Source: Guillardia theta CCMP2712 (lineage: Eukaryota; Protista; Cryptophyta). Taken from it: 64,000 nt of DNA. The notes below the pieces were generated by a model. It was not told where the DNA came from, did not search any database, and was given only the letters and a program-made list of their open reading frames with translations. Position 1 is the first letter of the stretch. The number at the start of each line of letters is the position of its first letter. Both the position numbers and the translations under genes were made by a program. Shown here one piece after another: positions 1-64,000 of the stretch. Where the stretch lies: assembly GCF_000315625.1 (NCBI RefSeq), contig NW_005434580.1:209648-273647 (forward strand), given 5' to 3'.

Positions 1-3000
1 ACGGGAGGGCTACAATTAGATCATTTGATATGTAATAATATATTATATGGTGGTGCCTCCCTAAATTTGAATAATCAAACAGTCAGCACAGAACAAAGCC
101 TATCAACAAATAATAATATACGACGGAGCTTAACCATTAACAATGAACCAGCCAAGACAGACATCAAAGATTTATTTGATTCAGCAGATAGACAAGGAAT
201 ACTAAAGATATATTTTGATGAAGCACAACAAAGATATGTTTCTACAATTGAAACGTTTCAGCTAAATTTTAAGAACACAAAAGACGGGGATGTTACCATA
301 ACTCTAAATAATTATAATAGTCAAGATATAACACTAAAAGATGGAATTCAAGGCCCTCAAGGCCCGCAAGGCCCGCAAGGAAGCACCGGACCACAGGGAA
401 GCACCGGACCACAGGGAAGCACCGGACCACAGGGAAGCACCGGACCAAAGGGTGATAGGGGCACGAACGCCGGTCAAATCATATTTAAAAATTATGATGG
501 AACGGTTGAATTAGCAAAAATCGGCGATTCTAATGTTTCAAGTGCCTCAATCAATATTCCAAAAGGAACAAATGCCGGAGAGTTGAAATTTTATAATGCT
601 GATGGGACTGAATTAATAGGAAAAATTGGAGATGCCAATGTTTCGAGTGCTTCAATTAATCTGCCAGCAGTTGGCCCAAGGGGTTACGCCGGTGTGAATG
701 CTGGACAGCTTAAATTTTATAATTCAGATGGCTCGACATTATTAGGTCAAATCGGAGATTCTAATGTATCATCTCAATCAATAAATTTATATAGTGCCGG
801 TGTGAATGCTGGAGAGCTCAAATTTTATAATTCAGATGGCAGTTTATTATTAGGTAAAATCGGAGACCCTAACGTTTCAACTGCTAATATAAATATACCA
901 GCAGGAGAACAAGGCCCTCAAGGCATTCAAGGCATTCAAGGCGTTCAAGGAATTCAAGGAATTCAAGGCGCAACAGGACCAGCCGGCACAAACTGCCCCG
1001 AGATTGTTTTATTAGACAGTCAAAATCATGAGCTTGTGAGATTTGGTGATTCAAGCGTTTCAACTCAAACTGTCATACTTCCAAAGCTATATGACGATAC
1101 AGACACAAGCAATTATCTATACACAAATGAATATATACAACGTCATGAGCTAGAAGATACAAGCAATCTATTATATGAAGATATAGAGCTATATAAATTT
1201 AAACCTATTGATTATCTTGTCAATGATGGAGGAGATATCTTCTTGTTCGATGAATACACAAACAAAACTTACAATACAACAAATTCAGAACTTCAATTGA
1301 CTAATTCAAATAAGTCTGTATCTCTAATATTTGAGGATAAGCAATATGATAATGTCTTGATTACTCCTGAACTTTATAACTTTCAGTACTCGGCCGCAGG
1401 CACAAGTACACTAACACCTACAATATCATATACAGGGCCTACGCCTGAGATAGCTTGGTATAAATTTAACGATGATTTAATAAATGATATAGATTCAATA
1501 ACAACCATAACAATAACAAATGGGGCTTATTCGTTCTCATCAATTACTAATAAACAAGGTAAGAGCTTATCACTAGATAGTAAAAATATAGATGGTTTAT
1601 CTTGGACACGGTGGAACAACGGATATGCTGTATATTCTGGCACTGTTAATTCAACTGGAACAGACACAAATATATCAAATGATTTCAATGTTACAGCTGA
1701 AGAAAATTTTGCAGTTGAATATGTAGGATATTTTTATACAAATTCCTACTCGGGAACTTTCACATTTTACACATCAAGTGATGATGAAAGCTACCTATGG
1801 ATTACATCCGGAGGTACAGAGACAATGGTAGTAAATAATAGTGGAAAGCATGCGACACAAGAAAGAAGCGGCACAATTACTCTAAATTCTTATACATATT
1901 ATCCTATACGTGTTCGTTTCAGTGAGGCAACAGGCGGCAATTCAATTACCGTCAATTTTGCCGCTTCTGGATTGACAAAGACAACAAACGGAAGCGGATT
2001 TTATTATAACAGAATAAACACAAATGTTTCAATACCAGACATCATATATAATGGGTTTCTTACTTTCGCTTTTTGGTTGTATGCTAGGAGTTCTAACAAT
2101 GAAACAATAATTAATTTAAGCGATGGTATAAATAACATAAAATTATATATAATTTCTGGTGTAGTATCTATAAGCATAAATGGCGTTAATGATACAGCAA
2201 CAGGTCAATCGATTGATTTAAATACATGGACACATTATAGCTTGACAATTGGAAATTCAATAAATCTATACAAAAATGGGAATAAATACACGTCTTCACT
2301 CACTAAACCGACCAACACAACATTTAACAAAAATAAATTAGGGTTAAATTCTGATGATTCAGGTTATACATTATTAGCAAATTATCAAGATTTAAGATTT
2401 TACAATAGAGAGCTTTTAGAAATCGATGTTAATTTGATAATTGGATATTCAGGACAAAGAGCCTTAACAGTTCAGAACTTTGCTAAGCCTTACACCAACG
2501 CGCAAATCGATGATAAGATTGATAATATTGTTATCCCAGCTGGCTATAGTGATACAGATGTACAAGCATATCTAACAGCCAATGATTATGTCACATTATC
2601 AGACATACCAGCTGGATATTCTGACACTGACACACAAGCATATTTAACTACAAATAATTATTTAACAAGTGGAACACAATTTATAAGAAGCGTTACAGGC
2701 AATCAATTAGCTTTATCTTTTACACCTTTTACATCAGCAAGTCAATATATACAATCGGTTAATTCATCTTACTTTAGCGTTACAGGCAATCAATTAAGTC
2801 TAAGCTTCACACCTTTAATATCATCAAGTCAATATATACAGTCGGTCAATTCCTCATTTACTGTTACAGGCAATCAATTGAGCTTATCATTTACACCATT
2901 TACATCAGCAAATCAATTTATCCAATCTGTCAATTCTTCTTTTACTGTTACAGGTAACCAATTAGCTTTATCATTTACACCATTTACAAGCTCAGACCAA

Positions 3001-3189
3001 TTTATAAAATCTGTCAATACAAATAATTTATCGGTAAACGCTAGCGGTCAGCTGGATATAATAGCTGTTCCATCAAATTTTATAAGTTCAGTGTCAAACG
3101 ATTTCAATGTATCTTCTGGATTATTAAGCCTAGCTAATAGCTATGTCCTTCAAAGCACTTTTAATGAACTTTTTGGTAGATTGACATGA
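1..3189 (+). CDS. Virus-like fibre/attachment protein (collagen + ~35-aa repeats + LamG with inserted PA14 + beta-spiral-like repeats); 5' end lies outside the window
   Basis: Frame is open from base 1 ([11 protein letters not shown]...), with no introns. AT-rich: 18/60 GC at 1081-1140 versus 38/60 at 3481-3540. G-X-Y runs at ~343-460 and ~904-985. Five GxNAG(E/Q)LKFYNxDG...IGDxNVS repeats at ~460-1083. PA14 motifs [41 protein letters not shown] at ~1594-2010. LamG motifs [38 protein letters not shown]-terminal [20 protein letters not shown] repeats at ~2690-3170. Confidence 0.75.
379..450 (+). repeat. In-frame 18-bp VNTR (GGAAGCACCGGACCACAG x4) in the collagen segment
   Basis: Four near-identical copies encoding GSTGPQ. 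Confidence 0.9.
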
Positions 3190-3269
3190 CAGGAATGACG
3201 GAGGTAATCAGTCATTCTCTTCATTCATTCTCAGATGCTCACGAGCTTCTTAATCCGATCATCATGACT

Positions 3270-6200
3270 TCAGAACTTGGTGCCATCCACACTCGGAACG
3301 TTCCTCTCAACTCCTCGCGTGTCCGGCCCGCTGTAAGTCAGAAGCTGGTACACCCCACCATTGCCCTGGTACCCGGTAAGCAGGACCTTGTGATCCCCAG
3401 CTGAAAGGGTGATGGAGCCGCAAACTTTCCTAGGGGGATGCTCGTAGTCGTTTTCTAAGATCGTCCTGCCGTCCACGTAGACGTAGGAGCCGTCGTCAGA
3501 GGTGGAGCAGAAGGAGTAGGAGCCCTCCTCCGTAACCCGCACCTTGCCGTACACCGCCCATGCGTAGTTGCCTTCAGGGCATGAGGGGATGATCCTGCGG
3601 AGGTCATTTAGGTCGCCGAAGTAGACGGTGGAGATGGTAGCCTTGTCAACAAATTGCAACGAGCTCATGTCGGGCACGCGAGAAAGATAGCTGGAGGCCT
3701 TGTACAGGTACATCGTCCACTTTGATGGGGGAGGGATGGCTGGGAGCGACTCTACGGGTGTGCTGACCATGCGCTGATCCAAGTTCCTTGTGTCTGGACC
3801 CGAGTAGGTGGCGACTTGGTAGGCTTCTCCGCTGCGAAGGAAGCCCTCGATGCGGATGGCAAAGCTGCCGACGGCAAGGCTGATGCTTCCGCACTTTCTC
3901 TGCACGTTGTGCGTGCCGTCATTGCTGGCGACGAGCTGGTTGTCGACGTAGAGGAAGGAGCCGTCCTCGGAGGTGGAGCAGAAGGTGTAGGAACCAGGCC
4001 CTTTGATATCCACCATCCCATAGAAGACCCACGCGAACTGCGAGGAAGGCGTGTCACCGACGATCTGCTTGAAGTCTTGTGTCCTGGTGAAGTACAGGTC
4101 TTGCACGCTGCCCTGCCCTACATAGGTGAGGTAACGCCAGTACGCGTCTGCCATGTTGTAGAGGTCTGCGCCTTTGAACACCCGCAGAGTCCACGAGGAG
4201 GCCGCTGGCTTTTGTGGAGCCCAGGCGGAGGAGCAAGTGAGGTAGCGCAAGACGTTGCCAGTGTCAGGCCCGGCGTACTGAGCGATGAGGGAGGCGTCGC
4301 CCTCGTACTTGAAGCCTGTCAGGAAGACCGTGTGCGATCCCTTGCTCAGCTCCAGCTCGCCGCACTCCTGCCGGGCCCCATGCGACCCGTCGTTGTCAAC
4401 CACCAGAACCTCCTTGACGTACAGGAGTGACCCCTCGTTGGACGTCACGCACATCCTGTATGTTCCTGCCGCCCCCACGCTGAGCTTACCATACACGGCC
4501 CACACGTAGTTGTACTCGGGCGTTGAGGGTACGATACTCTGAAATTCACTCCTGTCGTAGAAGTTGATGTACTCGCTGTTTCCTTGCCCCACAAACTGCA
4601 GCAGGCCCAATGCTGGCGTGTAGTCGAGCTTAGACACGTGGCTCTGGTAGATGCGGACGAGGAACGAGGAGGATGGCTTGTTAGGAAGGTTCGGCAAGTT
4701 GCCAGCAGAGGATCCCAGACTTTTGACGAGCAGCTCAGCTCCTCCTGTGTCAGGCCCACTGTATCTCAGCTCAGCATGCAGGCGGCCAGAGCCCACGAAG
4801 CCCTCGAGCGTCAGCTCGTGCGAGCCAGCGTCCAGCTGGGTAACAGCGCACTCGCGATGCTCCGTGTGCTCCCCGTTGTTCTCGACGAGCAGGCGGCCTG
4901 CCAGCAGGACGCGCGAGCCGTCGGAGGAGGTGGTACAGATCTGGTAGTCCCCAGCCTTCACCACCAGCAGTGAACCATAGAAGATCCAGAGGACGTTGTT
5001 TGTGGGCGTGTTGGGGATAAGGGATTGAAGCTCGCTCATGTCCTCCATGTCCACCTCTTCCAGTCCTGTCTGCTCACCTATCATCTTGACCATCGGGACA
5101 TCAGGGATTTGCTGCCAACAGCCGTCAGAAGTAGCGCCCCTCCCTCCTCCTTCCCTCTCTTTGTCCTGGAACCCCGCCCCCCCCCCATCCCCTTCCTCTC
5201 TTCGCCCTCTCTCTCTCCATCCTGTCCTCCCTGTCCTCCCTCTCACATGAAGAGCCTTGGGGGAGCTAAAGGTTCGAACTCCCCAGTCTGATTCCATCGG
5301 TTCTTTGGGCAGGTTTCCTGTCGCGTCTTCACTTCTCAAGAGCATGAAGTTCTCGCCAGTGTCATGACCCCTGCATCATCGATCAGCAGCTCGCACCAGC
5401 ACAAGGGCTGCCTCACTTCCAGAACGCATGCAGCACGAAGTTCCCTGTGCTCAAGAAGCCGCGGACCTCCACTGGCACCAGACCGTTCGAGACTTCGTAA
5501 GTACCGCACACGTGCTTTTCCTCGTGCCTCCCGTCGTTGTCCACCACCAAGTTACCGTCGATCCACAGCTGGGAGCTGACAGGCAAGTCAGCGAGGATCG
5601 TGAGGTTCGCAAGCACCTACCCGTCCGAAGAGGTTGTGCACCACTGGTACTCGCCTCCCCTCTGCACCAGGACGTTGCCGTAGAAGATGGCCATGAAGTT
5701 GGAGGAGGGAAGATGTTCGAAGTACTTGAGCTGATGTCAGCATCGCAGCAAGCATGTCAAGGATTCTAAGGACCTTGCGAAGTTCGCTGGTGCCCTGGAA
5801 GTTGATGTAGGGGATGGTAGTACTTCCAATATGGTATAGAGCCAGCAGGGAAGGCATGTATTGTAAGGTGTCGTCGGCTTCGTAGAAGCGGACAGTCCAG
5901 CTCGAGCGAGGCCTCTTGACAGCGCTGGTGATCTTAGAGAAGACAAGTCAGGCCGTTGGAGAACAGAGAGGGCGAGACGAACCAGCATCGACTTTGCGCG
6001 ATCCTTCCAGCCTTCCCAAGACAAGCAGTTGATGTCTCTAGGGCCTACGTAGGTGATCTTGTTGCCTTGGAAGTACTTGTCAGAGAACAGAGTGACCTGC
6101 AGGTGTGTTAGGCGAGAAGGTGGATGACAGCGGCGACCGAAAATTTCTCAGGGATGGAGAGGGAGGCAATTTCGTTGGGGTTCAGCTTGCACTCGTGCAA

Positions 6201-7858
6201 GCAGCACATCTCCTGATTGTCATCGCATTCCCCGTTGTCAAATCTCTCCCACTCCCCTTGACGCATGCTCTGAGACCAGGAAGGCTCTTCTTCGGGATCC
6301 AACGGATCCAAGCAGCTTCCTCTGACAACAACCTTGTCCTCCTTGTAGCTGCAGCAATGATTATCACCCTTTCCCTTGTTCTTGTCCCTCACCTCTCGAC
6401 GCATTTGTCGGGGATGTAGCATTCCTCTCGCAAGTGCCGGACAGTCTTGAAGATCGGCCTCACGTTCTTGCGCTCTCCCTGTACGAGTGTCAGCCCTGTG
6501 TCAAGCAGGTCATCGTTACCAGTTGGTCGTTATTCAGTCCCCAGCAGCACACGCCGACATCGTCTGAATGCGTACACTCCTCGCCTCCACATGACTTTGG
6601 ACAGTCGCCGATGTCCAGCTCTGATCCGGCGCCTGCAAGAACGTGAGCAGCAGAGACAACCTTGCTAGGCGATACAAGCAACGTGGGAGAGCCATATGGG
6701 TCCTTGTCCTCCTCCCTTCTTGATGGCCTTTCCTCCTTCCTCAAACCCAAGGCTACGACACACCACTTGGGCCGACAGCTGCGTGAAGCCGTACAGGCAG
6801 ACGGTTCCCCAAACCTGGGCAGGAGAGCGTCAGACGCTAGCGGGAACGAGGGGTCAACTCACTCCGTTGTAGTGCGTCTCGAGTCGACAAGAGCTGAAGT
6901 CACAGTCCACCAGCCTCGTCCATGCGTCGCCCCCCCCCGGGCAGAAGTACCGCCCGGGGGTCCAGCCGTCATCTGCCGGGGCTTCGCCAGCGAGTGAGTG
7001 CGGGCGCGAGGCAAGGACGGGTTGCTCACCAGAGCCCTGCAGCCCGTCAGCCCCAGAGGGGCCCGAGATGCCGTTCGGGCCGATCAAGCCCTCTTGTCCT
7101 CGGTCACCTTGGCCATGGTCAGGGGGAGCTGGGAGTCTTGCCGTCTTGTTACCGTCAAGACCCATCGGCCCTTGCTCTCCGGGCCCTCCCATGACCCCCG
7201 GAGGTCCCTGGATGCCCCGCGGTCCTTGCGGACCGCTTGCTCCGTCAAGTCCGTTCAGGCCAGGGTTACCATTCATTCCTGGTAGAGATTAGCTGGGGTT
7301 AGACCAGCGGTGGTACGGCCTCCTTACCTGGTAGGCCGGGTGGTCCACTAGGAAGTGAAGTCATTCAACAAGAAGAGGCCGCGCAGGGTGACTTACGGGA
7401 GCCCTTGGATCTCGTGATATTGTGCCTTGATGTCATCAGATTCCTTGGTGTTGAACTCTACAACCTCCCTCTTGACATCTGAGACCGTGGAGGCGACGTA
7501 CTCTTTCAGCCCTTTCTCCGCAGCGTCGAGATTCTCCGACATCTTCAGCGACTTTGTCAAGGCTGACTTCAACCTGACAGACGCGCCTGAGCTCATCGAA
7601 ACATTCTGCTCTTTCATTCTCTCACCTCTTCATCCTGCGTTTCGATTGACTCTCCTCTTGCATGAACGCCTTCGGAATCACAGGCGACTGGTCAGCGTCG
7701 GAGATTCCTGCGAACGTGTTCTGCATGTCCCCTGACATCCCGTTGCTGATCCCCAGCAACTCGAATGCCTTCTTCGAACCAGTCGCCGCCATGAGCACCA
7801 GCCCGGCGAGGACGAGCATCCCGATGGCTGCGACGGCTCGCTGCCGTCCAAACGCCAT
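3270..7858 (-). CDS. Multi-exon scavenger-receptor/collectin-like protein: signal anchor/peptide, coiled coil, collagen, SRCR, beta/gamma-crystallin, 5x PA14
   Basis: ATG 7858 MAFGRQRAVAAIGMLVLAGLVLMAATG (hydrophobic). Helical segment 7400-7617 and G-X-Y repeats ~7030-7350. Spliced SRCR RLETHYNG|VWGTVC..AQVVCRSLGF..GQGPIWLSHVAC|..GSELDIGDC..CTHSDDVGVCC (~6540-6920). Crystallin-like NPNEIASLSIPEKFS|VTLFSDKYFQG..GWKDRAKSM (~5983-6185). Five PA14 units with YG..GxYxxCxTSxxGSxxx(V/I)DG..NDGxH motifs (~3280-5940). Stop at 3270. Confidence 0.85.
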
Positions 7859-8289
7859 GAAAGCGATGGCCTGCTCCAAGAGGCGTCATGACCCCAATTG
7901 ACACGGTCCCACCACCCGCACCCAGAGTTTTCTCCTACTACCCACCTTAAAATCCTTAAATGAACCCCTATTTACTCACCCCCTGTACACCACCACCCCA
8001 CTGTTTTTTCACCCCCCACCCACTCTTCTCCTCTCAACCATTCGCCTAAAAAAAAAAGCCTAGACTGGGTATCAATGAATCCATTTCCAACCCCCCATTT
8101 CCCCTTGGAGTACCCCCACTTGGGAGGCCTTGTCGTCTAGAGGGGCACAAAGAGTCATATCAAGCAGTCATAAGCACCCCTGCTCCTCACCTCCCACTAT
8201 GAGATTTCAAATAGGCGTGTAAAAAGATTTGTGAGAGTTCTAGAGTACCCACCTCTCATCTAACCCTCTGGCAATGGTACAATGAGGGG

Positions 8290-8610
8290 TCACGCATGCC
8301 ATCCTCATATTCGCAGTTCCACCCCGGGCCTGGGTGACCGCAGTACGGTAGCCCGTGGTTGCCACCGCGCGGCATATTCACCGGGCCAGTGCTGGAGCCG
8401 GGAGTCCCTTGACAGTGCCAGGCTATATGAGAATGCAACATGCACGCCGAGTACGGTAGATGAGGCCGGGCTGAGGGAAAGGACGGAGGCGACAGCGGCT
8501 TCGCTTCCTGACGGACTGTTCGGGCCTTCGCTCTCCTCCTCCCCCCGGGCCCGACTTGACATCCCGGCCGATGGCCCGGCCCGTTTGACCGACCGAGACC
8601 GAAGGGTAAA
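8290..8610. promoter_or_regulatory. GC/CCGG-rich island in the divergent intergenic region (candidate bidirectional promoter)
   Basis: Dense CCGG/GGCC sequence between the minus-strand ATG at 7858 and the plus-strand ATG at 9109, flanked by GTACCC(C)/GGGGTAC words at 8110, 8245 and 8633. Confidence 0.4.
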
Positions 8611-9108
8611 GGTGTAGAGGGAGGAGGAAGGTGGGGTACAAAACGAGGGGAAATTAGGGGGTGGATGCAGGTATCTAAAAAGTTTTAAATTTCCACAAGT
8701 TTATTTTGGCATGTTGACTAATATTTCGTTATTCAATTTGAAATCTTTGGAATCTTACAAGAAAGTTTCATCCCTTTCGCCGAAATCGGGACCGCAGAAC
8801 TAGAACTAACTCCTCATGGCTGCGGGAGCTGTAGCCTGGGAGAGGGAGGAGGGAGGCAGGACAGGCAGCCAGAAGCCAGGAACGAAGGGCCGAAATGGAT
8901 GGAGGGATAGAAGTATGGAGGGAGTATGGGAATAAGGAGGAGGAAGAAGCAGAAGACAAGTTGATGCCAGAAGAGAAGAGAAGAGGGGAGAACAAGGGAA
9001 AGAAAGGATCCGTTTTTCTGGATTGATAATAAGGTCTTGCTTACTGATTGCAATCGTAGGAAGGCCTATACGTCAGTACGGATAGCAGGGTTTTGAGAAG
9101 GTCCCATC

Positions 9109-10425
9109 ATGAGATTATTTGGCAAGAAGAAAGATACGCAATCAAAGGTGAGCTTGGAATGACGTGAACGGTAAAAGCGCTGACTTCCTCCCTTCAGGGC
9201 GGTGTCTCTCCAGAGGATGCGATCAAGAGACTGAACGAGACAGCTGAGGTGATAGACACCATTGAGTAGAGGGTGATAGAACACTGATGCAAATGTTCGG
9301 GCAGATGTTGCGCAAACGACAAGCGTTCTTGCAACACCAAATCGACGGCGAAACGGAGCAGATTAAGAAGCTCTTGAAGGTGAAAGCGAGAGGATAAGGG
9401 ATGTTGAGATGTTTCTCAAGCATGGAATCATTATCAGGAGAAGAAGGATCCAAACAATCGGAAAAAGGCTCAAACTGTCTTGAAGAAGAGAAAGTTGAAA
9501 GAGGTTTATCGTTAAACCGCGTCCTGCTTCTGCGGTAAACTCCTATGCAGAAATCGGTGGATACTCTTGAACGGCAAATTATGAACCTGGAAACTCAAGT
9601 TCTAAGTAAGACATGAAAGATTTTGTCTCAGACTTGAACCATTGACTTCAACATACTTTCAGCTCTACAAGAAGCGGTCGTTGGTGTAGACGGATATAAG
9701 GCACAGAGAGTGTTTACGGACGCCATGAAGAAAATCCACGAGGGCATGTACGAACCTCAAGGAGGAGGGGCGGATCGAGTCGTGATCCTTTGCCTGACAG
9801 GAGCATTGATGATGTTGAGGAGCAAAACATGGATGTTCAGGAGCAGGTAAAGATTGCCTTGCCATGACGGTCTTGGTTGGGTTACTTTGAGGCTACCAGC
9901 TGCAAATTGCAAGCGAAATATCGGAAGCACTAGCAAATCCGGTTGGGGGACAAGAGTTTGACGAGGTTGTCGACTTGACTCAGAGAAGAGGGAAGGAGGA
10001 GATGATTCGATTTGCAGGATGAGCTCAACGCGGAGCTAGAGGAGTTGGAGCAGGAAGAGATGGACAAGGAGGTGATAGTAGCAACCTTTGCGTCCCCTGT
10101 TGCTGTGTCTTCCAGAACCCACGCATCCTTGCCATGTTTGCCCTGTTTGGTATCCAGATTCCTCACCTTGTTTTCGCAGCTCACTGAAGTCTCTGTGGGG
10201 GATCTCGAGCTGGACGAGACGGCGATGCCTGCTGCGCCGAAAGGTCTTTGCCGTTGTCTCGTTCCTTCTCTAACTCATGTGGATGTAGGAAAACCCATCC
10301 TCATGCCTGCACCTGCACAAGGTAAAGTCGTGCTCTCCGAGCCCTGTGTGCCCCTGACAAGAGCATGTGCAGCCGAAGACGAGGAGGACCGCCAGCTGCA
10401 AGAGCTCATGGAGAGCATGCAGTAG
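9109..10425 (+). CDS. SNF7: ESCRT-III subunit Snf7/Vps32/CHMP4 (multi-exon)
   Basis: Spliced peptides MRLFGKKK.., AIKRLNETAE|MLRKRQAFLQHQID, LKKRKLKE, TLERQIMNLETQ, AMKKIHEGM, IDDVEE, IASEISEALANPVG..FDE|DELNAELEELEQEEMD and C-terminal EDEEDRQLQELMESMQ*. Confidence 0.9.
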
Positions 10426-10439
10426 TCGAGGGCGAGAGC

Positions 10440-12093
10440 TTTATGTCCTTTTTGATGGAATTGGTGTACAATCTTACAATCAACCGTTGTTCCTTCGCGC
10501 ACTCCCTTACGGACAGAGCGTCTCAAGGCACTCTCAAGGCGCCAGCGAGGTCGTTGGGGGTCAGACGGAGTCAGCTCTGCAGTCTTGAGAGAAACGTCAC
10601 GTAGGGCCTCTTTGGGCGTCCTCCTCCTCCTTGTCAAGTTCTGTTGGGGAAAGCATCGTACTTGCATCCTGCAACTTTCTTGCTGCTCCTGCTCCTGCTT
10701 CCTCCCTTGGCCTCTCCAGTTCAAGATGTGATCATGGCGGCGCCTACTGTTATGAACATCACTCCAGCCATCATCCGCAGTACACTCCCGAAGGGCATCT
10801 TGGCCCTGCGAGCATGTAAGGGAGGAAGTGTACAGGGTAGGCCATAGTCACCGCTTCGAAGCCTTGAACAGCCTTCCATGAGCCCAGGTAAGGAGGGCAA
10901 GCATCGAGCAATCTGTACATTTCAAGAGCGTCAGGATGTGGTGGGGTGTTACAATCCTTGCTCACAAGTTGTCAACTTGACCCCCTGCCATGTCGTCACT
11001 CCGGGAGACGAGGCACAGGGACTTACCGTTGCAGATCTGTCAATGGTGGGGAAGCGATTGTATGATATGCTCAGAAGCACGCCTGTAGGGATGGAAAAAT
11101 GAGGCTGTACATAGGGGAGGGAGGGAGAGGGAGAGGGAGAGGGAGAGGGAGAGAGGAGAGGGGAGAGGGGAGAGGGGAGAGGGGAGAGGGGAGAGGGGAG
11201 AGGGGAGAGGGGAGAGGGGAGAGCGGGAGGAAGGGAGGAAGGGAGGAGGGAGGAGTGACGGAGAAGGTAAGAGAAAATACAACGAGCAAGAAGATCCGAG
11301 TAAGAGAGTAAGGGAGGGGGGGGGGAGGAAGGAGACCCAACAACCTTGGCTTGCAAACGCCGTGATCACAGGCTCTGTCGACAGGTCGCCCCAGTTCGGA
11401 TGCGAGCTGGTCCCGATGCACAACAACCCCAGGGACCCAAGAAGGAAGGAGCGGGAGAAAGGGTAGAGGTCCTGGTAGTCCAGGCTTGTTATCAAGGAGA
11501 GCAGCTCCGACCCTCCACTCCTGGCTAGCTCCATGAGGTCAAGGCAGCGGCGCCTCAAGTATTCCGAGGAAGCAGAAAGAACTCCAGCACAATACTGCCC
11601 TGTGCGCCAGACGTAGGACTGAATGACATTGTGGGCAGAGTCCTTGGAAAAGTCCTCCCTCACTTGCAACACAAGATGGTTCAGACCCGTCCAAGAAGAT
11701 CGTAGGAACGTGGCGAACTGCAGGAGACGGGGCAGCACGCAGCATGGCGGCACAGCAGGAGAAACTTCGTCAGCAAGGGGGGGCGGGGCGGTATCAGTGG
11801 TAAGTTTACCCGGGTGAAGTGCAGGTGAAGCTCGGATATCCTCCTCTCCATCATCCATCCTAGCAAGAATTCAGCCGCCATGGTGCGAATAAACGCGAAC
11901 ATGTCTTACCATATGCGCGGGAAAGGTGCTCGTAAACCTTGCCATGGAACGAGGCCGTCAAGCTTCACGAAGCGGCAGCTTATCGCAACTCACCCATGTG
12001 GAAGCTAGCGTCGCTTGTCTTAGGATCGGAGCCACAGCTTCTGCGAATCCTGCTCCTTCTCCTGCTCCCGCTCCTGCTCCCGCTCCTGCTCCC

Positions 12094-12124
<31 letters not shown>

Positions 12125-12330
12125 ATGCACCTGCTGTGCCTGCACCTGAACTTGCTTCTGCTGCTGCTGCTGCTGCTGCTCCTTCTCCCCGCCCCCCGCC
12201 CCAAGCACCCCAAGCCTTCTCCCCGATTCCCGCCATGGCAAACCAGGGCAGCGCTCAATTCGATAGGCTAGTTTGATGCTGCCTTTAGGACACCCCAGGG
12301 ATGCCGCAAAAACAATGCGACTATCCTCCC
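10440..12330 (-). CDS. Hypothetical multi-exon, probably alpha-helical protein (ends approximate)
   Basis: Leu-rich exon LLQFATFLRSSWTGLNHLVLQVREDF...EPVITAFASQ (~11350-11720) and neighbouring short exons separated by CT-rich introns. No family recognised. Confidence 0.45.
11108..11225. repeat. (GGAGAG/GGGGAGA)n intronic microsatellite
   Basis: Direct reading. Confidence 0.9.
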
Positions 12331-12636
12331 TTCCTGCCTGCCTGCCTGCCTGCCTGCCTCCCTCCCTGCCTGCCTGCCTGCCTGCCTCCCTGCCTGCCTC
12401 CCTCCCTCCCTCCCTCCCTGCCTCCCTGCCTCCCTCCCTCCCATCCTTCCATGCTCATTTCGCACCCTTCCGTGTTTCCTTCATCTCAGAGGCAGAACAA
12501 AGAAATGGCAGGAAGCGGAGACGGAGGACGGGGGCAGGGGCAGAAGGAGCAAGGGAGGAGCAGAAGCAGGAGAAGGAGGAGGAGGAAGGGCAGGAGCAGG
12601 AGCAGGAGCAGGAGGATTGACGGGGTGGAACACAGG

Positions 12637-14363
12637 ATGCGTCATGTCCAGCTCGTGATGGGGCCTGCTGGATGCGGCAAGAGCACCTACTGTCACACTA
12701 TGTATGAGGTAGGCGAGTTTCCCGCACAGCCATCGTTGCCTTACCCTCCCCATGTCAGCATGGATTAGCAAGCAAGCGGTCCTTTCAGATTGTCAACCTC
12801 GACCCGGCGGCGGAACATTTCAAGTACCCGGTCACTGTAGGTAAAGATGCTCCTATCTCCATGCTGTGGGCCCGGAAGGTTCACTGGTATGAACGAACGT
12901 GACAGATGTAAGGGAGTTGATCTCGCTAGATGATGTCATGGAGGAGCTGGACTATGGGTGAGTAGGAGGGTCTGACATGAGAGCTGACGACACATGTTAC
13001 ATACGTTGAACACAGCAAGACAGTATCTGAACTCACACAGGGTTTCTCTCTAGAGCAGCTTGCATGTTTGCTGCTTTTCTCGCTAGAACCCTTGGCTCCC
13101 CTTGTTCTAACTCTTGACCTGTTCAGCCCCAACGGAGGCCTTGTGTACGCCTTTGAGTACCTTGACGAAAACCTCGAGTGGCTGCGGGAGCAGTGAGTGT
13201 TTTGAGCATAAAAAAATGTTGTTCCTGATGATCTGAAGGCTGGGGGATTCCGATGACGATTATTTCATCATGGACTGTCCGGGTCAGATTGAGTTGTACT
13301 CTCATGGTATGACTTCATTACTATATATCTTGCTTTGATGAACAGTATCTGCAGTGCCAGTCATGAAGAATCTTGTTCAGGCTCTTCAACGATGGGGGTT
13401 TCTTGACTTGTTGTGTTGCTGGCTGTCTTATTTCTTGCCCATCGATGGCAGGTTCATGGTTTGCGGGGTGTATGTGATAGATTCACAATTCATAGCTGAT
13501 CCTGGTCAACATCGAGATTGTTCACTCGGCAGTCTCTCTGATTCTTCTGATCAGGAAAGTTCATCTCTGGCTGTCTTGCTTGTCTCTCAGGTGCTTCACA
13601 ACATTGCTCGTAGCTGTTCCCTTCAATGATTGATGTGATCAGCGATGGTGCAACTTGAAATCCCGCATGTCAACGTCCTCACTAAGATGGACCTCGTACG
13701 GAAGAAGAGAAGTTTCATGGTTTCCGTCCTCTCCTCTCCTCCCCGATCAGAACATCACTGCACGTTGCAGGAGAAGTTCTACCAGCCAGACATCGACGAG
13801 CTCATAGCTGATCTCAACGCAGACTCAAATCCTGCGATGTACAAGTGAGCCGCTAATGACAAGATGCCATTCCCCTGTCTCTGACATGCTGGCAGGTTGA
13901 ACCAAGCCATGGGCTCTCTACTCGACGACTACAGGTGGACTGAGGTTGAGCATGCCTAGGGCTCACTATGTGATGCCGTGCAGCCTTGTTGGGTTCCTGC
14001 CGTTGAACATCTACGACCCTGACAGCGTCATCTTTGTGAGCCCCTCCTTTCCCTCCTTTCCCTCCTTTCCCTCCTTTCCCCCCTGCCCCTCCTGCCCCTC
14101 CGTTCCCTCCTTTCCCTCCATTCCCCCCTGCCCCTCCTGCCCCTCCTTTCCCTCCTTTCCCTCCTTTCCACCCTGCCCCTCCTGCCCCTCCTGCCCCTTC
14201 TGCTATGCCGCCTGACGAGCCGCCAGGTCCTGTCGCACATCGACAACGCGATACAGTATGGGTAACTCCTCCTCCCCTCCTCTCCTCCCTCTTGCTGACG
14301 TCCACGTGCAGGGAGGACCGGGAGCCGGCGGAGCCCGAGGAGTACGAGGTCCCCGATGAGTGA
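12637..14363 (+). CDS. GPN3: GPN-loop GTPase 3 (multi-exon)
   Basis: MRHVQLVMGPAGCGKSTYC (P-loop), IVNLDPAAEHFKY, GPNGGLVYAFEYL, DDDYFIMDCPGQIELYSH, MVQLEIPHVNVLTKMDL, DYSLVGFLPLN, IDNAIQYGED. Confidence 0.92.
14040..14200. repeat. 9-bp CCCTCCTTT/CCCTCCTGC tandem repeat in a GPN3 intron
   Basis: Direct reading; it gives the spurious PSFPSCPP ORF. Confidence 0.85.
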
Positions 14364-15077
14364 GGCAGGAGAGTTTTCAGCTCCGATCCGAGAGCTTGCT
14401 GAGATTCATTAGACCCTAAGTCGCTCTCTGCGAGCCTAAGCTTGTCTGGGCTGGTTGGCCCGCCGTCTGATCGTGACAAGAAAAGAGTAGAAGGGTTAAG
14501 AGGGTCGAGGAGGAGGAGGAAGAGGGGGAGGAGGAGGAGGAGGAGGAGGAAGAGGAGGAGGAGCGCTAGAAGAGAGGAGGGGGGCTAGAACGGAGGAGGA
14601 AGGGGGGCACCCGAAAGGAGGGGAAAAGAAAGGCTTGTAGTCAAGATGGTCACTCCGACCAGTCCAGCTGAGGTTTGTGGGGACTGAATGAGTTCAAGTG
14701 GTCGAATGTTGAGTTTGGGATTCACTCGCTACTACATTTTCTGTAGCCATGGATCAAATACCATCCTGCCTCCTTCCCACTCCTCCCATCCTCTTTCCTC
14801 ACTCTCCCTATTTTTCTCTCCTCTTCTCTCCTCTTCCCTACCGTCCTCCCACCCTCCTCCCTCCTCTTCTACACTTCTACTTCCCTTGATCTCTGCCGAT
14901 GCCTCTCTCACTCTGCCGCCATAAAAGGAGCAGGCTCACGTACGAGGTTCGAAGCTCAAAGCGAGCAGGAGATCAGGAGGAGAAGAGCGCTGTGATGCGA
15001 CATGAGGGCACAAGTCACAAACTACACGATGATCAGTCTACCTCTACCCTCCTTGGGACCTCAAAGGATCGCAAACC

Positions 15078-15144
<67 letters not shown>

Positions 15145-15305
15145 TAGTAGTGATCGTCGTCGTTGTCGTCGTCGTCGTCATCATCATCTCATTGTTCATA
15201 GCGCAGTAACATTGCTGTTATCGCTGTTATCTGCTATCTGTGGGTGTGATTGTATAAGTGCTTGTAACATCATCCTCCTCCTCCTCCTCCTCCTCCTCCT
15301 CCTCC

Positions 15306-15353
<48 letters not shown>

Positions 15354-15489
15354 NNNNNNNNNNNNNNNNNNNNNNNNNNNNNNNNNNNNNNNNNNNNNNN
15401 NNNNNNNNNNNNNNNNNNNNNNNNNNNNNNNNNNNNNNNNNNNNNNNNNNNNNNNNNNNNNNNNNNNNNNNCATCATCATCATCATATA

Positions 15490-15524
<35 letters not shown>

Positions 15525-15525
15525 A

Positions 15526-15598
<73 letters not shown>

Positions 15599-15600
15599 TT
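15078..15600. repeat. Compound trinucleotide microsatellite (CAG/TAG/CGT/CCT/CAT)n spanning an assembly gap (N 15354-15471)
   Basis: Direct reading. Confidence 0.95.
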
Positions 15601-16099
15601 TATCTTCTTACTGCTGCTGTCGCTGCTGCTGTTCTTGTTATTTGTTGTGTTGGACATGTTGTTTTATTGTTGATTGTTTTTCACTTGACGTACATTCGAA
15701 TCTCACCGTACCCGGTAGGTTCAGGATTGCACGCTTGGACGGGTACTTTAAGCATTAAATTCAAGGGTGGTCTGCAATATGGGGGGTTGGAGAAAGGGGT
15801 GGGCATTTGGCGCGCGTTTCGGGCCTTTCACAAGGAATGAACGAGGGGAATGAGACAACGAAGAGGGTATCATGGAGGAGAGGAGGAGAGGTTGTGCGAG
15901 AGAGAGCGAGTAGAAGGAGGAGGAAGAGGAGGAGGAAGAGGAGAAGGAAGAGGACACAGTGGTGAGTAAAGATGAAGCGGGAGTGAGGGGAGAAGGGAAG
16001 GATGAGGTGTTTATCATCGAATTGAGATTTTCTGATGATGCAAGTTGAAGCATCATGTGTGATCGAAGACGAAAGTGTGATGAGAAGAAAGCTGGAGAT

Positions 16100-19000
16100 G
16101 GGATAGAAGGAAGAAAGCACAGACTTGCATGACGCTGGTCGGACACGATGGTAGGGAGTCTGCTCTTGTCCTCATAGCCATGAAAGCGATCGGAATGAGT
16201 GTAGATGTAGGAGATATTGAGACGAGGAAGACAAAGAGAAGGAGAGAATGAGGGAAGTGGCAGGAAAGGGGACAGGACAAGGGAAGATCGACGTCGTGAG
16301 ACGTGTTGATTTCGTTGGACAACAGCAACTTATGGAGACTGTTTGGAAGAGTTGTTCAATATTTTTGTGGTGTTTGTAGAGCAGATGACACGTGGAGGAG
16401 GTGAATTCTGACAAGATATTATTCATCGGAGATGATCTGACTTCTGCTATGATAGTTGATGTGCATTGCAGGGGTGAATCATTGAGCTTGACCTACCTCG
16501 GGATGTTTGTTCTTGCTCGCATACGGTGAGCTGGGATCTGTTCTACTACACTCGTTTGAGTCATGGATTGCTTTGAGGGACGCCAAGCAGGTATGTTTCC
16601 TCTCATTGCAAGGACGAGCGCGGGCTCCACCTGATGATACTCCAAGTCCTTTAGTGATCGAAGACGCAGGCCAGTCACAGACGGAGGGGCTGAACAAAGA
16701 CTTCGAAGATTTGCCCTCTTCCAGCAAGAAGAGCCAAACTAAATCAAATGAATCCTCTAGCTCTCGGCCTGAATTTTCCCCTGGTGATATTGTGGAAGCT
16801 CGGTGGACTGAACCGGCTGCAGATGGTACTAGATTCTCTGATGTCAAATTTCCCTCCCAGTAATGAGTTGTAGGATTGTATCACTACTACAGAGCAAAGA
16901 TCTTGTCGTTCAGTAACGGGTGCTATGAAGTAAGATGAATTGTTTCAGACTTTATGGTTTGCTTATTACCATGTCTCAGATTCGATGGGAAGACCCGGAT
17001 GGCTTCGACCCCGTGATTACATTGAGAGCGGCTCGTGTCAGGAGTATAGGATCTGGGAAGCCACAGAAACCACGTAGAAGAAGAACGACGTTCGAGTCCA
17101 ATCGGTGACGTGTCTCAGTTTTGTTCTGCAAGGATGATTTTCCTTTTACAGATCGGAATCTCGAGTTCAGAACGCCATCTTCCTTCCCACGAAAAGCTCT
17201 TCCGGCAGAAAGGTCAACCGGATTCAGAAGTTTTCTTTCTCCGAAGCATACCAGAGCTCGTCGCTGCCACCAGTGATGAAGAAACCGAAGCCTATCGAGG
17301 AGGAGATAGCTGGCAAGTGGGTGGGCGAATCTCTTGGGTTCAACGGGTACAGGAAGTACTACCGATCAGTCGAGCTCGCTTCGAACGGGGAAATCATTGA
17401 ATGCGGAAAATGTGTTGCGATGCGACCTCCTCAGTCGAGTCGAAGCAAGTGGGACGCCAGCAAGTACATGCGCCTGATGTTTCTTTCCCATCGAGTCATT
17501 TCGCTCTTGCAGGCCATGGATAGCTGCTGTCAAGGACCTCTTCGAAGACACATATGGGAACATGATGATGAATTGCGTATATACCTGCGTCTCACTTTCG
17601 ATGTAGGATTGACCATTCTTAGGTCTGGTTTTATCGCCCTTACGACTGCAAAGGAGTTCAGTTGCCTGAGGATACATTAAGCACAGAAATATTCTTGAGT
17701 AAGTGGAATGGCACAACACAGCTAATTCTGCTGTTGTTCGAGTGCTGTTGATAACGTTGCAGGTGGTGTAGCGGATGAAAACAGCATTTTCTCCATCCAG
17801 GGCTCTTGTGAGGTTCGAGGCCCACAAGATTTTGAGCTTTATAAACAGAAGCAAGCTCTCAAGGTTTCAGAATCCGAAGGTGAATGGTCGACTTCTTGGA
17901 AACTTTGTCTTGATGCAGCTCTTGTTCAGAAATCGTTTCCGATAAAGAGCCTCTCGTGCTCCTGTGTCGACGGCGGTGAGTCAATGTGTAGAGTTGACGC
18001 CCAGCCACAGTCCTGATAATTTTCTTAACAGATTTGAAGAGGATTCCTTCGAAATTGTGGACATCAAAGATACGCAACGAGAGATTGAGAGGGCTGTGAA
18101 TGGAGTTCATTACTTGCAGAAGTCAGTCATGCAGCACATCCGGAATTTCCAGCAGGAGTGGATTGAGATCTTGATGAAGAACCAGATCAACTCAAAGATT
18201 TCGCCAGAGATCCTTCAATTTTTGAAATCAAGGAATCCGGGGTTTGAGGCAACGTTGAATTTGGCATTTCACGAGCAAGTTCGCAAATCTCAAACTCGCA
18301 GTTTCTATGCGGAGGAGATTGTGTTCGAGGAGAGCGATGTTCATTTCCATGACAGGAACTATGCCGATGGTTTCGTTGGGTTCCCGAACCGCGAATTCTT
18401 CAATTCCAAGTTTCAAAAACTCCCGTCGCAAAGTCACAGAAAGGAGAATTATGACCGCTGCCAGAATGACTCAAGTTTCCAGAATGCAAAGAAGCGATCT
18501 TCAGACCAGATAATCGACACGACCCGCCTATCACACAAACTTAAGAAGGCCAGGCCATCAGAAGCAGAAGTTCTAGAGAACAAGCACGTCAGGACATTTC
18601 AAAGCGAAGGAGGTCACTCGGATGATACAACGGCTTCGCAGCAATCAACTCCGTTGATCGAATCTCGTCAAGATGGAAATACTCCAGACCAATTCCCGAG
18701 ATGTGCGGACAGGAGTTTCGAGAACAACCACAACGAAGAGGTGAGGCATGCAAGTCGATACCACTGTTGAGCCCCGTGCAGGAGTTCGATGAAGCGAGCC
18801 AGAACGGGAGCTCGGACATGGATGCCGACTCTTCTTCAGATTCCGATGGGTGGTCGTCGAGCGACTGCTTGGAGACTGACAGGCGAGTGTTCCTGTCGGA
18901 CATCAACCCTCACCTCTACACTCGTCCCAAGACTGTCAAGGGGGGAACGGAATGGTATCCCAAGTTGACGCCTGAGGAGGCCAAGACCAGGGCAGGATAC

Positions 19001-20157
19001 CCTTGTTTGTGGGTCTGCGCCTACCCGATGTGCGGGCAAGCGTTTGCCAGTAGGCATTTCTGTAAAGCTCATCAGCTATCGGCGAAACACGGCAAGTGGG
19101 AGGGAGAAAATCCTGTGAGCGACTAGCGATGGTGGTTGCGTGTGTCTGAGATGCTCGACTGCAGATGATATCCAAGAGCGGCAAGCAGACAGCTATCGTA
19201 GTCGATTGCACCAGGAGCGGTGAGGTAACATTCGCTTCTCCCACCATAGAGAAGAAGATGAGGAAGGTAGACGAGCTCGATGCCCTTCGAGGCTCTCGAG
19301 ATTGACACGTCATTGCCGTGCAGCTAGTCAAACAGATGTCCGGCAGCGAAGAGCCGCAGATTGACATGAACTTGCCGGTCCCTGGGAAAGTTTTGCACAC
19401 GGGAGATCGTAAGTTCCTCTAAAGCTTCCGGTCGAGCTCTGACATGCGAGAAGGCTGCAAGGGATGGGGCTTGTTTGCTTGCAAGCACGTGCAGAAGGGA
19501 GAGTTCATAGGACACTACTCGGGAGTCGTGACAGACATCGGTTACGCCAAGCGCTACACGGGTCACTACACCTTCGGAGTGATCCATGGGCTGGCCATCG
19601 ACGGGACGGCGGTAGGAGTGAGGACGAGGACGAGGAGAAAGAGGGGGGGGGGGTGTTGTGGGAGGGAGGATGTGTAGCTGGTCGGGTGACTTGAGGCACA
19701 GGGTGGCGCCTTGAGGTTCATCAATCACTGCATGGAGAATGAGGAGCCGACAGCTCGAGCTCTGATAGTGAATCACCACGGTAGGAAGTTGAAATGACCT
19801 TGTCCGGCCCCTTCTTTCCTTGGTTGATCCCTATCCCCCTCCATTCCTCCTTCCCTTCCATTCTCCCTCCCTCCCTCCCTCCCTCCCTTCCCTCTGCCCC
19901 TTCCCTCCCTCTGCCCTTCTCTACCCCTCTTTTCTTTTCTTCTATTTAGCATAGTAGATGCTTGACCTGACCTTGTGTGATCCTGCAGGTGTATGCCATG
20001 TAGCAGTGTATGCGGCACAAGAGATCCAGGTTGGAGAAGAGATAACGCTGCGGTATTTGGATGTCTCGGTAGGCAAAGAACGATCAAATCGTTGGCACCA
20101 ACTCACTTCTTTGAGCAGGATGCTGAATTCTTTGCATCTCCTTGCGGATTGGACTAA
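16100..20157 (+). CDS. SET-domain lysine methyltransferase with Tudor/Agenet-like, BAH and C2H2 zinc-finger domains (5' end uncertain)
   Basis: Tudor FSPGDIVEARW..YYRAKILSFSNGCYE|IRWED (~16775-17040). BAH KWVGE..RKYYRSVEL..GKCVAMRP..PWIAAVKDLFED..WFYRPYD..EIFL (~17310-17800). C2H2 CAYPMCGQAFASRHFCKAHQLSAKH (~19015-19090). SET GWGLFACKHVQKGEFIGHYSG..IDG..RFINH..VAVYAAQEIQVGEEITLRY (~19455-20060). Stop TAA at 20157. Confidence 0.8.
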
Positions 20158-20209
20158 TTCGCTTGTTCCTCTTTCAGTTTTAATGTAAAGTAGCAGGTGA
20201 GCTAGTCCT

Positions 20210-23200
20210 TCACTGGTCCCTCGTCTTCGTTCCCTCCTCTTCCCCCTTCTTCATCTTCTCCTTCATCTTCTCTTTCATTTCCTCCTTCAACTTCGAGTAT
20301 ACTTCTACCACCTCCGCCACCTGGCCTCGTCACGTCACATGTCACAGCCCTCTCAGCAGACAGCTCGCTTACCGTTGCGATATCTCCGTCAAAGTGACAA
20401 GTTACATCGATCGTATCCAGGGCAAAGATGAACGACTGGCAAATCAGGAAGAAGTTGTCAACAAGGTTGGACCAGGGGAAGGGGAAGGGAAATAGGCAGG
20501 GGTAGAGAGAAAGGGGCAGTTGTAGGGGAAGGGATAGAGAGAAAGGTGTAGCGGCAGGGGCAGGGGCAGGGACAGGGGAGACTGACGTTGTCCGATCTTG
20601 AGCTCAAGTCTCCCTTCTTCCTCAAGTGAACTGGGTCGCCCTCAGCTCCGAACCTCCGAGTCTCTCCCCTCACCACTCCGAGGGTCATGCACGAGCACGT
20701 CCGAGATGGCCTGCTTGACCTGACCAGCATCGAGTCAGCTGGTCAGCAGCTGGTGATGCAGGGAGGAGCTGGACCTCTTCCTTGGTCTTGAAGAAGGTGA
20801 AAGATGGAAGAAACTTGTCTGTACGTCATAGGGTAAGTGGCAGCTGGGGGTCATGGTGAAGGAAGCAACCGATCTGACTCTCCGCCTCCTGCGAGAACTG
20901 AACGTTGAGCCTCGCGACCGGAGGCCTCTTGATCCACTGGCAGAGCAGGAGAGTCAAGACAGAGGAGGAGGAAGAAGTAGTGGAGCAGGAGCAGCAAGGA
21001 AGGTATGTAGAGATTGACAAAGAGGAGGGTCAAGGAAGCGCTAGAGGAGTTCAAGATCGAGAAACTGGATAAGAAAAGGGGAAGGGGGGAAGAAGAGGAG
21101 AAAGGGAAGGGAGAGATGGAAAAGAGGAGGAGAAAGAGGAGGGAGAAAGAGGAAGGAGGACGACGACGAGGACGACGTCGAGGAGGAGGAGGAGGAGGAG
21201 GAGGAGGAGGACGAGGACGAGGAGGACGAGGAAGATACCTCAGGAATCTTCACTTCCTCATCAGTCTCGTTGTCATAGTCGGGTATATACGGCTTGATGT
21301 CAAGGATGGGAGTTCCCTTGTAGACGTCAGCTGGATTATACCCCCACCCGTCCCTACCTGTATGATGTCAACCCCACTGAGGTGAAGCGTTCGCCCCTCC
21401 ACCCGCTCCAGCTGCCTGCGGCCTCAGCAGCAGCCTAGCTGAAAGATGGGAGGCGGACCTTGCACAGAGACAGCCCAATGGGGTTGGGCCGATGGGGGGT
21501 GCGGGTGGCAAACAAGCCCTTCCTAGTGCCGTCGAGGCGAGGAGGATGAACGAGTGCCTTGATGGACTGGAGGTGCTTGTCATGTGCATGGCGAAGATGG
21601 AGGAGGCGGCAGCGAGGGGAGGGAAGCAGAGAGACAGACGAGCAGGGGAGGGGCAGGGTCAACAAAGTAGGGAGGAAGAGTCTAGAAGGTGAGCAGAGGA
21701 TGGAGAGAAGGATGGGAGAGAGGAGAAAATCGCGAGAAACCTTGTTGCCATTGTCGTGAAAGAGAAAAAGTACCCACACCTGCAGGCAACTGATGAGAGA
21801 CGTGCGGGGGAGGTGGAAGTCGAGGAAAAGGAGCAGCAAGAGAAGAGCGAGGAGCAGGAGAAGAGCGAGGAGCAGCAGCAGGAGGAGCATGAGACATGAG
21901 AAAACTCGGTCAGTCCAATGAGCGTGTGCTCCGGATTAGTTCCGAACAAAATCGTGATAGAGCTGCCAACATGTCAAGAAACCCCAACGACGGGAGGGCT
22001 CTGCGAACCCCTTGGACGTCTTAGCGACGTTCCCCTGCCGAGGAGTCCCGTTCTGCAGCAGAATCAACAACTCCTCTCCCCTCTCCCGTACCCTACTTCC
22101 CGTCTCCTCCCCATCCTTTCCCCCCCCACCCCCCCTTTCTCCTCCATTCTTCTCCTTCACTGTCCCCTCTCCTCTCCCCTCCCCTCCTATCCCCTCCTCT
22201 CCTCTACTCTCCTCTCCTCTCCAGTCTTCCCTCACCTTCTCAAGGAAGCACGACGACATATACCCGATTGGACGCAGACCGACGATTGGCTGACCTTCCC
22301 AGACGACTCCTCCTCCCTGGCACGAGAACAACTCAGTCCCCGCAAGGGCCCAACAGTCTACTCGCCTCCATGTCCGATGGGATCGAGACTGGTTTCGCTC
22401 TTGTGCCGAGGACCTGACAGGAATCAGAGGAGGAGGAGGGGAGGGAGGGAGCGGACTTCGGCGACAGCCAGGTCCTTGGGTCTTGCCTCTTTGCCGGCAA
22501 ACCCGTAGCCTGGTGCTCGCATGTCAGGTGGGCAGCAGACGGGTCGGGGTGCTAACCGCTTGCCGTCAGGAGCTCCTTCCTGCTGCTGGAATTCTTCTCT
22601 CGCAATGACCTGGAAGGAAAGGAGGTGAAGGAAGGAGAGGAGATGAAGGAAGGAGAGGAGATGAAGGAGAGAGAGGAGGTGGTGGTGGAAGAGGAGATGA
22701 AGGAGCGGAGGTGAAAGAGGGAGAGGAGGTGAGGAGGGAGGGAGAGGAGATGAAGGTGGGAGAGGAGATGAAGGTGGGAGAGGAGAAAGAGGAGGAGGAG
22801 GAGGTGAAGAAGAGAGGAGGTGAGGAGGAAGAGGAGGTGAAGGAGCAGAGATGAAGGAGGGAGAAGAGAAAGAGGAGGAGGTGGTGGTGGAGGAGGTGGT
22901 GGAGGGAGAGGAGGTGGGGGAGGTGCAGGAGGAGGAAAACGAGGACCCTTACTTGTTCTCTGCTTTGAGGATCTCACACCAAGACGCGAGCTCCTTGACC
23001 TTCAACTTCGTCCTCAAATTAGCCCGGAGATCACTGATAAGCAGGGAAGCTACGTCACACCTCAAGGGCATCTATCCTCCTTTGTTCGCTAGACTTCGCT
23101 TCGTTCTTAACCTTGTAAACATCCCCGTCAATCAACTGCCCCCTACCACACAACTCACCTCCTCTTCATTGCTGTACAATTCATTCAGATCTCGTTTCCT

Positions 23201-23621
23201 GCATGATTTGCCCTCTACGCTCTGCAAACCGTTAGAGACGTTCCCAATCTCATTCATCCAACGGAGACTTCTACCATAAACAGCGAAGAGACTATCTTGT
23301 AGCATTTCCCTTCCGCTGCTGCCTCTACCATTGACCCTACGACATCATCAGGGCTCTATCAAGCCGATGTCGTTTGGCATAGACCGTCTTCGCGCAGCTC
23401 GACCACGTTGTCGTCTTCGTCAACCAGCAAAGCATGCGATCCTAACATGTTTCAGTTCCAATCACTTGGCTCTGACATCTTCGTGCTCATGCTCTCCTCC
23501 ACTCCTGCTCGCATGCTCTCCTCTTTCTCTCTTCTCCTCCTCTCCTCCTCTCACCCAGCATCTCCTTCAGCTTCTTGTCGTCCTTCATCTTCACCACCGC
23601 ATCTCCAATCTGAACCAGCAT
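20210..23621 (-). CDS. TRMO: tRNA m6t6A37 methyltransferase TrmO/TsaA (YaeB-like), possibly with an N-terminal extension
   Basis: LRPIGYMSSCFLEK|NGTPRQG, LIGLTEFSH|VWVLFLFH, KALVHPPRLDGTRKGLFATRTPHRPNPIGLSLC, GTPILDIKPYIPDYD, AISDVLVHDPRS. The catalytic part spans ~20210-22330. Whether exons at 22330-23621 belong to the same gene is uncertain. Confidence 0.85.
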
Positions 23622-24743
23622 TGCGGCCACTCACTCAATTCATCCCCCTCTTCACCCCCCTCATGCCCGGGCCCCGCAGCTCCGGGACCCCGGCCCGGCC
23701 CCGGCCCAGGTCAGACAGGGCCCGGGCCGGCCGGGCCCGGCGGCCCGGTACTCCTTTACCATCTATTACTACAGCCACTGACGGATTTAGGCCACCAAGA
23801 TGGGAGGGCTCACTTGTGGCTGACTGAGAGGCCACGGGTCATCATGTGGGGGGGTGATTTTTGCACAAGATGATAGGTAGGGGTTATTACCCCTACCCTC
23901 AAAAGGTAGAATTCTGGTTGCTCCACCCCACCTTTGCATCATAAGAAGGGGTACTATAGATCAGTGAACTCTTAAGTGAGAGCATAGGAAAATTGACGAT
24001 AGGGTGGACCATGCAAACAGCGAGCGGAGTACCATGCGATCCTCCCGCCATGCCATGTTCCTGATGAAACGATTTACATCTCCTTACCCCTTCCACTCTC
24101 CTGCTTCCTCTGTCTCTGTCTCTGTCTCTGTCTCTGTCTCTGTCTCTGTCTCTGCCTACCTCCCCCTTTCTCCCTCCACATCCTCGACCTCCGTCTTACT
24201 CATGGCTCTCCTTACCTGCGGCAGTGCCCTCCTTCTCAATCACGGGTCGAACTTCATCCCTTTCCCGCTCCGGTCTCATGGTGCTGCTTCAACCTCTACA
24301 CTTCCCTTAACATATTGTCATATTTGTTTCGCATCATGCTCCCCATTCCCGTCTCCCATCCTCTTCAGATAATGCTCCTGCTCCATAGCTCTCATCCTCC
24401 CGCTTCTTGCCTCTTACGAGTCTGTTTCGCCGTTCTGTTGTTGACATCTGGATGTTTTTTTCTTCAACCCCCCCCGCCTCGATGATTACTTCAACAATTT
24501 CACACACTTTAATTGAGCCTTTTCTCATACTAGCATTTTCAATGGCTCAAACTTGTGCGGTGATCGTGACTTCCTGACATGTTGTTCCTGTACAGATCTC
24601 ATACTCGTACTTTCTGAAGTCATACAGATCAAACCTGATCTCATCTTGATCTCGATGCCGATGGTCACCCTTCACTCGAAACGTCTCCATGGGTCAACAT
24701 AGAAAGCTGACGCGCATTTCTTCACCTGCGATCGGATGGCGCG

Positions 24744-26075
24744 ATGGAGGTTATGAACTCGCCTTGCAAGGCTTCAACAGGGTTGAGGCCCCGTGCAGCT
24801 TGCGTACCTGGTGACTCGTATTCAAGTTCAGCTAGCACTGTCTGTGCGGCCCATAAGGAGATCTTCTATTCGAGCAATCCCACTGGAACGCTTCACTCAG
24901 GGGAGAGGTCTGATTACCCTCTAGATGTACATCTTCAAGGCGCCAGTGCTGCGGAACAAAACTTCTGCGTAAGACCAGAATGCAGGAAAGATCCCTTGGA
25001 ATCATGCAACCCTGGCGTGATGGAAGACGGCGCCTCCAACAAGTGCAAAAGTCTCATTCATGACACATCGGGCATGCTGCCTCCTTGCACTAGGAGTGAG
25101 ATTTATGATGCGTTCAGGAAGCACCAGGGGTTGGACGGAAAGGTCAGCCCTTGCCGACTTCTCAAGATCTCGGCCGAGGTTGGCCTGGATCAGCGGAGAG
25201 TTCTCCGTCTGCTATGCAAGGAATGGTCAATGGACTTGGAGACCTTCATGATGGTGCTTCAAGATGGAGAGGAGCAGGGAGAAATGAACGGGAGCAGGTT
25301 GAAGGATACTGCAAGCGATGAGCTTCAAGGGATACTGTACTCGCCGATTGACAGAAAGCAGCTCCGAAAGACCTTGCAGCACTGCAGAGTGGAATACCAG
25401 GAAGCTCTCGCCAACATGAAGGAGAGTGATGCACATCTCATTGCCATGCGCATGCTCCCGAGCATCGTCGATGATATCATGCTGCTGCGAGAGGAGGTTG
25501 GAGTCTATCCGGGTGTGAAGAAGGGCTTTGAACAAGCTTGCACACGCAGCGATGTTGTTGGAAATAGCACAGAATCTCCTCGGGGTAACAATCTGCAGGA
25601 GCATGAAGAGCCAGGAAGGGGAAGCATGGATGAGTTTCAAAGCGAGGGTCAGGTATCAAGGCACAACGGGCTGCCCACGACTCCGACCAGCCCCGGCGAT
25701 GCGGATGAGTCGATGGAGCACGGCTCGTCGTCCAGCGATGACAGTGAGGCGGACATGTCAGGGATCGACTTCTCCCGGAGAGAATCGTCCTTCAGTCATG
25801 GCTTCACTGACTACGACCAGGAGGAGGTGGGTTGTAGCTCCGACGGCAAGCAGGTCGGCAGACTGACCGTGGCTCTGCTCTGCGTCGCTGATACAGTAAG
25901 GACTTACAGGGCCCAGAGGCGTCGGATGAGACGAGGATGCTTCTTGGTGAGTTTCTCAGGCTTCCAGTGACTGGAGAACTGAGCTTCCCTTTGCGCAGAT
26001 CAAATCAAGAGAGAGGCGGAAGAAAGTCTGCGAGCCTACAGGGCAGCCATCGCACGGACATCACAAGGAATCTGA
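24744..26075 (+). CDS. Hypothetical protein with a degenerate EF-hand-like segment and an acidic disordered tail (copy A, the most complete copy of a tandem array)
   Basis: 408-aa ORF plus a small 3' exon after a GTGAGT..GCAG intron. EIYDAFRKHQGLDGKVSPCRL...MDLETFMMVL resembles an EF-hand pair. Confidence 0.6.
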
Positions 26076-26895
26076 CATGAGTCAAGTTGGAATGGATCGG
26101 CCGACCAGCGCACCCGTGCCAGCAGCGCATTGTGATCCTTTGGGCCGCCGAGGCTCCAACTCACTCTGACCGACCCGGCGTCCGACCCGGCGCTCGCGGC
26201 AGTCGGAGGGCTGATGAAGTATGCGTTCTGAGGGTGGCTGGTATAAAGCGGTAGTTCCATATCCTCCGAAAGTACTTCGAAATCATCTTACTACTTTCAA
26301 ATGGTAACAATGGAGTTTTGTATAAACAAATCGGACTCCGAGGCGGACGGTAAACGGGACTGGCGGGCTCGCCTCAGAGCGTTGGACAAAAATACTGATT
26401 CCCGCGGCCCGTCACCTCAGGATGGAGGAGCTAGAGGAGGGTCCATGATCACTCTGGTATCTATTTAGACCCCCTCCCTCTCGCTGATGTTTCATCCGTT
26501 GATATCACTCGAGCTCACCCACTGTAGAGGAAAGTGGTTAAGAAGCTCCGTACTCATGTCTTTGAAAACCTGAAGATACCCTACTTTTCTTCCTCGTGAA
26601 ACCTTTAGAAATCTGAGCATGTAGGGATTGGCCATGGTTTCATCTGGGTCATTACAGATGCAGGTTCGTTGAGTCGATGGACTGCAAACTGAGAGGGGAC
26701 AGGATGGTCCATTGAGCGATTGGGTCGAATGGCTTACAATGACGAAGAAACATGTGAGTTGATCATGTGGAAGAAGAGAATGGGACGTTTGCAGGGGATT
26801 TTCTCGCCAGGTGGACATCTCAGTCTTGAGCGAGGGATGTTCGGAGAACCAAGCCGCGAGGAAAGGAAGCCATCACCGCATCGTGACTTGCTGAT

Positions 26896-27882
26896 ATGTT
26901 ATTCCTGTGTCTCATTCATGACACATCGGGCATGCTGTTTGAGGGAAAGGTCAGCCCTTGCCGACTTCTCAAGATCTCGGCCGAGGTTGGCCTGGATCAG
27001 CGGAGAGTTCTCCGTCTGCTATGCAAGGAATGGTCAATGGACTTGGAGACCTTCATGGTGGTGCTTCAAGATGGAGAGGAGCAGGGAGAAATGAACGGGA
27101 GCAGGTTGAAGGATACTGCAAGCGATGAGCTTCAAGGGATACTGTACTCGCCGATTGACAGAAAGCAGCTCCGAAAGACCTTGCAGCACTGCAGAGTGTC
27201 ATACCAGGAAGCTCTCGCCAACATGAAGGAGAGTGATGCACATCTCATTGCCATGCGCATGCTCCCGAGCATCGTCGATGATATCATGCTGCTGCGAGAG
27301 GAGGTTGGAGTCTATCCGGGTGTGAAGAAGGGCTTTCAACAAGCTTGCACACGCAGCGATGTTGTTGGAAATAGCACAGAATCTCCTCGGGGTAACAATC
27401 TGCAGGAGCATGAAGAGCCAGGAAGGGGAAGCATGGATGAGTTTCAAAGCGAGGGTCAGGTATCAAGGCACAACGGGCTGCCCACGACTCCGACCAGCCC
27501 CGGCGATGCGGATGAGTCGATGGAGCACGGCTCGTCGTCCAGCGATGACAGTGAGGCGGACATGTCAGGGATCGACTTCTCCCGGAGAGAATCGTCCTTC
27601 AGTCATGGCTTCACTGACTACGACCAGGAGGAGGTGGGTTGTAGCTCCGACGGCAAGCAGGTCGGCAGACTGACCGTGGCTCTGCTCTGCGTCGCTGATA
27701 CAGTAAGGACTTACAGGGCCCAGAGGCGTCGGATGAGACGAGGATGCTTCTTGGTGAGTTTCTCAGGCTTCCAGTGACTGGAGAACTGAGCTTCCCTTTG
27801 CGCAGATCAAATCAAGAGAGAGGCGGAAGAAAGTCTGCGAGCCTACAGGGCAGCCATCGCACGGACATCACAAGGAATCTGA
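26896..27882 (+). pseudogene. 5'-truncated copy B of the tandem gene
   Basis: Lacks the 24744-25050 N-terminus and the ~25080-25136 segment of copy A; otherwise nearly identical. Confidence 0.6.
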
Positions 27883-28703
27883 CATGAGTCAAGTTGGAAT
27901 GGATCGGGCCGACCAGCGCACCCGTGCCAGCAGCGCATTGTGATCCTTTGGGCCGCCGAGGCTCCAACTCACTCTGACCGACCCGGCGTCCGACCCGGCG
28001 CTCGCGGCAGTCGGAGGGCTGATGAAGTATGCGTTCTGAGGGTGGCTGGTATAAAGCGGTAGTTCCATATCCTCCGAAAGTACTTCGAAATCATCTTACT
28101 ACTTTCAAATGGTAACAATGGAGTTTTGTATAAACAAATCGGACTCCGAGGCGGACGGTAAACGGGACTGGCGGGCTCGCCTCAGAGCGTTGGACAAAAA
28201 TACTGATTCCCGCGGCCCGTCACCTCAGGATGGAGGAGCTAGAGGAGGGTCCATGATCACTCTGGTATCTATTTAGACCCCCTCCCTCTCGCTGATGTTT
28301 CATCCGTTGATATCACTCGAGCTCACCCACTGTAGAGGAAAGTGGTTAAGAAGCTCCGTACTCATGTCTTTGAAAACCTGAAGATACCCTACTTTTCTTC
28401 CTCGTGAAACCTTTAGAAATCTGAGCATGTAGGGATTGGCCATGGTTTCATCTGGGTCATTACAGATGCAGGTTCGTTGAGTCGATGGACTGCAAACTGA
28501 GAGGGGACAGGATGGTCCATTGAGCGATTGGGTCGAATGGCTTACAATGACGAAGAAACATGTGAGTTGATCATGTGGAAGAAGAGAATGGGACGTTTGC
28601 AGGGGATTTTCTCGCCAGGTGGACATCTCAGTCTTGAGCGAGGGATGTTCGGAGAACCAAGCCGCGAGGAAAGGAAGCCATCACCGCATCGTGACTTGCT
28701 GAT

Positions 28704-29512
28704 ATGTTATTCCTGTGTCTCATTCATGACACATCGGGCATGCTGTTTGAGGGAAAGGTCAGCCCTTGCCGACTTCTCAAGATCTCGGCCGAGGTTGGCC
28801 TGGATCAGCGGAGAGCTCTCCGTCTGCTATGCAAGGAATGGTCAATGGACTTGGAGACCTTCATGGTGGTGCTTCAAGATGGAGAGGAGCAGGGAGAAAT
28901 GAACGGGAGCAGGTTGAAGGATACTGCAAGCGATGAGCTTCAAGGGATACTGTACTCGCCGATTGACAGAAAGCAGCTCCGAAAGACCTTGCAGCACTGC
29001 AGAGTGGAATACCAGGAAGCTCTCGCCAACATGAAGGAGAGTGATGCACATCTCATTGCCATGCGCATGCTCCCGAGCATCGTCGATGATATCATGCTGC
29101 TGCGAGAGGAGGTTGGAGTCTATCCGGGTGTGAAGAAGGGCTTTCAACAAGCTTGCACACGCAGCGATGTTGTTGGAAATAGCACAGAATCTCCGCTCGT
29201 CGTCCAGCGATGACAGTGAGGCGGACATGCCAGGGATCGACTTCTCCAGGAGAGAATCGTCCTTCAGTCATGGCTTGACTGACTACGACCAGGAGGAGGT
29301 GGGTTGTAGCTCCGACTGCAAGCAGGTCGGCAGACTGACTGCGGCTCTGCTCTGCATCGCTGATACAGTAAGGAGATGCTTCTTGGTGAGCTTCTTCTCC
29401 CAATGACTGGAGCACTGAGCTTCCCTTTGCGCAGAGCAAATCAAGAGAGAGGCGGAAGAAAGTCTGCGAGCCTACAGGGTAGCCATCGCACGGACATCAC
29501 AAGGAATCTGAC
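28704..29512 (+). pseudogene. Truncated, frameshifted copy C
   Basis: Same 5' truncation as B, plus an internal deletion at ~29194 (TCTCC|GCTCGTCG) that gives an early stop at 29213. Confidence 0.75.
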
Positions 29513-29692
29513 AGCCGCGTACTCAAAGTTAAGTCAAAAATCCCACACGGCGAGAACTTCGGAAGAGAAAAGACAGCGAGAACCAAACCCTAACCTGCCA
29601 ACTGCTGTCCCCCAAACTTTACTGATACCTTCACTTTTAAACTGCAGTGCGCGCAGGACCATTCAGTCCGCCGCGCCATGCCAGCGATGTCT
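29513..29692 (+). mobile_element. Short non-coding dispersed repeat (homologous to the reverse complement of ~46760-46978)
   Basis: GAAGAGAAAAGACAGCGAGAACCAAACC..AACCTGCC.ACTGCTGTCCCCCAAACTT.ACTGATACCTTCACTT..GCGCAGGAC..CCATGCCAGCGATGTC matches the reverse complement of 46761-46890. It begins with TACTCAAAGTTAAGT and is present only in one unit of the tandem array. Confidence 0.6.
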
Positions 29693-30244
29693 TACCATAT
29701 CTGACTCCGAGGCGGACGGTGACCGGGGCTGGATTTGAAGTTGCCAGAATCAGTCGGATGGGAGGGGTGCGAGAGTGAAGCTGTGGATACAACCGCAACT
29801 GTCCTCAGGAGGGAGGAGCTCTCCAAGACAAAGAGGAGGGTCCATGATCACTCTGGTATCTATTTAGACCCCCTCCCTCTCGCTGATGATTTCATCCGTT
29901 GATATCACTCGAGCTCACCCACTGTAGAGGAAAGTGGTTAAGAAGCTCCGTACTCATGTCTTTGAAAACCTGAAGATACCCTACTTTTCTTCCTCGTGAA
30001 ACCTTTAGAAATCTGAGCATGGAGATCAAGTTGTTATGCAACCTCAGGTCAGGATATAGGAATGCGCCATGGCTTCATCTGGGTCATTGCAGATGCAGGT
30101 TCGTTGAGTCGATGGACTGCAAACTGAGAGTAGACAGGATGGTCCATTGAGCGATTGGGTCGAATGGCTTACCATGATGCGAGGGATGTTCGGAGAACCA
30201 AGCCGCGCGGAAAGGAAGCCATCACCGCATCGTGACTTGCTGAT

Positions 30245-31093
30245 ATGTTATTCCTGTGTCTCACTCATGACACATCGGGCATGCTGTTTGAGGGAAAGGT
30301 CAGCCCTTGCCGACTTCTCAAGATCTCGGCCGAGGTTGGCCTGGATCAGCGGAGAGTTCTCCGTCTGCTATGCAAGGAATGGTCAATGGACTTGGAGACC
30401 TTCATGATGGTACTTCAAGATGGAGAGGAGCAGGGAGAAATGAACGGGAGCAGGTTGAAGGATACTGCAAGCGATGAGCTTCAAGGGATACTGTACTCGC
30501 CGATTGACAGAAAGCAGCTCCGAAAGACCTTGCAGCACTGCAGAGTGGAATACCAGGAAGCTCTCGCCAACATGAAGGAGAGTGATGCACATCTCATTGC
30601 CATGCGCATGCTCCCGAGCATCGTCGATGATATCATGCTGCTGCGAGAGGAGGTTGGAGTCTATCCGGGTGTGAAGAAGGGCTTTCAACAAGCTTGCAGA
30701 CGCAGCGATGTTGTTGGAAATAGCACAGCATCTCCGCTCGTCGACCAGCGATGACAGTGAGGCGGACATGTCAGGGATCGACTTCTCCAGGAGAGAATCG
30801 TCCTTCAGTCATGGCTTCACTGACTACGACCAGGAGGATGTTACGTGGGTTGTAGCTCCGACGGCAAGCAGGTCGGCAGACTGACCATGGCACTGCTATG
30901 CATCGCTGATACAGTAAGGACTTACAGGGCCCAGAGGCGTCGGACCAGACGAGGATGCTTCTTGGTGAGCTTCTTCTCCCAATGACTGGAGCACTGAGCT
31001 TCCCTTTGCGCAGATCAAATCAAGAGAGAGGCGGAAGAAAGTCTGCGAGCCTACAGGGCAGCCATCGCACGGACATCACAAGGAATCTGACAT
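30245..31093 (+). pseudogene. Truncated, frameshifted copy D
   Basis: Shares the copy-C deletion (~30735); stop at 30754. Confidence 0.75.
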
Positions 31094-32199
31094 GAGTCAA
31101 GTTGTAATGGATCGGCCGACCGGCGCTCCCCGGCGTGCCAGCAGTGCATCGTGATCCTCCTGCCGAGGCTCCAACTCACTCTGACCGACCGTCCGACCCT
31201 TTGCATACAAAAAATATTTTTTTTGAGTCATCTAGAAAAAGAGGTCACCTCAGAGCGTCGGACAAAAATACCAATTGCCGCGGCCCGTCCTGACAGGAGG
31301 GAGGAGCCGTACTTTTCTTCCTCGTGAAACCTTTAGAAATCTGAGCATGAAGATCAAGTTGTTATGCAACCTCAGGTCAGGATATAGCGATTCGCCATCA
31401 TGGCATGGTTTCATCTGGATTATTACAGATGCAGGTTCGTTGAGTCGATGGACTGCAAACTGAGAGGGGACAGGATGGTCCATTGAGCAATTGGGTCGAA
31501 TGGCTTACCATGACGAAGAAACATGTGAGTTGATGATGTGGAAGAAGAGAATGGGACGTTTGCAGGGGATTTTCTCGCCAGGCCCTGTTGGATTGCAGGC
31601 TGATTGAAGAGCTCTGAAGAAGTAGAGAGTCTGGACCACGTGAAAGCAAATAGGAGACGTGCGAGCAATCTTACTCATGTCTGATTGACCTCAGAGTGCG
31701 TGAAGTGACTGCTGCAGTTTTACTTCAGCTCCGTGAGGGGATGGCAGCCACCTGACAAGAAGCCTGAAAGGAGTCAAGTGAGCGCCTTGGAATAGAGTGC
31801 ACGAGCTGATGTCGGACGAGGCTGATGCGCTTGCTAAGCCCAGCGGCAGAGGAGGCGCAGGAGAAGAGAAAGGGAGACGCAACAAGACTCAAATGAGGTG
31901 TGGGTAAGAGAGGTCAAGCAAGTGAATCTATTACACGGCAGTTGATGCTCATTTCTTATCCTTACACCTCCTCTCCTCGCCTCGCTCTCGAGGCGCTTGG
32001 GAGGGCCGCGGCTGCAAGCCCAGCTCTCCCCCTCAGCTGCAAGTAGATCAGCTCATCGACCTTGTCTTCTCTCTTGAGCTTCGGGAGCTTGACTGCGGCT
32101 TACGCAGTCCTCCTTCTCGGACTCTGTTGCGACTGGCACCCGCGAACGCAGCTTGATGACGCTTCTCAGCTTCATCTCTGCTCTCTCCTTCAGCTCTCT

Positions 32200-32812
32200 C
32201 TACATCTCGTCCTCGTCTGTCGATCTCAGGTAGTCTTCTATCCAATCTGGACATATCCACGCCTCCTCGCACACCCCGTCCGCCCCAGTCGAAGGGTGAA
32301 GAGCCGATGCAGCGGACACCGGGGGTTCGGTAAAGGTGCTCGAGCCGCTGGGTCCGGGGGAGCCTTCCTGTGCGAGGAGACGTTCAATCTCCCAGGCGCC
32401 AACCTCAGACACAGCGGAGGGATGGGGCTCCCCTTCCTCGAGCTTCTCTTCCTCCGACCTGGTATCGTCTGCTGGATCTGCCCCCTCCTGCTCTGCCGGC
32501 GGCTCCTGCGCATCATCAGTGTCGGCACCTGCTTGCCCCGGCCAGCGAGTGATGCCGATCCTCCTGCAGGCATACTTGAGGCTCGAGAGAGAGATGCCCT
32601 GACAGCAGGAGGGAGAGGTCAGATAGGGGGATGCAGACAAGAGTAGAGGTCAGGCGTACCAGATGCTGGGCGGCATCACGCTGCTTGAGGTTGAAGAGAG
32701 GCTGCAGGATGGCGGGGGAGAGGCGGATCTGAGTGCTGGGCAAGGGAGGAGGGTCGGGAAGGTCCCGTCTAGGGCGAGGAGCGACGAAGACGGAAGGGCG
32801 ATCGGGGAGCAT
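32200..32812 (-). CDS. RWP-RK domain transcription factor (2 exons)
   Basis: Exon 32812-32660 ..ILQPLFNLKQRDAAQHL, phase-0 intron, exon 32598-32200 GISLSSLKYACRRIGITRWP..WIEDYLRSTDEDEM*. Both exon lengths are multiples of 3. Confidence 0.9.
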
Positions 32813-33526
32813 TTTACTATTCCAGCAAGGGGGATGAAGGAGGGGGGAAAGGAGGGGGGAAAGGACGGGTAGTGGGGAAGGAGAGGAAGAATAGCTCCTC
32901 GGAGTCCCTTCCACCATTCACGGACCCCTCCTTTCCTGGGACTGGATGGGGGGTTTCAAAAAAGGGTTATAGAAATGGAGGGGTGATTTGATGGGGCTTG
33001 GACGGGGTCCTCCGATCGCGTAACTTAATATCTTTTAAAACCGTTGAACCAAGGGTTTGCATATTGACTGATATCTTTACTTATCAGGTTGACAGGTTGG
33101 AGCCGAGGCGAGCCCGTCGGTGTCGGTGTGGTTGACTCGCAATAAAAATGCTGGGGCGACCAGAGTTGGACTGGAGGAGCTCATGAGGAGCGGGTGGAAG
33201 GAGGAGAAGGGAGGCGAAGGATGAAAGAGGACAAAGAGCATGAAGACTGCAGAATCAGGAGAAAGATAAGGAGAAGAGAGCCATGGGGAGAGATACAGGA
33301 GCAGTGAGCGTCTGGAGAGGAGAAGGTGACTGGAATAGCTGAATAGCCTAGAGGAGATCATCTTCTCAAGGTGGACCCAGGCGAATCGCATACTTTCAAG
33401 CTTAGGTTGAGATTTAACAGTAGGAGAGTATCCTGTTGCACGCACGCATATATTGCTGTCAGTGCTCGCATGCTAAATATCGCTCCGTTAACACAACCTC
33501 CACCAGCCCTAGATAAGTCATTGATT

Positions 33527-36500
33527 ATGTATCCCCGACGACCGAGTACCTCAGGCGTCTACCAGCCTGCCAGCAACAAGAAGCCTTTTCGCGATGCTCT
33601 CAGACCCCGGACAACTCGTCCTCGCTTGCCTGGCTCCTGGTCAGCAGCTGTCAAGGATGCGGCTGGTCGTCTACCCAACAGACCTGCATCGTCCTCAAGC
33701 TTTGCCAGCATGCAGAGCACGCGCCCATCAACTCGCAGCGGACTGATGCTGGAGCTGTGGGATGAGTTCGAAGAGCAAGTACTAGGGACCGTATCACATG
33801 CTAGAGCCAACAGGCTTCACACGGTAGAGGATGTCAAGGTGGTCATCGAGGGTGACGGTGGCGACTCTAGTGAAGAGGAAGGAGAGCATTGGTGGGAGGA
33901 GGACGTGGAAGCTTGCTGTGAAGGCCTGAGAGCAGAACGTCAAAGTTTGAAGACGAGCAGTCATGTGTTTGCAAGGGTGCGTCTCCGGTGGATCACCATC
34001 CCTTTCAAGAATGTAAGAACACTGAAGGGCTGGATGCAAATGACGGAGTTGCAGGCAGACTTTGTGTGGGATGCTGACAGGCTGCTGGACTGGAGCTCGT
34101 TGAAGAAGCTCGACCTCACCCACATGATCGTGCATGGATACAAGGAGACAGCTGCATCCAGGTTATCAGAAGGCGCTGCGTGACTAGTTTCTGAAGTGAC
34201 GTTGGGGGAGCAGAGGATGGTTGGGTTTGAACGTTTTTCAGTGCGGGGCAGGAGCAACAGGCGAGGAGGACGTTTGTGTCTGTCATCCGTACTCGTCAAG
34301 ATTGTTTGAGGAGATGCTACAAGATGAGGTGAGCACTGATCTGCTGACAACGATGTATACCACATGCTGATCGTGGGGAGTAGGAAAGTTTACGATCTAT
34401 CATGAGTCAAGAGGACGCAGCGGGGCCGGGCAAGCGATCGTTGCAAGAGTGCCTGGAGCGGTTGTCGGGGATTGCAGACAGGCTGCTGGACACGTGCATA
34501 GAGCTGGCCCTGAGTGGAAAACGACTCAGCGAGGCGTTTGACCTGTGTAAGTTTGACGTGAGTCGTCTATCTGTATGTCACGGCCTAGCCTCTCGGCTAG
34601 TAGCCTCTGTCGTCGTGTCTGTGCATGTCGGTCTGCCGTGGAGGCGTGTGAGCTCGCCTCAGGTGTCTTGACATGCGTGAAGCTCTCCTGCAACCTCGCC
34701 AGCTGGAGGCAGAGGCTCCTCAACGCCCACAAGTCGCTCGTGCTGGACGAGATGACCCGACCTCTCCGCCTGGTCGACATGGGCCACCTGTCCCCCAGCA
34801 GCGTCTACTCGATCGCCGTCTTCTATTGCCTGTCATGCTTCTACTCGAGGGAGGGAGACTTCTTCAGAGCGCACGTGTAGGAGGAGCAGGGAGGACGGGG
34901 CTGGCGGGGAGGTGACGAGGAACGACAGGGCGACGGATCGATGCATACTGGCATGCAGAGAGTCGAGCGACGACAACGGGTTGGAGGACATGAAGCTGGT
35001 GAGGAGGGCAGGAGAGGAGGAGAGAGGAGGAGGATGTGACTGGGAGGGGTGGGAGACAGCTTAGGCTGCACATGTCGTGGGTGTGGAAGGATCAGAAGGC
35101 GACGTACATGCTGAAGGAGGGGCGAGGGCTGCTTGGGCTGAAGGGAAGTCAGGAGAGTGTCAAGGCAGCAGGCAAGTAGGGGAGAGGGGCGTGGCGTCCG
35201 GGGCTGATATGAGAGAGTGATGACAGAAAGCACCATGTTGTTGCTGAGAAGGAATCGTCACAGCAGGAGGGTTTGGTTTCTTGACGAGGAGGATTTGAGC
35301 TGGAGGATACTTCATGCCCGCTGGTTGTGCTGCCTGAGCTTCCTGTTCATAGGTTTGGCAAGTGGCAGGGAGGGAGGAGAGCTGAGAAAGTGAATGAGCA
35401 GGATCGTACCAAGAGGCGTTGAGAGTCAGTTTGCAGGCTCTTCTTGATGTGTCGCGGTATGTGAGGTCTTATTCTCTTGGCCGTTTCTCTTCCCTCCCTC
35501 CCTCCCTCCCTCCCTCCCTCCCTCCCTCCCTCCCTCCCTCCCTCCCTCCTCCATGATCCTTGCCCTCACACTTGCTTCATCTTCCTTGCCTATCTGACTG
35601 TCGTTCAATGCTTCCCCTTGATTATCGTGTTGATCTCCTGGAGCAGCAGGTGCAGCAAGTCAACGGCAAAGGACGAGGAGCTTGTAGAAAATCTCATCCT
35701 CCTCCAGGCCCTCAGCAGAGCTTGTCTGGACGAGGAGATGGAGGGATGGGCAATCGGTAGGAAACCACAAGGACTGAAAAGGAAGCCGCACACACAGATA
35801 GGACGAGGAGAGCGAGATTGGATGGGGGAACCAACGGAATGGAAGCGAGAAAGGGGTTTACATGCTCAGATTACGAAGGAACGTAAGAAGATGAGAGATA
35901 GAGAAGGGAGGAGGGGGAGGAAAAAGATGGTAGTGGAAATGGAAATCAACGGAGCGGAACAGGAGGGAAGGGAAGGGGAAAGAAGGAGAGGGGAGGGAAT
36001 GCAGTAGAAGAGAAAGGAAGGGTTGGAGGGAAACGAGTGGTAAAGGTAGGGAGTATGAGAACTGAGCAGAGAAGAAGAAAAGACTTCAAGAAAATGACTA
36101 TATGGCGACTTTCCAGATCGTGTGGACGACTTGCGGCAACTGATCACGAGCGAGAAATCGTGCGATTTCAGCCTGCGCAGGCAGGGTACTTCGTCGTTCT
36201 CGTCAGAAGAGGAAGAGGGCAGGAGGGCTGAGAGCTTTTCTTCCAACCACATGACGCAGCTGCTGAGGCATGTCTCCCCCCGCCCCTCCCCTCTCCCTCT
36301 CCCTCTCCCTCTCCCTCTCCCTCTCCCTCTCCCTCTCCCTCTCCCTCTCCCTCTCCCCCTTCACCTTCCCTTCCCTTCCCCTCTTCAATCTCCTCCTCCT
36401 GCATCTTCCTAAACTTGAGCTCTCTTTACCCACCCTGCTGCATACACCCTTCTTCCTTGATCCTACACTCGTGCTGGTTCAGCGGTTCCCAGCAGCGATC

Positions 36501-37098
36501 CTCTCCCTCCCTCTTGCCCTCCCTCTCCTTTCTCTCTCGATCCGTTGTTTGCTTCTCCTTTCCTTCTCCTCCCTCTCTCCCTCTTTTCTCTCTCCCTCCC
36601 TTTCCCCCTCCCTCTCTTCCTTTCGCCCTCTCTCCCTCCTCTTGTATTCTCTCCCTCATCTCCTCTCTCTCCCATTCTCCCGGCCATTCGCTCCTCTGCT
36701 CATTCCAAACTCTCCTGCCCTGTCAGCTCTTTCATTCTTTCCTTCCTTCCTTTTTCTCTCACCCTTCTGTCACCTCGGCAGGACATGCAAGTGCGGCATC
36801 GCCCTTTGCAAGCTCATCGACTCTTCCTACAAGCCTATGGGTTGGAGCAACATGCAACCTGTCGACGTCGGGGGGCACTGGTGAACTAATCTCCCTCCTA
36901 CGCCTCCATCTCCTTGTTCATTCCTCCAGTTTCGTTGGTCTCTTTCGTCCTCCTCCTCCTCCTCCTCCTTCCCCCCTCCCTCCTCCCGTTGTTCTCGACC
37001 CTCTCCATCCTCCTCCTCTCCAATCCTTGTCCTTCCTCCTCCAGTCTCTCCTCGCCTCTCTTCGTCTTTCTCGTCGCTGCTTCACAGCGTTGAGGTCA
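33527..37098 (+). CDS. Hypothetical multi-exon protein with helical (TPR-like) segments (ends approximate)
   Basis: Long exon MYPRRPSTSG...MIVHGYKE, then exons LERLSGIADRLLDTCIELAL, KLSCNLASWRQRLLNAH, LVENLILLQALSRAC and WRLSRSCGRLAA, separated by purine- or pyrimidine-rich introns. Confidence 0.5.
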
Positions 37099-37523
37099 CG
37101 AGGCAGGTCGGATCGCTTCATTTTAAGTGGGAGAACAAAAGTGTGACCGATGATCGCCTGGCAAGCTAGGAAACACACACAAAGAAGCTGCGAAACATCT
37201 CAGAGCTTCGATGAGACCGCTGATTCCTGGTGGAGGGAAACGTCCAGATCTCCTCTATACAGAGGAAGGATGATAAGATCAGCTGTGGGGGCAGCCACGA
37301 GAGGCAGGGAAGGAGTAGGGCGAGTGATCAGCCTTGATGAGTTCAAACGTTGAAGAGGAGGAAGGGATCGGTCAAAAGAGGCAGGGAAGCAGTTTGGTTC
37401 TAGTATTGATACGACACGATACGATTGATATTACACTATGATGGTGATATGACTAGGTAACGGTGATGTGACACAATAACGGACGGCTTGAAGCTGAGCG
37501 TGGCTACGTCTGATCTCTCTATG

Positions 37524-38282
37524 CTACACAACCCTCTGCGCGCTCAGCATGCTCGGGCTGACGTTGACTTCTCTCCCGTCGCTAGCGAGCGGAACTACGA
37601 TGTTGGGGACTGAATGATGGCGAGGAGGGAAGCGTGATAGGTTCTTCTGCAGCCTCTCCAGCAGCTCCTTCTGCTGCTCGGTATGCTTGTCCTCGCTGTC
37701 CATCCTCGATCTGCTTGCACTCGGAGTAGCCGTGCTGCCTCCTCCTCCTCCTCCTCCTCCTCCTCCCTTCCCGTAGGTGGCCAACGTCTGATATGCTAAC
37801 CTATTGCGTCGTTGCACATTACTTCGCTCCTCCTCCCTCCCATCACCACCGCCTGCTGCTCTTGCGGGCTCTGCAAGTCGACGCGAGCTGCTCGCGCTCT
37901 TGTCGCTGCTGCCAACCATCTGCTCGAGGTAAGCTGTCTCCGTCCTCCCTCCCAGCATCTTCTTGGCGTCTTGGAGGGTGACAGGGATCTCGAACTTGTG
38001 GTCGCGATCCGTCAGGTAGAGCGTATCCCCATCCTGCATGCTCGCGCTTGCGCTCGTCCTGGAGCTCCTCCCTCCTCCCACGTCTCCCTTCCTCTTGTCT
38101 TGCTGGATGGCGTGGCTGGGATAATGCACAGGCCGCACGGGAGCGGTAGAGATTGGCGTGGAGTATCTCATGTCCCTGCCATCGGACTTGGGATGGCAGA
38201 GCTCGTTGCATGTGAGGGTCCAGATTGAGGATTCAACTCCGACGGCCTTGCGTGATGGCAAAGTGCTTGAGGAGTTTCCCAT
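37524..38282 (-). CDS. Intronless hypothetical protein with a possible N-myristoylation start (MGNSSS)
   Basis: 252-aa ORF with host-like GC and an MGxxxS N-terminus. Confidence 0.6.
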   Translation of the reverse strand: MGNSSSTLPSRKAVGVESSIWTLTCNELCHPKSDGRDMRYSTPISTAPVRPVHYPSHAIQQDKRKGDVGGGRSSRTSASASMQDGDTLYLTDRDHKFEIPVTLQDAKKMLGGRTETAYLEQMVGSSDKSASSSRRLAEPARAAGGGDGREEERSNVQRRNRLAYQTLATYGKGGGGGGGGGGSTATPSASRSRMDSEDKHTEQQKELLERLQKNLSRFPPRHHSVPNIVVPLASDGREVNVSPSMLSAQRVV

Positions 38283-39040
38283 AAGAAATTATTCAGATTT
38301 GTTCCTGCATGAAACTCAGCTCAAAGCCAGCCATGAAACTTATCCCTTGCCTATTCTGCATTGATCCTCTCCTATCATTCGTCTCATTATGTTCATTTTA
38401 ATCTCATTTTCTTGCCTTCCCACTCCTCTCAACGACGAATTCCTTCTTGTACCATAGTTCCAAGTTTGGCTCTGCGCTCAGTTGCTTCCCCCTCCTCTCC
38501 TCCTCTCCTCCTCTCACCCCACCTCCCTTCCCTCTCCTTGATATCCTTGCCATATTTTTTTCTCCTTCCTCTCCTCTCTCCCTCCTTCCTCTCCGTCATT
38601 GTCCATCTTGTCGCTAGTTTCTTGCTCATTTTTCTCCTCTCCCTCGGAGTCCTCCCGCACGGACCCCCCACCCCCTCACTTGGAAAACCTCCGTTATCCG
38701 AACTCGAGTCGCACACCAGTACCCCATCCATGCCTTGTAAAAACACCCGTACAAGGACTTTCAAGATCTCCGTACCCCCTCGCTTTAAGGGTAACTACCC
38801 CCCCTTTTAGCGGTCAAAGTCATCGGCGGAGCGGAGGACCCCTACCCCCTTGGTGAGTGCAGAGTGAAAGCGGCCGGTCATTGTGATAATGACTACTACT
38901 GGCTGCTTGAGCTAAACCTGATGAGAAACTAAACCATATGAACTAAACTCAGTGGGGGGTCACGTACAACAAGGACAACCACAATTCACAACATTTACAA
39001 CTTTCGGGTAGTTTCTAAACTGACAGTTTGTACCAGAGCC

Positions 39041-42000
39041 CTAACTGTTAACAGTATACCGGACCCACCTACTGTTCAGCACATAGTCAGCACGAGCTTG
39101 GGCTGCGCCTTCTCCTTCCAACTGCGGACACGTAAGACAATTAGGGCAGCAACAGCCACAGGGGCAAAATAGCAAGGAATACTTGATGAAGATCTGTTGT
39201 ATGATGTACTTCTCGCTCTTCCCCTGTAGATGTAGAATTCTAAGACAAGCCAAGCAGTGTAAGTTTGAAGAAAAATGGCCCTGAGTTGTTTCTTACCCTT
39301 TCGTGATCACCGTCAATCTGATGACATATCGACTCCACCCTTTGGTACGAATCAGATAAGACAAGACAAGACAAGACAAGACAAGACAAGACAAGGTTGA
39401 TTACCTAGGTATGCTTCCTCCATCAATGTTCTCCCCGACTTTGACGTCCAGAAATGACTCAAGTTTTCCTTGTTCAGAAGCAGTGCCTCCTCCTTGTCGA
39501 GTTCCTGCCGAATCTCCCAAGATCACAGTCTCATCGTTCAGTTCACAATGACTTACCTGCATTGACTCCAAACCTGAGGGACCGGATGGGATGGAGACGA
39601 AGACGTCCCGAATCGAGATATCTGACTTGGCACTGCAGCACCAATGGTTCCGTTTGGTCTTGAAGAATTTCTTGTTGGACAGTTGGAAGCAGTCTGACTT
39701 CAATGCAAGAATGCTGTCGAACTGCTGCAAGCTATGAGCACATTCTACCTGGCAATCCAAGACCAAATGCATCCTGGCATTCCCTGGAAATGAGATCCGA
39801 TCGATCTCAACGGAGAAGATCTTGGCCAAATCCAAGAGCACTCGGCCTCTGATTTCTTGCATGTCGAACGACGAGGGTTTGGCTAGATCAAAGAAAATAG
39901 AGAAAGTAGCGGAGTCCACGGCCAGACTTGTAGCTCCGCCTGATTCCCAGGCCTCCCACACGCTTTCATGTCTGAGTTGTGAAATGACGGATGTAAAATG
40001 AGACCACCGATCAAAACACTGCCGCTCCAGCGGAGACACCCACCGCCCGATCACCATCATCAAAACAGAGTTGCGGTATCGTAAATACGATATGACGTCA
40101 AAAAAGTGGTCGAAGGCCGCCGCCAGCTTCGTGTGTAGCATGCGGTCGATCACCCGCCTGCATAGATCCCTCCGGTCCTTGCACTGCCTGACCCGCTCTA
40201 CGAAGGAGTCGAACGCCGTCGCCAGCTGGATGTGGAACATCCGTAGCACCACCCGCCGGCTGATCTCGGTACGGCGGTCCTGCTCTCTCCTCACATAGTC
40301 TTGGTTCAGGCTGACCTCGTTGCGTAGTGAAAGTAACTGCTCGTGAAGCCTTTCCTGCGCCTCTTCCTTCTCGCAAGCTCGCATATACTCTACGTAGTCC
40401 AGCCAGCGGTCGAAGCACTGCCGCTCCAGCGGAGACACCCACCGCCCGATCACGTTCGCAATCACCTTCTTTTGAGCTTGAGACTTGTCAATCATCTCCC
40501 TGAAGCGGTCGAAGGCCGCCGCCAGCTTTGTGTGTAGCATGCGGTCGATCACCCGCCTGCATAGATCCCTCCGGTCCTTGCACTGCCTGACCCGCTCTAC
40601 GAAGGAGTCAAACGCCGTCGCCAGCTGGATGTGGAACATCCGTAGCACCACCCGCCGGCTGATCTCGGTACGGCGGTCCTGCTCTCTCCTGACGTAGTCT
40701 TGGTTCAGGCTGACCTCGTTGCGTAGTGAAAGTAACTGCTCGTGAAGCCTTTCCTGCGCCTCTTCCTTCTCGCAAGCTCGCATATACTCTACGTAGTCCA
40801 GCCAGCGGTCGAAGCACTGCCGCTCCAGCGGAGACACCCACCGCCCGATCACGTTCGCAATCACCTTCTTTTGAGCTTGAGACTTGTCAATCATCTCCCT
40901 GAAGCGGTCGAAGGCCGCCGCCAGCTTGGTGTGTAGCATGCGGTCGATCACCCGCCTGCATAGATCCCTCCGGTCCTTGCACTGCCTGACCCGCTCTACG
41001 AACGATTGAAACGCAGTTGACAGTTGCAGGTTCATCATTCGATGCAAGATCTTTTTAACGGAATCCATCTTGCTTGCTTGTATGCGTGAGATAGATTCTT
41101 CAAAATGTTCCTTCATGCTTTGAATTGTTTGTTTCAATTGATCAGTGGCGTCTTCATGTCTTGATCGCTTGGAAAGTTCTTTGTATTCTATCCAGCGGTC
41201 GAAGCACTGCCGCTCGAGTGGGGTCAACCAATGAGAAAGTGCTGAATGCAAAGCATTTCGTTGATATGCACAATTTTGACAGCCTTCAACAAAGTGGTCA
41301 AAGGCCGCCGCCAGCTTCGTGTGTAGCATGCGGTCGATCACCCGCCTGCATAGATCCCTCCGGTCCTTGCACTGCCTGACCCGCTCTGCGAAGGAGTCGA
41401 ACGCCGTCGCCAGCTGGATGTGGAACATCCGTAGCACCACCCGCCGGCTGATCTCTGTCCTTCGCTGAATCTCAGAATCTAACGCATCTTTACGTGTGGA
41501 TACTTCCAAAGCGAAATCATTTTGAATTTTGCTTTGCGCCTCTTCCTTCTCGCAAGCTCGCATATACTCTACGTAGTCCAGCCAGCGGTCGAAGCACTGC
41601 CGCTCCAGCGGAGACACCCACCGCCCGATCACGTTCGCAATTACCGTCCTCTTTGCTCTCAGACCTTTCGTGGCCTCGACAAACCGATCGAAGGCCGCCG
41701 CCAGCTTCGTGTGTAGCATGCGGTCGATCACCCGCCTGCATAGATCCCTCCGGTCCTTACACTGCCTGACCCGCTCTACGAAGGAGTCGAACGCCGTCGC
41801 CAGCTGGATGTGGAACATCCGTAGCACCACCCGCCGGCTGATCTCGGTACGGCGGTCCTGCTCTCTCCTCACATATCTTTACGTGTGGATACTTCCAAAG
41901 CGAAATCATTTTGAATTTTGCTTTGCGCCTCTTCCTTCTCGCAAGCTCGCATATACTCTACGTAGTCCAGCCAGCGGTCGAAGCACTGCCGCTCCAGCGG

Positions 42001-45000
42001 AGACACCCACCGCCCGATCACGTTCGCAATCACCTTCTTTTGAGCTTGAGACTTGTCAATCATCTCCCTGAAGCGGTCGAAGGCCGCCGCCAGCTTCGTG
42101 TGTAGCATGCGGTCGATCACCCGCCTGCATAGATCCCTCCGGTCCTTGCACTGCCTGACCCGCTCTACGAAGGAGTCGAACGCCGTCGCCAGCTGGATGT
42201 GGAACATCCGTAGCACCACCCGCCGGCTGATCTCGGTACGGCGGTCCTGCTCTCTCCTGACGTAGTCTTGGTTCAGGCTGACCTCGAGCTCGAGCTCTTT
42301 TTTCAGCCTTTCCTGCGCCTCTTCCTTCTCGCAAGCTTGCATATACTCTACGTAGTCCAGCCAGCGGTCGAAGCACTGCCGCTCCAGCGGAGACACCCAC
42401 CGCCCGATCACGTTCGCAATCACCTTCTTTTGAGCTTGAGACTTGTCAATCATCTCCCTGAAGCGGTCGAAGGCCGCCGCCAGCTTTGTGTGTAGCATGC
42501 GGTCGATCACCCGCCTGCATAGATCCCTCCGGTCCTTGCACTGCCTGACCCGCTCTACGAAGGAGTCGAACGCCGTCGCCAGCTGGATGTGGAACATCCG
42601 TAGCACCACCCGCCGGCTGATCTCGGTACGGCGGTCCTGCTCTCTCCTGACGTAGTCTTGGTTCAGGCTGACCTCGTTGCGTAGTGAAAGTAACTGCTCG
42701 TGAAGCCTTTCCTGCGCCTCTTCCTTCTCGCAAGCTCGCATATACTCTACGTAGTCCAGCCAGCGGTCGAAGCACTGCCGCTCCAGCGGAGACACCCACC
42801 GCCCGATCACGTTCGCAATCACCTTCTTTTGAGCTTGAGACTTGTCAATCATCTCCCTGAAGCGGTCGAAGGCCGCCGCCAGCTTGGTGTGTAGCATGCG
42901 GTCGATCACCCGCCTGCATAGATCCCTCCGGTCCTTGCACTGCCTGACCCGCTCTACGAACGATTGAAACGCAGTTGACAGTTGCAGGTTCATCATTCGA
43001 TGCAAGATCTTTTTAACGGAATCCATCTTGCTTGCTTGTATGCGTGAGATAGATTCTTCAAAATGTTCCTTCATGCTTTGAATTGTTTGTTTCAATTGAT
43101 CAGTGGCGTCTTCATGTCTTGATCGCTTGGAAAGTTCTTTGTATTCTATCCAGCGGTCGAAGCACTGCCGCTCCAGCGGAGACACCCACCGCCCGATCAC
43201 GTTCGCAATTACCGTCCTATGCACAATTTTGACAGCCTTCAACAAAGTGGTCAAAGGCCGCCGCCAGCTTCGTGTGTAGCATGCGGTCGATCACCCGCCT
43301 GCATAGATCCCTCCGGTCCTTGCACTGCCTGACCCGCTCTACGAAGGAGTCGAACGCCGTCGCCAGCTGGATGTGGAACATCCGTAGCACCACCCGCCGG
43401 CTGATCTCGGTACGGCGGTCCTGCTCTCTCCTGACGTAGTCTTGGTTCAGGCTGACCTCGAGCTCGAGCTCTTTTTTCAGCCTTTCCTGCGCCTCTTCCT
43501 TCTCGCAAGCTCGCATATACTCTACGTAGTCCAGCCAGCGGTCGAAGCACTGCCGCTCCAGCGGAGACACCCACCGCCCGATCACGTTCGCAATCACCTT
43601 CTTTTGAGCTTGAGACTTGTCAATCATCTCCCTGAAGCGGTCGAAGGCCGCCGCCAGCTTGGTGTGTAGCATGCGGTCGATCACCCGCCTGCATAGATCC
43701 CTCCGGTCCTTGCACTGCCTGACCCGCTCTACGAAGGAGTCGAACGCCGTCGCCAGCTGGATGTGCAGCATTCTTTTGATCATTTTCTGACTCACATTTA
43801 CAAGACGATTGTGTATCCATTCTGATTTGCTGGAGAAATGATTGATGTCAGACTTCAGCTGTGATTCTTTGTCTTCCAAAATCTTTGACTCAGCCTCTGT
43901 GTGCCACGATAACAACAGCCTTCTCATTGAATTGCCTTCTTTCTTCTTCTGAATTTTGTGCTCGATTGTCTTGAGGGATACCTTTTGCAATTTAAAGGAT
44001 TTCCATGCCCAGAGGGAGGATCGGATCATTCTTCTCAAATATACTATGTAGTACTTGATATCTCGTGATCTCCAGCTGCGAAGTGCTTTTGTATTGACTC
44101 TCCATCGACCGAAGAAGATGCTGATTGTCAAACAACCTCTCAATATTCTTTTGAGTAGCTTTAGCTGCAGAGACTTGCGATGCACATCTTCGAGTTTGCT
44201 CACGACCACTTTGAAAGCCGATGCCAATCTGCATCGCTGCGATCGTGATTCAATCAAATTTGCCTTGACATCCAGCATCCGCTCTTGAAGAATTACACCT
44301 TGCAACGTTCAAATTCATCATCTCAGCTTGACACTCTTTTTAATATCACCTGACCACTTTTTGAAGGTCGTCACAAGCCTTCCGAATTCACAAGATTTTT
44401 TTTTTGTATCAGCAAGTCGCCTGCTTCTCTGATTGCTTTTAAAGAATTCGTTGGAGATGACGTGTTGCGACGATTCTTTTGTCAAGCTCTGCCTTCTTTT
44501 GAGCGCATTTCTTTGAAAAAAGATTAGAAATTTAAATAGATAGGGGATAACAAAGTTCACCGAATCATAGTTTGGCGGTATTCTTCTAAACTCCGCTTTG
44601 CCTCTTCCAATTCTTGTTGCAAGCAATGATGCTTCGCAAGAAATGATTTTCTTTCATTCTCATAGGTCTTGAGTGTGGCTTCATTCAATGTCAATTTTCG
44701 TCTGAGTATAATTTGTTCGGTCTCAAGAATTTCCAACAATTTTTGCTGATCTGCAAATTATTGTGAGCACTAGAAATTTTTCAATTATGCACAATGAACC
44801 GTCTCCATTCTGTAGCTCTGACTTGATTTCCTTTGAACCGTTGCTAATTCGGCCTTGTTCTAACACCTTTGAACATTTGTCAACAATACCATCCAACCCA
44901 TATCGAAATTGTACTTGTTGCGTTGTCCTGAGCCTTTCTATCTGCAAGAATAATTCAACAACAGTGCAAAGTAAATCAATCTAGTTCCCTACTTCTTGCA

Positions 45001-45516
45001 GCATATCGTTCTTCTCAATTTGAAAATCTTTCGCTTGAACATTGAGCTGCTGAGTCAATGTTGAGTTCAAAACCTTTTGGTGATGCAATTCATTGCTGAC
45101 TTGGAGAAGAGATGTTCTGTTGCGTTCTGATTCTTCCAGGATCATCCTGGTAGAATCCAACTCTTGTTCCAAGTTCTTGATCTTCAATTCCAATTCACTA
45201 GCATAGGTCAAAAGCTTATAATTCCCATCTGCACGAAGCGCCTCTAGCAGAGCAACCCTGTCGCTTTCCAACTCCGAGATCTTGAACATCGCATCTTCAT
45301 AGCTCTTTCTGAGCTGATCGTAGTCATTCAAAGTGTCTTCTAACTTGTGTCGAACATACTTGATCGCTTTCCTTGCATGCTCTGATAGCAGTTTGAGAAG
45401 CAAAGGTGAGGGTCTGAAAGCGAGCATTGGGAGAATCTCACCATCTTCGTAGCCTTGAGATTTGTTGACAATTTTTTGGATTTGATACGAAGCAAGGGAA
45501 AGTAAAGTTCCTGCAT
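39041..45516 (-). CDS. Large coiled-coil protein with Sfi1-like (centrin-binding-type) ~33-aa repeats; two apparent frameshifts (~43220, ~41872)
   Basis: N-terminal coiled-coil exons at 44300-45516. ORFs 43217-44305, 41869-43254 and 39401-41872 carry repeats LATAFDSF../LAAAFDRF../LERQCFDRW.. at 33-aa spacing, within 390/399-bp near-identical super-repeats. Ends approximate. Confidence 0.65.
40000..43765 (-). repeat. Intragenic 390-399-bp tandem repeat array (~9 units)
   Basis: Identical text 399 bp apart (40343 vs 40742) and 390 bp apart (42053 vs 42443). Confidence 0.95.
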
Positions 45517-46499
45517 GCTTCTTTCAGGAAACCAAAGAAAAATGGAGGAAAGGCTCTCTCAGGCAGTTGTGTAAACCTCACTTCCGAAAACGATCAACAG
45601 CGTTGAACGCTTACAACCACACTTTCATCCCGTCTGCATCGCTACCTAGCTCAGACTGACATGATTCATTTCAGTTCGTCAGTTAGTGTATTATCTACAT
45701 TCTTAAAACTCCCTAACAACCCTTGATTGAAACGTCCCTCAAAATCCCGCCCAAAAAACCATGCTAAACACTTCAAGTAAAGGAGCTTCAAAACAACATG
45801 CTTCTCAGCATCGCAGGCAGCTGTTCAGAAGGAGCTCTTCACTTCACCTGCATCAAGTTGTCCAAGACAGGCTTCCACCTCCTCATCCCTCGCGCCATGA
45901 AGCAGCCCAGCCAATTCCTCTACCTTGCCCATGGCCGTCTTTCCGTCTGCCCAATGATCACTACTTGACCCCTCCCTTGAGTCCACCACCGATATATTAC
46001 CTCAACCACCGGTACATGCTATTTACCAAAGTACCCCTCTTTGAAAGAGTATGTACCCCGTTCTTTCTTCGATCACCCCACCCCTAGTCGGTGTCAAGTT
46101 AGTACCCTACCCTCCGCATTTAGTCTAGGGGTCGGGATCTGACCCATCGGTGTCCTCAGGTCACCACAATTCACTGCCCCCGAACCCCCCTGGGGCAGTA
46201 CCCCTCTTATCCCCCTTGCCGTAGCGCAGGGGTCATTGATTGGTATCACCCACCCTTTCTATAGTGGATTTCGTATGAAAGATGGGGGTACTTGACATAG
46301 CAGGTGACAACCGTTGCATGTCAAACCCTGACAAACCACATCTCGATATTTCAGTCAACAAATAAGATCAAGCTTGCCTCAGAGTTTGTCGATCTTTTCA
46401 GTGGCATACTACTTCCTAGTTCGCCGAAGGCCTTTCTTCCCTTCACTGCAGGTACGGATGGTCTTCTTCATGTTCCGACTCAGACGCTTTGCGGTTGCT

Positions 46500-47180
46500 C
46501 TGGTACCTGGACAGTGAAGCGGCCAGGGTCCCCATACACCGCCTCCCGGAGTCCTGAGCGCGGCGCATCCATCCCACTCCGCTGACGGTCACGGGTTGGT
46601 ATAGCGGTTTTTGCTGCCTCCTTCGTTTCCTTGGCATTTTATTGAGGCGGCCGGGTTTGTAGCCCGGCGGGCTTTATCCTCCCCCTGTGATCATCCGATG
46701 ATCGGATCTTTCACTTAACTTTGAGTAAAGGTCGCATGGCCTGTCGGCGGCGGCCACCGCGACATCGCTGGCATGGCCGCGCGGGGGACTTGTCCTGCGC
46801 GCCGTTAAGTGAAGGTATCAGTTAAGTTTGGGGGACAGCAGTCGGCAGGTTTAGGTTTGGTTCTCGCTGTCTTTTCTCTTCTCGCCGTTTGGCCTGTGCG
46901 ACAGTGAGTGTCAGGGTCAAGCCTCCTCGACTCTCCTGATTGTCCTCGTACTGATTTTTAACTTAACTTTGAGTAAAGAGAAGACGGGGGGCCCATGAGA
47001 GGCCTTAAAAAATTCACTTTGCCAAGTTGGGGGGCAGCAGTCACTGAGTGGGCATCCGTTCCGGCTCCGGGAGTCCCCCCGGCCCGGCCCGACCGTATCG
47101 GACGGCGGCCGCCGGTCCCGGCGCCGCTCAGAGGCCGGCGAGCTGGCCCGGGGCCGAGTACTGAGCAGCCTCCAGCTACC
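46500..47180. promoter_or_regulatory. GC/CCGG-rich divergent intergenic island containing the dispersed repeat
   Basis: Lies between the minus ATG at ~45516 and the plus ATG at 47347. Two direct copies of ACTTAACTTTGAGTAAAG (46713-46730, 46961-46978) bracket the repeat, and the flanks are GTACCCC-rich. Confidence 0.45.
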
Positions 47181-47346
47181 CCCACCCCCCAACACCGACT
47201 CCGAACTCTCGTCTACCCCATCGTGTAACTCCTACCCCCCCATCTGACCATCTACACTACCCAATGAATCCTCTTACAGTACCCCCTAAATCCTACATAC
47301 CCCTACCTTTACTTTTAATCCATCGGGTTCTGCCACATCCCTAGCA

Positions 47347-49496
47347 ATGCCGTCGGGGAGGGGGGCACGGGAGCGACGGCGACAAGCGCGGGAGCATCTG
47401 CAGCAGAAATATGCAGAGGAGATGAACAGGGAAGAAGTATCATACCCTTCCTCCCTCCAGCCTCCCCTGCCGACTCCATCTCCTTCTCTTTCCCGAGGCG
47501 ACACGGAGCTTGTCCCCCTTCCTCCTGTTGCTCCTGATCAGCAGAACAGCCCTTTCCCTCCAGCAGAGCATCAGCATGGATCGGACGTTTATTCTGTCTC
47601 TTTTCTCAGGAACAACATGTCAGTTCCATCTCATCTTGCTACAAGCTCAGAATCTTGGGGTGGAATGAGAAGACCGCCCCCACGTGCTCCGGGTTGGGAA
47701 TGGAATGCGACTGAAGGGGAGCAGGACAGGAGTCCAACTGCGCTTGCACATCATTCCTTCATGCAAGTCCATCCAGCCATGATGAGCGAGGAAACCTCTC
47801 ACCATGCGATGGAGGGTTCCATGAACTGCAACCCACCATTCTTCCCTCCCCCCTTCTCACAGCAGTTCCACACCGCGGCGTTCTTTCCTTTTGGCTCTCC
47901 GTCCATTGCAGCCCCGCAGCCTCATCCTTCTCTTCCTATTGATCACCCCCATGGAGTTTTCTTCTATCCTCCTCTTCTTCCTCATCCTCATCCCACAGCT
48001 GCGCAGATCGTCTTTCATGGAGCACCGAACCCGCTTCACCCTCATCCTCTCATGCCTCCTGCGATGCAGGAAACGCACTCCAGCCTGCCAGAGCAGCACA
48101 TGCCATTCCCCGTGCACAACCGACTGTGTCATCCTTATGGCAGCAGCTTCTATGATCCAGTGAGCGGGACAGGATCGTCGACGAGCCTAGAGCCAAACCG
48201 CGACCTGCTAAGAAACGAAGAGAAGCAGGACCACGGGCCCTCTCCACAACAGGTAAGGACATCAGTCCTCCAAACGATGGACGAGCAGGGAGATGGAAGC
48301 AGGAGCACGAAGAAGAGAATCTTGACAAGGAAACCGGAGAGTCCCGATCGGAAACCCTCCAATAGACCGGAGGAGAGGCGAGAGGTCGGACTGAGGAAGG
48401 GATTTCCTCAAGCAGCGGATGCTCTGGATGTCAACAGGAGGCCCCTGATCAACAATGAAGCAAAGAGGAAGAAGCGGGAGGTCCCGACGAAGCAGCGGAG
48501 CGGTCCTCGACCCGGCAACGTTGACGTGCAGTACGACGACCATCTGCCTGAGGACGCGGTGGAGCAGCTGGAGAGGCTGCTGGACGAGGTGGTGAGAGCT
48601 GACAGGGACATGGAGAACCTCTCGCAGGAGCTCCGCGGACTGAATCTCTCCATGGACGGGGAGAGCTGGAGGAGGACGGACGACGAGACTTCCCTGCTCG
48701 AGAGCGGGGAGGAGCGGCTGCTGGCCCTCGACCTCAGCCCTGACTCTCCGATCTTCTCCTTGGACCAAGGGGCTACCCACACATGCCACACGCTCAAGAC
48801 GCACGAGATGCAGGGCGACAGGAGCTTCAACCTCGACGTCTCCGCTGAGTCTGCGTACGCCAGGGAGGTCGAGGAGGGAAGAGGTGACGGTGGTCAGGAC
48901 AGTTTGGAAGAGGGTGTGAGCTTACAGGAAGCCCCGGACCCGGAGGCAGACGCGAGCATGAGAAGAACCCTCCACCGATCGCACAGCGACACCGATGCGC
49001 TCACGTCCCCTTCTCACACGGAAAGCAGCCGGAAACGAGAGCTGAAGAAATCTCGAGCTAGCAAGCGAAGCATGGTGCCCGAGAGCCCCAGGAGCGTAGG
49101 GGATCCGCTGCTAGAGAGCGAGCAAGACCTTCTCCTCGAGTGCTCCACCATCCTCTCATACGAGATGGACAAGCTGAACAGAAGTGGATTCGTGCGATAC
49201 AACGGATTCTTCCCGTGAGTAGCATGTCATGTTCATGTGACGATCGGGCTGCCTGCCTGCCTGCCTGCCTGCTGCCTGCTTTCTGTTTCCGACATGCAGT
49301 TCTGTATCCAACATGCTCACTCATCTTGTCGTTCAGATCGAAGATCAAGAAGCTGGAGAGGATCCTCAATGCTCTGACGCAGGAGGACGACGATCTTAAC
49401 GCCCTTCACATGGAGGTGACCACTAGGATGCAAGTCCCCCCAGCTCTTCTGACCTTGCCATGTACAGCTCCGCAGCACCTTGTACGAGGAGTCTGA
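47347..49496 (+). CDS. Hypothetical Pro/His-rich disordered protein with a short C-terminal coiled coil
   Basis: 623-aa ORF followed by an intron with CCTG repeats and exon SKIKKLERILNALTQEDDDLNALHMEV. Confidence 0.6.
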
Positions 49497-49636
49497 AACC
49501 GTGAGGGCAAGTACCCCATGAGGACATTTTATTGTACATGTTTCAAAATTCTCAACACAACGCATACAAAACCTTTCGTAGCCACAATCAAACTTGCTGA
49601 TGCTCCAAGACTGGCACCTCTCGGTCTCTCAGCTCC

Positions 49637-50678
49637 TCACGAGAGCATCATCACCCGCGTCCTCCACCGGACATCATCTCGCCTCTTGGCATCGGGTGGA
49701 ACATACTCCTTGATCACCTGCCCGCAGCATGACAAGTGGGTTGTCAACGCAGCCTCTCCCTCTACCCACCTGGTTTGCCTCCACTCTGTCCGTCTTTCTC
49801 GGCTGATGGGCAGAGTTTCAGATCACTTGGCAAGGAGTAGCCACGTCCTACCTGATAAACGTCCGTCCACTTCGCGCAGTCACGAACGCTGATGCGCTCG
49901 CGCGTGCGAGGCTTGGAAGAAGGGACCACGTAGTCACTCGTTCCCATGCTGTTCTGTAGAGGATGTGTCGCCTTCCAGATCTGCCTCTCAATCGGCGGCT
50001 GCAAGCTGCTCGGCTTCACGTAACTTCTGCTCTGCCGTGAGCTGGGGAGCGAAACGTCCCAGCACTGAAAGAAGGGTCAGGAAGAGACTTCGGACGGGGA
50101 GGCGGCGAGCTTACCTGCTTCATCTTCATGTATCCTGCCACAGGATCGCTCTTCTTCTGCAGCCTGCCGTACATCTGCGTTGACGGACGGATGACACCGC
50201 TTGAGCATGACTTGACGCTGCTGATCGAACAGACCGACCTCGACAGCTCGTTTGGCGCCTTCGGCTGCCTGCCGCTGTCGGGGACGACATTCTCCTTCTC
50301 CTCTTCACTGCCATCGCCATCATAGTGCATGCCATGCAAGCTCTGTCGGTCCTCTGCCTCCACCTTCCTCTGCCTCTCATACGACGTGTGCGGCCTTCGT
50401 GTACGCAGCATGTTCTTGGCGTCAGCGTACTGGCCGATCTCAGGTTCCTGGGCCTGCTTGCTTACTTTCTGCTTCTCTTGCAGTGGGGCTGGGATGTCTT
50501 CAGCTGCCTTCGAGCGGATTCTTCTCGAAAGTTCTTCTCTGAACTCATCCAGCACATCATCTGGAACCTCCACGTATCCAAGATCGGCCAGATGACTCCG
50601 GACCTGAGCAACGGTATCAACGCGTGAGCGAGCAGCGGGGGATGTACAGACCATCTCTAGAGAAATTTCTTGTGCCAT
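49637..50678 (-). CDS. HYLS1: HYLS1-like centriole/basal-body protein (multi-exon)
   Basis: N-terminal VRSHLADLGYVEVPDDVLDEFREEL. C-terminal HYLS-box-like motifs KKSDPVAGYMKMKQ, DYVVPSSKPR and EYVPPDAKRRDDVRWRTRVMMLS* (stop at 49637). Confidence 0.75.
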
Positions 50679-51435
50679 GCTGAGATCGGATTTCTGCCTG
50701 TGGAAGACACAGCGTGAGAACACAGAGAGAGACTGGCTGTAGGGATGTTCTATCTGGTCCATTGGAGGTATGATCAAAGGAGCAGGAGTTCATATGAAAG
50801 CATCTGTTTCATGTTCTTTCTCCACAAGCTCTTGCTTGTCTCCTGCATTGACCTCTCTCCCCTCCCTCTCCCTGCCCCCTCCTCCCTCTCCCTGCCCCCT
50901 CCTCCCTCTCCCTGCCCCCTCCTCCCTCTCCCTGCCCCCTCCTCCCTCTCCCCCGCATCCTGTCTCCGTTCCCGTCATTGGCGAGCATCGAACAGATTGC
51001 AGCTCTTCAGTAGGGGTGTGGTTCCATCAACTTTAAATATATTCAAATATTAAAACCTTATCCCAATTCTTGTGGGTAATTTTGAAAACATTTTAAAAGA
51101 ACTTGATAATTTCAAAAGTAATCTAGGGGTGGGTGGGGGTGGCTCAATACAGAAGGGCGTTTTGGCGGGAAGGAGGAACGAAAGGATCGGATAGGACAAG
51201 CAGGTGTAGGAGGGTAGGAGGCTAAGAGGAATCGAAGGGAGGGAGAAGGAGCGTAAGAGCGAAGGAGAAGGGTAGAGCCGGTTCCATGAACGCGATCGAA
51301 TCTGTACAATGTATTCCTGTGCTCTAAAACTCGTTCCCTCTGGCCGATCCATCATGTATACATCAGAAAGAGCTGTCCATTTGAATCCTTCATTATGAGA
51401 AACACTGATTGTCTACCTTAACACCTCCCTCAATC

Positions 51436-52007
51436 CTAAACCTCGTCCTCGTCCGTCGCCCTCATGTACTCCGCAAGCCACTCTGCCTCTATTCCCCCCG
51501 TCGTCCCCTCCTCTCCCCGCTCCACCATCCGCCAGGGTCCTCCTGTCCCTCCCCATGCGCGAGCGCCGGAGGTCTGAGCAGCGGGCAGAAAGGCTGAGGG
51601 CTGGGCTTGGGGTCGTCCGGGCGGCGGGCCAACAAGCTCGGAGGCAGTGGGTGACACGTCAGTCGCTGGTGCATCAGGTGATGATGACGACGGTGATGAT
51701 GGTGAGGAGGAGGAAGCGTCTTTCTTCTCGCCCCCTGCCTTGCCCCCCCGCCTCTCCTCCCCCCTGCCCTCCCCGCCAACGAGCGATGCCGAGCCTCCTG
51801 CAGGCAGTCTTGAGGCTGGTGAGGGAGATGCCCTGGCAGGAGGAGGAAGCGCAGTCAGCATCGGGCAGTGAGGGAAGGAGGAGGGGCAGGGGAGCAGAAT
51901 TGGATAGAGGACGAGTGGTCCAGAAAGTCTTGACGAGGTTGAGGAACGACGAAGACCGAGGGGGAGGCAGGAGACAGCATGTCAGGAGCAGAGGGAGGAG
52001 GGGTCAT
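51436..52007 (-). pseudogene. RWP-RK pseudogene
   Basis: Paralogous to 55294-55971, but the ..ILQPLFPLKQRDAAKRL segment and the 5' splice site are deleted. The exon-2 span 51832-51436 is 397 bp, so it is frameshifted. Confidence 0.75.
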
Positions 52008-52935
52008 GTTAACGGAGAGGGGGACTGGTAGGGTGAGACAAGAAACAGGGAAGGGGCCGGGAGGGAGAGGGGGGGGCAAAGGAAAATTCTGTAAAAGGAA
52101 GCGGTGCAATTGAGAAACGTCGCCCTTTTCGATGTTTCAGTTTGCGAGAAATGCCTGGTACGAAAGCAAGATCGTTAGAAGAGCAAGCAATGTAATTGTT
52201 TTTCCACTCTCTTGGTGTTGTTGAAACTGTTGAATAGTTTCTATATCATTTTCCTGGCAATACCATTCTGAAGGGGATTACTGTTTTCTACTTTTCCATG
52301 ATTTTGATCATGATTTGAATCAATATCATCTCTGCGTGAAATTGCCTGCCTCTGCCTCTGTCTCTGTCTCTGTCTCTGTCTCTGTCTCTGTCTCTGTCTC
52401 TGTCTCTCTGTCTCTCCTCCCCTCTGTCGGCGTGTCGCAGGGGTTGCTCTCCTTCTGTTCTCCCCCCCCTACCACCCCTTCAACATGACCTCACAAGATG
52501 AGGACCGAGGGGGTGTCTGTGCACTGGGGGGTACTCGGGAACTACATATGTTGCCAGTGTCGTAAGCAGACCCGCCTCAACGGCGGGTCCACCCGAGCGC
52601 GGGTGGAATGGGAATCGCAATGGCGATCCAGCGACAAACTGTTTCGAGGATGAACAACTCAAGAATGAAAATCTGTACAATGCAAAACAAACGTTTTATA
52701 TTCAGAGTTACATACAAATTGTCATTCTCTATACCTGTTCGCGTTGTACAGGTCATTGGTGAGAAAGCACTTGGCAGTAGGACTTTTTGTCATTGGGTTC
52801 TTCGAGAGACTCATGCTCTTCAAGAATGCTTCAGATGAAATCACATCTATCCTCACAGATAATCTTGTATTTGCTTTTGTAGCTCATCAACTGTGTCAGA
52901 GTGTGAAGTTGTCCAATGTCTGATTTTCTTACACA

Positions 52936-53664
52936 ATGACTTGTGCTTTTGCCGATGATTCTTTACTTGACTTCGAAGCTTTTGTGAGTCTATGTGCAGC
53001 TGGAAATCATCATGATGTCTGTCCAAAGAGGTTTCTAGAAGCGTATTGCTCTTACATGAGAAATGTTGATGGTATGCTGGCTCAGCTTGAGAAAACTAGC
53101 CGCTACTTGTAGCAAGCTATGGTCCACGTCGCTTATCTCCAACGTTGCGTGCCCGATGTTTTGCAGAAAATGTAACAATTTCAGCACCAATGCGTCAATG
53201 AACACTGCATAATTCTTTACAGACCACAAGTCGATGTCTTTGAAATCCCGTCGACGACGTGAACAAGCTTTGATGCAGTGTTGAGGGATCGTCCGAATGC
53301 TGATCGTACTTTGTCTCGTCTTACAAATAGGGCATTTCTCTCTGTCTGCTGTCGTCTTGGTCATGGTAAGGATGCAGAGCGGATTGCCCGACAAAATTCG
53401 GATTTGAATGTCTTCCCATGGCGCGTCATAGATCTTGCATTGTTGCCTTGTATCCCCTGCATGACCACCGACCACGATGTGCATCGCGGTCGGTGGGAGC
53501 GGTATTTAACTGAAAATTAGTATTTCGGGATTGACAACCCTGGTGATCTACCTTGTATCTGTGAGAACTTGAACCGACTTGCTAACTTGTTATTAAGCAA
53601 AGTGAAGGAGAAATTCAGTAACTCCTATCAGATCTTCACAAGATTCGATGGCAGGACATCTTGA
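52936..53664 (+). pseudogene. Decayed intronless ORF (~242 codons, four in-frame stops) of unknown family
   Basis: A single frame reads MTCAFADDSLLDFEAFVSLC..RYL*QAMV..QKM*QFQH..STT*TSFDAVLRDRPN..LTEN*YFGIDN..FDGRTS*. It has no frameshift and is lower in GC than host exons. Confidence 0.55.
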
Positions 53665-54691
53665 TGAGGGGCACGAGGCTTGTTCAGGGAGACGTACCTG
53701 ATTCATTCCTTGCCCGGACAGAATGAGGAAGGGCTGGTGCGAACCGTGTGCGAGGATAAGGCAGGAAAAAGAATCTAGCTTCTAACTTACAGCTGTCCTT
53801 CACAAGTGCAGCTGATGTCGGTTCCTTTCTGATATGTAGGAAAATCAAGGTCCTTGCAGCTGCTTGTTCGATTCTGAAGGTAGTAGCAGGCTCTCGCAGT
53901 GAGCTGCTAAAGTACAAGATGCGCTAACGGAATTCAAGGCATAAGTTGTTGTTACCTCGAGTCAAGTTAGCCGGGCATCAAGAACGACACGATTTGACGT
54001 GAAAAGAATCAGGTCAGTCTCGGGCATGGCGAAGAAAAGCTGGAAGGCTTCAGCTGAGGAGGATCAATTGAAGGAAGGGTTCTACAAAGAGGCCAGGTGC
54101 AAGTGATCATCCTTTCAGATCCACCAGGATTTTACAGCGAACATTGGTGAACGATTTCGTCAATGACAAATACATTTGAACGTCCAAAACTCCTCACGGC
54201 AGGGAGTATCGAAGCCAAGATAGTTATCTCTGACATGTGTTGGACTCAACGCCTGACGGTCGTTTCGCGCCTTGCAACGAGAAATCTCTGGACAGTAGTC
54301 AGAGGCTAGAATGTAGATTCGCATTTCCTATCTGCCCTTTCTGTTCCCCGTTGTCTCTATTTTCCCTTTTTCCACCTCCTGATCATCTTTACTAAGTCGT
54401 GGACTGAGCGATATTCCATCGAAGGCGATTGAGCTGCCGTGAGAGTTCTGACAGGATGAAAGCTGACTGAGGTTGGAAGCTTGCAAGAGAAGCACAAGCG
54501 ATGGAGCTGTCGACCGACGTTGCTGGCGCTGAACGATCAGACTGGAGCGAGGCAGTCGACGACACAGTGACAAGGGGAAACAATCTCTTGGTACGCTGCT
54601 GCGGTAATGGAGGACGAAAAGTGAGATAACGCCTGCTTGCAGGTTGTTCGATGTCGGACACAGTCTCTCGATCAGGCAATGCTGGGCGGAC

Positions 54692-54991
54692 ACAAGGGAT
54701 CAGAGACAGACGCTGGACAAGGGATCAGAGACAGACGCTGGACAAGGGATCAGAGACAGACGCTGGACAAGGGATCAGAGACAGACGCTGGACAAGGGAT
54801 CAGAGACAGACGCTGGACAAGGGATCAGAGACAGACGCTGGACAAGGGATCAGAGACAGACGCTGGACGAGAGATCAGAGACAGACGCTGGACAAGGGAT
54901 CAGAGACAGACGCTGGACAAGGGATCAGAGACAGACGCTGGACAAGGGATCAGAGACAGACGCTGGACAAGGGATCAGAGACAGACGCTGG
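54692..54991 (+). repeat. 25-bp minisatellite ACAAGGGATCAGAGACAGACGCTGG x12
   Basis: Twelve head-to-tail units with no spacers; one variant unit at ~54867. Confidence 0.95.
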
Positions 54992-55293
54992 AGGGGTGAG
55001 GGCACGGGGGCTGAGATCACTTGCAGCAGCCACTCGTCATCTCCTCCTGTTGTGAAGGTCAAAAACAACCTCGCAGCTGCTCCCACGACCCCCTTCGCCT
55101 CGGACCCCTTCCTATCTCTTGACCCATCCCCCTGCCCCTCTTAGATCAGACCTGTCGGGAGGAATCCTTTCTGCTGACTTCCAGAACGTGAGCAGCTATC
55201 TCGACTTGAGGCGGAGACAAGCAGAAAGAGCTGTCCAGTTAAATCCTTCATTATGAGAAACACTGATTGTCTACCTTAACACCTCCCTCAATC

Positions 55294-55971
55294 CTAAACC
55301 TCGTCCTCGTCCGTCGCCCTCATGTACTCCGCAAGCCACTCTGCCTCTATTCCCCCCGTCGTCCCCTCCTCTCCCCGCTCCTCCATCCGCCAGGCTCCTC
55401 CTGTCCCTCCCCATGCGCGAGCGCCGGAGGTCTGAGCAGCGGGCAGAAAGGCTGAGGGCTGGGCTTGGGGTCGTCCGGGCGGCGGGCCAACAAGCTCGGA
55501 GGGTCTGACTTGGACCGTATGAGCGACGGCAGCTGCAGCTGATTGGGATGAAGGCGAAGACGCCGAGGAGGACGAGGGAGGGCTGTCCTCGGAGTCCTGC
55601 TCCTCCTCTCCCTCTCCGTGATGCGACCCCTCCTCCTCCCCTCCTCCCCCGCCTTGGCCCCCCGCCTCTCCTTCCCCCTGCCCTCCCCGCCAGCGAGCGA
55701 TGCCGAGCCTCCTGCAGGCAGTCTTGAGGCTGGTGAGGGAGATGCCCTGGCAGGAGGAGGAAGCGCAGTCAGCATCGGGCAGTGAGGGAAGGAGGAGGGG
55801 CAGGGGAGATCTTACGAGGCGCTTGGCGGCGTCTCGCTGCTTGAGGGGGAAGAGTGGCTGGAGGATGGCAGGGGAGATGCGGAGGAGAGGAGGGGGTGGT
55901 GAGGATCGGTCAGGGGGGTTCTTTCGGGGTCGAGGAATGACGTAGACGGAGGGGGAGGAGGGGCGCTGCAT
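55294..55971 (-). CDS. RWP-RK domain transcription factor (2 exons; RWR variant)
   Basis: Exon 55971-55816 ..ILQPLFPLKQRDAAKRL and exon 55746-55294 GISLTSLKTACRRLGIARWR..WLAEYMRATDEDEV*. Confidence 0.85.
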   Translation of the reverse strand: MQRPSSPSVYVIPRPRKNPPDRSSPPPPLLRISPAILQPLFPLKQRDAAKRLVRSPLPLLLPSLPDADCASSSCQGISLTSLKTACRRLGIARWRGGQGEGEAGGQGGGGGEEEGSHHGEGEEEQDSEDSPPSSSSASSPSSQSAAAAVAHTVQVRPSELVGPPPGRPQAQPSAFLPAAQTSGARAWGGTGGAWRMEERGEEGTTGGIEAEWLAEYMRATDEDEV

Positions 55972-56175
55972 GTCAGGAGCAGAGGGAGGAGGGGCGAGAT
56001 GAAGGGGATGGGAGTGGAAGAAGAGTGTTGGAGCCTGGAAGCGAGAAAGGTTGTCAGGAAAACTTACAAGAATCAAACAGCCGTATGCTTTAGCTCAGCT
56101 GTATCATCAAGTTCTTGACGTCTCTATCATATTTGGTTTCCTGATGGTCTGGTATAAACGTTCTTCTGGTTTCTT

Positions 56176-56391
<216 letters not shown>

Positions 56392-57719
56392 TTACTGCAG
56401 CAACTCTGTAGCCGGCTTGCTGGATTTATCGTAGCGCCGCATGACTGGTTCGTCCCTTCAGAGGGGGTGGTGTTCCCAGTTGACCTCATAGAGTAAAAGT
56501 TTGCCGTCGGGTGGGTGGGTAGCTCTATCGTAGGAACACCGGATGACCGAGCCGTGCCGCCTCGTGACCTGCTGACTTAAAGAGCCTCATCTTTTAGTCA
56601 ACGTTGATTGCACGGCATAACTTGCGGTGCCTTCGAGTTACCGTTGGCGATGCGAGGAGAAGGAGAAAATGAGCTAAGATCCTCCATCAGTCATGCTTGC
56701 TGGATCATCCCTGCATGCCAACCTTATAGTCATCCTTGCTGGATCATCCCTGGATGCTAACTAATGGTTCATCACATGGATAGTTACTTCAGGGCACGAC
56801 GGGTGTCTCGTACAACTCTTGTACAACCTCCCTGAGTTTCGAGGTTGGATCCTGAACAGCATGCTTTCTTGCGGCAGATTTCTCCTTGAGCTCATACGCA
56901 ATATCAATACTTGTTCTTCTGAATCAGCAATGTATCATATTTGTAAAGTCCCTCGTGCAACCTTGATGGAAACATGTTTGCATCAGATGTATCTTGTCGT
57001 CTCGAAGGGTTTACTTTCCTAGTGACTGCTGGATGAGTGGCAATGACTGAGGAGGAAACGTGCTGTCGAGAGGGTCAGAGAGCGTGCTTGCGTGAAGAAG
57101 GGACCATGAGGGTCAGATGAACATTCATATTAAGAACAAGCCTTGTAGGAAACGAAAGCAGGATCATGTTGAGTGAATATCCGCGTGATCGCCTGACACT
57201 GTTGGCTCGCCATCTGTTCCGAAACATCTCGAAGATCTTCTCGTCCCCCTCCCCCCCGCCCCCGCCCCTCCTGCTCCCCCCGCCCCTCCTCCCCTCTCTC
57301 CCTTTTCTAGCAGAGTTGCCAGGCGCTCAAGGGGTCTTTAACTTTTACTCAACCGAAGCCCCGTGAGGGGGTCCATGGGTGTGGTAAAGGTGGGTGGGTG
57401 ACAGGGGTGGGGTCAGCAAGGCAACAGCAATGCTACGGTCGATTCTTCCTGCTCTCGAAGGATCGAAGACGCGGATCGACCCTCTCTCCTGCTGTCACCT
57501 TCCAGCTCTCCAGCTCCACACGATCATGTGAAGCAGGCTACACGACACTTCTGCCGGGGATGCGTCAGAGTAGTGACGTGTGGTAGCGTATCGAGGCAAA
57601 TCGACATTGCAATTGTGAAAAATTCCGCAAGGAAGCTGAAGCAGTGACTTCATGTCTGACCTTCTGCGCACTTCGACAAGTATTTTGAAAAAAGTTAGAA
57701 ACACACAAGCCGCTTGATG

Positions 57720-58002
57720 AGCGTACGATTAATACCGCAATCGACATTTCAAGAGCTGAGAGCAACATCGGCATCATCGTAATCGCCCCATGACAATCAA
57801 TACTTCGACAGACTCGAAAGAGAAAGGAGAGATTCACTTGAAATTTGATTCGAGATATTGTTCTGGTCAGTCACCCTACTTAAACGAGATGACAATAGTG
57901 GTTGTAAACTGCATCTTCAGGGAGCAAACGAGAGATAACTACAACACTCTCACAGTGGCGTTGACTAGAGCACAACAACCAGGACAGGTTACTACTCGCT
58001 AA
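57720..58002 (+). pseudogene. Possible superfamily-1 helicase C-terminal relic
   Basis: NIGIIVIAP* followed, in another frame, by GQ..EMTIVVVNCIFRE..YNTLTVALTRAQ, resembling SF1 IG(V/I)I(T/A)PY and motif VI (N)VALTRAK. Confidence 0.3.
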
Positions 58003-58203
58003 GACACGTCGCTCTTGCCATGGAACGTGGATTAGATGATGTGTGCGGTATGAGCTTGGTCTGATGTACCATAGTAATACTTGAAAGGTTTGGACAACTG
58101 AAGTCAAACAACAAACAACTTACACCTCTATTCCCTCGCTCTGTTTCCCTGTTTTATTCGTACCTCAAACAGTAGTTATCGTGAATAGTAATTATCGTGA
58201 CTG

Positions 58204-58880
58204 TTACACCTCGTCCTCGTCCGTCGCCCTCATGTACTCCGCAAGCCACTCTGCCTCTATTCCCCCCGTCGTCCCCTCCTCTCCCCGCTCCACCATCCGC
58301 CAGGCTCCTCCTGTCCCTCCCCATGCCCGAGCGCCGGAGGTCTGAGCAGCGGGATCAGCTGATTGGGATGAAGGCGATGACGCCGAGGAGGACGAGGGAG
58401 GGCTGTCCTCGGAGTCCTGCTCCTCCTCTCCCTCTCCGTGATCCGACCCCTCCTCCTCCCCTCCTCCCCCGCCTTGCCCCCCCGCCTCTCCTCCCCCCTG
58501 CCCTCCCCGCCAGCGAGCGATGCCGAGCCTCCTGCAGGCAGTCTTGAGGCTGGTGAGGGAGATGCCCTGGCAGGAGGAGGAAGCGCAGTCAGCATCGGGC
58601 AGTAGGGAGGAGGAGAAGGAAGCGGTAGAGTCGGTAGAGTCGGTAGACGCAAGGGGGGGAAGTAAAGACTCACAAGGCGCTTGGCGGCGTCGCGCTGCTT
58701 GAGCGGGAAGAGTGGCTGGAGGATGGCAGGGGAGATGCGGAGGAGAGGATGTATAGAGGACAAGGGGCTTTGGGGGTTGCGACGAGGTCGGGGGACAACG
58801 TACACGGAGGGGGAGGAGGCCTGTATGTTAGGAGCAGAGGGAGGAGGGGCAAGATTTTGGTTAGGGAGATTGGCTGCCAT
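58204..58880 (-). CDS. RWP-RK domain transcription factor (2 exons; RWR variant)
   Basis: Exon 58880-58674 (69 codons) and exon 58566-58204 (121 codons) are in frame and carry the same motifs as the 55294 copy. Confidence 0.85.
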
Positions 58881-59326
58881 AACGAAAAGCACTGGAGCTG
58901 CAAGCAAAGGTCATCGTCAGGCGAGGAGTTTGTGCGCATCTTTTCTAGCTTCTCTTTACAGTCTGCACAATTGTGCGTTTGTCTGTTGTTTGCATGTTTG
59001 AATATGTTTCTCAGCTCCCTTGCTCATCCTTGACTATCTCACACGTGCTGCCAGCACCCTACTCTCATCATCTATCACTTCCTGTTGCTCTTTTTGTTTG
59101 TCGTCACCTGCCTCCCTTTCTCGTCTCTCCGTTCCTTTTCTTCTCAAGAGCCCCAACCCATCAACCCCGGGTAGTTGCATCGGTGTTCTGCAAGCTTTAT
59201 CTCTTCTTGCGAAAAGAAGCGGTTTCAATATTTTTGGAGTTGCCAACGTGACCTGCTGACAGTTTGGCCCATGTTAGTTGCCGACTCTCAAGTTTTTAGT
59301 TATCGATTCGCAGGAGCCCCGTCCTT

Positions 59327-60030
59327 CTTTACTCAAAGGTAAGTGAAAAATCAGTACGGGCCGTAAGAGGACACTGAATCATCAATCGGGACTGAGGAGC
59401 CTTGACCCGGGCCTCAGCCGCCGTCACGGCGTGACGGGCCGTGGCAGTGGGCCGGGCGGATGATACGGCGGGACCCGGCACCGTGACCGTCGGGTGACTC
59501 TGACTGAGGCGCCTCAGCCGGCCCGCCCGGCCCGCCGCCGTCAGGGCCGGGCCGTGGCACCGCCGGCCCGGCGCTTCAACTTCCGCGGCCACTGAGTCAA
59601 CGGCGGCATGACTGCCAGCCTGAGGGGCCTGCCAGAGAGTCAGCCGCCGCAGGACTGAGCCGGCGGGTAAACTTGAAATCAGTTGAATTTGACTCAACCG
59701 TTGAACTTCGGAACAATGTGACTCGGAGGCTCAGCAAGCCCCGCCGGCCCGGACTCGGGAAACGTCACGTTGCTCGGAATTCTTTACTCACATTGACTCT
59801 TGAAGAATCCGAGACTCGGTGACAGAGGCAGCGCCATGGCTGGCATGGCTCGGATTTGCCATGATATAGGCTGGCCGGCCCGGGCTGCGCGGCACGCGAT
59901 CCGGCAGGCCCCGCCCGCGTTTTCGAAAGCCTTCAAGTCCGAGGCCGGGCGCGGCCCGGCGCCGGGCCGGGCCGACCGGGTCGCCCGGGGCCCGGCTCGG
60001 ACGCACGCCCCGGGCCCGGCCGGGTTGAAC
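59327..60030. promoter_or_regulatory. GC-rich divergent intergenic island rich in CCGG/GGCC and TGACTC/ACTGAG words
   Basis: Lies between the minus ATG at 58880 and the plus ATG at 60350, and opens with CTTTACTCAAAGGTAAGTGAAAAATCAGTACG. Confidence 0.45.
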
Positions 60031-60349
60031 TTCAGTTCTGTACAACGGTATTCCGTTGAAATTCAATTTGGCGTGTTGTGGGAGGGAGGGAGGGAGGGAA
60101 GAGGGAGCGAATGTGATCGGAAACGAGGGTCGCGATGGCTCATCCGCCATCTTTGAGCACAGATGTGACGATAGAAGACAAGATGAATGTACTTGCTACC
60201 CCCAATCACTCACTTTCATATCCTTCACTCTTCCCTTTGCAATGGGAGATAGTCCTTGGCAGCGGGCAGAGGGGGGCCATGGCGAGAAGAGCGATTGTTG
60301 TTGTTTTCTTGTCTTTTGTTTTGACTGGGAGAGTGTACAGATCGTAGTC

Positions 60350-63300
60350 ATGGGAGATCAGCTAGCTTCCTTGGAGAGCAAGATAACTTCCTTGGAGAAG
60401 GAGAAACGTCAACGTGAGTTCCAGGTATGGTGGCCCTGCAAAAGACTGTCGTCCTGACATCGTACCAGTACACTGCCCTCGAGTCGCTTCTCCGCAAGAC
60501 CAAGACGGAGAATGAAAGGTTCTTCTTTGACGTCTTCTCAGCACATGAGATGTATCTGATGTTCTTTCACTCCAGTCTCAAGGCTGAGCTGTCAACCTTG
60601 AAATCTGAGGACACAAAGGATACAGACCAGCAGGCGGCAAGCGGCAGGTGATGCCTGGCTGATGGTGGCCGGAAGCGTGCCTGATTCTGCCTCTTTCTAG
60701 CTCTGATTCCTCTGAGCTCGAGGAGGTCAAGTCGCAATGCAAGCGCCTGGAGGAGGAGAAGAGAGCAGTCGAAGTCAGTCGGACGTGAGCGTTCTGAGAG
60801 TTCCTGACTGGATGGCAGGACGAGCTCAAGGCCGCCAATGGGAAGATGCAGACCCTCATGCAAGCGCTGAAAGAGCAGCAGGAGGAAACAGACAGGCAGT
60901 CCAGGTTTTCCTTGTTGTACCTGAGATACTGGGTGAGGCTGGTAGCAGGGAGGGCGAAGGCAGTTTGGCAAGAATCGCGGTTTTGGAGGAGGCGAATGAA
61001 AAGCTCAAGAGCAGGCTCGAGCTAGGAAACAAGGCACTCGAGACTCAGCATGAGCTCGAGAGGCAGCTCGAGGAGCTCCGAGCCACGTCCGCTGCTGCGG
61101 CAGACGAGGCGAGCAGGAAGGAGGCAGAGGCCGGAGAGCTGCTGGAGAAGGTGAAGGAGATGGAGGGCCGGCTGGCGCAGGCAGAGGAGGAGGCGAGGAG
61201 GGGAGACGATCTTGTGGTAGAGCTGCACGCAGCTCGGCTGCAGGTGGAGGAGCTGGAGGGGGCAAGGGAGGAGCTGCGCAAGCAGCATGAGGACGCCGAG
61301 AACGCCCAGCAGGCCCGCCAGCAAGAGCTTGAGGAGAAGATCGCGCAGCTACAGGAGGAGAACATGTCCCTGCAGCAGATGAGCATGAAGGAGGACGGGG
61401 AAGAGGCTCTTGCTGAGGCCCAGCAGCGGCTCGAGAAGGAGCAGGGCAGACGCGAGGAGCTCGAGAGGCAGCTCGAGGAGCTCCGAGCCACGTCCGCTGC
61501 TGCGGCAGCGGAGGCGAGCAGGAAGGAGGCAGAGGCCGGGGAGCTGCTGGAGAAGGTGAAGGAGATGGAGGGCCGGCTGGCGCAGGCAGAGGAGGAGGCG
61601 AGGAGGGGAGACGATCTTGTGGTAGAGCTGCACGCAGCTCGGCTGCAGGTGGAGGAGCTGGAGGGGGCAAGGGAGGAGCTGCGCAAGCAGCATGAGGACG
61701 CCGAGAACGCCCAGCAGGCCCGCCAGCAAGAGCTTGAGGAGAAGATCGCGCAGCTACAGGAGGAGAACATGTCCCTGCAGCAGATGAGCGTGAAGGAGGA
61801 CGGGGAAGAGGCTCTTGCTGAGGCCCAGCAGCGGCTCGAGAAGGAGCAGGGCAGACGCGAGGAGCTCGAGAGGCAGCTCGAGGAGCTCCGAGCCACGTCC
61901 GCTGCTGCGGCAGCGGAGGCGAGCAAGAAGGAGGCAGAGGCCGGAGAGCTGCTGGAGAAGGTGAAGGAGATGGAGGGCCGGCTGGCGCAGGCAGAGGAGG
62001 AGGCGAGGAGGGGAGACGATCTTGTGGTAGAGCTGCACGCAGCTCGGCTGCAGGTGGAGGAGCTGGAGGGGGCAAGGGAGGAGGTGGCGGAGCTGAAAGA
62101 GTGTTTGTCAAGCATGGAGAAGGAGGGGCAGGCTGTCCATGCCTCCTACGAGCTCCTGCTGTCCGAGAAGGATTCTCAGCTCGCTGAGCTGGCCGGGCAG
62201 CTGAAGCAGCTCGAGGAGTGCAAGGAGAAGATGCGAGAGGAGCTCGAGGAGGCGAACAGTGAGATCGAGAAGTTCCTCGAGCTCGAGAAGGACCTCAACG
62301 CCCAGCTGAAGGCCCACCAGGACAGAGCCGCTGGCAGCGAGCTGGACGCCCTTAGGGAGGAGGTGAAGAGCAAGAGCGAGCTGCTTGCCAACGCTGCCAT
62401 GGCGCAAGAAAACCTGAAGCTGCAGCTGGAGAAGGCTAGGAAGGAGGTGGAGGACGCAAAGGAGGGCGCGAACTCCTCTGCGTCATCGGCAGCCCAGCTG
62501 GAGACGCAGCTGAGCAGGGCGGAGGAGGAGAGGAAGGCTCTGTCAGACTTGCTGTCATCCACCAGGCTGGTGCTGGAGTCGAAGGAGGCCGAGCTCGAGA
62601 GCGTGCGCTCCCAGCTGGAGTCCAGCAGGGCCGAGTTGAGGGGCGTTCAGTCGGGGATGGCCGTGGAAGGGGGGGAGCTCAGGAAGGAGCTGGAGAGGAA
62701 GGAGGAGGAGAACTCCAGGCTGCAGCAGAAGCTCGCGTCCTCCAAGGACCTTCATGAGAGCTCAGCAAACCAGGTGGAGAGGTAAGCGACTAGATACAGT
62801 CAGACGGCTCCTTGTTCCTGTCCCTCCTTGCTGCTGTTGATTCTATTCCTACTCCCTTTCTTTCGTTGTCTCCCTCCCTCCCTCCCTCCCTCCCTCCCTC
62901 CCTCCCTCCCTCCCTCCCTCCCTCCCTCCCTCCCTCCCTCCTCTCTTTGCTCTTCTCATGTCTCGCGCAGGCTTAAGAAGGAATTGTCGGAGAAGGAACA
63001 AGAGCTCGCGAAACTTCAGGCTTTGAGCGCGCAGGCTGAGGAGAAACTGATCCAGGAGAAGAATACCTTGACGGTGATTCTTCCTTCCTCTATCCTCCCC
63101 CTTCCCCTTCCTCCCCTCCCTTCTCTTTTGTCCAGCCCTTCTCCTCCTCCTCTTATTTTCCCATCCCTTGTCTCCTCCTCCTCCTCCTATCTTCCCCTCC
63201 TTCACTTGTCTTGTCCTCCTCCTATTATCTTCCCCTCCTTCACTTGTCTTCTTCTCTTCTCTCATCCGTTCAGCAGGAAAAAGTCAAAGTCCTCACCTCG

Positions 63301-64000
63301 AAGCTCGAAGCTGCTGAGAGTGCGCGAGAAATGGCCGCAGCCAAGGTTGGGGGGTGGGGGTGGGGGGAGGTTTGAGGAGGAGGAGGAGGAGGAGGAGGAG
63401 GAGGCGGAGGGATCAAGCATAGTAGCGGTAGGAGGAGGAGGATGACAATCTTTGCAGATGAAGGAGGAGGCAGCAGCTTCTCAGAAGCTTTCACAGAGGA
63501 TTGAGAGCCTCCTGGACAAGGTGAAGTCACGTATGAGAGAGCCTCTCATATCCTCGAACACCTCATCTTTCAATTTCTCTGTCAGAGAAAGATTGGGAAG
63601 AGGCGAGATGAAGGAAAGACTTCTCCTCCTAGCGTCAGAAGAGATGTAGGAGCAGGGCGGAGATGAGGACGAGGATTGAGAGCGAGGAGGTGGTAGAGGG
63701 GGAGGTGGAGGAGATGGAGAAGAGGGAAGAGTAGAAAGGAGTGAAATGGTTCTTGCCAAGGTTTTGGGCTGGAGAGACAGCGGATGAGAAATCGAAAGGA
63801 TGAGGGCGAAGAGGAGGGCAAGGATGGGAGTAGGAGGGGTTAACTCCACGCAGGTGTCGCTCCTTGAGCAGAAGAACGAGTCTCTCCTCGCTCAGCAGGG
63901 AGATAGTAAGGGAAGCGACAAGAATGAAGACGAGGAGCTTCAGGTGATCTTGCAGTGTTCCATCTCCTGTTCCTTATCCTCCTCCTCCTCCTCCTCCTCC
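60350..64000 (+). CDS. Long coiled-coil protein with 135-aa internal repeats (3' end outside the window)
   Basis: MGDQLASLESKITSLEKEKRQREFQ| followed by short exons, a large E/L/A/K-rich exon to ~62781 and further exons to the window edge. Confidence 0.8.
61050..62082 (+). repeat. In-frame 405-bp tandem repeat (~2.5 copies)
   Basis: ELERQLEELRATSAAAA... recurs at ~61052, 61457 and 61862 with near-identical DNA. Confidence 0.95.

What the first reader, a model, noticed from the sequence alone, without database searches (positions are those of the whole stretch)
1..3190. Endogenous virus remnant encoding a modular collagen/PA14/LamG fibre protein
Seen: an intronless ORF of >1060 aa at roughly half the host GC, open off the left edge. 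It has two collagen runs, a lectin-like head and C-terminal shaft-like repeats. Known: collagen, LamG and PA14 domains and beta-spiral shafts occur in receptor-binding fibres of dsDNA viruses, and AT-rich Polinton-like viruses/virophages integrate in protist genomes. Inference: this is the attachment-fibre gene of an integrated virus whose core genes lie to the left.
Basis: partly seen in the sequence, partly recalled or inferred. Interest (0 to 1): 0.8.

Follow-up and report, generated by a model that had tools for sequence, protein, structure and literature searches.

The report
Cut-off virus fibre gene in alga
An AT-rich, intron-free gene with collagen, repeat and sugar-binding domains is joined directly to the chromosome of a single-celled alga; it is likely the cell-attachment fibre gene of an integrated Polinton-like virus, cut short at its end, a kind of gene already described in these algae.

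Summary
Observation mostly confirmed: a stop-free 1062-codon frame (1-3189, open left) with two collagen runs, PA14, LamG and three repeat types; GC is 0.35 against 0.54, not half. A read-derived contig bridges the junction to the host gene at host depth with no differences, so it is not a chimera. New here: about three sister copies share the ends of the gene, differ mostly at synonymous sites (16 of 18 listed), lack this PA14/LamG centre at 90% likeness, and part from this copy at 3169 or 3176; one goes on in frame. This copy therefore stops abruptly, with no terminal repeat and no S74 chaperone. Closest relatives are a Hanusia phi model and 2.3-2.9-kaa S74-tipped fibres on 16-17-kb contigs. 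Cryptophyte Polinton-like-virus fibres of this build are published (PMC12220804); its table gives LamG in 3 of 3 Guillardia elements. Core viral genes to the left could not be tested; a beta-spiral shaft is not shown. The scan noted a collagen-LamG fibre before in another genome (e1-9927141). Bold reading (10%): the 7-nt-apart break points mark a tyrosine-recombinase site inside the fibre gene.

The parts
1..3189 (+). Fibre-like open frame, 1062 aa, open at left; GC 0.347, GC3 0.23
343..468 (+). Collagen run 1 (aa 115-156, 14 G-X-X triplets)
   Evidence: Pfam PF01391 E 3.1e-8
466..903 (+). Four 35-42-aa repeats of no known family; a degenerate fifth at 988-1050
   Evidence: (D1, D6); no relative
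904..993 (+). Collagen run 2 (aa 302-331, 10 triplets)
1606..2016 (+). PA14/GLEYA lectin-type domain with the Asp-Asp pair at aa 594-595; likely inserted after the first strands of the LamG domain
   Evidence: Pfam; model pLDDT mostly above 90 over this part; fold matches Flo/Epa/MpPA14 lectins; same order in P0186
2023..2424 (+). Laminin_G_3 (concanavalin-A-like) domain, aa 675-808
   Evidence: PF13385 E 3.8e-12, above cut-off
1520..2383 (+). Centre private to this copy: no sister or environmental relative at 90% likeness
   Evidence: X1 depth 83-86 here against 104-1035 elsewhere in the frame; X6 0-0.9 here; X1 loose end at 2383
2533..2661 (+). Two 24-aa repeats shared with Hanusia P0125, P0126 and the S74-tipped fibres P0274/P0275; predicted trimer contacts
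2689..3132 (+). Five 28-aa beta-rich repeats (shaft-like by pattern; fold not shown)
   Evidence: (D3); not confident
3170..3176 (.). Interval in which the three copies part: one leaves at 3169, one at 3176
   Evidence: tables 2, 7, 8
3177..3206 (.). Single-copy junction DNA; supplies the last four codons and the stop; no terminal repeat
   Evidence: X1 depth 66.3 from one contig; X6 host allele matches only from 3207
3270..7858 (-). Convergent host gene: intron-rich, N-terminal hydrophobic segment, collagen, SRCR and at least four PA14 repeats; its stop is 80 nt from the fibre stop. Left and right limits read by eye
   Evidence: its PA14 repeats are not the source of the fibre PA14

Best explanation
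This is an AT-rich, intron-free collagen/PA14/LamG gene joined to an algal chromosome, likely the attachment-fibre gene of an endogenous Polinton-like virus (PLV) whose right end was cut off at about 3176. Shown: domains, repeats, the junction, sister copies, their synonymous divergence, and the abrupt end. Inferred: in the ancestral virus the protein was a trimer held by the collagen and 24-aa repeats, displayed on the capsid, with the PA14 (calcium-dependent, by its Asp-Asp pair) and LamG domains binding glycans on the host cell; sister viruses kept the stalk and exchanged or rapidly changed the lectin centre. Inferred: a circular PLV genome integrated, and a later deletion or imprecise joining removed what lay right of 3176 (in long relatives, further modules and an S74 chaperone), leaving a locus-made stop 13 nt on. 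Untested: that capsid, ATPase and recombinase genes lie to the left. The copy is young or was active until recently, since 1062 codons carry no stop or shift.
For: Junction: an 8003-nt contig of run X1 covers 3140 to beyond 6500 with 0 differences at depth 66.3, 37 letters left of 3176; the private centre has depth 83, so the gene is at about host copy number. Sister copies: contigs at depth 84.5 and 82.4 share 3121/3140-3169 and then differ; the 84.5 one runs on 255 or more letters in frame and is also in X3 and X6. 16 of 18 listed variants in the frame are synonymous against 0.22 expected, p 4e-9. The 24-aa repeat is in P0274/P0275 (2865 and 2279 aa; E 2e-7, 5e-7), which end in Peptidase_S74 and carry Gly_rich_2 and PTR and whose cluster members lie on contigs up to 16-17 kb, PLV size. 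Closest named relative is a Hanusia phi (cryptophyte) model with the same linker and a Gly_rich_2 domain. PMC12220804 section 13: cryptophyte PLV fibres above 1000 aa with collagen, LamG and S74 are common; Table S6: Guillardia PLVs have LamG 3 of 3, S74 1 of 3, tyrosine recombinase 3 of 3; GC gaps of 14-28 points are typical, here 19. Trimer of aa 845-1058: score 0.37, best of 3 controls 0.00; that mark was reached by 21 of 30 proteins solved as pairs of one chain and 0 of 23 single chains; runs agree in at least 54% of contacts, pLDDT 46-47. The analogous Gezel-14T fibre was found in virions (10.1101/2022.07.28.501842).
Against: No PLV core gene was seen: nothing left of the window could be read. 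The contigs of P0274/P0275 could not be fetched, so that they are PLVs rests on size and S74. The link to them is one short repeat. Collagen, PA14 and LamG also occur in phages, giant viruses and cellular proteins; the nearest PA14 domains sit in unlabelled proteins, some with membrane and coiled-coil segments. No terminal repeat at the right end. Only 1 of 6 runs laid bridges the junction, and that run may be the window's source. Contig depth is a rough guide to copy number. The 18 variants are the best-supported rows of 165; 125 rows were not shown. The trimer pass is weak, unlike the calibration (three copies), and does not cover the 28-aa repeats.
Confidence: 0.6

Rival explanations
1. The DNA is PLV-derived but only a scrap: a few kb of fibre gene captured as filler at a chromosome break, with no core genes to the left.
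For: Abrupt right end, no terminal repeat, up to 30 nt of unassigned junction DNA containing a 7-nt inverted repeat (3193-3199 with 3211-3217, read); an earlier unchecked note reports cut-off virus gene pieces as filler elsewhere in this assembly; two of five published Guillardia elements are partial.
Against: The frame is intact over 3.2 kb and contigs run over the left edge in X1, X2 and X6 or the right edge (one search counts both together), with sister-shared sequence at position 1-54; nothing shows a left end.
Confidence: 0.15
2. The right end is a true recombinase attachment end: the element's tyrosine recombinase cuts inside the 3' part of the fibre gene, so integration itself shortens the fibre and excision would restore it.
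For: Two copies leave the shared sequence 7 nt apart (3169, 3176), the length of the lambda and CTnDOT overlap regions (PMC8371274, PMC2817482); Guillardia PLVs carry tyrosine recombinases near their ends and lack rve; att sites inside viral genes are known in archaea; S74 in only 1 of 3 elements.
Against: One sister copy is unbroken here at about one copy per genome in two studies (X1, X3); the other leaver goes on into AT-rich letters in a 55-nt contig, which looks viral rather than host; only two break points, and matches at a junction can be chance; most published YREC PLVs of cryptophytes have terminal inverted repeats; att sites are expected beside the recombinase gene.
Confidence: 0.1
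3. The gene comes from a giant virus or mirusvirus, not a PLV.
For: Earlier unchecked notes report mirusvirus pieces in this assembly; PA14 proteins occur in Bathycoccus virus and Yasminevirus; the one IMG/VR locus fetched with the PA14 part has large-virus-like gene content by eye (L001); the PA14 clade includes long membrane/coiled-coil proteins that I recall as giant-virus-like (not tested).
Against: About three diverged copies per genome match the published PLV count and LamG content; the stalk repeats point to S74 fibres on 16-17-kb contigs; PA14 is the mobile part of the gene.
Confidence: 0.1
4. The shortened gene has been kept by the host as an adhesin or decoy receptor.
For: Intact frame; it faces a host collagen/SRCR/PA14 gene.
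Against: GC3 0.23 against host 0.74, no introns; the junction and the private centre are not seen in the environmental host population X6; its PA14 is unrelated to the neighbour's.
Confidence: 0.03
5. Assembly chimera with bacterial or phage contaminant DNA.
For: Collagen hits are mostly phage tail fibres; runs X2, X3 and X6 do not bridge the junction.
Against: X1 contig bridges it with 0 differences at host depth; sister copies are in runs of 2011, 2021 and 2023; closest named relative is in another cryptophyte; none of 174 candidate stretches in GTDB genomes and no phage record is related.
Confidence: 0.02

Closest known systems
Modular fibre proteins of cryptophyte Polinton-like viruses (Bulzu et al. 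2025, PMC12220804, section 13 and Table S6)
   Same: Above 1000 aa, collagen runs, Laminin_G_3, tandem repeats, AT-rich against a GC-rich cryptophyte host, several copies per genome.
   Different: PA14/GLEYA is not named in that paper's text or two supplements; collagen and LamG are described there in different host species; this copy has no S74 chaperone and no terminal repeat behind it.
Guillardia theta PLV elements (Yutin et al. 2015, PMC4642659; three complete and two partial per PMC12220804)
   Same: Likely the same host; about three sister copies; LamG in 3 of 3 and S74 in 1 of 3 elements.
   Different: Could not match this locus to a named element: no coordinates or sequences found in the supplements searched. 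It may already be catalogued.
Metagenomic S74-tipped fibres P0274/P0275 and Hanusia phi model P0125
   Same: 24-aa stalk repeat (45-65% identical); P0125 also shares the LamG-end linker and last 28-aa unit.
   Different: They carry Gly_rich_2 (and PTR, S74) where this one has PA14/LamG; genomic context not seen.
Ltf fibre of Gezel-14T/PgVV (10.1101/2022.07.28.501842)
   Same: Longest ORF of a PLV, repeat-rich, virion-associated, proposed to attach to the host.
   Different: T4 gp36-like repeats; no sequence comparison made here.
PA14 lectins Flo/Epa adhesins and Marinomonas MpPA14 (PDB 4gq7, 2xju, 4af9, 6xa5)
   Same: Fold of the middle domain and the Asp-Asp pair; that this pair binds calcium and sugar is recalled.
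   Different: 13-18% identity; cellular adhesins; sugar specificity here unknown.

Membership tests
Polinton-like virus (endogenous) | Double-jelly-roll major capsid protein gene | not testable with these tools
   Would lie left of the window; no genome held, no linked contig fetched.
Polinton-like virus (endogenous) | Minor capsid (penton) and A32 packaging ATPase genes | not testable with these tools
   Same reason.
Polinton-like virus (endogenous) | Integrase (rve or tyrosine recombinase) and replication gene | not testable with these tools
   Same reason; published Guillardia elements have tyrosine recombinase and primase-helicase.
Polinton-like virus (endogenous) | Terminal inverted repeat at the element end | tested here: not met
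   At most 30 nt lie between sister-shared DNA (3176) and host-matching DNA (3207) and they are single-copy in X1. Hence filed as a broken end or fragment, not an intact element.
Polinton-like virus (endogenous) | Target-site duplication | not testable with these tools
   Needs the left end; not expected for tyrosine recombinases.
Polinton-like virus (endogenous) | Integrated in the host chromosome, with GC offset | tested here: met
   Bridging contig; 19-point GC gap within the 14-28 range of PMC12220804.
Polinton-like virus (endogenous) | Related copies elsewhere in the genome | tested here: met
   Two further continuations at about single-copy depth in X1; one also in X3 and X6.
PLV fibre proteins | Long modular protein with collagen and/or LamG and tandem repeats | tested here: met
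PLV fibre proteins | C-terminal Peptidase_S74 chaperone (frequent, not universal) | tested here: not met
   No PF13884; present in relatives P0274/P0275; 1 of 3 Guillardia elements.
PLV fibre proteins | Homotrimer | tested here: inconclusive
   Score 0.37, best control 0.00, mark reached by 21 of 30 solved pairs and 0 of 23 single chains; pLDDT 46-47; collagen runs imply a trimer by established knowledge.
Triple beta-spiral shaft (adenovirus/reovirus type) | Sequence or structure match to solved beta-spiral repeats | tested here: inconclusive
   No PF06536 or solved relative; model not confident over aa 896-1027. Resemblance is recalled only.
PA14/GLEYA lectin domain | Pfam above cut-off, fold, Asp-Asp pair | tested here: met
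Laminin_G_3 | Pfam PF13385 above cut-off | tested here: met
   this part of the model was low-confidence.

The most novel reading that the evidence does not exclude
The virus's tyrosine-recombinase attachment site lies inside the 3' end of its fibre gene: integration clips off the fibre's tip module and gives each provirus a host-made stop, and excision to a circle rebuilds the full fibre, an integration-coupled switch for virion assembly in a eukaryotic virus. Alongside it, the lectin centre (PA14-in-LamG) is a cassette swapped among resident proviruses.
Probability: 0.1. Interest if true: 0.75.

Novelty: new member of a known kind. Interest (0 to 1): 0.3.

Why it matters
As it stands it is one more PLV-type fibre gene in a cryptophyte, possibly in an element catalogued in 2015. 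Its modest value: a PA14 lectin in such a fibre was not found in the papers searched and gives a testable receptor-binding domain for a virus group whose receptors are unknown; and reads show shared stalk, private lectin centre and clustered break points among resident copies. If the break points are a recombinase site, it would give the first mapped att site of an integrated cryptophyte PLV known to me and a simple off-switch for proviral virion assembly.

Tried and rejected
No whole genome held. Whole-protein homologue search was swamped by collagen: 1146 hits among 7985 scored, none of the 120 listed covering more than 25%. The 35-42-aa repeats: none among 5459 candidates, none in IMG/VR. 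IMG/VR scans (8 of 8 used): one PA14-only locus; none for the C-terminus (12), linker alignment (54), P0274 (63) or P0124 (83); one search reported 2 relatives of the N-terminus but returned 0 loci, and a shifted query found none. JGI metagenome scans: 0 exact DNA matches; none of 322 candidates related. GTDB: none of 174. Phage records: no match. ESM Atlas: best scores 0.82 and 0.84, leads only. Single-sequence fold useless, pLDDT 35. Expression: no RNA holder listed; RNA run X11, about 6 in 100 read, laid 15 reads on 6.5 kb, 14 of them only 90-95% alike and the host gene uncovered too, so uninformative. Capture of the fibre PA14 from the neighbouring host gene rejected: 29-38% identity over short stretches; in a tree of 50 rows (45 best hits of 150, 4 host repeats, the query) the host repeats form their own branch, 100/100. 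Supplement searches for PA14 or for peptides of this frame: nothing in PMC12220804, PMC4642659, PMC9356565; figures are not held and preprint supplements are closed, so a published gene map of this element may exist unseen. No earlier scan note near this place or by sequence.

Full report
Observation. The window opens inside a + strand frame that runs to a stop at 3187-3189: 1062 codons, no stop, no start in view. At its base make-up such a frame has a chance of about 1e-35. GC is 0.347 against 0.541 for the rest of the window; no other 1-kb stretch of the window falls below 0.388; third-position GC is 0.23 against 0.74 in the adjacent host frame. So the contrast is real but is 64% of host GC, not half.

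Anatomy. From the left: 113 aa of no known family; collagen (aa 115-156); four 35-42-aa repeats and a degenerate fifth; collagen (aa 302-331); about 150 aa unassigned; PA14/GLEYA (Pfam aa 565-653); Laminin_G_3 (aa 675-808); two 24-aa repeats; five 28-aa repeats. LamG appeared only when scanned alone. With a 41-row alignment the PA14 part folds at pLDDT mostly above 90 and matches Flo/Epa adhesin and Marinomonas PA14 lectins in the PDB and PA14 proteins of phages and algal viruses in BFVD; the LamG part of that model is poor. The Asp-Asp pair at aa 594-595 is conserved in the alignment; its role in calcium and sugar binding is recalled. P0186 has the same order, including the strands before PA14, so PA14 is likely inserted into the LamG fold. 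Three copies of aa 845-1058 scored 0.37 against a best control of 0.00; that mark was reached by 21 of 30 proteins solved as pairs of one chain and 0 of 23 single chains, the runs agree in at least 54% of contacts, and pLDDT is 46-47. The confident contacts are in the 24-aa repeats and the last 30 residues, not in the main 28-aa repeats, so a beta-spiral shaft is not shown.

Host side. The neighbour on the minus strand ends at 3270, 80 nt from the fibre stop. It has short introns, collagen, SRCR and at least four PA14 repeats. The shared domain types are a coincidence of kind: the fibre PA14 groups elsewhere. The host looks like a cryptophyte; the closest named relative of the fibre is a Hanusia phi model, and an earlier unchecked note names this assembly Guillardia theta. 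I did not test the species.

Is it integrated? Of 24 runs listed I laid six. In X1 an 8003-nt contig covers 3140 to beyond 6500 with no difference, at depth 66.3; 37 of its letters lie left of 3176. The private centre of the gene lies on a 1617-nt contig, identical, at depth 83.2. X2, X3 and X6 do not bridge; X1 may be the window's own source, but its contig is built from reads at full depth. A chimera is unlikely.

Sister copies. Summed X1 depth is 83-86 over 1520-2387 and 104-1035 over most of the rest of the frame (69 in one bin); environmental run X6, which holds a host about 97% identical at depth 6-9, has 70-440 over most of the two ends, 0 at 1086-1302 and 0-0.9 over the centre (90% likeness). 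A sister sequence rejoins at 2383, and P0125 and P0126 also begin to align at aa 796, though that is also the best-conserved LamG strand. Of the 18 variants listed inside the frame (best-supported rows; 125 of 165 rows not shown) 16 are synonymous, against 0.22 expected: the copies diverged as working genes. Near the end, three X1 contigs of depth 66.3, 82.4 and 84.5 share sequence to 3169; one leaves there and meets an in-frame stop two codons on; one leaves at 3176 and goes on for 255 or more letters, in frame over the 30 letters shown, and is present in X3 and, with third-position changes, in X6. After 3176 depth falls to the single host-level contig. X6's host allele matches from 3207 rightwards and differs in the 15 letters it has to the left. 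So no more than 30 nt separate shared viral DNA from host DNA, there is no terminal repeat, and the last four codons and stop of this copy are private to the locus. Depth is a rough measure, but about three copies is the simplest reading.

Relatives. A full HMMER search with aa 331-1062 gave 1661 hits at E 0.001, nearly all through PA14; only P0125 and P0126 among the 150 listed share the stalk repeats. A search of longer proteins with aa 800-1062 gave 2 hits among 5154 candidates: P0274 and P0275, with Gly_rich_2, PTR and C-terminal Peptidase_S74, cluster members on contigs up to 17.3 kb. Their contigs could not be fetched.

Literature seen. PMC12220804 (abstract, passages, section 10, first part of section 13, supplement rows): cryptophyte PLVs commonly encode fibres above 1000 aa with collagen, LamG and S74; Guillardia has three complete and two partial elements; Table S6 gives, for three elements, MCP, mCP, ATPase, primase-helicase, tyrosine recombinase and LamG in 3 of 3, S74 in 1 of 3, no pPolB or rve. 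PMC4642659 (passages, section 5, supplement searches): three Guillardia elements with recombinase genes near their ends. 10.1101/2022.07.28.501842 (passages): the Gezel-14T fibre is in virions. PMC9356565, 10.64898/2026.10.13.758929, PMC2817482 and PMC8371274: passages only. PA14 in a PLV fibre: not in the three PLV or giant-virus papers among 6 listed, in none of the 20 listed of 664, nor in the supplements; this is a weak negative, since Table S6 lists chosen families only and figures are not held.

Mechanism and verdict. Best reading (0.6): fibre gene at the broken right edge of an endogenous PLV; trimeric stalk and glycan-binding centre are inferred, core genes to the left untested. Rivals: isolated PLV scrap used as repair filler (0.15), recombinase site inside the fibre gene (0.1), giant-virus or mirusvirus origin (0.1), host co-option (0.03), chimera (0.02). 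The recombinase reading rests on two break points 7 nt apart, the size of known overlap regions, and is weakened by the unbroken sister copy at about one per genome. It works like a PLV fibre; it is not filed as an intact PLV because the terminal repeat test failed and the core genes were not seen. New member of a known kind, possibly already catalogued; interest 0.3.

Noticed in passing
window 3270-7858 (-): Host gene with hydrophobic N-terminus, collagen, SRCR and tandem PA14 repeats, a scavenger-receptor-like lectin; it faces a viral gene built of the same domain types, and the insertion lies in or next to its 3' untranslated region.
   Followed up: partly
run X6, window 3095-3176 and 2822-3038: In a freshwater metagenome with the host at depth 6-9, single contigs related to the fibre end reach depth 81, suggesting many copies or free virus; this copy's lectin centre and junction are not seen there.
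   Followed up: partly
P0138: The PA14 domain closest to the fibre's (64% over 105 aa) is in a protein with Ephrin_rec_like repeats that looks eukaryotic, hinting at domain exchange between protists and their viruses; support for the pairing is 93/78, direction unknown.
   Followed up: partly
window 3186-3217: Junction DNA has a 7-nt inverted repeat (3193-3199 with 3211-3217) and short direct repeats, as can arise in templated end-joining; not tested against chance.
   Followed up: no
window 55294-56094 and 58204-58910 (-): Two near-duplicate RWP-RK transcription-factor genes in tandem.
   Followed up: partly
window 24711-25970 and 26887-27777 (+): Tandem duplicate of a long exon with near-identical protein, no Pfam hit in the first.
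   Followed up: no
window 39401-44308 (-): Long frame of about 120-aa near-identical repeats split over three reading frames, AT-rich at its 5' part (GC 0.39 at 43.7-45.2 kb); frameshifts may be assembly errors in the repeat.
   Followed up: no
window 15354-15471: Scaffold gap of 118 N inside a simple-repeat tract.
   Followed up: no

What the first reader, a model, noticed from the sequence alone, without database searches (positions are those of the whole stretch)
3270..7858. Class-A scavenger-receptor/collectin-like protein in a protist: anchor-coiled coil-collagen-SRCR-crystallin-5xPA14
Seen after manual splicing (the ORF track fragments it): hydrophobic N-terminus, coiled coil, G-X-Y stalk, a complete SRCR domain across two introns, a beta/gamma-crystallin motif and five PA14 domains. 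Known: TM + coiled coil/spacer + collagen + SRCR is the layout of animal SR-A/MARCO pattern-recognition receptors, and PA14 is a glycan-binding domain. Inference: a trimer would display up to 15 glycan-binding heads plus 3 SRCRs, a candidate convergently built receptor for bacterial prey or viruses. I do not know this exact architecture as described.
Basis: partly seen in the sequence, partly recalled or inferred. Interest (0 to 1): 0.8.

Follow-up and report, generated by a model that had tools for sequence, protein, structure and literature searches.

The report
Collagen-stalked SRCR and PA14 surface protein
A single gene of the alga Guillardia theta encodes a protein with a membrane anchor, a helix, a collagen stalk, an SRCR domain, a crystallin-type domain and five sugar-binding-type PA14 domains. 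The layout recalls animal scavenger receptors, is shared by a small family of uncharacterised algal proteins, and has no tested function.

Summary
Window 3270-7858 (minus strand) is one multi-exon gene, the public Guillardia theta CCMP2712 locus GUITHDRAFT_144953, annotated only as a hypothetical or PA14 domain-containing protein. Pfam confirms five PA14 domains, one complete SRCR domain and collagen. A predicted fold and a profile search raise the "crystallin motif" to a full two-Greek-key beta/gamma-crystallin domain. The N-terminus carries the protein's only hydrophobic segment, followed by one 66-residue predicted helix.

Homologues of 42-47% identity share the architecture. One lies on a Tara Oceans metagenome scaffold, where collagen through PA14 is a single uninterrupted genomic ORF. 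This rules out a fused-gene artefact.

Homologues also show that the public model retains two in-frame introns. Removing them gives 26 unbroken G-X-Y triplets and 1266 residues.

The most likely reading is an extracellular, trimeric, collagen-stalked multivalent lectin or adhesin. It resembles class A scavenger receptors and transmembrane collagens in layout, but it is not a member of either: the SRCR is not C-terminal and its cysteine pattern differs. Only one of the five PA14 domains keeps the canonical calcium/sugar Asp-Asp pair, so "15 heads" is an upper bound. A role as a receptor for prey or viruses is untested. The window is not human.

The parts
3270..7858 (-). Whole coding region of GUITHDRAFT_144953. 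Best model has 16 exons and 1266 aa. Exons: 7858-7626, 7573-7397, 7347-7328, 7278-7153, 7107-7030, 6972-6863, 6814-6676, 6632-6520, 6478-6393, 6348-6138, 6096-5983, 5932-5774, 5730-5621, 5575-5417, 5370-5247, 5111-3270.
   Evidence: All 15 introns are GT..AG. Fourteen are 41-57 nt and one is 135 nt, and the frame is continuous. The model is identical to public P0061 except for two retained introns. It is collinear with homologues.
7781..7858 (-). N-terminal tail MAFGRQR plus hydrophobic segment (residues 1-26): a signal anchor or a signal peptide.
   Evidence: Kyte-Doolittle-19 hydropathy is 2.39 at residues 8-26, the only window above 1.6 in the protein. AF2 predicts a helix at 3-34. The Tara homologue has an equivalent N-terminal hydrophobic segment (2.28) after a 19-aa tail.
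7423..7672 (-). Long predicted alpha-helix (residues 63-128; intron 7625-7574 lies inside). Candidate trimerisation helix. It begins with the conserved polybasic SKRRMKR (residues 72-78).
   Evidence: AF2 gives helix 63-128 with pLDDT about 90. The region is conserved in P0049, P0060 and the Tara homologue. The heptad score is weak.
6971..7404 (-). Collagen stalk: 26 uninterrupted G-X-Y triplets (residues 135-212) across five exons, including a 20-nt micro-exon at 7347-7328.
   Evidence: Pfam Collagen E 2.5e-10 and 4.9e-10. The G-X-Y phase is kept across every junction. Homologues mostly have 25-27 triplets. Proline fills 13 of 52 X/Y positions.
7108..7152 (-). A 45-nt in-frame intron (GTAACA..GCCAAG) that is retained in the public annotation.
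   Evidence: All homologues have a 15-residue gap exactly here. Removing it restores an unbroken G-X-Y run.
6973..7029 (-). A 57-nt in-frame intron (GTGAGC..CGGCAG) that is retained in the public annotation.
   Evidence: All homologues have a 16-residue gap here. The segment is pyrimidine-rich and has a canonical donor.
6538..6949 (-). SRCR domain (residues 220-326) on three exons.
   Evidence: Pfam SRCR E 8.1e-18, model positions 10-99 of 100. Against PDB sequences: neurotrypsin 2.7e-18, MARCO 4.1e-18, MSR1 1.1e-15.
5930..6335 (-). Beta/gamma-crystallin-type domain (residues 366-470): two Greek-key motifs with a Cys-rich insert in the first. It is preceded by a conserved Cys-containing linker (6336-6537).
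   Evidence: AF2 on alignment A1 gave pLDDT 67. The best 17 Foldseek PDB matches are all microbial beta/gamma-crystallins, with TM-score normalised to the target about 0.8. The profile hits Protein S at 2e-7 and clostrillin at 5e-6.
5349..5905 (-). PA14-1 (residues 479-619), split over four exons. The Asp-Asp position reads S-D.
   Evidence: Pfam PA14. Motif listing.
4737..5291 (-). PA14-2 (residues 639-778). It spans the 135-nt purine-rich intron 5246-5112. The Asp-Asp position reads S-D.
   Evidence: Pfam PA14..
4251..4673 (-). PA14-3 (residues 800-940). The Asp-Asp position reads N-E.
   Evidence: Pfam PA14..
3780..4199 (-). PA14-4 (residues 958-1097). The Asp-Asp position reads E-D.
   Evidence: Pfam PA14..
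3309..3725 (-). PA14-5 (residues 1116-1254). This is the only repeat with the canonical D-D pair.
   Evidence: Pfam PA14. Its DDG aligns with the DDG/DNG of the clostridial RsgI PA14 pair 6qdi. That pair is the DcisD site described in PMC6852018.

Best explanation
GUITHDRAFT_144953 encodes a 1266-residue mosaic protein that enters the secretory pathway through its N-terminal hydrophobic segment. It is displayed on, or shed from, the cell surface.

Three chains are proposed to associate through the 66-residue helix and zip into a triple helix of 26 G-X-Y triplets (about 22 nm). Each chain then carries an arm made of one SRCR domain, one beta/gamma-crystallin domain and five disulphide-braced PA14 domains.

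The arms would bind carbohydrate-bearing surfaces with high avidity. The outermost PA14 (PA14-5) would use the Ca2+-dependent Asp-Asp site known from yeast, clostridial and Marinomonas PA14 lectins. In effect the protein would be a collagen-stalked multivalent lectin or adhesin, built independently of the animal defence collagens.

Status of each step:
- Shown: one gene, the domain content and order, and conservation across a family.
- Inferred: secretion, trimerisation, glycan binding.
- Open: membrane-bound versus released, and the natural ligand (bacteria, viruses, other cryptophyte cells or the cell's own coat).
For: One gene. The frame is continuous over 16 exons. The public model is the same gene. 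In the homologue P0054, collagen, SRCR, crystallin and PA14 lie in one uninterrupted 1493-codon ORF in genomic DNA of a Tara metagenome scaffold.

Domains.

Extracellular routing:
- There is a single N-terminal hydrophobic segment, conserved in the Tara homologue.
- There are 31 cysteines, including a conserved pair 29 residues apart in every PA14.
- N-glycosylation sequons are absent: 0 observed against 7.0 expected, reached by 1 in 2000 shuffles. Other ORFs of the window are not depleted, but the whole family is.

Trimerisation:
- Most full-length family members keep 25-27 G-X-Y triplets, preceded by a conserved long helix.
- This is the arrangement that drives trimerisation in class A scavenger receptors and transmembrane collagens (PMC3567963; PMC4678570).

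Glycan binding:
- The best sequence matches in the PDB are carbohydrate-sensing or adhesin PA14 modules.
- The DcisD-equivalent pair is D-D in most homologue repeats.
- Loss of that pair abolishes Ca2+ and pectin binding in a clostridial PA14 (PMC6852018).
Against: - No expression, localisation or binding data exist for this protein or any relative.
- The heptad periodicity of the helix is weak.
- Four of the five G. theta PA14 domains lack the canonical Asp-Asp pair, so lectin activity may be limited or may use another site.
- The orientation of the hydrophobic segment is undecided, because the flanking charges are balanced.
- The crystallin and N-terminal models have only moderate confidence (pLDDT 67 and 65).
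- Prolyl hydroxylation, and hence triple-helix stability, is unknown in this organism.
Confidence: 0.55

Rival explanations
1. One reading: a membrane-bound pattern-recognition or phagocytic receptor that captures bacterial prey or senses viruses, functionally convergent with SR-A/MARCO.
For: The order anchor-helix-collagen-SRCR is the same as in class A scavenger receptors. The PA14 heads are multivalent. The N-terminal hydrophobic segment of the Tara homologue is 21-24 residues long and follows a 19-aa tail, which suits a signal anchor better than a cleaved peptide.
Against: The cytoplasmic tail in G. theta is only about 7 residues, so there is no visible signalling or endocytic motif. From general knowledge, G. 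theta is grown as a phototroph and is not established as a bacterivore. The collagen region has no basic cluster like the polyanion site of SR-A. There are no expression data.
Confidence: 0.2
2. A structural or self-adhesive surface component. It would be part of the cryptophyte surface coat (outer periplast layer), or a cell-cell (for example mating) agglutinin. In this reading the crystallin and PA14 modules bind the cell's own glycans or each other.
For: The closest folds to the crystallin domain are the Myxococcus spore-coat Protein S, Physarum spherulin 3a and the Dictyostelium adhesion protein DdCAD-1. PA14 domains are the heads of yeast flocculins, which mediate self-adhesion (PMC6852018). 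Collagen stalks are typical matrix elements.
Against: Near-total avoidance of N-glycan sequons would be odd for a coat glycoprotein. It fits a lectin that must not bind itself. The gene appears to be single-copy in G. theta in the searches made. There are no localisation data.
Confidence: 0.2
3. A soluble collectin-like agglutinin. Either the N-terminal segment is a cleaved signal peptide, or the ectodomain is released at the conserved polybasic site R-M-K-R (residues 75-78), as transmembrane collagens are shed by furin-type proteases.
For: Small residues (A-T-G) follow the hydrophobic core, which would allow signal-peptidase cleavage. SKRRMKR / SKRRMKK / SEKRMKR / SKKRMKR is conserved in four family members. 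Furin shedding next to the membrane-proximal coiled coil is established for collagens XIII, XXIII, XXV and COL-99 (PMC4678570).
Against: The polybasic run lies inside the confidently predicted helix and may simply be part of it. No protease prediction tool was available. One homologue has K at the P1 position.
Confidence: 0.3
4. An artefact: two neighbouring genes fused by manual splicing, or animal contamination in the assembly.
For: Collagen plus SRCR is typical of animals. The ORF track is fragmented.
Against: All frames join through 15 canonical short introns. The G-X-Y phase is kept across a 20-nt micro-exon. The same order occurs in about ten independent environmental proteins and in one uninterrupted genomic ORF. 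Animal proteins match only the SRCR, at 23-33% query coverage. The GC content and intron style match the rest of the window.
Confidence: 0.03

Closest known systems
Class A scavenger receptors (SR-AI/MSR1, MARCO, SCARA5)
   Same: N-terminal anchor, helical region, collagenous stalk and then a genuine SRCR domain. They are homotrimeric type II surface proteins (PMC3567963). The SRCR matches MARCO at 4.1e-18 and MSR1 at 1.1e-15.
   Different: Here the SRCR is followed by about 940 further residues (a crystallin domain plus five PA14). The cytoplasmic tail is about 7 aa. The SRCR cysteine pattern differs. The SRCR is equally similar to neurotrypsin, Mac-2BP, LOXL2 and CD6, so there is no sign of orthology. 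This is a resemblance of layout, probably produced by independent domain shuffling.
Type II transmembrane collagens (MACITs: collagens XIII, XXIII, XXV; C. elegans COL-99)
   Same: Short N-terminal tail, transmembrane segment, membrane-proximal helix that nucleates trimerisation, a polybasic site near that helix, and a collagenous ectodomain (PMC4678570).
   Different: MACITs are almost wholly collagenous with interruptions, and they end in a conserved C-terminal peptide. This protein has a short unbroken stalk and large globular arms. Shedding is not tested.
Collectins, ficolins and C1q (soluble defence collagens)
   Same: The principle of a collagen stalk that makes weak lectin heads trivalent.
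   Different: There is no C-type lectin, fibrinogen or gC1q head. The helix lies on the N-terminal side of the collagen, not the C-terminal side as in the collectin neck.
PA14 lectin modules: yeast Flo/Epa adhesins, clostridial RsgI PA14 pairs (6qdi, 6qe7), Marinomonas MpPA14 (6x7j)
   Same: The PA14 fold family (Pfam E 1.8e-35). PA14-5 keeps the Asp-Asp pair, aligned to the DcisD/DcisN site. The domains occur in tandem.
   Different: Five tandem copies on a collagen stalk. Four of the five G. theta copies have substitutions at the Asp-Asp pair. Each copy carries a family-specific cysteine pair.
Microbial beta/gamma-crystallin domains (Protein S, clostrillin, flavollin, spherulin 3a)
   Same: A two-Greek-key fold. 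The second motif carries the signature F-x4-F-x-G and the conserved Ser.
   Different: There is a Cys-rich insert of about 25 residues in the first motif. The Ca2+-binding N/D-N/D-x-x-S/T-S motif is degenerate (KDRAKS). The domain is embedded in a large mosaic protein.
SRCR and C-type-lectin gene families of Chlamydomonas
   Same: Animal-type innate-immunity domains in a unicellular alga. This has been known since the Chlamydomonas genome project (PMC8226300, citing Wheeler et al. 2008).
   Different: Those proteins are not described with a collagen stalk or PA14 arms.

Membership tests
Class A scavenger receptors | Type II membrane protein with an N-terminal cytoplasmic domain | tested here: inconclusive
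   A single N-terminal hydrophobic segment is present. Its orientation and whether it is cleaved could not be predicted with the tools at hand. The tail is only about 7 aa.
Class A scavenger receptors | Alpha-helical coiled coil plus a collagenous region forming homotrimers | tested here: inconclusive
   Collagen is met: 26 G-X-Y triplets. A long helix is predicted but its heptad score is weak. No multimer prediction was possible.
Class A scavenger receptors | SRCR domain at the C-terminus, of the group A type (six cysteines) | tested here: not met
   The SRCR occupies residues 220-326 of 1266. It keeps a C1-like cysteine, lacks C4 (LGF in place of LGC) and has extra cysteines.
Class A scavenger receptors | Common descent with the animal SCARA genes | tested here: not met
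   The SRCR scores alike against neurotrypsin, MARCO, Mac-2BP, MSR1, LOXL2 and CD6. Animal proteins align only over the SRCR. No tree was built.
Collectins | C-type lectin carbohydrate-recognition domain after a collagen stalk and an alpha-helical neck | tested here: not met
   There is no C-type lectin hit in Pfam at E up to 0.1.
Transmembrane collagens (MACIT type) | Transmembrane segment, then a membrane-proximal coiled coil with a furin site, then a collagenous ectodomain | tested here: inconclusive
   The order of elements is met, and a conserved R-M-K-R lies at the start of the helix. Cleavage was not tested. The conserved MACIT C-terminal peptide is absent.
PA14 domain lectins | PA14 fold | tested here: met
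   Pfam PF07691 gives 5 stretches at E 1.8e-35.
PA14 domain lectins | DcisD (Asp-Asp) calcium and sugar site | tested here: inconclusive
   Met in PA14-5 only (DD). The other four read SD, SD, NE and ED. Most homologue repeats read DD. The equivalence of this position rests on the alignment to 6qdi and on PMC6852018. The partner Asn in the second calcium-binding loop was not located.
PA14 domain lectins | Ca2+-dependent carbohydrate binding | not testable with these tools
   This needs recombinant protein and glycan arrays.
Beta/gamma-crystallin superfamily | Two Greek-key motifs forming the crystallin fold | tested here: met
   The best 17 Foldseek matches are all beta/gamma-crystallin domains, and the profile hits Protein S and clostrillin. 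Pfam alone stays below threshold. The model has pLDDT 67.
Beta/gamma-crystallin superfamily | Ca2+-binding motif N/D-N/D-x-x-S/T-S (microbial members) | tested here: not met
   The motifs read RPxQLSS in the family consensus and KDRAKS in G. theta.

The most novel reading that the evidence does not exclude
Cryptophyte algae independently assembled a defence-collagen type of receptor. A membrane-anchored trimer on a collagen stalk would use SRCR, crystallin and tandem PA14 arms to recognise non-self glycans on bacteria or viruses. This would be an innate-immunity-like or prey-capture device that evolved outside animals from the same domain kit.
Probability: 0.2. Interest if true: 0.8.

Novelty: new variant of a known kind. 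Interest (0 to 1): 0.5.

Why it matters
Collagen-stalked trimeric recognition proteins (collectins, ficolins, C1q, SR-A/MARCO) are regarded as an animal solution for turning weak binding sites into high-avidity sensors. A conserved protist family built on the same principle, but with PA14 heads, would show that this design arose more than once. It would also give a concrete candidate for how a marine alga recognises bacteria, viruses or mates.

Two further points are of practical use. The public gene model needs correcting, and the N-glycan sequon avoidance is an unusual signature that can be followed up.

Tried and rejected
- My first choice for intron 1 (7681-7606) was wrong. Homologues support the annotated intron 7625-7574.
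- Pfam crystallin hits never reached threshold, so the domain call rests on fold and profile evidence.
- A simple heptad count did not support a strong coiled coil.
- I tested whether the upstream neighbour (25-3189) is a recent duplicate or a viral relative of this gene. Only generic PA14 and collagen similarity was found. There is no relative in IMG/VR. The word search gave only two PA14-level hits. The PHROG hits are all to collagen repeats of tail fibres.
- No further copies of the gene's domains lie elsewhere in the window (tblastn).
- Literature searches for Guillardia or cryptophytes with SRCR, for the locus tag and for periplast proteomes found nothing on this protein.


Full report
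**What is there**

The window has two compositions. Bases 1-3200 are 29-40% G+C, and the rest is mostly 50-60%.

On the minus strand between 7858 and 3270 the ORF track is fragmented. The pieces join through canonical GT..AG introns into one reading frame.

A word search with a homologue returned P0061, [quoted passage not shown], named by UniRef "PA14 domain-containing protein", 1300 aa. It matches my first model over its whole length (97% identity), differing only at two splice choices. The window is therefore a nuclear scaffold of the cryptophyte alga Guillardia theta. It is not human.

**Gene model**

Homologues settle three splice questions.
- The annotated first intron (7625-7574, 52 nt) is right and my first guess was wrong. 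The residues it retains, SPVIPKAFMQEESQSKRRMKRL, align with P0049 and P0060.
- The annotation keeps two in-frame, stop-free introns: 7152-7108 (45 nt) and 7029-6973 (57 nt).
- Every homologue has gaps of 15 and 16 residues exactly at those two places.

Removing both introns turns a broken collagen region into 26 uninterrupted G-X-Y triplets. Most homologues have 25-27.

The best model has 16 exons and 1266 residues. Fourteen introns are 41-57 nt and one is 135 nt. The G-X-Y phase is kept across a 20-nt micro-exon, which chance would not produce.

**Domains**

- Pfam on P0061 gives PA14 (five stretches, E 1.8e-35), SRCR (E 8.1e-18, positions 10-99 of 100) and Collagen (E 4.9e-10).
- The SRCR matches solved SRCR domains of neurotrypsin (2.7e-18), MARCO (4.1e-18), Mac-2BP, MSR1, LOXL2, CD6 and SCARA5 about equally. 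It is a true SRCR with no special tie to class A receptors.
- Its cysteine pattern is unusual. A C1-like cysteine is present, C4 is missing, and there are several extra cysteines.
- The crystallin call stays below Pfam threshold in all family members.
- However, an AlphaFold2 model of residues 380-512 of P0061, built with 11 homologues (pLDDT 67), has microbial beta/gamma-crystallin domains as its best 17 PDB matches. The TM-score normalised to the target is about 0.8.
- A profile of the same alignment finds Protein S (2e-7) and clostrillin (5e-6) by sequence.
- The region is therefore a complete two-Greek-key domain with a Cys-rich insert, not just a motif. Its Ca2+-binding motifs are degenerate.

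**N-terminus**

- Residues 8-26 are the only strongly hydrophobic stretch (Kyte-Doolittle 2.39).
- AlphaFold2 predicts a helix there, then a disordered spacer, then one long helix at residues 63-128 with pLDDT about 90, running up to the collagen.
- The heptad pattern is weak. "Coiled coil" therefore remains a reasonable inference, not a result.
- The helix starts with a conserved polybasic run, SKRRMKR. It resembles the furin-type shedding sites of transmembrane collagens. This is an inference only.

**Relatives**

About ten environmental proteins of 1097-1602 aa share the collagen-SRCR-PA14 architecture at 42-47% identity over about 1150 residues.

The most informative is P0054. It lies on a Tara Oceans metagenome scaffold, that is, on genomic DNA. 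There, everything from the end of the helix through collagen, SRCR, crystallin and the PA14 domains is one uninterrupted 1493-codon ORF.

Two short upstream exons on that scaffold complete a 1687-aa model. It has a 19-residue tail, a hydrophobic segment of about 21 residues (Kyte-Doolittle 2.28), a spacer of about 100 residues and the conserved helix. The N-terminal anchor is therefore a family feature.

The same kind of tandem PA14 array is also joined to other heads. In the cryptophyte Hanusia phi it is joined to SRCR domains in a different order. In another environmental protein it is joined to a discoidin domain.

**Clues to function**

- Each PA14 carries a conserved cysteine pair 29 residues apart.
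- The Asp-Asp pair of PA14-5 aligns with the DDG/DNG of the clostridial RsgI PA14 pair. This is the DcisD calcium and sugar site, and its loss abolishes Ca2+ and pectin binding (PMC6852018).
- In G. theta the five repeats read SD, SD, NE, ED and DD. In homologues most repeats read DD. A trimer probably offers fewer than 15 canonical sites.
- The protein has no N-x-S/T sequon, against 7.0 expected (1 in 2000 shuffles reach zero). The family has 0-2 per protein against 5-11 expected.
- Other ORFs of the window are not depleted in sequons. This fits a protein that passes through the ER under selection against N-glycosylation, as might suit a lectin that must not bind itself.

**Interpretation**

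I commit to an extracellular, trimeric, collagen-stalked multivalent lectin or adhesin (confidence 0.55).

- Layout: it works like class A scavenger receptors and type II transmembrane collagens.
- Principle: it works like collectins.
- Membership: it fails the membership tests for all three.

Still open are whether it stays on the membrane or is released, and whether it binds bacteria, viruses, other cells or the cell's own coat. The fold neighbours of the crystallin domain (spore-coat Protein S, spherulin, DdCAD-1) keep a coat or self-adhesion role alive.

**Novelty**

- SRCR domains in unicellular algae have been known since the Chlamydomonas genome (PMC8226300).
- The protein is already in public databases.
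- No paper found mentions the locus or this architecture.
- I rate it a new variant of a known kind, of moderate interest until binding or localisation data exist.

Nothing here concerns a toxin, an effector or a virus of animals, people or crops.

Noticed in passing
window 25-3189 (+): An intronless 1054-codon ORF in DNA of only 29-40% G+C. It runs convergent to the studied gene, with about 80 bp between the two stop codons. It also carries collagen repeats and a PA14/GLEYA domain (Pfam), yet shares only generic similarity with its neighbour. It has no close relative in 5.8 billion proteins or in IMG/VR. It may be foreign or virus-derived DNA, but this is unexplained.
   Followed up: partly
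window 7108-7152 and 6973-7029 (-): The public model GUITHDRAFT_144953 (1300 aa) appears to retain two in-frame introns inside and just after the collagen region. The corrected protein has 1266 aa and 26 unbroken G-X-Y triplets.
   Followed up: yes
window 3270-7858 (-), whole protein; also family P0001-P0005, P0046-P0060: N-glycosylation sequons (N-x-S/T) are almost absent: 0 observed against 7.0 expected in G. theta, and 0-2 against 5-11 in relatives. Other ORFs in the window show no such depletion.
   Followed up: partly
window 7573-7645 (-), residues 72-78: A conserved polybasic motif, SKRRMKR(L), sits at the start of the long helix. It is present in four family members and fits an R-x-K-R proprotein-convertase site. 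Cleavage is untested.
   Followed up: no
window 5112-5246 (-): The one long intron (135 nt) is purine-rich, with GA repeats and a run of ten G. It reads through in frame without a stop, which is why the last ORF in the track looked longer than the exon.
   Followed up: no
L002 (Tara scaffold) 6500-7473; P0047 residues 1499-1586: Family members differ at the C-terminus. The Tara homologue ends in two copies of a Cys-rich module of unknown type. P0047 ends in a second SRCR domain. The G. theta protein stops right after PA14-5.
   Followed up: no
window 39401-44305 (-): Three abutting long ORFs (823, 461 and 362 aa) give only diffuse Pfam hits (DOG1, DnaB_2) with no single significant stretch. 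They are probably one repetitive or low-complexity gene.
   Followed up: no
window 44000-45500 and 52000-54500: Further islands of lower G+C (0.37-0.47) lie within the otherwise 50-60% G+C sequence. They were not examined.
   Followed up: no
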